Origin: a virus
IMG/VR virus record: IMGVR_UViG_3300045988_181996
DNA length: 64,000 bases
Strand: one strand, 5' to 3'
Shown here: positions 1 to 64,000 of the stretch, one piece after another
Position numbering within the stretch: the first letter of the stretch is position 1
Layout of the letters: every line of letters begins with the position of its first letter
Program-made: the position numbers and the translations under genes
The notes under the pieces: generated by a model
Seen by the model: only the letters and a program-made list of their open reading frames with translations
Told to the model about the DNA's origin: nothing
The model's database searches: none

Positions 1-37
1 TTTCCTCTAGTTTTCAAAGGCAATAAAACAAATCTAA

Positions 38-1276
38 TTAAGCTAGAATATAGTTGTCTGTTTTTGCAATATTCAACGCTGCATTGAGATCTCTGTCTAT
101 CTTTTCTTGACAAGTATTACAATGATAAACTCTTTGACTAAGTTTCAAATCCTTTCTATAACTTCCACAATTTGAACATGTTTTACTAGAGGGGTAGAAC
201 CTATCTACCAAACGAACTACTATAGAACGCTCTCTCGCCTTTCTAATAAGATGTTCTCTAATAGTGTAAAAAGAACAATTAGCAACATCTTTTGCAAGAT
301 GTTTATTCTTCATCATTCCTTTTACATTCAAGTCCTCGATTGCAATATATTGCGGTTGCTTTTTAACCAATTCTGAGACAAATTTACGAATATGATTAAT
401 ACGAATATTCCTTAGTGAACGATATATCAATTTAATTTGTCTTTCTAACTTAATAATATTCTTTGTTTTATTGTGTTTGTTACATCCATTTATAAGGTAC
501 TTTTTAGACACTTTACGTTGCAATCGTTTTAACCTTTTATTCAAGATACGTACTCTTCTAAAAGTCTTAATATTTGGCACAGTTGTACAATCAGAAACGG
601 TTGCAAGAGTCTTAATACCCAAATCTACCCCAACCCCACTTGTATATTCTGGTAAATCTAATTCTTGAAGTTCTACATCTTCGGTGTAGGACAAGTACCA
701 GTATTTACCATCAAAGGAAATGTTAGCTACTTGTTTCTTACAAGAAAGGTCAAACCCTTCTCGAACAGAACCATACTTCACATCTCCAAGGGTTGGTATT
801 TGGAGTTTCCCATTCTCTTTCAAATAGATACGACTAGGACGCTTTTTATCAGAAGACAGACAACAAGTTACATTGAAATTAGGTTGAACTTTATCAATGC
901 TCCTAAAATTCAATTTTCCTTTATTTCGTCTTCTAATTTTGACCAGTTCTCTAGCGAGAAAATTATAGATAAATGATTGGTTAGGTTTGTAATACCAAGA
1001 CCACTTCTCTTTATCTTCTTCATAATTCTTAGCGACAACAATTTTAGCAAGGTTTAGATAATCAGATTGATTAAGACTATAAATATCTCTATCATAAAAC
1101 TTTGAGTAATAGGTTTTATTCCCAGTTTTACTTAAGATATCATCAAAATCACCCTTATTGTTACGTTTGTCAATATCTACTAAAAGATTCCAATAATTTC
1201 GTGAAACTTTACTGTACCACCACATAAGACTTTCTTGCCTTTTGGTTGGCTTTAACCTAAGCTTCTGACTTCTCAT
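38..1276 (-). CDS. tnpB: IS200/IS605-family TnpB (OrfB) RNA-guided endonuclease-like transposase accessory protein, 412 aa
   Basis: C-terminal zinc-finger 'KTCSNCGSY...YHCNTCQEKIDRDLNAALNIA'. RuvC-like 'YIAIEDLNVKGM'. Overall TnpB/Cas12-ancestor architecture. No tnpA (Y1 transposase) adjacent. Confidence 0.85.
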   Translation of the reverse strand: MRSQKLRLKPTKRQESLMWWYSKVSRNYWNLLVDIDKRNNKGDFDDILSKTGNKTYYSKFYDRDIYSLNQSDYLNLAKIVVAKNYEEDKEKWSWYYKPNQSFIYNFLARELVKIRRRNKGKLNFRSIDKVQPNFNVTCCLSSDKKRPSRIYLKENGKLQIPTLGDVKYGSVREGFDLSCKKQVANISFDGKYWYLSYTEDVELQELDLPEYTSGVGVDLGIKTLATVSDCTTVPNIKTFRRVRILNKRLKRLQRKVSKKYLINGCNKHNKTKNIIKLERQIKLIYRSLRNIRINHIRKFVSELVKKQPQYIAIEDLNVKGMMKNKHLAKDVANCSFYTIREHLIRKARERSIVVRLVDRFYPSSKTCSNCGSYRKDLKLSQRVYHCNTCQEKIDRDLNAALNIAKTDNYILA

Positions 1277-1433
1277 CTCGCTCTACCTTTTCCAAAACAG
1301 CTCTATTTATGTAAGCTGACAGACTCATACCCAATTTATCAGCCATAACTTGTGCTCTTTCTTTATCACTTGGGTATATTTTGAAAGCTGTATGCACCTT
1401 AACACCTTTTTTAGATTTAGGTCTTCCTACCAT
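1257..1433 (-). CDS. small ribbon-helix-helix (CopG/Arc-like) protein, 58 aa (MVGRPKSKKGVKVHTAFKIYPSDKERAQVMADKLGMSLSAYINRAVLEKVERDEKSEA), overlaps tnpB start in another frame
   Basis: Hand translation of the minus strand. AAGGAGA RBS 7 nt upstream of the ATG. RHH-like beta-strand followed by two helices. Absent from the ORF track (<60 aa). Confidence 0.5.
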   Translation of the reverse strand: MVGRPKSKKGVKVHTAFKIYPSDKERAQVMADKLGMSLSAYINRAVLEKVERDEKSEA

Positions 1434-2150
1434 AATTTCATCTCCTTAATAATTCAATAAAATTATTGTAGCATATTGTATAATAAAATGCAACTATTTT
1501 TATCGTGTTATTCAATTTTCAATGTTCTTTTCACACTTTTGACAGTTTCCATTAAGTCGCAACCCTTAACAGCTAGGTCAATTCCTAGACACTTCCATTA
1601 CAGAACGTTTCGCAGACTATACGTCAATCTAACCACTCTAACACAAATTTCCTAAGTAGTCAGACCAAATATTTTTCTTCCGCCATTAGCTTGCGGCTTT
1701 ACTCACTGATAATTTATCAGCTTAGTGTTAATTCACTCCCCCATCAGGGGACAGTCGTTAGAGGTTATCCATATCTCTACTATTTGAGACTTAGGACATT
1801 CCTACCGAAATTTACCCTTGTTCACATTGACTTAGCACTAACGTTTTCTAGCATTCACTATTTTCCTTACTAGACACTAATTAGCTTTTATTTCAGCTTT
1901 ACAACCGTTCGCTCTTGTGTAAACTACTAAGCTGTATCAATATCCCGTTCCTTCTTTCTGCTTTCGCTACCATCACGCTTGGATTTTCATCCTACGTTGT
2001 GGCAAACAGGCTTTAAGGTAACTCCTCGGTTTAACTTTTGTAATGATACACACTCCTCACAGAATGTGCAGGGCTTTCTATTTGTCATTGTTACCTAAAT
2101 ATAGAAAATAAGGAAAAATTTTCATATATTCTCTACATTTGTGTAAACTA

Positions 2151-2357
2151 CTAGTTTACCCTAAAGTGATCAACAAACTCAGGACTAAATTCATCTAACG
2201 AATACGTATTATTCTCAGTTCTAAACACATTATTCTTAAAATCCATAATCGCAATAATATCTTTAGGCTCATATCCTACTTTTCGAAAATAAAGTTTATC
2301 TTTATCACTAAATGACGTATACTCATACTTCTCAATTTCTTCGTTAAAATTTTTCAT
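2151..2357 (-). CDS. hypothetical protein 68 aa, first gene of paralog array
   Basis: ORF co-oriented and tightly spaced with the downstream paralog genes. Confidence 0.4.
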   Translation of the reverse strand: MKNFNEEIEKYEYTSFSDKDKLYFRKVGYEPKDIIAIMDFKNNVFRTENNTYSLDEFSPEFVDHFRVN

Positions 2358-2374
2358 AAAATACCTTTCTTTAA

Positions 2375-2722
2375 TTATAATTTTATTTCATTATCATATT
2401 TTTTATTAATACTTTCATTAAGTTCATTCATTACATCTACAAATTCTTCTTCAGTTAGTTTACTACTTACTTCAGAGGATCTCTTATAATTTAAATCAAG
2501 AGAAGGGTTAAAACAATCATCTACATCACCATCTATATAACGAACATTAGACGTAGAACTATTAATATTATCCATACATAAAGCTTGTCTAAATAATTCT
2601 TGGTTTTTATTTATATTACCAGTCATTTTTGTATTAGCAATATTTTGTCTCATATCATCTAAATCAACCAAATCGTTAACGTCAACATTATTTTGATTAA
2701 ATATATTTTTTGCACGTAACAT
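2375..2722 (-). CDS. paralog-array protein (115 aa) carrying only the shared C-terminal 'EEFVDVMNELN' module
   Basis: C-terminal motif shared with the ORFs at 3780, 4612, 5838 and 7476. Confidence 0.5.
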   Translation of the reverse strand: MLRAKNIFNQNNVDVNDLVDLDDMRQNIANTKMTGNINKNQELFRQALCMDNINSSTSNVRYIDGDVDDCFNPSLDLNYKRSSEVSSKLTEEEFVDVMNELNESINKKYDNEIKL

Positions 2723-2738
2723 AAAATCACCCCTTTAA

Positions 2739-3773
2739 TTACCTTTCTAATCCATCATATTGTTTATTTTCTAACCCAAGCATCGGTTGTGATAATTTAC
2801 GAATAACAGCTTCAAAACGAGCTTGTTCTTCTGATATATCCACATCATCTTTATCTTCAATTTCCATACTAGCAGGTTTAGTTAACTCACGTACTTTTGA
2901 AACTCGTTCAGCATTAAACTCAAAATTAAAATTTTTATATTTACTATCAGATTTAATTGTTTGTAGATCCTCAACATAATTATAAAATTCAGAATTTTCA
3001 TCTTGTAAATATAAATCATAACCGTCAACTTTACCTTTTTTATCACAACTAATTATTTTATATTTTTCATCTTTATAATCTAATTTACGAGAATATAAAT
3101 CATAGTTACCAGTAGTATTATTATATTCATAATCAATATTATAGTCTTTAAATTTTTTTTGTACAAGTGGTTCATCTAAAACAACTTTAGATTCTTTTGC
3201 TCTTTTTTCATTAAATCTTTTATGATTCATAATCCACAGTTCTTTATCCATAGGAGCAAGACCTGTCTCTAATTTATCAATTAATGTAATATCACTATTC
3301 TTATCAATTAATAACGGTAATTTTAATCTATAACCAGGTAACCCACCAATTGTTGAAACATTTACATCATATTTTCGTATATTTTCATTGTCAGGTTGTA
3401 ATACTGAATCGCTAACATAAATATGTTTGCTATTTGTAGTTAAATTAAAACCATAACCATTAAAATTAACATCAGTTTTTTCTTTTTCATAAAAATCATT
3501 TTTTAAAAAACCATTATTATTTTTTATATGTTGCACGGTATTAACATAATCATAAAATATTGAATCACTATCTTCTAATTTAATATTTCGTCCTTTAAAC
3601 TTCCCTTCATCATCTACAGTAATTAAATTATAATATCCACCATATTTATCCATAGTACTAATTGCATATCCATCTAATTTTTTATCATAATCTATTGACA
3701 AATTATATTTTTTAAAATTTTCTTGAATTTTTTCATTATCAAAAAAATTTGATTTATTTCTAAAAATACTCAT
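2739..3773 (-). CDS. paralog-array protein, 344 aa, two copies of the Y-x-Y-D..YKxxxY..CDKKG module
   Basis: Internal duplication 'YDKKLDGYAISTMDKYGGYY' / 'YNNTTGNYDLYSRKLDYKDEKYKIISCDKKG'. C-terminal 'QYDGLER'. Confidence 0.6.
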   Translation of the reverse strand: MSIFRNKSNFFDNEKIQENFKKYNLSIDYDKKLDGYAISTMDKYGGYYNLITVDDEGKFKGRNIKLEDSDSIFYDYVNTVQHIKNNNGFLKNDFYEKEKTDVNFNGYGFNLTTNSKHIYVSDSVLQPDNENIRKYDVNVSTIGGLPGYRLKLPLLIDKNSDITLIDKLETGLAPMDKELWIMNHKRFNEKRAKESKVVLDEPLVQKKFKDYNIDYEYNNTTGNYDLYSRKLDYKDEKYKIISCDKKGKVDGYDLYLQDENSEFYNYVEDLQTIKSDSKYKNFNFEFNAERVSKVRELTKPASMEIEDKDDVDISEEQARFEAVIRKLSQPMLGLENKQYDGLER

Positions 3774-3779
3774 TTCAAA

Positions 3780-4520
3780 CTACCTTTCTAAACTTTCTTC
3801 TTGTTCAACTTTATTAAGCTCATTCATCACAGCAACAAATTCTTCTTCAGTTATTACTTCTTTAACTTCGTACTTATCATACATATCAATAAAATGTTGC
3901 ATATCACTTATTTCATTTATATCATTATTAAACGTATCAATATAATTAGTAATATTTTTAAATTTATGTTTATCATCACCCATATCTAAAGCGAATACAC
4001 AATACATAGCATCTTTATTATCATAAGCATTATATAAATCATATTCACCAAGTTTACCATTTGACGATCTAGCGTAATCATCCATATCCCAATCTATAGG
4101 TAACGTTTCAAAATCCATATTACCATAAGTTTCAACTCCGTAAACTTCAAAATTAACAGTATCCCCAGTATAACTTTGTTCAATTACCATTTTACGTTTG
4201 ATATCTTCATTTTCAGTTGGTAACTCAATTACAGTATTAAAACCATCAAAAGTTACTGTATTATCTTTATATTTTTCATCAGCTTTTAAAGACTGCAAAT
4301 TCACAACATAAGTATAAAAAGGTTCAGACTCATCATTAAAATCTATATGATTATCTATAAAAAACCCGTCTTCCTGACAACTTAAAACAGTATATTCATC
4401 ACCCTTATAATCAGGATATGTAGATATTATATCATAATTACGTGATTTTTCATTATATTCAGCTTTTAAATCAAATTCTTTTAATTTATCTTGTATATAT
4501 TTATCTTCAAAAATACTCAT
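3780..4520 (-). CDS. paralog-array protein, 246 aa
   Basis: 'YNEKSRNYDIISTYPDYKGDEYTVLSCQEDG' N-terminal module. 'KLGEYDLY...EEFVAVMNELNKVEQEESLER' C-terminal module shared with the 5838 ORF. Confidence 0.6.
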   Translation of the reverse strand: MSIFEDKYIQDKLKEFDLKAEYNEKSRNYDIISTYPDYKGDEYTVLSCQEDGFFIDNHIDFNDESEPFYTYVVNLQSLKADEKYKDNTVTFDGFNTVIELPTENEDIKRKMVIEQSYTGDTVNFEVYGVETYGNMDFETLPIDWDMDDYARSSNGKLGEYDLYNAYDNKDAMYCVFALDMGDDKHKFKNITNYIDTFNNDINEISDMQHFIDMYDKYEVKEVITEEEFVAVMNELNKVEQEESLER

Positions 4521-4611
4521 TATTTCACCTCACAAAATATTATATCAATATTATAACATAAAAAACCACATATACTAAATTAAAATAACATAAGATAAGT
4601 AGTTCTTATTA

Positions 4612-5745
4612 TTATCTTTCCATTCCTTGATTTTTTTCATCAATTTCAGATTGTGCTATTTGATATGCCATTTTCGACATTACAGCTCTAAAACGTCTAT
4701 CAATTTCTTCTTCTTCTAAACTCTTTTCACGTTTACCTTGAAAACGTTCATTAACCTCATTAATAGCATTAATAAAATCTTGTTCAGAAGGGTCTAATAA
4801 ATTATTTTCTTCTTTTATATATTCAGCTTGAAATTCCTTATATAACTTATTATCAAGTACATTTTCATCTAATAACATTTTGTTAATATCAATTTCTGAA
4901 ACTCTTTTATTTTTCTTATCAAATAATATCTCAAATTCCCTAGATTTACCATTTTCTTTAAAATAATCAAGTGATTTATTTAGAAAATTAGTATTTGCAT
5001 GCAGCAACCCTTTAATCGGTAGTTTTGTTGAATAAGTCGCAACTTCAGTTGTTTTAATTGTATCTACAGCTACTTTATTATTTAGATCATTAGCATATTC
5101 ATAACGTTCAAGACTAGTCATGTTAAACCATTTTTCACGATTTATAGCTGCATCCCATATTAAAGAACGTTCCATATCAATGCTATACTTTTGTTCATAA
5201 TTTCTACAATTTTCAATATTAAAATTATCTGTATTTATAGTTTTTTCAACATGTTTTTTTTCTTTAAAATATTCATCATTTGATACAACTTCTTTTGATA
5301 TATCATCATATAATTTACTTGCTTCACATGTACGTTGATTTTCTTTTTTTAACATAACATTAATATTTACTTCATTATCACTAATAGAAACTTTATCACA
5401 ATTTAATTCAATTTCATTTCCATTAGTTGAACCAGGTCGGTCAAATACTTTTATTGTACCAATCTTAAAGTCATAAAATGAACCAAATTCCTTAAACATT
5501 TCATCACCTTTAATATTTCGAAATATGTTAACAGACGATATGAACTGTGGAAATTCATTTTCGATTTTATTCTCTAATTTATCAGCATCTTTCTTATAAT
5601 GATAACAAACAACATATTCCTTACCTTCATAATTTGGATATGTTGAAATAAGTTGACCACTACCCCTTACATTGTTATATTCATAACGCAAATGACTTTT
5701 CTCTAATCTTTGCTTTGCTACATCTGACAAATTTAATCTTGCCAT
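4612..5745 (-). CDS. paralog-array protein, 377 aa
   Basis: 'YNNVRGSGQLISTYPNYEGKEYVV' module. Divergent C-terminal '...DFINAINEVNE...NQGMER'. Confidence 0.6.
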   Translation of the reverse strand: MARLNLSDVAKQRLEKSHLRYEYNNVRGSGQLISTYPNYEGKEYVVCYHYKKDADKLENKIENEFPQFISSVNIFRNIKGDEMFKEFGSFYDFKIGTIKVFDRPGSTNGNEIELNCDKVSISDNEVNINVMLKKENQRTCEASKLYDDISKEVVSNDEYFKEKKHVEKTINTDNFNIENCRNYEQKYSIDMERSLIWDAAINREKWFNMTSLERYEYANDLNNKVAVDTIKTTEVATYSTKLPIKGLLHANTNFLNKSLDYFKENGKSREFEILFDKKNKRVSEIDINKMLLDENVLDNKLYKEFQAEYIKEENNLLDPSEQDFINAINEVNERFQGKREKSLEEEEIDRRFRAVMSKMAYQIAQSEIDEKNQGMER

Positions 5746-5837
5746 TATTATTCACCACCTATTTTATATAAGATTATTATAACACAAAAAACCACATATC
5801 CCAAATTAAATTAACATGAGATATGCAGTTTACATTG

Positions 5838-7472
5838 TTATCGTTCTAATCCTTTATCTTGTTCTTTATTAGATACTAAATTAACAGCATTTATAAACTC
5901 TTGTTTGTTCTTAAGTTCACTAATATTATCCATATCCTCAATTAAATCATCAATATATGTAGTTACATTTTGATAATCAGTTTTATCTTTTAAAAAGTAT
6001 ACATCATAATCAGTTTTTGTTGTGTGATCATGATTTTTAAATTGAGAATATTCACCCAATTTACCACTTTTACTACCGTCAAACAATTTATTTCCATACA
6101 TACTAGCAATACCATTAAATGAACTTATTTCCTCATCACTTGGATATTCTAAAACATATTTATTCTGAACATCTTCCATCCCGTTCCATGTATATTCGAT
6201 TACTAATTTACGATTGAAATCTTTATTGTTTAAATCAATTTCCATCTTATCACAATAACCGCCATATAAGTTCAACTCAAAATCTTTATATTTCTCATTT
6301 GATTTCAAAGCCTGAAGGTTTTGAACATGACCATAGAAATTAGTATAATCACTCATTAAATCTAAATCCATATCATATGTATTAGTTTCAACAATTCCAT
6401 TTTTATCACATGATATTATTTTATATTCTTCACCTTTATAATCAGGGCAAGTTGAAATTATATCATAATTATCATTTTCTTCATTATAAACAGCTTTTAT
6501 ATTATTTTCATTAAACTCGTTTATCACACGAGATAGATTTACATACCCAATTTCTCTTTCACGACCTAATGTATTCATATATGCTTCATATTGTTTTTTT
6601 TGATTTTCAGGTTCACGTAATTGTTTTATATCTTCTTTAAACCTATAATCAGTTATTTCTTCATATAAATTATTATCAATTAATCCTAATTCTTTTAATT
6701 CATTTGCAACAAAGTAATCAGAATGAAAATTATTATCTTTAGTTAAACGGTTTACCGATTTCATTATATCACTTTTCTCATCACATTTAGTTATTAATTT
6801 ATCTAAATATTCATTAAACTTATTACTATCCTCAACGTCTTCAGTTATTTCAAACGTTTCTATAAAATTCACACCATAAACTTCAAAATCTTCATCATAA
6901 GTAAAATTCTTTATTGAATCATGATAATCATCAATTTGTTTTTCTAATATAACATCTTTCATATTCTCACTCTTAAACCCGTTAAATAACATTCTATCAA
7001 CATCTTGAACACAACCCCACTCATTAGTTAAACGCATTTTAACAGGTGATTTTTTTAAATCATTTCCATCAGTAATTAACTGAATAGTTCGTTCAAAACC
7101 AGTTTTATCCTCATCTTTTAATGTGATATTAATACTACCACCAAGATGCATCATCCAATTCATATTATCACTATATTTAGGATCTAATTCCAAAGAACGA
7201 ACTTTATTCATAGCTGGAATTACAGTATCAATATTATAATCAAAATGACCTAAAAACGATTCACCATATATACTGTCATTTTGAATTTCATAAGTTTGAA
7301 TATCTTTTCCATCAACATTAGAATAAACGCCAAAATTATCAAATTTAGTTAATTTCATAAAATAACCATTATCATCTAATTTTTTTAAAGTTTCTTCACT
7401 AATTATAGAATCAGTTAACTCACGCATTTTATTAATATTTTCGTTTGAATTAAACTTATTTTCACTACTCAT
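5838..7472 (-). CDS. paralog-array protein, 544 aa, unique ~300 aa N-terminal extension fused to shared modules
   Basis: 'YNEENDNYDIISTCPDYKGEEYKIISCDKNG' and 'KLGEYSQF...QEFINAVNLVSNKEQDKGLER'. Confidence 0.6.
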   Translation of the reverse strand: MSSENKFNSNENINKMRELTDSIISEETLKKLDDNGYFMKLTKFDNFGVYSNVDGKDIQTYEIQNDSIYGESFLGHFDYNIDTVIPAMNKVRSLELDPKYSDNMNWMMHLGGSINITLKDEDKTGFERTIQLITDGNDLKKSPVKMRLTNEWGCVQDVDRMLFNGFKSENMKDVILEKQIDDYHDSIKNFTYDEDFEVYGVNFIETFEITEDVEDSNKFNEYLDKLITKCDEKSDIMKSVNRLTKDNNFHSDYFVANELKELGLIDNNLYEEITDYRFKEDIKQLREPENQKKQYEAYMNTLGREREIGYVNLSRVINEFNENNIKAVYNEENDNYDIISTCPDYKGEEYKIISCDKNGIVETNTYDMDLDLMSDYTNFYGHVQNLQALKSNEKYKDFELNLYGGYCDKMEIDLNNKDFNRKLVIEYTWNGMEDVQNKYVLEYPSDEEISSFNGIASMYGNKLFDGSKSGKLGEYSQFKNHDHTTKTDYDVYFLKDKTDYQNVTTYIDDLIEDMDNISELKNKQEFINAVNLVSNKEQDKGLER

Positions 7473-7475
7473 AAT

Positions 7476-8183
7476 CTACAACTCCATCCCATTATCTTTT
7501 TCTTTATTAGTTACCGAATTAACAGCATTTATAAACTCTTGTTCTTTAAGTTTTTTATGTTTTTCAGCATCTAACATACGCTTTTCCTCCAGCAATACAT
7601 TTTTTTCATTTAAATATTCATAAGCGTTATCCATGTAATATTTAACATAATCATGTTCCATCTCCCAAACTTCTTTATCTAATAACTTTAATTCATAATC
7701 ATCAAAAGCACGTTCTAAGTCAGGATAATCAGTTAAATCAACCCCGCCACGCTTAATAGTTTCATTAACCTCGTTATAAACTTCACCAAAGTTATTACCT
7801 ATTGAATTAAGTTCTTCGTAATACACACCGTTAAAAGCTTCTAATAAGTCACCACGGTGAGTATATACATGGTGTCTTGCTGGATCCGTTTCTAAAGATT
7901 CACGTAATCCTAAATATTTCTCATTATCTAACTTTTCAAGAGTAGTTAAGAAATTCGTAAAGTCTTTTCCACCACGACCATTACCAAGTAAATAACTACG
8001 TCTGTCACTAACAACCATAGTGTATTTATGGTCAACTTGTGGTGAGAAGTTTCTACCAAACTCAGCTATCTCACCACTCTTATCAAGTTCTTCTAACTTA
8101 ATTTTATCATCAACATCACTTTTAGCATAAAATTCTCCGTAATATTGAAGTTTATCTAATTGTTCTCGAATATCATTTTTCAT
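7476..8183 (-). CDS. paralog-array protein, 235 aa
   Basis: C-terminal 'QEFINAVNSVTNKEKDNGMEL' module. Different N-terminal domain. Confidence 0.55.
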   Translation of the reverse strand: MKNDIREQLDKLQYYGEFYAKSDVDDKIKLEELDKSGEIAEFGRNFSPQVDHKYTMVVSDRRSYLLGNGRGGKDFTNFLTTLEKLDNEKYLGLRESLETDPARHHVYTHRGDLLEAFNGVYYEELNSIGNNFGEVYNEVNETIKRGGVDLTDYPDLERAFDDYELKLLDKEVWEMEHDYVKYYMDNAYEYLNEKNVLLEEKRMLDAEKHKKLKEQEFINAVNSVTNKEKDNGMEL

Positions 8184-8192
8184 AACTCACCT

Positions 8193-9503
8193 CTAATGCT
8201 CTATTGACCAATCACGTGTTAATTTACGTTTTTCAACATTATCATTTATTTCAGCAATTTGCTTTGTAAAATCTTCTTCATCAAACGTGTTTTCCTGTGT
8301 AATTTTCTTAGCTTTCTTTTCAATTTCCTCAAAGTCAATTTCTTCGGTAAATTCTTCTTCAATAACTTCACCTTCTTTTACTAAGTTGTCCTCAATAGTT
8401 TCTTCAAACTCTTTACGCAATCGTTCTTCACGCTCATCTTCTTCATAAAAATCAAACGGATTTCTGTTATTAACTTTAGCTGTTACCGAAGCTAATTCTT
8501 CCTGAGTTCTTCTTAAATTATCTTCTAATACAGAAGTATCATCTTTATAATAAATAGCATCATCTATTTGTGCTTTTATCATTTTCTCACTTGCTTGTAA
8601 GACCGATTTAAAGTTTTCTTCAATTCGTTGTTTAGGAGTTACTAAGAAATATTTATCTTCAATTTCTTCTTTTCTGTTCATTAATTCAGCTTTACGCTTT
8701 TCTAACTGAGCAAGTTCATTACCAACACGACTTAATTCATCAATATCACTCATAGTTTTAAACATATCACCACGAGAAAGTCTATCACCATCTCTTAATG
8801 TTTGCCAAAATACAGCAACCCCAGTACCAAATGCACCACCATGTTTTGCAATAAACATATTTTCTGATTCGTTTAATATTTCATCATACGATTTACCTTG
8901 GTTATAATTATTTATTACACTTTGTCGTTCTTTATGATTTAACGTACTATAAAACTTTGCAAATTCTGTTCTATCGTTTTCGATATATTCCGACTCAACA
9001 TTTTTATTTGTTTGTTTTTTTATGTCTTTTTCTTTTGGTTTAGTTGTTTTTGTTTGTGGTAGTTCTTCTTTTGTTTGATTACTTTGTAATTGTTGTTTCA
9101 TGATTTCGTTTTCTTTACGTAATCTTTCTAACTCTAATTTTACACTATTTCTTTGTGATTTACTATAATTAGGTGTACTTATTCGACTACCTTGTTTATC
9201 TAAATCACTTTTTCCTATAAATAAATTCTTAAAATCCTTTGGTGATTTTTGTGCAAATTCACGACCTTTACGGTAATATTCAAGGAATTTTTTTACCGTT
9301 TTACTTTCGCTTTGTTTTGCATAATCTTTTAATTTATCTTTTGAATTTTTTACAGTATTGATACCTGCTTTAACAGTCGTTTTAGAAATATCATATAACA
9401 TATCTGATAAAGTAGGACCAAATTGTTCACGTCTTAAATCACGAGCTATTTTATAAGAGTTATAACTAGCTTTAACTTCTTTAATATATGCCAATTTCAT
9501 CAT
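8193..9503 (-). CDS. hypothetical coiled-coil protein, 436 aa, acidic C-terminus
   Basis: Long ORF heading the array. No recognisable catalytic motif. Confidence 0.5.
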   Translation of the reverse strand: MMKLAYIKEVKASYNSYKIARDLRREQFGPTLSDMLYDISKTTVKAGINTVKNSKDKLKDYAKQSESKTVKKFLEYYRKGREFAQKSPKDFKNLFIGKSDLDKQGSRISTPNYSKSQRNSVKLELERLRKENEIMKQQLQSNQTKEELPQTKTTKPKEKDIKKQTNKNVESEYIENDRTEFAKFYSTLNHKERQSVINNYNQGKSYDEILNESENMFIAKHGGAFGTGVAVFWQTLRDGDRLSRGDMFKTMSDIDELSRVGNELAQLEKRKAELMNRKEEIEDKYFLVTPKQRIEENFKSVLQASEKMIKAQIDDAIYYKDDTSVLEDNLRRTQEELASVTAKVNNRNPFDFYEEDEREERLRKEFEETIEDNLVKEGEVIEEEFTEEIDFEEIEKKAKKITQENTFDEEDFTKQIAEINDNVEKRKLTRDWSIEH

Positions 9504-9565
9504 TTTCCTTTCATCATATTATGATAACATTATAACATACATTTAAATTTCAACAAAATAAAAAA

Positions 9566-9600
9566 AAACGAAGATTACCTAACAAATCTTCGTCAAAAAA
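9566..9600 (-). terminator. rho-independent terminator (GACGAAGATT...AATCTTCGT + T-run on minus strand)
   Basis: 8-bp perfect stem followed by T9 on the minus strand, downstream of the flotillin operon. Confidence 0.6.
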
Positions 9601-9809
9601 AAGAAAGAATTAATTTAATCTGCATAATCATAGCATACCTACGCACTAGCAGTTAATGTGGAAAATAATTACATTCCACCTTAAATTTATTATAACATAT
9701 TTTTTCAAAAATAACAAATAAAAAAAAAGGTGAATGTATCCTCCAGAAATAACTCACCTACGTAACAAATAATTATTAAATTATCTATTAATTATATCAT
9801 ATTTAATCA

Positions 9810-9852
9810 AAAAAAGTCAAAAAAAAGAAGGTAGTTAAACCACCTTCTTATA
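9810..9852 (-). terminator. rho-independent terminator (AGAAGGT..ACCTTCT + T-run)
   Basis: 7-bp stem plus T8 on the minus strand, 118 nt after the flotillin stop. Confidence 0.55.
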
Positions 9853-9969
9853 AAAGAGAAAAATATATTTGAAAATTAATTGCCTATGTTTACTTTAACA
9901 TAAACTATTAAAAAAATCAAGCAAAATCATTAAGCAGTTTAATGACTTACTTAGGTCAGTTTATTTTAA

Positions 9970-11463
9970 TTAATTTTCTGAATTATTTATTTCAGATTCA
10001 ACTTCACCAGTTTGTTCTACAACTTCAATCGTCTCAGCTTGTTTAATTCCACGAGCCATTGCACGTCCTTGAACAGTTCCAGTTAAAGTATCTTGAATTA
10101 GGTTTTGGATATTAAGTCCAAGACCTTTATTAATTTGTTCAGTTGTTGTCATAATATCACCAACTAGTTTAGATGAATTACCCTCACCAAACATAGTGAT
10201 TGAATCAATTCTACTAAGTGGTTCAGCAACTGCACGAGCAATTTCTGGTAATTTATCAAGAACCATTTCAAGCTTACCTGCGTCTTGTAATTTAAGCATT
10301 GCTTCTGCTTTTTTATTTAACCCTTCTGCTTCAGCTTCTAATGTTAATCTAATTCTTTCAGCTTCAGCACGACCTTCTTTTTCAATAGCGATTGCATTTT
10401 GTTCAGCCGCATATCTTTCAGCTTCTGCACGAGCTTTAATTGCATCAGCTTCTTTTTCAGCTTCAAATTTTTCAGCTTCAGCTTGGTTCATTCTTTCAAT
10501 TTTTTCAGCTTCTGCTTGTTGTTGCCTAGCATATTTTTCAGCGTCTGCTTGTTTTTTGATCTCAGCAGAAAGTTTTTCTTCCATTACTTTAACGTTACGG
10601 TTTTGAATTTCCGCTTCTTTTTCAGCTTTAACGATATTAGCTTCAGCAGTTTGTCGTTCAATTTCTTTACGTTGAGCTTGTTGTTCAATTTCATATGAAG
10701 CGTCTGCTTGAGCACGTTTAACCTCAGATGCAGTTTTTAACTGAGCTTTTTTAATCTCAAGTTCATTGTTTCGTTGTGCAATTTCTAAATCCGCATCAAC
10801 ACGAGCATCATTAGCAATTTTACTACTTTTAGCTTCTTGTTCAGCTACTTCTTGAAGTGCAATAGCTTTAGCAATAGCAGCATCTTTTCTAATTCTTTCA
10901 GTGTTATCGATACCTAAGTTTTTAATAACATCGTTTTTATCGATAACATTTTGAATGTTAAATGCAACTATTTCTAATCCCATTTCTTCTAAATCTTTGG
11001 TAGCATTTTCTTGAACTTGTGTTGAAAAAGTTACTTTATCTTGAACAATTTCTTTAATATCCATTCGACCAATAATAGCACGAAGGTGTCCTTCTAATGT
11101 ATCACGAACTTCATTTGAAATTTGTTCAGGATCTTTATATAAAAAGTTACGAATAGCTGATTTAAATAACTCAGGTCTTTCAACTCCGATTCTAACTTTA
11201 ATAGCAGCATCAACTTTAACTTCAATAAAGTCTTTTGTAGTAACAAAATCAGTTGTTTTAGCATCAATTGAAATCATTTCTGCTGTCATTGTATCAACTC
11301 GTTCTAAAATTGGTATTTTCCAACCTGTTCTACCATGTAATACCCTTTGTTTTCTCCATCCAGAAATAACCTTAATCTCACGTGGAGACGCAGAAACAAA
11401 ACCTGTTAGAAAAAGTAAACCAGCAAGGATTACTCCTAATAAAATTAAAATAATAGTAACCAT
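9970..11463 (-). CDS. flotillin-like SPFH/band-7 protein with Ala/Glu-rich coiled-coil repeats, 497 aa
   Basis: N-terminal TM helix. SPFH core. Long 'AEAEK' heptad-like repeat region. Length and layout like B. subtilis FloT/YuaG. Confidence 0.8.
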   Translation of the reverse strand: MVTIILILLGVILAGLLFLTGFVSASPREIKVISGWRKQRVLHGRTGWKIPILERVDTMTAEMISIDAKTTDFVTTKDFIEVKVDAAIKVRIGVERPELFKSAIRNFLYKDPEQISNEVRDTLEGHLRAIIGRMDIKEIVQDKVTFSTQVQENATKDLEEMGLEIVAFNIQNVIDKNDVIKNLGIDNTERIRKDAAIAKAIALQEVAEQEAKSSKIANDARVDADLEIAQRNNELEIKKAQLKTASEVKRAQADASYEIEQQAQRKEIERQTAEANIVKAEKEAEIQNRNVKVMEEKLSAEIKKQADAEKYARQQQAEAEKIERMNQAEAEKFEAEKEADAIKARAEAERYAAEQNAIAIEKEGRAEAERIRLTLEAEAEGLNKKAEAMLKLQDAGKLEMVLDKLPEIARAVAEPLSRIDSITMFGEGNSSKLVGDIMTTTEQINKGLGLNIQNLIQDTLTGTVQGRAMARGIKQAETIEVVEQTGEVESEINNSEN

Positions 11464-11547
11464 AATTAAAAATTCCTTTCTTTTTTTAAATTTTCATTAT
11501 ACATGTTTTAAGCAGTTTTATGACGTGCTTAGGTCAATTAATATTAA

Positions 11548-11814
11548 TTAAACCTTCAAATTAATTGATTCTAAAAATTCATAATCTTCTTTACTTAATT
11601 TAATTACTTCACCATTATCATTAACTAATGTCGCATTTTCATAAAAAGAATCATATTCTAATTTAAAAATTTGAGGTTTATATTTACTTATATTTTCATT
11701 TACATATTTATATTCTTTTGGAAGTTTATCAATTACAACTGCTACATAAAACATACTCAAATGTGTATATTTTATGATCCTATCATTAAATTTTTGAAAT
11801 TCTTTCTGCTTCAA
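11548..11814 (-). CDS. hypothetical 88-aa protein upstream of flotillin (possible short NfeD-like partner)
   Basis: Position immediately 5' of the SPFH gene. Weak similarity only. Confidence 0.35.
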   Translation of the reverse strand: MKQKEFQKFNDRIIKYTHLSMFYVAVVIDKLPKEYKYVNENISKYKPQIFKLEYDSFYENATLVNDNGEVIKLSKEDYEFLESINLKV

Positions 11815-11923
11815 CCCGTCTGATTTTGTCGTAAAAATGAATAATCATCATTACTGACTACTTTCATTTGATGTGACGATCCACAGACTTAACTTTCCGT
11901 ATAACCCACGGTAGTGACAATAT

Positions 11924-13102
11924 TTATACTGTAGTCAAAACAGTGTAGTTTTGACATTGTTCTAAGTTTAGAGATGCGTTTATATCTCGGTCGTGAACAA
12001 CGCTACATTTTGGACATGTCCAAGTACGTTCTTTTAATTTTAACTCTGTGTTTTTATACCCACAACAAGAACATAACTTGCTAGAAGGGTAGAAACGTGG
12101 AGCTAAACGTAGTTCAATCCCTAGTTTTTCACATTGGTTAGTTAAGAACAATCTTGACATATACCATTGTGCATTGGAAATTGTTTTAGATAAATGTTTA
12201 TTTTTCATTAGACTTTTTATATTCAAGTCTTCAATAGTTATAAAACTTGGTTTTTGTTTCATAATTGATTGTAGAGCTTTTTGATTATAATCAGTTCTAA
12301 TTCTTGTTATTCTTTCATAAAGTTTATTAACAAGTCTTTGATTTTTATTTAAATTTTTACATTCTCTCAAAGGGCGATTCCAATTAAAACTTTTTAATTG
12401 TCCTTTTTTCTTTCCTGTCTTGTAATAAACTTTATTAATCATGTTGTGTTCATATTTACGTGACAATGCACGTTGTTTTTGTTTTAACTTTTTCTCAAGT
12501 TTTATAACTCGTTTTGATTTGTTAATAGACGGTATCGTTTCATTTTTTGTAATGAATTGGTTTTTTATTCCAAAATCAATACCTATACCATGTGTAGAGG
12601 TAACGGTTTGTTTGATATTCACTTCATCAGTTAAACAAGAAACAAAGTAACGTCCATTTTTCATAGAAACAGTGACAGATTTAACATTATTCGGTATATA
12701 ACCAAATTCTTTTAATCGAACCCATTTTAGTTTAGGTAAAAAAATACGATGTCTTTCAACTTTTATTGTACCAATTAAATAGAAACTATTATTTTTTGAT
12801 TTCTTTTTAAAATTTGGTTTTCCTTTTTTACCATTTAAATAATCCCACATTGCTTTATGACCGTTCATTATTGCTTGTTTTATAGCTTTACTAGGTGACT
12901 TAATTAACCAATCAGGTCTATTTGGATCGTTATTTATCATCTTTGAATAATCATATCCTGAGATAATAGGTTGATTATTTTCTAAACGTTTAAAATTATA
13001 ACTGATAAATTGATTATAAATGTATCTAGTATTACCAAACGTTTGATGTATTAAATTAATTTGTTCTTTATTGGGTTTGATTTCTGTCTTGTAAGCTTTC
13101 AT
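11924..13102 (-). CDS. tnpB: second, divergent IS200/IS605-family TnpB, 392 aa
   Basis: 'RFYPSSKLCSCCGYKNTELKLKERTWTCPKCSVVHDRDINASLNL' zinc finger. 'ITIEDLNIKSLMKNKHLSK' RuvC-II-like. No tnpA. Confidence 0.85.
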   Translation of the reverse strand: MKAYKTEIKPNKEQINLIHQTFGNTRYIYNQFISYNFKRLENNQPIISGYDYSKMINNDPNRPDWLIKSPSKAIKQAIMNGHKAMWDYLNGKKGKPNFKKKSKNNSFYLIGTIKVERHRIFLPKLKWVRLKEFGYIPNNVKSVTVSMKNGRYFVSCLTDEVNIKQTVTSTHGIGIDFGIKNQFITKNETIPSINKSKRVIKLEKKLKQKQRALSRKYEHNMINKVYYKTGKKKGQLKSFNWNRPLRECKNLNKNQRLVNKLYERITRIRTDYNQKALQSIMKQKPSFITIEDLNIKSLMKNKHLSKTISNAQWYMSRLFLTNQCEKLGIELRLAPRFYPSSKLCSCCGYKNTELKLKERTWTCPKCSVVHDRDINASLNLEQCQNYTVLTTV

Positions 13103-13184
13103 TTAAATAACTGTCCTTTTTGTGTGTTTCTAATTACATATTAACATGTATTAATATATTTGTTAATAAAAATGTTAACTGTTT

Positions 13185-13778
13185 CTATTCTCTTAATTTT
13201 TTATTTTCATCTTTTAATTTATTATAGTTATCTTTAAGTTTTGTATTCTCACTTTGTAATTTACTATAATCTTCTTTTAATTTAATATTTTCATCTGTTA
13301 GTTTTTTTGAATCATCTTTTAAAGTATCTAATTTTTTTGTGTATTCATCAACAATTGTTTTTGTTTCTTTATCTAACTTTTCTTTATACTCTTTTTCAAG
13401 TTCTTCTTTAGCTTCTTTTTTCGAATTTTCTAATTCTTCTTTTTGTGCTTGTTTTTGTTTTTCTTCCATTTCTTTTTGTTTTTGTCGTCTTGTTTCAATT
13501 GTTTCTTTAGTTAATTCATTCTTACGATCTAATTCTTCTTGAGATAATCGTTTTTGTTCAATAGCATGTTGTTTTGCTAATTTTGTATTTTGCATATATT
13601 GCCCTATAATAACTCCAAAGGTTGTAACAGCAAATACAGAAACAATAATTATTTTCCATCTTTTTTTTCTAGCATCTTTTTCACGTTTTTTTATAAAATT
13701 TTCATCTGAATCATCTAAATGATCGTTATAAACATCTTTTAAGTGCTTATTTCTTTTAAATATATCTAAAAAACCCAT
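13185..13778 (-). CDS. membrane-anchored K/E-rich coiled-coil protein, 197 aa
   Basis: Single TM helix 'IIIVSVFAVTTFGVIIG' followed by charged coiled-coil. Confidence 0.5.
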   Translation of the reverse strand: MGFLDIFKRNKHLKDVYNDHLDDSDENFIKKREKDARKKRWKIIIVSVFAVTTFGVIIGQYMQNTKLAKQHAIEQKRLSQEELDRKNELTKETIETRRQKQKEMEEKQKQAQKEELENSKKEAKEELEKEYKEKLDKETKTIVDEYTKKLDTLKDDSKKLTDENIKLKEDYSKLQSENTKLKDNYNKLKDENKKLRE

Positions 13779-13800
13779 TAATCAAAAATTTCCTTTCTGT

Positions 13801-14388
13801 TTAAAATACTCGAACTCCCATTAATGAATCTTCAGTAAAATTACCTACTGCACGGGAGTCTTGACTTACATCTCTATTATCACCTAATACAAAATAATGT
13901 CCTTCTGGTACAATAGTATCAAAATTAACAGTTTTAAATAGATGAATATTATTTTCATCTAAATATTTTTCTTCATATTTTACATTATTTACATATAAAA
14001 CACCGTCTATTACTGTTACTCTATCTCCTGGTAACCCGATTACACGTTTAACAATGTTTTTACTCTCACCACCATCAACTAATCGTTCTTTAAATACTGC
14101 TATATCAAATCTATCCACTCGCTCTTTTTTTAATAACATGTACTCACCATCTTTTAATGTTGGTAACATTGACGGACCGTCTACTTTAACTAATGTAAAA
14201 TTTATTCTAAATAACATTACAATCATGATAATTACTAAAAATACTGTAACATCTTTAACAGGTGAATGTAATTTTTTATGGTTATATATACTAACTTCAC
14301 TTTCATCAACACCCATAGCTTCTGCTAATTCTTTATTACGCTTTTTTAAATATTCATCATCTTTTTTATATCTATCAAAAATACCCAA
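13801..14388 (-). CDS. lepB: type I signal peptidase (SipS/LepB family), 195 aa
   Basis: Boxes 'GPSMLPTL', 'KRVIGLPGDRV', 'YFVLGDNRDVSQDSR' with catalytic Ser/Lys context. Confidence 0.85.
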   Translation of the reverse strand: MGIFDRYKKDDEYLKKRNKELAEAMGVDESEVSIYNHKKLHSPVKDVTVFLVIIMIVMLFRINFTLVKVDGPSMLPTLKDGEYMLLKKERVDRFDIAVFKERLVDGGESKNIVKRVIGLPGDRVTVIDGVLYVNNVKYEEKYLDENNIHLFKTVNFDTIVPEGHYFVLGDNRDVSQDSRAVGNFTEDSLMGVRVF

Positions 14389-14402
14389 AATTTCACCCCT
14401 AA

Positions 14403-14684
14403 CTAATTATCACGGTCATAATTACCAGACAATTCATGATCAATTTTATCTGATAAACGGTTTATTGAACTAACAATATTCATTTGACTTTGTAAAATAG
14501 CATTCATTCTATCTATTACTTCATTTGGTTGTGAATAACTCATATCATAGTCATCTAAATAATTCTTGACAGCTAAATTTACAACATCATTCATAGACAT
14601 CGATTTATCTGTTGCAACACTTAGTAATCTTCTCTTTGTTCTATCAGTTAATCTAATCTGTAAACTTTCAGTTCTTTTTTTCAC
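14403..14684 (-). CDS. ribbon-helix-helix DNA-binding protein, 93 aa
   Basis: 'LQIRLTDRTKRRLLSVATDKSMSMNDVVNLAVKNYL' RHH fold signature. Confidence 0.5.
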   Translation of the reverse strand: MKKRTESLQIRLTDRTKRRLLSVATDKSMSMNDVVNLAVKNYLDDYDMSYSQPNEVIDRMNAILQSQMNIVSSINRLSDKIDHELSGNYDRDN

Positions 14685-14839
14685 TAAATTTCACACTTCT
14701 TTCTTTTATATTTATCACTATTATATCACATCTTTTGTTAATATACAAGTATTTTATTAAAAAATTGACATAAAAAAGAAGTAGTTTAACGACATACTTA
14801 GGTCTGATTTATAATTAATTTTTATTTAAGAGCATTGAA

Positions 14840-15775
14840 TTAAACTTTAGTTCTTTTTTCTTCATCTACTTGTTGTCCACGACCAGTTATAACAGGTGCA
14901 TCACCATAGTAGTTTTTAAGTTCAACTCCACCTGTTTCAACAAAATAGTTACCGTTCCATGTTATATCTGGTTGGTCTTTAGCTTTAAGTACCATTGTAA
15001 ATTGATAAACTTTATCAGTATTACTATCATATACTTTTATTTTATCTATTTTATAACCTAAAACTATCATATTATTTAATGAAGCAACTGAACCACGTTT
15101 TGTAACTGTTAATACATCTTTAATTGAACCTGGTTTAAAATCTCCATTTTTTTCAGCAACTGCATTAAATTGTTTTGTAAGCTCGTCCGTTACAGTTTTA
15201 GTTTCTTTTTCTGGTAAAGGAACATCACTTTTTTCTAAATCTGCTTTAGCTTGTTTTTCAGTATCTTCTTCTTTTGGTTTTTCTTTTTTAACTTCTTCTT
15301 TTGGTTTTTCGTTATTTTCTTCTTTTGGTTTTTCTTCTTGTTTTTGTTCTACTTGTGGTTGATTACCTTGCATTCGTTTTTCCGCTTCTTTTTGAGATGA
15401 TTTCAAAGCGTACACACCCCAAATAATACCAAGAACTATAGCAATAGGAACAATTATTTTAACAATTTTCATCCATTTGTCGATTCCGTTTTGTTTTTGT
15501 ATATCACTACTATTACTATCATCTCCGTTATACATATCATCATATCCGTCAAACTCAGGGTCGTACTCAGGATCAACTTCATCTACATTATAATTATCTT
15601 CTTCATCGTAAGTATCTTTGTCATCATAATCAACATCTTCATCAAATTCTTCTAATTGAGCTTTTTTCTTCTTAACTTTAACAGGAACATTTATATCGAT
15701 ATCCGATAATTTAATTCCTGTTTCTTCATTTGTTTTTTCAACTTCTTTATTTTTCTTACTAAATTTTCCAAACAT
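14840..15775 (-). CDS. membrane protein with acidic N-terminal tail and K/E-rich linker, 311 aa
   Basis: TM 'IVKIIVPIAIVLGIIWGVYAL'. Low-complexity 'EEKPKEE' repeats. Confidence 0.5.
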   Translation of the reverse strand: MFGKFSKKNKEVEKTNEETGIKLSDIDINVPVKVKKKKAQLEEFDEDVDYDDKDTYDEEDNYNVDEVDPEYDPEFDGYDDMYNGDDSNSSDIQKQNGIDKWMKIVKIIVPIAIVLGIIWGVYALKSSQKEAEKRMQGNQPQVEQKQEEKPKEENNEKPKEEVKKEKPKEEDTEKQAKADLEKSDVPLPEKETKTVTDELTKQFNAVAEKNGDFKPGSIKDVLTVTKRGSVASLNNMIVLGYKIDKIKVYDSNTDKVYQFTMVLKAKDQPDITWNGNYFVETGGVELKNYYGDAPVITGRGQQVDEEKRTKV

Positions 15776-15836
15776 TTATTTTCAACCTTTCAAATTATGT
15801 AATTAACTAATTTTAAGACTTAGTTAGGTCTAACAT

Positions 15837-16610
15837 CTAAAAGAAATCATTTAAATTAGCATTTGCTTTTATTTTTTTTAACTGTTTTTCAATTTTCTTA
15901 TCTTTTTGCTTTATCTCATTAATTTTATTTTTCAAATTACTTGAATGAATCTCTACATCACTTAAATTAACGGATTTAGCAGTTTTCTTTGTCGATGTTT
16001 GTTTTTCTTGTTTTTCTTCTACATCTTTTTTTTGTGGTTTTTTCTTAACAGTTTTTTCAGTATTCGTTGTTGAAACCACTTCGTTTGATTTTTTAGACTG
16101 CTTTTTAGCTGTTGTCTTCTTTGGTTTTTCTTCTTTTTTTACCGTTTCTTTTTTCTCAGTTGTTTCGCTAATTTTACCAAATTCATTATCGATTTTAATT
16201 TTTATTTTTATTAAATGTGCCAAGGCTATATTTGCATTCTCACTTTGATTTAATATTAACTTAAAAATTTCAGAATGTGTTAATTTTTTACGTACAGTAG
16301 AATCATTAATATAATTAATAATTTCATCAGGTATTCCTTTAAAACGATACGAAAATGGTTTATCTATTTCTATATAATTAAAATTATCAGAATAACTATT
16401 ATAAAGTGCAATTGTTTGATTAATTGTTAAACCATATGTTGTACCTGTATTATATAGTAATTTTAACACATCACAATAAAATGAACTCAATCCATAACGA
16501 CAACTTTTCTTTAGTTGATCAATTTGACCAAATTTCGTATTTATATTATAATATAATGTTTTGTTCATTATAAAGATCCTTTCTTTTTTACTATGTTCAT
16601 ATTTTAACAT
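15837..16610 (-). CDS. putative plasmid replication initiator (basic C-terminus) adjacent to iterons, 257 aa (true start may be Met15, 16568)
   Basis: Gene start abuts the 13-bp iteron array. Lys-rich DNA-binding tail. No family motif recognised, so the call is by context only. Confidence 0.4.
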   Translation of the reverse strand: MLKYEHSKKERIFIMNKTLYYNINTKFGQIDQLKKSCRYGLSSFYCDVLKLLYNTGTTYGLTINQTIALYNSYSDNFNYIEIDKPFSYRFKGIPDEIINYINDSTVRKKLTHSEIFKLILNQSENANIALAHLIKIKIKIDNEFGKISETTEKKETVKKEEKPKKTTAKKQSKKSNEVVSTTNTEKTVKKKPQKKDVEEKQEKQTSTKKTAKSVNLSDVEIHSSNLKNKINEIKQKDKKIEKQLKKIKANANLNDFF

Positions 16611-16644
16611 CTTCTTTCAAAGAAGTCAAGTAATATATTATAAT

Positions 16645-16962
16645 TTGTTACCCTTAGTTGTTCTCCCTAGTTGTTACTCTTAGTTGTTCTCCTTAGTTGT
16701 TACTCTTAGTTGTTCTCCTTAGTTGTTACCCTTAGTTGTTACCCTTAGTTGTTACCCTTAGTTGTTACCCTTAGTTGTTCTCCTTAGTTGTTCTACTTAG
16801 TTGTTCTCACTAGTTGTTCTCCCTAGTTGTTCTACTTAGTTGTTCTACTTAGTTGTTCTCACTAATTGTTCTCCCTAGTTGTTCTCACTAGTTGTTCTAC
16901 TTAGTTGTTCTCACTAGTTGTTCTCCCTAGTTGTTCTCACTAGTTGTTACCCTTAGTTGTTA
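16645..16962. repeat. iteron array 1: ~24 tandem copies of a 13-bp unit YTAGTTGTTMYYC
   Basis: Read directly from the sequence. No unique spacers between units, so not CRISPR. Confidence 0.9.
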
Positions 16963-17071
16963 CAAAAAATACAAAAAAGATACAAAAATACAACACAAAA
17001 TCATTGACATTTATACATCACAATGATACACTAGATATATCGATAAAAAAAAGAAAGGAATAGACTAGAGC

Positions 17072-18073
17072 ATGGAAAAGAAAAAATCAGTTAAATTATC
17101 TGATATTTCAATAGATCAAATTAAAAGAAGTAAAAAAATAAAGAAAACTCCTTTAATTGAAGAAAAAATAAATGAAGAAACTCAAACACCTACTACTCAA
17201 GCTGACAATGAAGAACTTGGTAAAGCTGGAGAATATGTACCAGTCGAAGACGATGCTATAATTGAGATGTTTGAAACTAACAATGAAGAAAGTTTTGAAG
17301 AAATAGAACATGCAGTTATAGAAGAAACTAAAACACCTAACAATGAAATAGTTAACCCTATGGAAAGTATAGAACTTATTGATGATATTACAGATGAAGA
17401 TATTAATGCAACAAATCAACCTAAAAATAGTTTCTTTAAAGAAATAATTAATGAGTTCAAATCATATTCATTAACATTTAAACTATTTACGTTTCTTTCA
17501 ATCATTCTTGTTGGAATATTAATTGCAATTAGTGTTTATTTTTACAAGAAAACACCGAAAAATGTTGAACAACAAGAACAACCTAAACAAGAAGTTAAAC
17601 AAGAAGTTAAACAAGAAGAAAAAACAGAAGATGATAGTAAATCAGAAAAAGAAAAACTTCAATCCAAACTTGAAGATAGTGTTAAATCAATTAACACACC
17701 TACTAAAGTTGCAACAGAAGATTTATTTGGTGGATATATATTAGGTAGTACTACTTATTATCCTGATGACCCACAAAAACTTTATATTGATTTCACTATC
17801 AAACCACCTAAAGAAAAACAACCACAAGCTGATGATGAAACTGCTCTGAAAATTCTAAAAACTTTAAAATCGACTTTACCTAAAATAAACGAAACTATTG
17901 AAGTTAAAGATAAATCTAAAGTTACTATGGAAATTTATAAACAAAAATCAGAATATCAAACTATTCTATTATATGACGGTAAACCATTTGCTTATGTTTC
18001 AACTGATAAAGACCTTGTTTCAACTAACCATGTTACTGGTGAATATGTCTCAAAAGTTGCTAAAGACGCTTAA
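17072..18073 (+). CDS. membrane-anchored protein, acidic N-terminus, single TM, extracytoplasmic C-domain, 333 aa
   Basis: TM 'FTFLSIILVGILIAISVYFY'. KQEVKQE repeats. Confidence 0.5.
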   Translation: MEKKKSVKLSDISIDQIKRSKKIKKTPLIEEKINEETQTPTTQADNEELGKAGEYVPVEDDAIIEMFETNNEESFEEIEHAVIEETKTPNNEIVNPMESIELIDDITDEDINATNQPKNSFFKEIINEFKSYSLTFKLFTFLSIILVGILIAISVYFYKKTPKNVEQQEQPKQEVKQEVKQEEKTEDDSKSEKEKLQSKLEDSVKSINTPTKVATEDLFGGYILGSTTYYPDDPQKLYIDFTIKPPKEKQPQADDETALKILKTLKSTLPKINETIEVKDKSKVTMEIYKQKSEYQTILLYDGKPFAYVSTDKDLVSTNHVTGEYVSKVAKDA

Positions 18074-18210
18074 TAATAAAAAGTACTACAAACACACTTG
18101 TAGTACTCTTTTTTTATATTAAAAAAGTCTCCAGAAAAACTCGTCTGTATTAATTTTTCGTGGTATCTTAGTCTCCACAAAAACTTATCCGAAGAATTTT
18201 ATCAAATTTT

Positions 18211-18320
18211 TTACCTGTGGTATTTTATATAAAAAATTACTACCTACGGTATTTTATTTAAAAATTTATTACATCACGTATTTTATTCAAAAAAATAACC
18301 TACAAATGTATTTTCATCAT
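18211..18320. repeat. four ~26-bp direct repeats ACCTRYGGTATTTTATWTAAAAAWTT
   Basis: Seen in sequence, in the non-coding 18.1-19.25 kb region. Confidence 0.7.
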
Positions 18321-18429
18321 ACACCCCTAACATACTTTGTATTTTTATTAGCAAGTCTATTACTTTGTATTATCATCATAATAATAAATTATACTAGTAT
18401 AATTATATTACTCATCAGGATATACTAAC

Positions 18430-18542
18430 TCGCTTAGAATATTATCATTCTAGGATTTACTTAATCAGTATTTAATATTATTATTCTAGGTAATATCTAA
18501 CTATCTAAGAATATTACCCTTCTAGGTAATACTTAATTAGGA
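18430..18542. repeat. three ~35-bp direct repeats (..AATATTAYYCTTCTAGGTAATACTTAA..)
   Basis: Seen in sequence. Confidence 0.7.
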
Positions 18543-19155
18543 AAAAATATACTGTACTATTTTTTACTCAAATCGCAAGGAATGTTGCTTCCTTATTTCA
18601 ATTTCTAATTAAGTAGAAATTATAAAACCCTATTAAAAACTTGAAGCGGCAAGATCATCAAAAAAAAAATAAAAAGATAAAAACATTTAAAAAAAATAAT
18701 GACTTAATATATCAAAAAATCTCCTGTTATTAAAATTTACCGATGCAATTTTATTAATTCGATCTTTTAAGTGAACCCCTACCTTTAAAATTCTCACAAC
18801 TAAATTTACCTTTAAAATAACTAATTAAAACATCATCAAAATAACATTTTAGCAAACTCCCTCACAAAAAAAATACAACTAAATAAAAAAATTCCATTCA
18901 AATAAAATTTTTAAGACGCATTTAAACACCCTTCTCGCTTTGATGAAATACTTTCTGGTATAATTGGTCCAAAAAATATTTTACGACGATTCTAGGGGTA
19001 TAGAAATAGCTCCTAGAGGGTGATTCATTATTTTTGTATATAGTATATTTCGGATAATGACATTTTAACAAAATTATTTAATAAACGTCTACATTTGTCG
19101 TTATCTATTTAACCTTCTTATCCTAATTGGTAATAATATATTTATCGCTGCAAAA

Positions 19156-19210
19156 CGTAATTCTACGAATTACTTAAAAATAAGTTAGGCATAGCCTAAA
19201 ACCCTTTAAC
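19156..19210 (+). promoter_or_regulatory. hairpin motif copy 1: CGTAATTCTACGAATTAC + TTAGGCATAGCCTAA + ACCCTTTAAC upstream of the 19252 gene
   Basis: Two palindromes plus a conserved ACCCTTTAA box. Recurs five times before plus-strand genes. Confidence 0.6.
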
Positions 19211-19251
19211 TCGAAAATATTAATTAAATAAATGTTTGGAGGGTTACCGCT

Positions 19252-19659
19252 ATGAGTTCTACTAAACCATGGATTAAATTCACGCAAGATTATAATAAAG
19301 GTAAATATTCTTACTACAAAAAATCTTATAAAAACCACGACTACTACGTTGTAATTAACCACTTATTCGCACTATGTGGTTATGTCGAAGACACTCTATC
19401 AAGACCTCAAGAACGTTATTTCTTTGATCCATATGAATACGACTTAGATGTTCACGGTGGTGTTACTTATAATGGTGAAGCTTATTTCAATAAAAAAGAT
19501 AAACGCTTATTTATCGGATTTGATTGTGCTCACGCTTGTGATAACGTACCTAAACTATCTTACATTGGTGAAAATCTACCATGGCGAAATGAAAAATATG
19601 TTGAACGTCAATGTAGAAAACTTATTAATCAACTAATAAAATTAAAAGGAGAGCTTTAA
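19252..19659 (+). CDS. hypothetical protein 135 aa (conserved His/Cys/Asp cluster 'HGGVTY..GFDCAHACD')
   Basis: GGAGGG RBS. First gene of the plus-strand cluster. Confidence 0.55.
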   Translation: MSSTKPWIKFTQDYNKGKYSYYKKSYKNHDYYVVINHLFALCGYVEDTLSRPQERYFFDPYEYDLDVHGGVTYNGEAYFNKKDKRLFIGFDCAHACDNVPKLSYIGENLPWRNEKYVERQCRKLINQLIKLKGEL

Positions 19660-19660
19660 T

Positions 19661-19846
19661 ATGACTACTACATACTACTTTATTCAACACCCTACTGAAA
19701 ACCTTTATCGTGAAGACTATACTCTATTTACTTCAATTGATAAATTAAAAAAAGCTAATTCAATTGAAGAAGACTCGAAAATATTCTCAGTTGAAATTAA
19801 TAACAAATATCAAATTATTGGTACTCCTACTGAAATAACTATTTAA
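19661..19846 (+). CDS. hypothetical 61 aa
   Basis: AAAGGAGAG RBS. Translationally coupled to the preceding gene. Confidence 0.45.
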   Translation: MTTTYYFIQHPTENLYREDYTLFTSIDKLKKANSIEEDSKIFSVEINNKYQIIGTPTEITI

Positions 19847-19860
19847 AAGGAGATTTAATC

Positions 19861-20115
19861 ATGAAAACATTTATGGACATAATTATCTACTTACTTGGTT
19901 CAATTATTATTCTTTTTGTGTTTGGATTCCCTTTATTTGTTGCTGCACACTACGGCTCACTAAAAGAAAAAATTAAAAAAATCAATGAAGAAAGTAAAAA
20001 ACTTGATGACGAAATCGCTAAAATTGATTCTTTCACTCGCTCTATTAAAGGTGCTACAAACACTGACTATATCAAGGAACAACAAAAAATGCATTTCCCT
20101 GATAAATTTAATTAA
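19861..20115 (+). CDS. small membrane protein 84 aa
   Basis: AAAGGAGA RBS. TM 'IIIYLLGSIIILFVFGFPLFVAA'. Confidence 0.5.
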   Translation: MKTFMDIIIYLLGSIIILFVFGFPLFVAAHYGSLKEKIKKINEESKKLDDEIAKIDSFTRSIKGATNTDYIKEQQKMHFPDKFN

Positions 20116-20138
20116 AATTAAAAAAAGGAGATTTTATT

Positions 20139-20246
20139 ATGCTTGAATTTATTAAAGCACTCGCTGGAGGTTTTATGTTACTCTTACTAATATTCATGGG
20201 TGGTTATGCCGCTGGTGGATTCTGGGAAGATAACGATAAAAAATAA
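20139..20246 (+). CDS. 35-aa hydrophobic peptide (MLEFIKALAGGFMLLLLIFMGGYAAGGFWEDNDKK)
   Basis: AAAAGGAGA RBS 8 nt upstream. Not in the ORF track. Confidence 0.3.
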   Translation: MLEFIKALAGGFMLLLLIFMGGYAAGGFWEDNDKK

Positions 20247-20404
20247 AAAATTATGAAAAAATTATTAAACATTTACTTAAAACGCTTTGTTAAATACTTT
20301 GTTGGAAGAATTCTTTACATAACTAACTTTAAGTTATTAGCTAAATTCTTCCAACTATTTAATATCTACAAACTATTTAAAATTCTACACAGGAGGTAAT
20401 TAAT

Positions 20405-20869
20405 ATGAGTAATACAATCAAACTATCTACAACTCACCAAACTCACGATTTCCTTAGTCGTTTGAATGAACAACAAAAACTTGAACATGAAATCTATCAG
20501 TTTGTTAGATCTATTGAAATGAAAAACCATACATTAGATAGATTCCGTTCAAAGTTTATTGAGCTTTATTGGAATAATAATTTCTACACACCTAATAAAA
20601 ATTCTTACTTGAAATTATTTGTTACTCTTATTAATCACCTTCAAAATGCTGAACTTGAGTGTCATATTAAAGACATTTCGTGGTTTAGTGATGTTATTAA
20701 ACAAGCTAAACTTAACCCTATTAATTACTCATCTAATTTCGATGAATATTATGAATTTACTTTCCTTGACTATAATAAAAGTTTATTCAACGAATCAACT
20801 AAAAACATCACATTAAAACTAACTTTAAGAGTTATTGATAACCACCTATATGGAATTATTTTACAATAA
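20405..20869 (+). CDS. hypothetical protein 154 aa
   Basis: CAGGAGG RBS. Confidence 0.55.
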   Translation: MSNTIKLSTTHQTHDFLSRLNEQQKLEHEIYQFVRSIEMKNHTLDRFRSKFIELYWNNNFYTPNKNSYLKLFVTLINHLQNAELECHIKDISWFSDVIKQAKLNPINYSSNFDEYYEFTFLDYNKSLFNESTKNITLKLTLRVIDNHLYGIILQ

Positions 20870-20888
20870 ACTAAAGGAGAAATAACAA

Positions 20889-21068
20889 TGGCTAAATTTA
20901 TTAAAATTGATGACAAAATTATTAATGTTGACCATATAGCTTTCATTGTTGAAAGTGAAAACATATATGATGAAAAATACACGAAATTTTTCTTAACTCA
21001 TGGTTTCGTTAATACTAAATTAAAATTAGATGAAGTCTATAAATTAATCGAAGATTGTTCTAGTTAAT
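20889..21068 (+). CDS. hypothetical 59 aa (MAKFIKIDDKIINVDHIAF...)
   Basis: AAAGGAGA RBS. Hand-translated. Below the ORF-track cut-off. Confidence 0.4.
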
Positions 21069-21096
21069 ACTTAACTCTTAATCTTTCGCTTATAAT

Positions 21097-21151
21097 CGTA
21101 ATTCTACGAATTACTCAAAAACCAATTAGGCTTCGCCTAATACCCCTTAAC
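21097..21151 (+). promoter_or_regulatory. hairpin motif copy 2: CGTAATTCTACGAATTAC + TTAGGCTTCGCCTAA + TACCCCTTAAC
   Basis: Near-identical to copy 1. Confidence 0.6.
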
Positions 21152-21187
21152 TTTTGAAATTTATTTTATTAATTGGAGGTTTTATAC

Positions 21188-21700
21188 ATGACTACTAAAT
21201 ACTTTATTGACGGTTCTTTCCAAACTATTAATGATCACGAAATCTGCGGATTTGCTTGTGCTGTTATAAACCCTGACGGTTCTATCGAAGAACTTAAAGG
21301 TGCTAAAGAATTCGAAAACCATTCTAATAACATCACTAGTGAATTACAAGCTTGTTACGTTGCTTTATATCACGCTATTACTAATAATATTAAAGATATC
21401 GAAATCTATCACGACTTACAAGGTACTAGTGCTTGGGCTAACGGTACTTGGAAAGCTAAAAAAGATGAAACTAAAAAATATGCTCAATACGTTAACGCTA
21501 TGAAACAACAATACGATTTAAATATCAAATTCATTAAAGTTGCTGGTCACTCTGGTGTTAAATACAATGATTTAGCTGACTCTTTAGCTGACCAAGCTGT
21601 AAAAGAATATGCTATGAAAAACAACATCTTACCAACTTTTGAATTTAACGAAGCTGATGAAGTTGAACAACCTATAGCTATGTTCAACCCATTAGCTTAA
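21188..21700 (+). CDS. RNase H (RNase HI-like fold), ~170 aa
   Basis: DEDD catalytic set aligned to E. coli RnhA: 'YFIDGS', 'SELQACYVAL', 'IYHDLQ', 'VAGHSGVKYNDLADSLA'. GGAGG RBS 8 nt before the 21188 ATG (the ORF track start at 21173 is less likely). Confidence 0.8.
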   Translation: MTTKYFIDGSFQTINDHEICGFACAVINPDGSIEELKGAKEFENHSNNITSELQACYVALYHAITNNIKDIEIYHDLQGTSAWANGTWKAKKDETKKYAQYVNAMKQQYDLNIKFIKVAGHSGVKYNDLADSLADQAVKEYAMKNNILPTFEFNEADEVEQPIAMFNPLA

Positions 21701-21718
21701 TATTAATAATTTATATCA

Positions 21719-21744
21719 AGGGGTTCTTATGAACCCCTTATTTT
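21719..21744 (+). terminator. rho-independent terminator GGGGTTCttatGAACCCC + T-run
   Basis: 7-bp GC stem followed by TTATTTT. Confidence 0.7.
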
Positions 21745-21754
21745 GGAGTTTATT

Positions 21755-22156
21755 ATGTACATCATACTACCTTTTAACGCAAATCATAACTCACACGCTG
21801 TAGAGGTTTATTCTAAAATTAAGGATATTCCTTTCCCAACCAACGTACCTGTACGTTGTTATCGTCTTAATAAAAAAATCTATAATGAGTTAGAGCTTAA
21901 TTATTACAATATCCACAAGGATTACTCTCACTCAGTTACTCTACCACGTTTTCAAATTGCTTATGAAGTACCTATCTATAAACACGAACTTCATAAAAAG
22001 TTTAACGTTTCTAAAACTGAACTTATCGCTATTTACGAAAATCACGTAAAAGAACTTAATTATCTATCAGATAACACTATTCTCTTACTTTGGAAACTTA
22101 AAATGCATCCTGAAATAATCGCTAATAGTAAATTAGCTCATTTGCTTAAATATTAA
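21755..22156 (+). CDS. hypothetical 133 aa
   Basis: GGAG 6 nt before the ATG at 21755 (the ORF track uses a TTG at 21743). Confidence 0.5.
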   Translation: MYIILPFNANHNSHAVEVYSKIKDIPFPTNVPVRCYRLNKKIYNELELNYYNIHKDYSHSVTLPRFQIAYEVPIYKHELHKKFNVSKTELIAIYENHVKELNYLSDNTILLLWKLKMHPEIIANSKLAHLLKY

Positions 22157-22166
22157 GGAGTTTATT

Positions 22167-22553
22167 ATGAATTACATTCTTAGAAATTACCCAAATAACA
22201 ATATTCGTAAACTACTTTGTCCTTATCAACATTCAAAACTTAAAAAAATAAACTATACTTACTACAACCGTTTACGTGAGTTTATTACTTCTAAAGATTT
22301 TAAATGTATATTTTATCTATCTATTAAAAACAACGAAATCATCGAACTTGATGTTGTAACTCACCACCAAGCACAAGTTCTAAACTTGTTTAATAACATT
22401 AAACAGGATTTAAAACCTATTAAAAAAGGTACTTGGTACGTTACTAAACTTGAATATGGTTATTTAGTTTTCCCTAAACTAAACATACCTTTCAACAACA
22501 ACCAATGCTTCTATTTTGAATGTAACTCATTCTACGATTCACTTATATTCTAG
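22167..22553 (+). CDS. hypothetical 128 aa
   Basis: AAGGAG RBS. Confidence 0.5.
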   Translation: MNYILRNYPNNNIRKLLCPYQHSKLKKINYTYYNRLREFITSKDFKCIFYLSIKNNEIIELDVVTHHQAQVLNLFNNIKQDLKPIKKGTWYVTKLEYGYLVFPKLNIPFNNNQCFYFECNSFYDSLIF

Positions 22554-22567
22554 GAGGTTTTCTAACC

Positions 22568-22939
22568 ATGAAATCTACTATCGCAAATCTATTACTTCAA
22601 ATTAATTCTATCAATGAAAAAATTAAAGTCATTGAAAAAGAGTTACAATCAAATATCAAAAATAACATTATTGATACTTTCCTTACAGATTTTATTGGTT
22701 TTAAATCATTCCAACCAAATTACGATTCTAAAATCTGTACGTTCAAATTAATTGATTTAAACACTCTTGATGTCGGTACGATTCTACCTACCGAAACTCT
22801 AGGGCTTTTCAATAATAACACTCTATTTTTTAACGTTTATACTGAAAATATTAATTTCTCACTTAATCTACATACTCTTTGGATTTATAAAAAAGATAAC
22901 GTTGTTACTGAAATTTTCTACACTAAACTTATAAACTAA
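22568..22939 (+). CDS. hypothetical 123 aa
   Basis: AGGAGG RBS. Confidence 0.5.
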   Translation: MKSTIANLLLQINSINEKIKVIEKELQSNIKNNIIDTFLTDFIGFKSFQPNYDSKICTFKLIDLNTLDVGTILPTETLGLFNNNTLFFNVYTENINFSLNLHTLWIYKKDNVVTEIFYTKLIN

Positions 22940-22949
22940 AAGTAACCAT

Positions 22950-23020
22950 TTAACTTGCACCCGCTAATACATACGTATTAGCTGGAAAACCAGTTAAGTT
23001 GCACCTAATACCCTTTAATC
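22950..23020 (+). promoter_or_regulatory. hairpin motif copy 3: TTAACTTGCACC ... GCTAATACATACGTATTAGC ... GTTAAGTTGCACC + TAATACCCTTTAATC
   Basis: 20-bp perfect palindrome flanked by 12-bp direct repeats, then the ACCCTTTAA box. Confidence 0.55.
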
Positions 23021-23057
23021 TATGAAAAAAAATTAAAACAAATTAAGGAGTCATATC

Positions 23058-23201
23058 ATGAAAATTAAAGTTAAACCATCTTATAAATACAAAATGTCTA
23101 ATGATGAATTACAAGATTACCTTAAAATGAAGAAGTCTGGTGCTTCTAAAACTAAAAATGGTCGTGCTTATTCACGTAAAAATTATAAAATCAATTATTA
23201 A
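23058..23201 (+). CDS. 47-aa basic peptide (MKIKVKPSYKYKMSNDELQDYLKMKKSGASKTKNGRAYSRKNYKINY)
   Basis: AAGGAG RBS. Hand-translated. Confidence 0.35.
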   Translation: MKIKVKPSYKYKMSNDELQDYLKMKKSGASKTKNGRAYSRKNYKINY

Positions 23202-23243
23202 AAAAAAAATATTAATTGATCTAAGTATTACATACTTATCATT

Positions 23244-23272
23244 TAGTTAGGTCACCCTAACACCCTTTAATC
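23244..23272 (+). promoter_or_regulatory. hairpin motif copy 4: TTAGTTAGGTCACCCTAA + CACCCTTTAATC
   Basis: Motif family, upstream of ssb1. Confidence 0.5.
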
Positions 23273-23310
23273 TAAAAAAAATAATAATCAAATAAAGAGA
23301 GGTTCTATTT

Positions 23311-23742
23311 ATGTTAAACAAATTTTTATTCACTGGAAGACTTACTGATAACGCTACACTTAAAAACACTTCTAAAAATGTCTTAGTTACTACTTTTTCT
23401 ATCGCTAATAACGAAAAAGTTAAAGATAAAGATATCACTACTTTCCTACCTGTTACGTTCTTCCCAAAAAGTACTAAACAAATGGAATTGCTTGCTAAAG
23501 GTAATTTAGTTACTGTTGAAGGACATTTTGCTACTAGTCAATTTACTGACCAATCTGGAAAAAATCAAGTTCGTACTGAATTTATCGTTGATAAATTTGA
23601 CTTACTTGCTCGTGTTAAATCTGTTGAACCTAAAAATGAATTCGTTAGTGCTGACAGTTACCAAGACGATTATGTTCCTGTTATGCCTGAATACATGGAA
23701 GATGATGCGTCTGTTGAATTATTCAACCCTATCGAAGATTAA
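23311..23742 (+). CDS. ssb: single-stranded DNA-binding protein (paralog 1), 143 aa, acidic C-tail ...DDASVELFNPIED
   Basis: Aligns with B. subtilis SSB: 'MLNKFLFTGRLTDNATLK..TTFSIANNE' and 'LAKGNLVTVEGHFATSQFTDQSGKNQVRTEFIVDKFDLL'. Confidence 0.85.
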   Translation: MLNKFLFTGRLTDNATLKNTSKNVLVTTFSIANNEKVKDKDITTFLPVTFFPKSTKQMELLAKGNLVTVEGHFATSQFTDQSGKNQVRTEFIVDKFDLLARVKSVEPKNEFVSADSYQDDYVPVMPEYMEDDASVELFNPIED

Positions 23743-23796
23743 TTTCTTTGACACTTATTCTTATATATGATATACTAGTTAAGTATAAAAGTCTAT

Positions 23797-23826
23797 GACG
23801 GGTGTTCTTTTAACACCCGTTATCTT
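23797..23826 (+). terminator. rho-independent terminator ACGGGTGTTcttttAACACCCGT + TATCTT
   Basis: 9-bp stem. Weak U-tract. Confidence 0.55.
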
Positions 23827-23857
23827 ATGTTGTTAGTTATAAAAGGAGGATATTCAT

Positions 23858-24097
23858 ATGTCAATTTTTAATGCAATTCAAAAGTTATTCACTAAATCTT
23901 TTGCTTCTGATAAATCTCTTACACAGCTTTACAAAGAAGAAAAAGATGTTATGCGTTTACTTCATTCTCTACCTGAAAATGAACGCAAATTCATTGTTGA
24001 ACGTGTTATGAAAAATTATCCAGGTGATAAAAATTTCAATAAAACACTTTTTAACGAAACTACTAAAATTCTTAAAAAAGATAAAGAGTTGAGCTAA
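23858..24097 (+). CDS. hypothetical 79 aa
   Basis: AAAGGAGG RBS. Confidence 0.5.
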   Translation: MSIFNAIQKLFTKSFASDKSLTQLYKEEKDVMRLLHSLPENERKFIVERVMKNYPGDKNFNKTLFNETTKILKKDKELS

Positions 24098-24173
24098 TCA
24101 TGGCTACAGCTCTTTTTTATTTAATCACAATATTAATCTGTATGCAAGATTAAATTTATTTCAAGGAGCTATT

Positions 24174-24506
24174 ATGGATAAATTCATTATTACTAACACC
24201 AATGACTTTAACTACCCTTATCTCATTACTCTTACTCATATAAAAAATAACAATGTTATTGATACACTAAAAGATTTAACTCTACCTAATCTAGCTAATA
24301 AAAAAATTATTATCGATACTCACCTAGTCTCAGATGATCATTCTAAAAGATTTTTATCTACTGTTGTTACTTACAACGAATCTATTAATACTGATAATTT
24401 AAATTATACTCTAGTTACTTATAATGACCCGTTAATGAAACTTGCCACTAATATTATTAATGATATTAAGTTGAAATTCTTTGTTTCATTTATTGATAAA
24501 TTATAA
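24174..24506 (+). CDS. hypothetical 110 aa
   Basis: CAAGGAG RBS. Confidence 0.45.
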   Translation: MDKFIITNTNDFNYPYLITLTHIKNNNVIDTLKDLTLPNLANKKIIIDTHLVSDDHSKRFLSTVVTYNESINTDNLNYTLVTYNDPLMKLATNIINDIKLKFFVSFIDKL

Positions 24507-24619
24507 CAAATTTTTCCTACCCTGAAAAAATCCCTTGTGTTTAATCCTTGACCTGAATACGTCTTTAAACTGTTCAATTTTTATTACGTGACAATTATAC
24601 TAATTGTCATAAAAACCAA

Positions 24620-24645
24620 TTAGGCTTTGCCTAACACCCTTTTAA
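24620..24645 (+). promoter_or_regulatory. hairpin motif copy 5: TTAGGCTTTGCCTAA + CACCCTTTTA, preceded by TTGACCTGAATACGTC box at 24549
   Basis: Motif family. TTGACCTGARTAYGTC is also present at 25611. Confidence 0.55.
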
Positions 24646-24685
24646 TTATGAAAAAATAAAAAAAATAAAGTGAGGTACAAAACTT

Positions 24686-25105
24686 ATGATTAAATTTAAT
24701 ACAATTACAACTACTGGTAACTTAGCAAGCAATATCCGTTTCTACGGAAAAGATAATTCAGCCGCTGAAATCGTTGTTTATGATTCAACTCGTAAAGAAA
24801 CACCTGTTCGTCATACGGCTTTCCTTAAAGACGCAGCACTTAAATCTATCGCTCCTAAATTAGTTAAAGGTGCTTTCGTTGCGATTGAAGGACATTTAGT
24901 TCCTAGACCGTCTACTAAAGAAAATCCTGATAATAACACTGATATTATCGTTGACTCTATCCGTTTCTTAAACAACCCTCTTAAAAATCGTAAACCAGCA
25001 GAAATTCCTGCTCTTAAAGTTGAAGACGACTTTGAAGTAGTTCAAGAAACTCCTGAAGTTCTTGATGAAAAACCTAAAAGAGGTCGTAAAAAAGCTACTA
25101 AATAA
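24686..25105 (+). CDS. ssb: SSB-like OB-fold protein (paralog 2), 139 aa, basic C-tail
   Basis: 'TGNLASN..' and 'LVKGAFVAIEGHLVPR' align to SSB strands. Lacks the acidic tip. Confidence 0.65.
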   Translation: MIKFNTITTTGNLASNIRFYGKDNSAAEIVVYDSTRKETPVRHTAFLKDAALKSIAPKLVKGAFVAIEGHLVPRPSTKENPDNNTDIIVDSIRFLNNPLKNRKPAEIPALKVEDDFEVVQETPEVLDEKPKRGRKKATK

Positions 25106-25286
25106 TAAATAATCTCTTAACAGTACTTAGACTGAGCTCTTACGCTTAGTCTTTGTACTGCACTTTGCTTGTGTGGGTTACTGTGATTTGCACAAGTTGG
25201 TTCAACTCCAACTACAAGCCAATCCTCCTCCTAATGAGGACTATTAACCAAATTAACTTTAACATTAAAAAAAGGTGGACAATTAT

Positions 25287-25598
25287 ATGATTATTAATCA
25301 ATTAACTGAAAATAACCATAAAAATAATATAGCGACTAATCTAAGACAAGTCATTTCTCATAAAAATAACGAATATCACATCGTCTTTGATTATCGTATC
25401 GGCAACCAAATTAAAAGTGCCAAGCTTACTTCTAATTTCTCTGATGAGGGTATCAAATACCTTTTACCTGATAACCCTACTCGTGAAGATATTCAGGCTC
25501 AAGCTAATGCTCTTGCCAATAAATACATTAAACAAGCTATATTATGCAAATCTCAAAAAGTTAAAAGTAATTACCATATAATTTTACCACCTAAATAA
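25287..25598 (+). CDS. hypothetical 103 aa
   Basis: AAAGGTGG RBS 7 nt before the ATG at 25287 (the ORF track GTG start at 25275 is unlikely). Confidence 0.45.
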   Translation: MIINQLTENNHKNNIATNLRQVISHKNNEYHIVFDYRIGNQIKSAKLTSNFSDEGIKYLLPDNPTREDIQAQANALANKYIKQAILCKSQKVKSNYHIILPPK

Positions 25599-25687
25599 TA
25601 AAAAAAAAACATTGACCTGAGTATGTCATTAAAAGACTTAAAATATAAAATAATAAATTAAAATATTAAGAAAAGAGGTATATATTT

Positions 25688-25999
25688 ATGACAATTTTAT
25701 TAACAGGACACATCTCAAGAAAAGAAACAGCAGTTGCTAAAACAGGGAAAGTTGCTTTCAACCAAGTTGCTTGTACTAACATCTATACTAAAAAAGACGG
25801 TACTCAAGTTGAAGATACTCAATTCATTAACTTCGCTATCCCTTCTAAATTCGAAAAACTTTGGAAACACCTTGATAAAGGTCAATTAGTTACTGTTGTT
25901 GCTCACATCGAACAATGGAAATCTACTAATGAAAAAGGTGAAAATCGCTATACTCAAATGGTTGTAGCTGACTCTATCGGGTTAGGCTCTGCTAAATAA
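25688..25999 (+). CDS. ssb: SSB-like OB-fold protein (paralog 3), 103 aa, no C-terminal tail
   Basis: 'TQFINFAIPSKFEKLWKHLDKGQLVTVVAHIEQ' vs SSB '[33 protein letters not shown]'. Confidence 0.7.
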   Translation: MTILLTGHISRKETAVAKTGKVAFNQVACTNIYTKKDGTQVEDTQFINFAIPSKFEKLWKHLDKGQLVTVVAHIEQWKSTNEKGENRYTQMVVADSIGLGSAK

Positions 26000-26005
26000 T
26001 TTATT

Positions 26006-26036
26006 AAAGACCACTATAAGTGGTCTTTTTTATTTT
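26006..26036 (+). terminator. rho-independent terminator AGACCACtataaGTGGTCT + T6
   Basis: 7-bp stem plus T-run directly after ssb3. Confidence 0.75.
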
Positions 26037-26233
26037 ACGGAAATCCTACGTATTTCCTACGGTGGTGACATGGCTTCGCATTAATGTCACGCTTAAAAAA
26101 AACAGTTACCCTTATCTTATTTATTTAATGGTGTAACTGTTTTTTTTATTTGTACAATTAACTCCGTTAATTGTTTTATTAAATTGCAATAGCCTACGCC
26201 TATTGCTATTATTTAAAATAATTATTCAAATTT

Positions 26234-26472
26234 GTTACCCTTAGTTGTTCTCCCTAGTTGTTACCACCAGTTGTTACCCTTAGTTGTTACCACTAGTTGT
26301 TACCACTAGTTGTTCTCCCTAGTTGTTCCCCCTAATTGTCACTCTTAGTTGTTCTCCCTAGTTGTTCCCCCTAATTGTTACTACTAGTTGTTACTACTAG
26401 TTGTTACCCTTAGTTGTTACCACTAGTTGTTACTACTAGTTGTTACCCTTAGTTGTTACCACTAGTTGTTAC
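26234..26472. repeat. iteron array 2: ~18 tandem copies of the same 13-bp YTAGTTGTTMYYC unit as array 1
   Basis: Seen in sequence. Same orientation as array 1, 9.3 kb away. Confidence 0.9.
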
Positions 26473-26564
26473 TTCACTTTGCTTTACCTATTAAAAAACT
26501 ATATTTGATTAAAAATATTTCGATCTCGATACCAAAATATACTTTATTATTAACATTAACTATA

Positions 26565-26690
26565 TCTCTTATATAAATCAATTATATTAATCTCTTATAT
26601 AAACACATTATATAAACACCTTATATAAAAACCTTATATAATCACTATATAAACACCTTATATTAACACCTTATATTAATCAAATTCATA
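26565..26690. repeat. second iteron family: ~9 copies of ~12-bp (C)ACCTTATATAAA(C) preceded by an AT-rich stretch
   Basis: Seen in sequence. Confidence 0.8.
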
Positions 26691-26824
26691 AACACCTTTA
26701 AAAAAAACGCAATTCCTACGTAATTGCTTATATTGGTTCGTGGCTTCGCATTAACTCACTTCCTGATTCATTACTTGAATCAGTCTTCGGTCAAACTCGT
26801 CTCAAACTCCTTTGACATAAGGAA

Positions 26825-27047
26825 CTCCCCCCCCTTTTTTGTTAATAATTATATGAAATTTATTTTGTTGAAAAGTATTAGTTGAGTGTTAGTTGAAATT
26901 ATTTGAAAAAATATTATATCGGGAAATTATATAGATGATTTCTAAAAATAATTTATGGGCAAATTTTATTTGAGGGAATTATTATATGAATATATTATGT
27001 CCATTATTTTTTATTCCCTCAATTTATTTTTTTAATAGGGGGGGAGT
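26825..27047. repeat. element bounded by inverted ACTC8 / G7AGT homopolymer repeats with an inner TTGAGGGAAT/ATTCCCTCAA inverted repeat
   Basis: C8 at 26827-26834 and G7 at 27038-27044, in ~27% GC DNA. Confidence 0.6.
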
Positions 27048-27250
27048 AAAAGAGCATAAGAGAAAATATAATTCAAATTAACTAAAATCCTTATTATAAA
27101 ACAAATATATTATATATCAAAAATCAACTATTTTTTTTAATATTTAAAATGAATTTTAATATAAATATAAAAAAATAACCTACACATTAAATATAATATG
27201 TAAGTTATTTTATAAATTTAATATTTATAATTTTTATGGTTTATAAATTT

Positions 27251-38294: not shown

Positions 38295-41200
38295 TTATTT
38301 AATTGCATTTAATAATTCAGTAATAAAATTATAAGATTTATTTTTCTTTAATTCAGTTGATTTTGTATCAATTTTTTCATCTTGTTTGATTTTTGGTTTG
38401 TCTTCTGATTTTATTTCTGTTTTAGTTTCAACTTTTTTATCTGTTAGTTTATAAACAATAGCTGTATAATATGTATCATTTTTAATAATTTCAACAGGGT
38501 TATTTTCAAAACCTAAATCTTTTAATTTCGCTTTTACTTCAGCTTCTGAATTTAATGTATAGAAATTATATTTTACTTTAACTTCTTTAACTTTATCAGT
38601 ATTTACTGCTGTTTGAGTTGCTTGTCCTTTTATATTATTGTACTTAACAATAAAATGATTATCGCTATCTAATGATACATTCACAATACTAGTTGGAGCA
38701 ATACCACGATTTACAGTATATTCAATAGCTTCAGCTTCTGTTGTAATAGTTGATTTGTAAATTTTAAGAGTACTAAATTTACTATCATCTAATTTATTCT
38801 CAACTTCTTTATCTGATTTTTCAATTAATGAAACAATTGCTTTTGAATGAGTTTCTTGTACTGATTTCAATTTATTTATATCGTTTGTAACATTACTAAA
38901 AGCTTTATTAGCTTCAACAACAATTTTTCTTATTGATAAAGTATTTTGCGAAATATTTTTGGAATTTGTTTCAATTGCTTTATCTTGTTCAGCATCTTTT
39001 TGTGCTTGTTTTTCTGTATTTTTATTATATTTCTCCACAAGCTCATTTAAACGTTTCTCAAGCAACGCTTTAGCATTTTCTGATGTATTAGTTGTTACTG
39101 TTGTTGAATCAAAATCTACACCATTAATAACCTCTTTAAACACATTTGTAACACCTTGTGTTTGTGTTAAACGCTTAGCTTGGAAAAATGTATCAACTTG
39201 AAATTCTGTATTTTCAAAATCTATTGAATCCATAAAATCTTGATCAAATTGTAATTTCACACGAGTTATTTTACTATCGTGACCTTCAGTAATACCTGTT
39301 TCAGTATTTACATCTTTTGAAACATTTCTTTCAATTACTTGTGTTGTATATTTTGTTATATCAGTATTAACAGGCATCACACCATTAGTACGTTTATATC
39401 GTTCATATAATGCTGTACCTTTTTTAAATTTAATTTCTTTACCTGATTCCACAAAATATTTACCATCATATTCATCAGCTTCATGGAATTCGTCTGTTAT
39501 TTCATATGTTTCAAGACGTACATTTTTTGGTAATGTAGTTCCTTTAGCTCTATATTGGAAATATGTACCTTCTTCAATACTTGATTTCTCATTAGCTTTT
39601 AAATCAAGAGAAGCTAAATTACTTCTTGAAATAACAGCATCTTTACGAGGATCGATTTTTGGAACATCATTTGTTACTTCATTTGATTTATAAATATTAC
39701 CAAAATCATCTTGATAAAACACATTGCTATACGTATTACCGTTATATCCCCCATTAGGATTTACAACTTTTTTAGTTGTCATTGGAATATTTATTTTTAA
39801 ATTCTTACCTTTTTCTACATATTCTTTATAATATGGGTGATCATATCCTTGAATAGATACTCTCACAGCTTTACCTTCACGTTCAATACCTTCCACTTTA
39901 TCTATTAAAGACCAAGTTAATCCTTCTATTACCTTATTATCTGTACCTTTAAATGTACCATCAGCTTGACCAGTAGCAATAACTTTATCACCATCTTTTA
40001 ATGTAACTGGACCAGTAAAGTCTACTGCTTCAAATGGTGCTAAATCATATGCATGTAAACCTTTTGCTTGCATTTCTTTATCAATGTTAACACCTTTATA
40101 TTGGTCAAAATCCCATGTTAACTCGAAATTATTAACTGTACCTGGTAATAATGTTTTACCATCAATTACAACACCTTTATTATCTTTATTATGTTTTTCA
40201 GGTTCAGGAGAAGTTGTTTTAATTGTTATTGATTTATTCTCAACAAGATATTCATCGTTGATAATAGTATCGAAACCTACTTGAACTTCTTTATTATCTT
40301 CTGTTAATTTAAACTTAATACTTGGTATTTCATATTTAAATTCATCTTTCATTGAACCACTAATATGACCATTATTAACATTTTGTTTTTTGTTAACTTC
40401 CACAAGATAACGTGATGTAGCAGAGTAAGTTAATTTACGAGTTTTTTCATTATAATCAACATTCCAATAATCTGTTGATTGAACTTGTTCTTTATTAAAT
40501 TCAACACCTTCAGGTAAAGTTATAGTTGAAATAATATTATGAATTTTATCAAATCTACCTTCTGGTAGCTTTTCATTATCAATATTTAATTTAATAATTT
40601 GATTTTTCATAGCCTGAACAGTTTTATAAGTTCCATTAGCTTGTATTTCAATTATTTCATCATCAACATTATTAACTTTACTAGTACTACTTGGAGTAGA
40701 ACGAATATCGTATAAATGATATGATACTGTCGGTTTTTCGATTACTTTGTTTTGTGACGCTTCATATGTGTAAATTTTTACTGGTTTAACAGCTTCTTCA
40801 ACTAATTTACTATCAACTGATAATGTATATAGTTTAAAAGTAGGTGTATCTGTAACCGTACCAGCTTTAACTGCTTCAACATGTTTTTGTAAAGCATCAT
40901 AAGATTTTTTAATTTGTTCTTTATATTTATTAATATCTTCAATTGAACTTACTCTAACTGTTTCTTTTTCTAATTTAATAGTTCCTTGACTAGCTTGTGT
41001 CTGAAACATAACATATGAATTTTGTAATCTATCAAAATCAGCAATCCCTGATTTAGTTTCACTATAAATTTTAGCAGTTTTAACTGCTGCATCTAATTTA
41101 GTTTTATCAGCTTCAAATTCAGATTTATCAAAAACTTTAGTTTCACTAATTGTAGTTGCACCATATGTTGATAAATTATTATTATAAGCTGTCATTACTG

Positions 41201-41573
41201 CATTAGCACTTGTAACATCAGACTGCGAAGATGAACCAGTTTTATTAGCCGATTCTAAATCCTTTTCATATTGATCCATTGCTTTAATGATTTCTTTTTG
41301 TTTACTTAAATAATATTCTTTAGCTTCAGCAATATTCTTTCTAGTTTCTTCAGCATTACCTGTTAAAATTTTAGTATCTTCTCTAGTTATTGTAATACCT
41401 TTAGCTGTAGCATTACGAATAGTATCATCTAAATGTGAATGATCAACATGAACATCTAAATGTCCAACACTTTCTTGGTCATAATTTTCAGTATCAGCAG
41501 ACGCTACACCAACTGATAAAGCTGACATAGGAGCTAATACACTTAATAATTGTTTTTTATTTAAAACTGTCAT
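38295..41573 (-). CDS. large secreted surface protein 1092 aa (signal peptide, no LPXTG)
   Basis: Signal peptide 'LLSVLAPMSALSVGVASA'. Ser/Thr/Asn-rich. C-terminal KxE repeats. Confidence 0.6.
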   Translation of the reverse strand: MTVLNKKQLLSVLAPMSALSVGVASADTENYDQESVGHLDVHVDHSHLDDTIRNATAKGITITREDTKILTGNAEETRKNIAEAKEYYLSKQKEIIKAMDQYEKDLESANKTGSSSQSDVTSANAVMTAYNNNLSTYGATTISETKVFDKSEFEADKTKLDAAVKTAKIYSETKSGIADFDRLQNSYVMFQTQASQGTIKLEKETVRVSSIEDINKYKEQIKKSYDALQKHVEAVKAGTVTDTPTFKLYTLSVDSKLVEEAVKPVKIYTYEASQNKVIEKPTVSYHLYDIRSTPSSTSKVNNVDDEIIEIQANGTYKTVQAMKNQIIKLNIDNEKLPEGRFDKIHNIISTITLPEGVEFNKEQVQSTDYWNVDYNEKTRKLTYSATSRYLVEVNKKQNVNNGHISGSMKDEFKYEIPSIKFKLTEDNKEVQVGFDTIINDEYLVENKSITIKTTSPEPEKHNKDNKGVVIDGKTLLPGTVNNFELTWDFDQYKGVNIDKEMQAKGLHAYDLAPFEAVDFTGPVTLKDGDKVIATGQADGTFKGTDNKVIEGLTWSLIDKVEGIEREGKAVRVSIQGYDHPYYKEYVEKGKNLKINIPMTTKKVVNPNGGYNGNTYSNVFYQDDFGNIYKSNEVTNDVPKIDPRKDAVISRSNLASLDLKANEKSSIEEGTYFQYRAKGTTLPKNVRLETYEITDEFHEADEYDGKYFVESGKEIKFKKGTALYERYKRTNGVMPVNTDITKYTTQVIERNVSKDVNTETGITEGHDSKITRVKLQFDQDFMDSIDFENTEFQVDTFFQAKRLTQTQGVTNVFKEVINGVDFDSTTVTTNTSENAKALLEKRLNELVEKYNKNTEKQAQKDAEQDKAIETNSKNISQNTLSIRKIVVEANKAFSNVTNDINKLKSVQETHSKAIVSLIEKSDKEVENKLDDSKFSTLKIYKSTITTEAEAIEYTVNRGIAPTSIVNVSLDSDNHFIVKYNNIKGQATQTAVNTDKVKEVKVKYNFYTLNSEAEVKAKLKDLGFENNPVEIIKNDTYYTAIVYKLTDKKVETKTEIKSEDKPKIKQDEKIDTKSTELKKNKSYNFITELLNAIK

Positions 41574-41683
41574 TATTTAAAATCTCCATTCTAAAATATA
41601 TATAAACTATTATAACATAAAAAAAGCTTAAAAACAAGGAAAATAAAAAAAAGTGATGTAAAAACATACATCACTTTAATATT

Positions 41684-44600
41684 TTAATTTTTTGCTTCCG
41701 ATTCACTATCTAATCTTCGTTTAATTTCATTAAATAATAATTTATGATTAACAACAATATCATTAAGTTCATCAGGTTTGACTAATACATCCGTTACAAA
41801 TATATCTAAATCACGATGTGTTTGTTTAGCTACAAGCTGTCCACCAATATATACATCTCGTTCTTTTGGATTTTTGACAACACAAGATAAATCTTGAATG
41901 TTAACACCTTTTTCAACAACATCTGTTACCATATCTTCTAATATTTGTAAATGATATGAATTTCTAAAATCATATTCTAATGGAATATTTGGTTTAAATG
42001 TACGTTTATATTCTTCAATTTTATCAGCTTCTTCATAAATATCTACGACTTTTAAATCTTCGATACGTTTTTCTTCTGGGAATTCACGTTTCATTGCTGT
42101 AATAAATTGGAAAACTTTACCAGGTGCATATATAAATGCTCCATTTTCTTTACTATTTGTATTACGGTAAATAGAAGTTAAATTCTCTAATTCTTCATCA
42201 TCTACCAAATCAAATAATAAATCACGTAATTCTAATACAACCAATTCTTTTTCTTCAGGTTTTACATTTGGATTCATTAAAATATTCATTTGTTTATCTA
42301 ACGTATTAGCTATTTCACTGTAAGATTTAACATTACCATCTTTCATTCTTAAATGTTCAGCTTGTTTATCAAATTCCTCATAAACCATATTCATCATATA
42401 ATTTGATAAATCACCATTATTTTCCTTAATTGATAAATTATAATCACTATGTAATTTTAATACTTCATCTTTAATTTTTAAAGAAATTTTCGCTTGTTCG
42501 ACTCTATCATAAACTAATTGTTCAGCATCTATTAAATTATCTTCCAATGTACCAAACGTAGTAGCACGAGTAGTTGGTAAGTTATTTTGTGAATACTGTC
42601 CATCTTTCGGGTTTGGTAATTTACTGTGTAATCGCCATGCACATGGTGTTATATGAGCACCTTTATTAACTATTGGCATATCATTACTTCTAAACACAAT
42701 TCCATTACCAGGTTTATCACCTGCTAAAAATAATAAATCATTTAAAACAAGTGTAGTACTTTCTTCCTGTTGTTTACCATAAGAGATTGTTGGTTCACCA
42801 ACAGTAATTAAATCTGTTGGTTTAACCTGATAGTTTGATGAATTTACTCGAATATTATGTTTAACTCCAGACAACCTAATCATTTCATCTAATAGATTTT
42901 TCTCATTAGATTTTAAGAAAATTGTAATAGCAGAGTTTGAACGTACAACATTCTCAACTTCTTCACCATATAATGAACGTAACTGTTCAAATGATTGTAA
43001 TACGAAAGTATTTTGAATATTTTGTCCTAAACCAATTGATACAATTTTATCTAAGTTCGGAATTCCTTTACCATTATCACTTATATTACCAAACTCATCA
43101 AATAACGTACGTGTTCCAACAATTGGTTTTGTTGTATTTTTAATAACGTATGATAAATCTAAACTTCCATTAAATAATTGGTCAATTATCATCAACGGGT
43201 GTTTTTGATAATGTTGTTTATTCGGAGGTACAATAAAGAATATAACTTTTGGACGTTCAGTATAAAACACTTGTGTAGATAAAATAATAGGTGATTTTAC
43301 AACATCAACTGTTTTTGTTTTAAAGTTTACTTGTTTTTCATTAAATTTTGATAATGATTCTTTACCTGTTTTTAGATCAATTTCAACTAAAAATCCATCT
43401 TTAATAACTTTAGAACCTGTAATTTCATCAATCGCATATGTTATATTATTAACTGTTTTAAAACCTTTAATAAATTTAAAATAAAATGTACGAGCAACTT
43501 TACCATTAGTTTTAATTTCTAATTTTGCATATGAAACAATATCATCTAAAATACCACCCCAATAACACCAAATCCAATTATTCTTTTTAATTTTTTCTTG
43601 GTGTTTGAAATCCTTACCTTCATACGGAACTGTAAATTTAGCATCTTTATAAAATGACCATTCAGCAATTTCACCATAATATTGATATTTTTCCATAAAT
43701 TGTTTATTTAATTCAATACCAAAACGTCTTGGGAAACCTAAACCACTAACATCAAAACTTTCCTCAATAGAACCTGATAATAAAGCTGACGTAGTAGGGT
43801 CAATATAAATAGACATATTTGTTAATAATGATGCATAAACACCTGCTAATGTTTGTTGTGCACCACCAATAGGTCTAATAGATTCATCGGCTTTAATTGC
43901 CAATTCACGCAATTTATTAGACGGTAACGTATTAACAGCATCAAATAATACTGATAATAAATCTTTTTCAGCAACAGGAACAGCTTTAGGATTTACTTTT
44001 AATAATTTATCATCTTTTGTTATTTTACCACATAAACTTGAAATTAATGAGTAAATATTAAACAGTGTAACTTTAGAATATAATTTATTAATTTGTGATG
44101 TTAAGACTTCATTAGGAATATTATTCTTTAATGCCATATAACGTAAATATTTTTCTTGCTCAATAACATAATCAAACAATGTATAAACAGCACGTTTAAA
44201 CATATTCCCAGCAGCTTTATTCCAAATCTCCCCATCATCAGGGAAAATTAAATTCGATAATGCATCAACAAGTGTAGAACCTTTTAACGTATCATTTTGT
44301 CTAAATAATAAAATAGAATTAATTAGTGGGTTAAATACGTTTGTTAAAGAATCTGATAATAAATTAAACTGTATAACTTCATAACCAGACTTTGTAAGAG
44401 AATAATAAAATTTATTTATTAATTCTCCTTTCGGGTCAGTAATAAGTAAATTCCATTTAATTTTACAACGTCTTTGTACATCAATCATAGGTTCAATGTA
44501 TGTTTGTCCTTTACCTGCACGTGTAATTGCTATTAAAATAGTATTTGAAGCAGTACTATCATAAAAATATAAACCAGCAGGTTGTTGTGTATCCGTATCT

Positions 44601-45466
44601 AAAGTATAAAATGTATTATTAATAACATCACTTAATTTATCATATGGACCACGCTCACGAGCAGAGAATTTACGTCTTTTACCATCTCCTCCATCTTTTC
44701 GCTTTATAATAGGGTTGTAATCAAATTCTGTTGTATCGTAATAAAAACGATCATCAACATGAACACCACTTGCATCATACAACGCTTCAGCAAATTCTTT
44801 ACAAAACATAGATGTTTTCTTATAAACAATATTTCCATTTTCATCACGTTTAACATATCCATCAATTCCACTATCATATACAGGTATATTTATTTTATTA
44901 ATACCTCTATTTAATGCAAACATATGTCCAACTAGAGCTGTTACACTATCACTTGGAGAAGGATCAAACCCTAAACCAGCATCAGGAGCAACATTAAAAT
45001 CACGTATCATATCCTCAATATCTTTGATAGATGCATCATTTTCAAATACATGTAAATCTCCTTGAATAAATGGAGCATTTCTTGTATTCCAAAAACCTTT
45101 CAATATATAATGTGATATTTTGTATACTGAAAACCAACCAAAAACCATAATAGCCACATAAACAAGAAAAGCTCCTGAATCAAAAAAGAAACCAACTTGA
45201 TTTTTAGGATTATTAAAATTATGTGACATCATCAAAATAAACTGTATAAAACAACATAGTGCAAGAGGTATAGAAATACCGAAAAATACAGCACCTGGTT
45301 TATAAAATTTCATATCTGGTTTCGTCTTACCATTTTTTTCGACTATCATATTATTGTTTTTTGGGGTTCGTTGTTTTCGTTTACGTTCAATTAATATTTT
45401 ACGCACTGGATTAATTTTATCAACGAAATTCGTGATTGATGATTTATTAAACATATTTATCACCAT
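41684..45466 (-). CDS. type IV coupling protein-like (VirD4/TraG family) ATPase, 1260 aa with long C-terminal extension
   Basis: Two N-terminal TM helices. Degenerate P-loop 'IAITRAGKGQTY'. 'LITDPKGELINKF' box typical of T4CPs. Canonical GxxGxGKT absent. Confidence 0.5.
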   Translation of the reverse strand: MVINMFNKSSITNFVDKINPVRKILIERKRKQRTPKNNNMIVEKNGKTKPDMKFYKPGAVFFGISIPLALCCFIQFILMMSHNFNNPKNQVGFFFDSGAFLVYVAIMVFGWFSVYKISHYILKGFWNTRNAPFIQGDLHVFENDASIKDIEDMIRDFNVAPDAGLGFDPSPSDSVTALVGHMFALNRGINKINIPVYDSGIDGYVKRDENGNIVYKKTSMFCKEFAEALYDASGVHVDDRFYYDTTEFDYNPIIKRKDGGDGKRRKFSARERGPYDKLSDVINNTFYTLDTDTQQPAGLYFYDSTASNTILIAITRAGKGQTYIEPMIDVQRRCKIKWNLLITDPKGELINKFYYSLTKSGYEVIQFNLLSDSLTNVFNPLINSILLFRQNDTLKGSTLVDALSNLIFPDDGEIWNKAAGNMFKRAVYTLFDYVIEQEKYLRYMALKNNIPNEVLTSQINKLYSKVTLFNIYSLISSLCGKITKDDKLLKVNPKAVPVAEKDLLSVLFDAVNTLPSNKLRELAIKADESIRPIGGAQQTLAGVYASLLTNMSIYIDPTTSALLSGSIEESFDVSGLGFPRRFGIELNKQFMEKYQYYGEIAEWSFYKDAKFTVPYEGKDFKHQEKIKKNNWIWCYWGGILDDIVSYAKLEIKTNGKVARTFYFKFIKGFKTVNNITYAIDEITGSKVIKDGFLVEIDLKTGKESLSKFNEKQVNFKTKTVDVVKSPIILSTQVFYTERPKVIFFIVPPNKQHYQKHPLMIIDQLFNGSLDLSYVIKNTTKPIVGTRTLFDEFGNISDNGKGIPNLDKIVSIGLGQNIQNTFVLQSFEQLRSLYGEEVENVVRSNSAITIFLKSNEKNLLDEMIRLSGVKHNIRVNSSNYQVKPTDLITVGEPTISYGKQQEESTTLVLNDLLFLAGDKPGNGIVFRSNDMPIVNKGAHITPCAWRLHSKLPNPKDGQYSQNNLPTTRATTFGTLEDNLIDAEQLVYDRVEQAKISLKIKDEVLKLHSDYNLSIKENNGDLSNYMMNMVYEEFDKQAEHLRMKDGNVKSYSEIANTLDKQMNILMNPNVKPEEKELVVLELRDLLFDLVDDEELENLTSIYRNTNSKENGAFIYAPGKVFQFITAMKREFPEEKRIEDLKVVDIYEEADKIEEYKRTFKPNIPLEYDFRNSYHLQILEDMVTDVVEKGVNIQDLSCVVKNPKERDVYIGGQLVAKQTHRDLDIFVTDVLVKPDELNDIVVNHKLLFNEIKRRLDSESEAKN

Positions 45467-45606
45467 AATTTTTTCTCATAATATCACCATATTAACCTTT
45501 CAATTTTTATAAATATATTATATCACATAATTCACCATAAAAAAAGTATTAAATTTAATGTCATAAGAAAAAGACTTACCGAAGTAAGTCTTTAACATTA
45601 ATATTA

Positions 45607-47739
45607 TTATTTTGATTCTTTTCTACGAGTTCTCGCTAAAGCAATACCTGTTGCAAGGGCAACTAATCCAGCTTCTACTGGTATATTTGAATCACCTGTT
45701 TGTGGTAATTGTTTACCTTGTGGTTTTTCAACTGGTTTTTCAGTTTTAGGTGTTTCAGCTTTAGGTGTTTCTTGTACATCATAGATGTAAGTTTTTGTTT
45801 TTCCATCTTTAGAAGTTTCCACACCTACAAGTTTTAATTTGCGTTTTTCAGGGTCTTTATCATTAGAGAAATCTAACTCTTTTGCAAATTCTTTACCTTC
45901 AACATCATCCACGATACGTTTACGGTCAGATTTTGTAATATATCTTGTCGTAACTTTTGCAGCATCTACTTCATAAATGTTTTTAATAACTTTATTACCA
46001 TCTTTGTCAGTTTCTTCAACAGTTTCTACAAATTTATAACCTTTAACATCATCGCCTTCTTTATCTGGGAAAGCACCTTCTTTAGGTTCGTGTCCTGGAA
46101 TATCTTTACCTGTAGCTTTATCAACCCATTTAGTTGTTACTTTTGTTTCAACTGGTTTTTTAGTATAAGTATTAACAACATTACCTTTATCATCTGTATG
46201 TGTTGATACTAATGTATATCCTGGAACGTCGTCACCTTCTTTATCAGGGAAACTTCCTTCTTTAGGTTCGTGTCCTGGAATATCTTTACCAGTAGCTTCA
46301 TCTACCCAACGAGTATTTGTTTTAGGTGCTTCTACTTTTTCATATAAGTTAACAGTATCACCAACTTTAAATGGTGAATCTTTGTCAAGACCTTTTGCAA
46401 TTTCTTCAGTAATTACAATTGGTTCACCTTTTAATTTATAACCTTTAATATCAGATTCACCGTCATTATCTGGGAAACTTCCTTCACGTGGTGCAAGTAA
46501 AGGTTCTTTTGGATTATTTGCATCATACCAGTGTGTTCTTACAACTTTTTTCTCAGGAGTTTTTACATATTCATGTACAATATTTCCATCTTTATCTTTT
46601 GTAGTAGTTACATAAGTATAACCTGGAACATCTTTACCTTTTTCATGAGTTCCTTCTTGAGGTGGTTTTACTTCTTTACCTGTATCTTTATCAATCCATT
46701 TTGTGATTATTTTTTTCTCAGGTGTTTTTTCTGGTGTTTTTTCGTAATAGTGTGTTCTTGTATTACCTTCAGTTTTTGTATCTACGTGAGTGTATTCTTT
46801 GATAGGGTGACTATCTACGAAATCATTACCTTCAACACTTTTATCTAATTCTTTACCAGTAGTTTTATCGATAAATTTAGTAACACGTTTTACTTCATTT
46901 TTATCAGTAGAACCATTATCAGCATTATTGTTTCCACCAGTGATTACTGCACTTTCAAAGAATGCAACAGCAGCTTCAGTAGTACCACTTTCAGCTAATA
47001 CTGATTTTCTAATGATAGAAGCACCGTCAGCATACATACCTTCGTATGAATCTAATACTGGTTTAATTGCTTCATAAGATGTTAATTTAGAAAGGTCAGC
47101 ACCTTGAGCTTTTAATTTAGCATCATATGAATCGAATGCTTTTTGATATTTATCAGAAATACCAGCTCCGTATGTGTCAATTGCTTTCATTACATCTCCA
47201 GTTGTTTTAACTGCTCCAAATTTACCTTGAATAGTAGTTGAAACTTTTTTATTACTAGCACTATCACCATTTGTAAATGCAACAGCAATTGTGTTAATTG
47301 GTTCATCTAAGTTTTCAACTGTGTATTTTTGACCACTTTGAGTAGTAATTTGAGTTCCACCTAAACTATTATAGAAATTAATTAATTTAACAATAGTTTC
47401 ACGAGCAGATTTATCACCATTCATTGCTTTATCTAATAATGAATTTACAATTGAAGGGTCTTTTAATTCAGGAACTTCCACAACTGCTTTTTTATATAAA
47501 TCAGAACTTGTTCCTAAATTTACAATTGCATTACCTAAAGCTGATGCATTAACACCAGTTGGTCTATCAAACATAACAGGGTAATCTGCTTTAGTAGCTT
47601 GTTTTGTTAAATCAAAATCTCCAGCTTTATACTCTTTAAATGTATCTGCACTTACATTTCCTACAGATAATACACTAGCTCCACCAGCTAGTAAACTTAA
47701 CACCATTAAATTTTTATTTTGTTTGCTAATATAACTCAC
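45607..47739 (-). CDS. LPXTG cell-wall-anchored repeat protein 710 aa
   Basis: Signal peptide. C-terminal 'LPQTGDSN' + hydrophobic stretch + 'RTRRKESK'. Three to four ~45-aa repeats 'TKWVDKATGKDIPGHEPKEGAFPDKEGDDVKGY'. Confidence 0.8.
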   Translation of the reverse strand: MSYISKQNKNLMVLSLLAGGASVLSVGNVSADTFKEYKAGDFDLTKQATKADYPVMFDRPTGVNASALGNAIVNLGTSSDLYKKAVVEVPELKDPSIVNSLLDKAMNGDKSARETIVKLINFYNSLGGTQITTQSGQKYTVENLDEPINTIAVAFTNGDSASNKKVSTTIQGKFGAVKTTGDVMKAIDTYGAGISDKYQKAFDSYDAKLKAQGADLSKLTSYEAIKPVLDSYEGMYADGASIIRKSVLAESGTTEAAVAFFESAVITGGNNNADNGSTDKNEVKRVTKFIDKTTGKELDKSVEGNDFVDSHPIKEYTHVDTKTEGNTRTHYYEKTPEKTPEKKIITKWIDKDTGKEVKPPQEGTHEKGKDVPGYTYVTTTKDKDGNIVHEYVKTPEKKVVRTHWYDANNPKEPLLAPREGSFPDNDGESDIKGYKLKGEPIVITEEIAKGLDKDSPFKVGDTVNLYEKVEAPKTNTRWVDEATGKDIPGHEPKEGSFPDKEGDDVPGYTLVSTHTDDKGNVVNTYTKKPVETKVTTKWVDKATGKDIPGHEPKEGAFPDKEGDDVKGYKFVETVEETDKDGNKVIKNIYEVDAAKVTTRYITKSDRKRIVDDVEGKEFAKELDFSNDKDPEKRKLKLVGVETSKDGKTKTYIYDVQETPKAETPKTEKPVEKPQGKQLPQTGDSNIPVEAGLVALATGIALARTRRKESK

Positions 47740-47756
47740 TTTAAATTCCTCCGAAA

Positions 47757-48266
47757 TTATTTATTATTTTGTAATGTCTTAATTGCTTGAGCTAATACAT
47801 AACGTTCTTGTTCATATTTTTGTATCAACTCATTTTTATTAGCCAATTCCTTAGTAATCTCACTATATTGTCTTTGTAACGTATCTAATTTTTCATTACT
47901 ATCAGCAATAAAATTATATAGTTCGATATCTTTTTCATTTAGTTTTTGTTCTAAAGAACTTACATCATCATTGTTTTCTAATTGTTCTTGAGCTAATTTT
48001 AATTCTTCACGAAGCTTTTGATTTTCTTCATTTACTAAGTCAAGATCAACACTTTTTTTATAACTCGCTTCTGATACATTTTGCAATATACCAATTATTT
48101 CATTACGAAGTCTATCTACATCCGTAACTTTAACATATTTACCTTTATGTAAATTTAGATTCATAAAACGAGCACGAACATCTTTAATAGAAATTCGACT
48201 ACCAGTACCAAGTAATTGGTCTTGCTCTAATGGAATTTCTGTTGTTGTAGTTGTTACAATTGTCAT
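47757..48266 (-). CDS. coiled-coil protein 169 aa
   Basis: Heptad-rich C-half. Confidence 0.5.
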   Translation of the reverse strand: MTIVTTTTTEIPLEQDQLLGTGSRISIKDVRARFMNLNLHKGKYVKVTDVDRLRNEIIGILQNVSEASYKKSVDLDLVNEENQKLREELKLAQEQLENNDDVSSLEQKLNEKDIELYNFIADSNEKLDTLQRQYSEITKELANKNELIQKYEQERYVLAQAIKTLQNNK

Positions 48267-48442
48267 TATTCTGTTTTCTCCTCATTATTTTCATTAGTAA
48301 TTGATTTTAAATCTTCACTAGGTAATAATTGTAGGATTTCATTTAATAACTGTTTTAAACGTTTGTTGTCAGTATTCTCTTTAACTTTATCTGTAAAAAC
48401 AACATTTGCTTGAAAAATCATTTACCAAATTCCTTTCATAGT

Positions 48443-48634
48443 TTATTCCGATAACTTTTCGTTCTCATTAGAACTTAATAATGTTCTCGGTGATTGATGA
48501 TCTACAGTCTTATGTGTATCCGTATTTCTAGTGAATATATAAATTGATGTTACAATTATAAGTGCAATACTTACAATTCCTAAAATAACATACTCCATAT
48601 AATATTTTTTTTCGTTCATAGATTTACCTTTCAT
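48443..48634 (-). CDS. 63-aa single-TM protein
   Basis: TM 'YVILGIVSIALIIVTSIYIF'. Confidence 0.35.
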   Translation of the reverse strand: MKGKSMNEKKYYMEYVILGIVSIALIIVTSIYIFTRNTDTHKTVDHQSPRTLLSSNENEKLSE

Positions 48635-48737
48635 TCATAAAACTATATTGTAAATAATACATACAACTATTTTAGCAAATAAACCTTAATAAGTCAAGTA
48701 CTAGATTACAATATAGTTATTTTTTTCAATTTTTTTA

Positions 48738-59141: not shown

Positions 59142-61267
59142 TATAATATACTATCTAAATAAATGTAATCTAAACTTGTATCAGTTTCAACATAAAATGC
59201 ACCTTTATCATTTGCTAATTCTTTTGCCCAAATTTGATTTAAATTAAAATAATCTGTTAATTTAGACACACGATTTTTATATAAATCAATCATTACAAAT
59301 TTAAGTTCATCTTCAGTTGCTGTTTTTCCATCAATTAAATCATCTGCAACATTTTTTGTTCTATTACGATATTGCGTTAATATATTAATTAAACGTTCAG
59401 CATTAACATTATTAGACTCTGTGAATACCACATCAATATTTGAACCTGAAGTAGCTATAGCATCAAAAATAGTAGGTGCTATTTGTTGCATTTTACTTAA
59501 TCCATGAAACATGATAACATCACCATTTTCTAAAGAGGGTAACAATACATTCAAATAAGCTAATCCCATTATATTTAATGACGGATTATTCTGTGTACCA
59601 GATGCACCAATAGCCATGTTTGATAAATCAACAACTTTATATTGTTTAGAAACTAAATCATCAATAATAGGATCTGTACGAACATTTAAAGCAGAAATTT
59701 CAATTAAAATATTATTTTTAATAATATGCTCAAGTTCTTGAATAACTTTTCGTTCTTCTAATGACTCAGCCGATAATTTAGCTTGTGAAACATATTGTGA
59801 AAAATCACTTATAGTTTTAATACTGTCATGATTTGCAAATAAACGTAAATCACTTAAATTAGACTTCGCATTTGTTTGCCAATAACGTTCTTTAATAAAA
59901 AATGATATTAAAATCTTTTTAGTAATTTGAGCAAATTCATCTGTGACATTGACATCAGATATATCCCTAAATTGAGATAATAAAATAATAATATTATTTA
60001 AATGTGTACTAAAAAAGTTAACCGTACGTTCATCATTATCTGAAAATGTACTTGGTTTAATAGCTTCAATAATATTTAATAAACCTTTTGCTACGTCAAC
60101 AGCACACATACGTTTATCTTTAATAGGCATTTTTGTTAAATCTGTTGCATTTTTTGAAGTATTAACCACAAAATGTAATACACGTTTACCTTGTAATAAG
60201 TAAGCACGACTAACAACTTTACTTAAATAAATTTCACTGCTTTCATCAAAAACACCATTACGAGTATAAGTTTTACCTAAAGTATCATTACCTACGAATA
60301 ATGATTTTGAATTAATAAAATTATAAGCAGCATGAGATTTAATAAGCTTACCTACAGAATAACCAACATATTCTGAACCTGGATTTCTATCACCACCTGA
60401 ATCAACATATAATGCAGACACAGCAGCTTCATCAGCAGTCATTTCATAAAATAAACCTTTATGACCACTAAGTTTATTTGGTCCATAAGCAATAAATGGA
60501 TAAAGTTGTTTGTTTACATCTAATCTCCATTGCATACCACGAGTTTCATCATTAACTTTTAAATAGTTTGAAACATCGTTAACAGCCTTTTCCAATTTAA
60601 TTTCAGTAGGGGCAGTTACAATTAATTCTGCACCAAAATTTAGAACTACATTACCTTCATCTAAAGAATTTAAAAGTGATGCATCGTGAGACAACGCTTT
60701 AGTACGATCTTTAACTTTACTTTCTTTATTTGAACCAAATATAGTAATTCGTTTACGTCCATTAATATCTTTTCTAGCTTGTGTTTCATCTTTTGCTTGG
60801 AAAGACCTAACACTTGTTATTTTAATATCTCTATCTAAAATATTACTTTGAGTAATATCCCATAATATTTTCGACCATGCAAGAGACATATCATTAGTTT
60901 GTGAAATTGTCATAACTAATTTTAAAATTGCACTATAGGCTTTTGCATGTGGACTTACTTCATATTTATTTCCACCTGCATGTCTCATATTATACATTGT
61001 TGTATGTGTAGACGAAGTTGCACTTAAAAAATTAGTTTTCCTAATCATTTTATGTTCAACTAATTTCTCAGCACTGTTTGTAGGTACAGTAATTAATTTG
61101 TTTTTTCTTTTTTTGTCTTTTAACTTAGAAAGTTGCCTTTTGTTTTGTCGTAAACTTTTTGTTGTTTTGTTTACAGGTTTTTTTGTTGTAGTTTTCTTTT
61201 TTATTTGAGTACTACTTTTAGGGCTAGTCTTTCTGTTTTTTGTATTTTGTTTAGACTTTTTCATCAA
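59141..61267 (-). CDS. hypothetical 708 aa with Lys-rich N-terminal tail, no P-loop
   Basis: Overlaps the downstream gene by 1 nt. No Walker A found. Confidence 0.5.
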   Translation of the reverse strand: MMKKSKQNTKNRKTSPKSSTQIKKKTTTKKPVNKTTKSLRQNKRQLSKLKDKKRKNKLITVPTNSAEKLVEHKMIRKTNFLSATSSTHTTMYNMRHAGGNKYEVSPHAKAYSAILKLVMTISQTNDMSLAWSKILWDITQSNILDRDIKITSVRSFQAKDETQARKDINGRKRITIFGSNKESKVKDRTKALSHDASLLNSLDEGNVVLNFGAELIVTAPTEIKLEKAVNDVSNYLKVNDETRGMQWRLDVNKQLYPFIAYGPNKLSGHKGLFYEMTADEAAVSALYVDSGGDRNPGSEYVGYSVGKLIKSHAAYNFINSKSLFVGNDTLGKTYTRNGVFDESSEIYLSKVVSRAYLLQGKRVLHFVVNTSKNATDLTKMPIKDKRMCAVDVAKGLLNIIEAIKPSTFSDNDERTVNFFSTHLNNIIILLSQFRDISDVNVTDEFAQITKKILISFFIKERYWQTNAKSNLSDLRLFANHDSIKTISDFSQYVSQAKLSAESLEERKVIQELEHIIKNNILIEISALNVRTDPIIDDLVSKQYKVVDLSNMAIGASGTQNNPSLNIMGLAYLNVLLPSLENGDVIMFHGLSKMQQIAPTIFDAIATSGSNIDVVFTESNNVNAERLINILTQYRNRTKNVADDLIDGKTATEDELKFVMIDLYKNRVSKLTDYFNLNQIWAKELANDKGAFYVETDTSLDYIYLDSIL

Positions 61268-61467
61268 GAAATGTTTTCCTTTCTCTATAATTAAATACCA
61301 TATATTAAATTATGGTTTTAAAAAATAATTTAACTATAATAACTAATATAGTTAATTAAATTACAACTTATTATAACATATTTTTTTAGATTAAACAAGT
61401 CAATAAAACAAAAAAGATAAGCTATATAACTATAACTTATCTTTTAAACTTTTTAATTTAAATGTGA

Positions 61468-62541
61468 CTAATCTTCAAACGAATCATCTTCATCACTTTC
61501 TTCTTTTAATGATTCAGCGTACATTTTACCTTCTTCATAAATAATCATTGCATTTTCATCTTTTTCAGCATTATTTGATAACACCGTACCAGATTCAAAC
61601 TCTAAACCAAATTCTTTAGCAGTTTCAACTTGTTGATCCAACATTTCACGAATATCTTTAGATAATAAATAATAGTAATATGATGCATATTTGAAGTTTT
61701 GATTCATACTAATTAATATCTCAGCATCATCATTTAATGCTTCCAATGTATCATCATCTAAACGATGAATTAATGGAATATATTTATCACGATTCATATC
61801 ATGAATTTCTTGTAAATCAATTGCAGAGTCTTGCATATCTCTTATTAACTCGATATGGTTTTTAGAAATTTTACTATATTTAAGTAATTCTGTTTCAATT
61901 TCTTCACCTTTTTCAGTTAATGATTTATTCATTTCTTCTAATATTGCATTACTATTTTCTAATTTATCTCTTGTTTCCTCAAGTTTAAGTTTATGGTTTT
62001 TCAATTCTTCAATTTCATGTGTCAAAGTATTAACTTGTTCTTGTAATGTAGCTTTTTCATCACTTAATTTTTTTAATGTCTCTGTATCTTTTCGTTGTTG
62101 TTCTTGTGCTTGTTTAATAACTAATTGCATTTCTTTTGCATTTTCATTTATTTCACTTAATTGTTTATCAACGTTATCAGTTCTTTGTGAAATTTGATTA
62201 TAATATTCATTAGCTGTATCTAATTCTTCAGATGCATAAATTAGTTTTTCTTTTAATATATTATTATTTTGATACAGCATATTAACATCAGCCACATACA
62301 TTGTTAAAATTTTATTAACATCATCTTCCGTCATAAAATTTAAAATTTCATCACGTTTTAATTTTGCATTTTTTATAACTGTTTTAACATCTTTATGTGT
62401 AACTAATGATTCTGAAACATTAGGTATAATACTACCATTTTCAATATCTTCAACATCTAATTCCAATGTATTACTAATATTTAAATCTTCAAAACTATCT
62501 AATTCTAGTTCACCTAAACTATTTAAATTTAATTCTTCCAT
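61468..62541 (-). CDS. acidic coiled-coil protein 357 aa
   Basis: Long heptad region. Confidence 0.5.
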   Translation of the reverse strand: MEELNLNSLGELELDSFEDLNISNTLELDVEDIENGSIIPNVSESLVTHKDVKTVIKNAKLKRDEILNFMTEDDVNKILTMYVADVNMLYQNNNILKEKLIYASEELDTANEYYNQISQRTDNVDKQLSEINENAKEMQLVIKQAQEQQRKDTETLKKLSDEKATLQEQVNTLTHEIEELKNHKLKLEETRDKLENSNAILEEMNKSLTEKGEEIETELLKYSKISKNHIELIRDMQDSAIDLQEIHDMNRDKYIPLIHRLDDDTLEALNDDAEILISMNQNFKYASYYYYLLSKDIREMLDQQVETAKEFGLEFESGTVLSNNAEKDENAMIIYEEGKMYAESLKEESDEDDSFED

Positions 62542-62553
62542 TTTTTGTCTATC

Positions 62554-63447
62554 CTATAACACATAACTATAACTATTAGTTAACGGTATCCTTTCATCAA
62601 TATTTTTTTCTTTGGCACTTTTTATTAAATTATTAATATAATTTTTAATAATCTCTTTTGTTTTTTCTTCAATTATTTTCTTTTCATTAATATCTTCTTC
62701 AATTGTTGTTACTTTTTCTTCAACATCTTCTTTTGTAACTGGTTCTTCAATTATTTTAGAAGTATCAACAACATCATTTTCAACAATTGTTTCTACAACA
62801 TCTTTATTTGGTGTTTTATTAACAACATTCTCAACAATAGTTTCTTTCGGTTTTTCTTGTACTATTGTTTCTTTTGTAATATTAGAAGATTTTACATCAT
62901 CTTTAATCTCAGTATCTTTTTCAATAACTTTAGATACTTCCTCAATTCTATCTTCTAATTGTTGATTAATTTTTAATTCATCTAATTTAGATTTGTGAGA
63001 TACAATTCTATTTTCTAATGCTGACAATTGTTCAATAAATGAAATATTTTTAATTTCATAATCACGAGTAGGGTTAATAGTTTCCACTAAATCAGAAACA
63101 ACCTCATGTACCATATCTTCTTTTGAAGTTTTATGTACTGTTTCAATTATATCAACTACAATATCTTTAAGCTCACCTTCAATATTTAATCCTGATGAAT
63201 TTTTAGAAAACATAACTTGTGTAGTACCTAATAAATACTGTCTATAATCGTCTGCTAATAATTCAGCTTTATCATCTTGATAACTTTCAAATACTTCTTT
63301 AAATTCTTTTTCAATAATATCTCTAGGAATATTATCGTTATTTACATATTTTATTAATTCACTATTTTCATTTTTTAATTTCTGTGAAATTGCATAAACT
63401 TTTAAATCCATTAATAATTTCCTTTCTGGGTTTACCCCTTTATACAT
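62554..63447 (-). CDS. coiled-coil / acidic repeat protein 297 aa
   Basis: ORF. Confidence 0.5.
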   Translation of the reverse strand: MYKGVNPERKLLMDLKVYAISQKLKNENSELIKYVNNDNIPRDIIEKEFKEVFESYQDDKAELLADDYRQYLLGTTQVMFSKNSSGLNIEGELKDIVVDIIETVHKTSKEDMVHEVVSDLVETINPTRDYEIKNISFIEQLSALENRIVSHKSKLDELKINQQLEDRIEEVSKVIEKDTEIKDDVKSSNITKETIVQEKPKETIVENVVNKTPNKDVVETIVENDVVDTSKIIEEPVTKEDVEEKVTTIEEDINEKKIIEEKTKEIIKNYINNLIKSAKEKNIDERIPLTNSYSYVL

Positions 63448-63511
63448 TATAGAACATATTATATCACATAATTACACTAAAAACAAGTAATATTAAAAAA
63501 AAAGTAAGAGA

Positions 63512-63910
63512 TTAACTCTTACTTTCTTCTGTTTTTATTTCTACACGTTTTTCTTCTGAAAATTTATCTAATGGTAATTCTTTGTTTAATATTTGGCTAT
63601 AATTATACAATTCGCTATATTTTGTAAATCTTAATTGATTTAATGTATTCAATTTACTAATTAAATCATTCGTATTTTGTAAAAGTATTGGGAACTCTTT
63701 AGCACCTATAGATGTATCTTTTGATTTTTCACTTTGATAATCTTTTACCGTATATTTTTTATTTTTGATGATTAAACCAACATCGATTTCTTCAATAGGT
63801 TTAACTTCTCTAATATATTTATCTGCAACAGTTACTAAAGAATCATCTTCAACATTTTTCAAGACCATATTATCATCAACAAATTTTTTCATATCGTTAT
63901 ATGTTTTCAT
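63512..63910 (-). CDS. hypothetical 132 aa
   Basis: ORF. Another minus-strand ORF continues past the window end. Confidence 0.45.
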   Translation of the reverse strand: MKTYNDMKKFVDDNMVLKNVEDDSLVTVADKYIREVKPIEEIDVGLIIKNKKYTVKDYQSEKSKDTSIGAKEFPILLQNTNDLISKLNTLNQLRFTKYSELYNYSQILNKELPLDKFSEEKRVEIKTEESKS

Positions 63911-64000
63911 TAATTTAATATCACTTACTTCTAATCGTTCCTCATTAATTTTATAAATATTTAATTCATCTTCTAAACTTTTCTTAGCTTGTTCTATTAC

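What the first reader, a model, noticed from the sequence alone, without database searches (positions are those of the whole stretch)
26825..27047. C8/G7-bounded inverted-repeat element downstream of the topoisomerase gene
Homopolymeric C8 and G7 tracts are striking in ~27% GC DNA. Here they form the ends of an ~220-bp segment with ACTC8 and G7AGT terminal inverted repeats and an inner TTGAGGGAAT/ATTCCCTCAA inverted repeat. This could be an invertible switch, a MITE-like insertion, a recombinase res site, or slipped-strand phase-variable tracts.
Basis: seen in the sequence. Interest (0 to 1): 0.5.

Follow-up and report, generated by a model that had tools for sequence, protein, structure and literature searches.

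The report
Conserved long-range stem in plasmid leader
The C8 and G7 runs are real and are this plasmid's version of a base-paired stem, kept through compensating mutations in related uncultivated Clostridia conjugative plasmids, which closes off a fast-evolving insert just after a conserved promoter and an invariant 11-base motif; it is not an invertible switch or a mobile insertion.

Summary
ACT-C8 (26824-26834) and G7-AGT (27038-27047) are the only C/G runs of 7 or more in 64 kb.

On the topoisomerase-sense (window minus) strand they are the two arms of a long-range helix. Six deep related lineages keep this helix with entirely different arm sequences. Two internal G.U pairs fit only this strand.

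The helix starts 0-4 nt after an invariant motif, CTTATGCTCTT. That motif lies about 32 nt (31-33) after the -10 box of a conserved sigma-A-type promoter.

The arms delimit a hypervariable AT-rich insert: 59-69% identity, against 96-98% in the flanks. Conserved hairpins follow, then 13-nt iteron arrays.

I found no inversion, no second copy, no recombinase and no conserved ORF. Tract lengths do differ (7 or 8) between near-identical relatives.

Best reading (about 0.45): the closing stem of a promoter-driven, roughly 390-nt non-coding leader RNA in the plasmid's maintenance region. Its function is inferred, not shown.

Main rival (about 0.25): the same fold in single-stranded DNA of that strand.

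The element has no Rfam family.

The parts
27093..27120 (-). Sigma-A/sigma-70-type promoter, TTGATA-16 nt-TATAAT, reading leftwards into the element
   Evidence: The scan gives 11 of 12 matches. A -35/-10 pair sits at the same place in 10 or more divergent lineages, with the -10 hexamer 31-33 nt (mostly 32) before the invariant motif.
27050..27060 (-). Invariant motif CTTATGCTCTT, at about +26 to +36 of the predicted transcript
   Evidence: Unique in the window. Identical in 29 distinct sequences from loci whose topoisomerases are only 37-99% identical.
27038..27047 (-).
   Evidence: The 5' arms contain no G in any of the 6 deep lineages.
26835..27037 (-). Hypervariable AT-rich interior looped out by P1. 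It holds the inner repeat TTGAGGGAAT/ATTCCCTCAA and short direct repeats (TCAACTAAYAC).
   Evidence: 59-69% identity between relatives whose flanks are 96-98% identical. Its length runs from 71 to 334 nt across lineages.
26824..26834 (-).
26763..26783 (-). Hairpin 1, CTGATTCA-AGTAA-TGAATCAG, with a GUAA-type loop
   Evidence: Four of its pairs change on both sides between the W-type and L003-type lineages.
26735..26759 (-). Invariant box GTGAGTTAATGCGAAGCCACGAACC, containing GCGAAGC
   Evidence: Identical in the W-type and L003-type lineages. A GC-to-GU change in 3 sequences fits this strand only.
26700..26727 (-). Hairpin 2, GCAATTA-CGTAG-GAATTGC, followed by T8; terminator-like on the minus strand
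   Evidence: Four pairs change on both sides while the CGTAG loop stays conserved. The T-run is present only in the W subclade.
26557..26700 (.). Iteron array B, about 10 copies of a 13-nt unit (CTTATATAAACAC)
   Evidence: The array is replaced by different repeats in 97-98%-identical relatives.
26232..26475 (.). Iteron array A, about 19 copies of a 13-nt unit (TAGTTGTTACCMC). A second A array lies at 16532-17039.
26037..26084 (-). Second copy of the box module: a hairpin GTGACAT/ATGTCAC with 12-nt loop TAATGCGAAGCC, followed by the hairpin GGAAAT-ACGTAGG-ATTTCC
   Evidence: The stems covary in L028-L031 (GTGGTAC/GTACCAC).
27158..27225 (.). Hairpin at the end of the topoisomerase gene, probably a bidirectional terminator, which separates that gene from the promoter
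   Evidence: Inverted repeat I1; conserved in alignment A1.

Best explanation
The C and G runs are the two strands of a closing helix (P1) in a non-coding transcript of the topoisomerase-sense (window minus) strand.

Proposed mechanism:
1. A conserved sigma-A-type promoter (27120-27093) fires leftwards, starting at about 27086.
2. Nucleotides +26 to +36 of the transcript are the invariant CUUAUGCUCUU.
3. The G-free C-run directly after the motif pairs with the G-run about 200 nt further on.
4. This stem loops out a fast-evolving AT-rich insert. It brings the invariant 5' motif next to a conserved 3' module: CCUUAUG, a GUAA-loop hairpin, the GCGAAGC box hairpin, and a CGUAG-loop hairpin.
5. In this subclade the last hairpin is followed by U8, which would give a discrete RNA of about 390 nt ending just before the 13-nt iteron arrays.

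Shown:
- The promoter is conserved and its spacing to the motif is nearly fixed.
- The motif is invariant.
- P1 and the two hairpins are kept by compensatory changes.
- The folded strand is the topoisomerase-sense strand.
- The hypervariable DNA is delimited by the arms.

Inferred:
- The RNA is actually made and terminates at the U8.
- Its job is plasmid-specific control of the adjacent iteron or maintenance region. In this view the conserved core is the working part, and the variable insert plus the iterons set specificity. The analogy is to inverted-repeat-bounded leader RNAs of Firmicutes conjugative plasmids and to leaders controlled by a countertranscript.
For: Promoter:
- 11 of 12 matches in the window.
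- A -35 (TTGATA, TTGCAC or TTTACA), a 16-17 nt spacer and a -10 recur in the W, L003, L013, L006, L014, L061/93, L057, L069 and L035 lineages. The distance from the -10 to the motif is 31-33 nt, mostly 32.
- In distant lineages the same promoter and motif head a 540-850-nt leader that runs into same-strand genes.

Helix P1:
- Six deep lineages have six different arm pairs: ACTC7/G8AGT, ACACCCCTCCC/GGGAGGGGTGT, TTAAACCCAATAACC/GGTTATTGGGTTTAG, TCTTTCACCCAC/GTGGGTGAAAGG, TTTCACTCCTCAC/GTGAGGAGTGAAA and TCTTTATCCCATACCT/AGGTATGGGGTAAAGG. All start 0-4 nt after the motif.
- Each lineage's own arms pair fully (paired fraction 1.0); arms swapped between lineages pair at 0.66.
- The longest perfect helix is 9-14 bp, against a mean of about 7 bp after shuffling. 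It is reached or exceeded in 0-19 of 300 shuffles per lineage. Distant lineages show no helix.

Strand:
- Internal U.G pairs in L031 and L014 break the helix if it is read on the other strand.
- U.G pairs also occur in hairpin 2 of the L003 type, and a GC-to-GU change occurs in the box hairpin.

3' module: RNAalifold predicts 23 pairs, 8 of which change on both sides.

Cassette: flanks are 96-98% identical, the interior 59-69%, and the iteron region 54-74%.

No known RNA family matches the region.

Precedent: the pLS20 conAn2 RNA has a 238-bp centre flanked by 20-bp inverted repeats and carries a GC-rich box near its 5' end (PMC8191782). pLS20 also has a long-range 'zipper' attenuator in its leader (PMC13401043).
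Against: - I have no expression data, so the transcript is predicted only.
- The whole-element fold is only weakly better than shuffles (z = -1.7 on the minus strand, -2.1 on the plus strand).
- In this clade the promoter faces a convergent ssb gene cluster with no downstream gene, so there is no obvious target.
- The U-run after hairpin 2 is missing in the L003, L006 and L013 lineages.
- Hairpins with the same CGTAG/GTA loops occur on the same DNA strand inside the oppositely transcribed ssb cluster. The box contains GCGAAGC, a motif known as an extraordinarily stable DNA mini-hairpin (PMC13037366). Both points fit a single-stranded-DNA role at least as well.
- The covariation in the 3' module rests on essentially two lineages.
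- In pLS20, mutating the conAn2 inverted repeats had no effect.
Confidence: 0.45

Rival explanations
1. The same fold forms in single-stranded DNA of the topoisomerase-sense strand, either the transferred strand during conjugation or the lagging-strand template during replication. P1 and the GNA-loop hairpins would then form an ssi/sso-like site for priming or protein loading.
For: - Hairpins with C-GNA-G loops and stems of 7 bp or more number 5 on the window minus strand and 0 on the plus strand. A looser scan (stems of 5 bp or more) gave 10 versus 3 in the window, 0 on the other strand in the W-clade relatives listed, and 57 versus 34 distinct hairpins over all loci. Several lie 60-95 nt upstream of the oppositely oriented ssb-cluster genes.
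- Their stems vary while the loop orientation stays fixed.
- One hairpin B copy has a G.T pair on the minus strand, which would be an A.C mismatch in the mRNA.
- GCGAAGC and GCGTAGC match the stable DNA mini-hairpin family GCGNAGC (PMC13037366).
- The minus strand is G-rich across all 64 kb, as expected for a lagging-strand template.
- The ssb, antitoxin-like and RNase H-like genes all use this strand as template, as leading-region genes do (PMC11541004).
Against: - This reading does not explain the conserved promoter at a nearly fixed distance from the motif.
- The interior is not self-complementary and contains no duplexed -35/-10, so it is not Frpo-like.
- In distant lineages the unit heads same-strand genes.
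- The GNA loop is not kept in all the ssb-cluster hairpins.
Confidence: 0.25
2. The element is the origin of transfer. On the window plus strand, the arm G7AGT is followed by the invariant AAAGAGCATAAG. This is the inverted-repeat-then-nick layout used by relaxases, here the MobL enzyme encoded at 33191-34048.
For: - The 11-mer is as invariant as nick regions usually are.
- The element sits at the junction between the conjugation genes and the ssb cluster.
Against: - The wobble pairs put the folded strand on the minus strand, not the plus strand.
- A spacer of 71-334 nt between the arms is unlike known oriT repeats.
- Distant lineages keep the motif without any inverted repeat.
- A better candidate lies directly upstream of the 264-aa gene and the MobL gene at about 35480-35532. 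It is a hairpin with a covarying stem and an invariant TGCATGCACTTA, flanked by conserved TTTGTCCA and GGACACTTT repeats and by TGGTACA. These features recall the pLS20 oriT.
Confidence: 0.08
3. The function is at the DNA level. The repeats mark the ends of an exchangeable cassette, acquired by insertion (MITE-like) or swapped by recombination, and pairing of the arms is not itself functional.
For: - The arms coincide exactly with the borders of the hypervariable DNA between 96-98%-identical flanks.
- Interior length ranges from 71 to 334 nt.
- The interiors carry lineage-specific tandem repeats.
Against: - The element is single-copy.
- There is no target-site duplication.
- No transposase or recombinase is associated with it.
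- Arm sequences differ in every lineage yet stay complementary, with G.U pairs on one strand. That points to selection for pairing, not for a protein site.
Confidence: 0.08
4. The G7 tract is a slipped-strand switch inside a small hydrophobic ORF on the plus strand (26986-27081, MNILCPLFFIPSIYFFNRGGVKEHKRKYNSN). This would be a type I toxin-like peptide, with its Shine-Dalgarno sequence GAGGGA masked by the inner repeat and the minus-strand RNA acting as antisense.
For: - The ORF has a Shine-Dalgarno sequence in the window.
- The ORF is present in L027 (31 aa) and in L001 (24 aa), where G8 changes the reading frame of the tail.
- The peptide has a hydrophobic N-terminal half and a basic tail.
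- A strong convergent promoter overlaps the ORF.
Against: - The ORF is absent in L010 (99% identical topoisomerase) and in all deeper lineages that still keep the helix.
- The Shine-Dalgarno sequence is present only in the window.
- Nucleotide conservation around the arm does not respect the reading frame.
Confidence: 0.05
5. The element is an invertible DNA switch flipped by a site-specific recombinase acting on the terminal repeats.
For: The terminal inverted repeats bound a segment that contains promoter-like sites on both strands.
Against: - Nine relatives all have the interior in one orientation: forward alignment scores 20-184, reverse-complement scores 4-28.
- No recombinase was found in 64 kb.
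- The arms covary with wobble pairs.
Confidence: 0.02

Closest known systems
conAn2 RNA element of the pLS20 conjugation operon (processive antitermination; PMC8191782)
   Same: Both lie on Firmicutes conjugative plasmids with a MobL-type relaxase. Both are non-coding and promoter-driven. In both, a centre of about 240 bp is flanked by terminal inverted repeats, a GC-rich box lies near the 5' end, and internal stem-loops are present. Sequence conservation between plasmids is poor in both.
   Different: conAn2 follows the conAn1 gene at the start of the operon. Here the element follows the last gene of the operon, has its own promoter and faces a convergent gene cluster. No conAn1-like partner was identified. 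In pLS20, mutating the repeats had no effect, whereas here the arms are kept by compensatory change. There is no sequence similarity.
Zipper-type transcriptional attenuator in the pLS20 leader (PMC13401043)
   Same: Both involve long-range complementarity in a long leader just after a conjugative-plasmid promoter, with the structure conserved and the sequence not.
   Different: The attenuator works by competing with an intrinsic terminator just upstream of a gene. Here I found no alternative pairing between terminator and antiterminator, and no downstream gene.
Frpo/ssi single-stranded-DNA promoters and sso origins of conjugative and rolling-circle plasmids (PMC11541004)
   Same: Both are strand-specific folded elements in non-coding DNA next to ssb genes. 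Both have conserved loops on variable stems and depend on orientation.
   Different: Frpo is one long imperfect hairpin that carries a duplexed -35/-10; this interior is not self-complementary. I have not compared the sequence against known ssoA elements (RSB, CS-6), so nothing can be said about similarity to them.
Relaxase oriT sites (inverted repeat next to a nick), specifically oriT of pLS20 (PMC5313138)
   Same: Both have an invariant short sequence directly beside a variable, covarying inverted repeat, with a C/G-rich stretch at the site.
   Different: The spacer between the arms is 71-334 nt. The folded strand is opposite to the strand that would give the repeat-then-nick order. A stronger oriT-like site lies next to the relaxase gene.
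Leaders controlled by a countertranscript, and primer RNAs (ColE1 RNA II/RNA I, pT181, pIP501)
   Same: Both are structured leaders whose variable part differs between otherwise near-identical plasmids, as incompatibility determinants do. A convergent promoter lies inside the interior in the window, L001 and L027.
   Different: The antisense promoter is missing in L010 and L003. No rep gene or origin lies downstream. GC skew shows no origin here.
Invertible promoter switches, MITEs and homopolymer phase-variation tracts
   Same: Terminal inverted repeats are present, the homopolymer runs are 7 or more long, and tract length differs by one between relatives.
   Different: The orientation is fixed, the element is single-copy, there is no recombinase or target duplication, and the tracts lie outside any conserved ORF or promoter spacer.

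Membership tests
Invertible DNA switch | Both orientations of the segment occur among copies or reads | tested here: not met
   The interiors of 9 relatives align only in the forward orientation. Read-level data were not available.
Invertible DNA switch | A site-specific recombinase is encoded nearby | tested here: not met
   Pfam scans of the window ORFs of 100 aa or more found no serine or tyrosine recombinase; they found two TnpB-like genes.
MITE / small insertion element | Multiple copies in the genome | tested here: not met
   C7 occurs only at this element in the window. blastn of the element against the window and 107 loci hits only the orthologous site. The complete host genome was not available.
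MITE / small insertion element | Target-site duplication directly flanking the terminal repeats | tested here: not met
   The bases abutting the arms are CTCTTTT on one side and TCCTTAT on the other, which are not identical.
Phase-variable homopolymer tract | Tract length is polymorphic among close relatives | tested here: met
   C/G lengths on the topoisomerase-sense strand are: window 7/8, L027 7/8, L001 and L002 8/7, L010 7/7 (in L011 only the C7 tract is visible before the contig ends). These come from independent samples.
Phase-variable homopolymer tract | The tract lies in a conserved ORF or between the -35 and -10 of a promoter | tested here: not met
   The only ORF across the G tract is present in 3 close relatives and absent in L010 and in the deeper lineages. 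The tracts lie at about +40 and +250 of the conserved promoter.
Known RNA families (Rfam 15) | A covariance-model match at or near the gathering score | tested here: not met
   Nothing in 25900-27300 reaches significance even at E up to 10. The only family hit in the window is RAGATH-18 at 11803-11887.
conAn2-type antitermination RNA | Located just downstream of a conAn1 gene at the start of the conjugation operon | tested here: not met
   The element follows the last gene (the topoisomerase) and has its own promoter. The neighbouring small proteins have no Pfam hit. ConAn1 homology was not tested directly.
conAn2-type antitermination RNA | Read-through of downstream terminators depends on the element | not testable with these tools
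   This needs reporter assays.
oriT of MobL (MOB-L) plasmids | The relaxase nicks at the site, and the site confers mobilisation | not testable with these tools
   This needs nicking and mobilisation assays.
oriT of MobL (MOB-L) plasmids | An inverted repeat lies 5' of the conserved nick region on the folded (transferred) strand | tested here: not met
   On the strand that the wobble pairs identify as folded, the invariant motif lies 5' of the helix. The expected order is found only on the other strand.
Frpo-type single-stranded-DNA promoter | A long imperfect hairpin that puts a -35 and a -10 in duplex form | tested here: not met
   The interior folds into two short local hairpins plus about 60 unpaired nt. 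The fold z-score is only -1.7.
Bidirectional theta replication origin | A switch in the sign of GC skew at the site | tested here: not met
   GC skew is negative in every 2-kb bin of the window, including 24-30 kb. A unidirectional origin is not excluded.

The most novel reading that the evidence does not exclude
The promoter, the invariant CUUAUGCUCUU, the covarying closing helix and the conserved GNA/GNRA-loop hairpins together define a previously undescribed class of plasmid non-coding RNA. Alternatively, they define an element in which transcription exposes single-stranded DNA. In either case the repeat-bounded hypervariable insert, together with the adjacent iterons, would act as the plasmid-specific (incompatibility or partition) determinant of a large family of uncultivated Clostridia conjugative megaplasmids.
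Probability: 0.2. Interest if true: 0.65.

Novelty: new variant of a known kind. Interest (0 to 1): 0.42.

Why it matters
If the RNA reading holds, this is a handle on how a widespread but uncultivated family of gut Clostridia conjugative plasmids (115-220 kb contigs, MobL relaxase) controls its maintenance region. The element has three parts: an invariant promoter-proximal motif, a helix kept by compensatory change, and a cassette that differs between otherwise 97-99%-identical plasmids. That pattern is what determinants letting related plasmids coexist tend to look like.

The element also supplies a clean sequence marker, CTTATGCTCTT at a nearly fixed distance from a promoter, for finding the region in metagenomes.

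For the scan itself, the lesson is that the striking C8/G7 tracts are not a switch. They are one lineage's spelling of a conserved stem.

Tried and rejected
- Near and distant DNA searches of the region against phage and plasmid collections found nothing.
- The topoisomerase is under 30% identical to anything in PLSDB.
- Two scans of GTDB genomes gave only one distant relative, an uncultured Clostridia MAG whose contig ends at the gene.
- Rfam gave nothing in the region.
- Type I toxin idea (31-aa ORF with a masked Shine-Dalgarno sequence): rejected as the main explanation because the ORF and its Shine-Dalgarno sequence are not conserved.
- Small ORFs downstream of the G arm on the minus strand (12 aa in the window): not conserved.
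- Leader peptide starting at the ATG inside the motif: no Shine-Dalgarno sequence in any lineage.
- A cross-lineage duplex-energy control was uninformative, because C-rich and G-rich arms cross-pair (own mean -24.0, cross mean -20.7). I used exact-register and shuffle tests instead.
- The MAFFT alignment built for the count of structure pairs came out of register, so pair statistics for P1 come from my own script.
- Antisense promoter inside the interior: present in the window, L001 and L027, weak in L008, absent in L003 and L010. It is therefore not claimed as conserved.
- A co-varying neighbouring protein as iteron binder: the ssb-cluster proteins are 86-99% identical between plasmids with different iterons.
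- Homologues of the genes that follow the motif in distant lineages: none in the window, and no Pfam hits.
- Bidirectional oriV: no skew switch.

Full report
**What is there.** The window reads as part of a large conjugative element of a low-GC Firmicute. On the minus strand it encodes:
- a MobL-family relaxase (33191-34048);
- a ClpB-like double AAA protein;
- a Topo III-like topoisomerase (27251-29695);
- a VirD4/TraG-type coupling protein;
- AgI/II-type adhesins;
- a DUF5906 primase-helicase-like protein;
- a SecA2-like ATPase.

A plus-strand cluster at 17-26 kb encodes two SSBs, an RnlB-antitoxin-like protein and an RNase H-like protein.

Nothing similar exists in the phage or plasmid collections. 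Relatives come only from metagenome assemblies, and the one named genome is an uncultured Clostridia MAG.

**The observation.** The finding lies in a 1.25-kb gene-free gap where the topoisomerase gene and the last ssb gene converge. They are the only C/G runs of 7 or more in 64 kb, against 0.16 expected.

**Relatives.** I fetched the DNA downstream of topoisomerase homologues that are 99, 98, 81, 52, 51, 50 and 47% identical. Read on the topoisomerase-sense strand (the window minus strand), all of them show the same order of parts:
1. a terminator hairpin at the end of the gene;
2. a promoter;
3. the invariant 11-mer CTTATGCTCTT;
4. a G-free, C-rich arm directly after it;
5. a variable stretch;
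6. the exact complement of that arm.

The arms differ in every deep lineage:

| Lineage | 5' arm / 3' arm |
|---|---|
| window | ACTC7 / G8AGT |
| L003 type | ACACCCCTCCC / GGGAGGGGTGT |
| L006 | TTAAACCCAATAACC / GGTTATTGGGTTTAG |
| L008 type | TCTTTCACCCAC / GTGGGTGAAAGG |
| L013 | TTTCACTCCTCAC / GTGAGGAGTGAAA |
| L014 | TCTTTATCCCATACCT / AGGTATGGGGTAAAGG |

The C and G homopolymers are therefore only this lineage's spelling of a helix that is kept by fully compensatory change. Three tests back this:
- Each lineage's own arms pair at a fraction of 1.0; arms swapped between lineages pair at 0.66.
- The longest perfect helix (9-14 bp) is reached in 0-19 of 300 shuffles per lineage.
- More distant lineages keep the motif but lack the helix, and score at or below the shuffle mean.

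**Which strand folds.** Two internal substitutions, in L031 and in L014, leave a T.G pair on the topoisomerase-sense strand. On the other strand they would be A.C mismatches that cut the helix. The downstream hairpins show the same bias: a U.G pair in hairpin 2 of the L003 type, and a GC-to-GU change in the box hairpin. The folded molecule therefore has the sequence of the window minus strand.

**Promoter and motif.** The scan finds TTGATA-16-TATAAT (11 of 12) at 27120-27093, pointing into the element. I aligned 29 distinct sequences on the motif. A -35 (TTGATA, TTGCAC or TTTACA), a 16-17 nt spacer and a -10 (often with an upstream TG) recur in ten or more lineages. The -10 lies 31-33 nt, mostly exactly 32 nt, before the motif. 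This includes lineages whose topoisomerases are only about 40% identical.

In those distant lineages the unit heads a 540-850-nt leader. The leader is first C-rich and G-poor, then made of short tandem repeats, and it runs into same-strand genes. This is the strongest argument that the element is transcribed and that the motif sits at about +26 to +36 of the RNA.

**What the arms enclose, and what follows.** Between the window and its 98-99% relatives, identity by segment is:

| Segment | Identity |
|---|---|
| topoisomerase 3' end | 96-98% |
| promoter and leader | 96-98% |
| 3' module after the G arm | 96-98% |
| second box module | 96-98% |
| ssb gene | 96-98% |
| interior between the arms | 59-69% |
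| iteron region | 54-74% |

Interior length ranges from 71 to 334 nt. The interiors carry lineage-specific short direct repeats. After the 3' arm come:
- a hairpin with a GUAA-type loop;
- an invariant 25-mer containing GCGAAGC;
- a hairpin with a CGTAG loop.

The two hairpins each show four pairs changed on both sides between the W-type and L003-type lineages. In the window subclade the last hairpin is followed by T8, which would end an RNA of about 390 nt just before two arrays of 13-nt iterons. A second copy of the box module lies beyond the arrays. It is a hairpin with a 12-nt loop TAATGCGAAGCC and covarying stems, followed by another CGTAG hairpin.

- Inversion: the interiors of nine relatives align only in the forward orientation, and the window has no recombinase.
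- MITE: the element is single-copy in the window and in 107 loci, and there is no target duplication.
- Phase variation: tract lengths do differ (7/8, 8/7, 7/7), and some variants recur in independent samples. However, the tracts are not in a promoter spacer. The only ORF across the G tract is a 31-aa hydrophobic peptide with a Shine-Dalgarno sequence in the window. It is present in three close relatives and absent from L010 and every deeper lineage that keeps the helix. A one-base change leaves at least seven C:G pairs, so it is probably tolerated noise in the stem.

**Best explanation.** I think the helix is the closing stem of a promoter-driven non-coding leader RNA. It loops out a fast-evolving insert and brings the invariant 5' motif next to the conserved 3' hairpin module.

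The nearest documented relatives in kind are the pLS20 conAn2 RNA and the pLS20 'zipper' leader attenuator. conAn2 has a 238-bp centre between 20-bp inverted repeats, a GC-rich box and two stem-loops. The attenuator is described. This element differs from both in three ways: it follows the last gene of the operon, it has its own promoter, and it faces a convergent cluster.

What the RNA does is inferred only. The interior and the neighbouring iterons are exactly the parts that differ between near-identical plasmids. I therefore favour a plasmid-specific maintenance or incompatibility control role.

**Main rival.** The same fold may act in single-stranded DNA. With stems of 7 bp or more, hairpins with C-GNA-G loops number 5 on the window minus strand and 0 on the plus strand. 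A looser scan gave 10 versus 3 in the window and no opposite-strand hairpins in the W-clade relatives listed. Some of these hairpins sit 60-95 nt upstream of the oppositely oriented ssb-cluster genes. GCGAAGC and GCGTAGC belong to the very stable DNA mini-hairpin family. That strand is G-rich over the whole window and is the template of the ssb cluster, as in plasmid leading regions. This reading does not explain the fixed promoter spacing, and the interior is not Frpo-like.

**Other rivals.** An oriT reading is weakened by the strand evidence and by a better candidate next to the relaxase operon. That candidate is a hairpin at about 35480-35532 with a covarying stem and an invariant TGCATGCACTTA. 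It sits among conserved TTTGTCCA, GGACACTTT and TGGTACA repeats that recall the pLS20 oriT. A bidirectional replication origin is unlikely because GC skew does not change sign here.

**Verdict.** It is an unannotated structured element with no Rfam family, of a kind already known from Firmicutes conjugative plasmids. It has an unusual hypervariable cassette and an invariant promoter-proximal motif. Interest is moderate. Expression data or a nicking or priming assay would settle whether it acts as RNA or as single-stranded DNA.

Noticed in passing
window 16532-17039, 26232-26475 and 26557-26700: There are three arrays of 13-nt tandem repeats. The 'A' unit (TAGTTGTTACCMC) occurs in two arrays in direct orientation that flank the whole plus-strand ssb cluster (17-26 kb). 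The 'B' unit (CTTATATAAACAC) lies next to the element. Relatives with 97-99%-identical flanks carry different repeat units, and many metagenome contigs end inside these arrays.
   Followed up: partly
window 26037-26084 and 26707-26759 (minus strand): A duplicated module made of two hairpins. The first has the conserved 12-nt loop TAATGCGAAGCC (which contains the GCGAAGC mini-hairpin motif). The second has a CGTAG loop. The stems covary between lineages.
   Followed up: partly
window about 19140-19234, 21081-21175, 22985-23030, 23230-23285 and 24590-24660: A unit of about 95 nt is repeated upstream of five plus-strand genes. Hairpin A has a fixed TAC (plus strand) / GTA (minus strand) loop on variable stems. 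Hairpin B is TTAGGC-NNN-GCCTAA, followed by ACCCTTTAA. On the minus strand, hairpin B is followed by a T-run, so it looks like a terminator for antisense transcription.
   Followed up: partly
window 34990-35540 (minus strand): A likely origin of transfer lies directly upstream of the 264-aa gene and the MobL relaxase gene. It is a hairpin (AATACCC...GGGTATT) around an invariant TGCATGCACTTA, and its stem covaries in a relative whose 264-aa protein is 76% identical. It is accompanied by conserved TTTGTCCA and GGACACTTT repeats and two copies of TGGTACA.
   Followed up: partly
window 11803-11887 and 11924-13102; also 38-1276: A RAGATH-18 RNA (69 bits) lies just downstream of a TnpB-like gene (OrfB_IS605 with a Cas12f-like TNB domain). 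A second TnpB-like gene lies at the window start.
   Followed up: no
window 26986-27081 (plus strand): A 31-aa ORF, MNILCPLFFIPSIYFFNRGGVKEHKRKYNSN, has a Shine-Dalgarno sequence GAGGGA that sits in one arm of the inner repeat. It looks like a type I toxin but is present only in three close relatives. In L001 the longer G run changes its C-terminus.
   Followed up: yes
whole window: GC skew of the plus strand is negative in every 2-kb bin (-0.09 to -0.40), including the plus-strand gene cluster. The minus strand is therefore G-rich throughout, and there is no skew switch in 64 kb.
   Followed up: no
L010 7700-7930: In a relative with a 99%-identical topoisomerase, the interior of the helix holds a tandem array of a 13-nt unit (ATAATTTCCACAA) that the assembler could not close (a run of N).
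   Followed up: no
loci L061, L069, L093, L057, L086, L026: In plasmids with topoisomerases only 37-44% identical, the same promoter and CTTATGCTCTT are followed by a C-rich, G-poor stretch and tandem repeats, then by same-strand genes of 216-282 aa with no Pfam match. There is no long-range helix in these lineages.
   Followed up: partly
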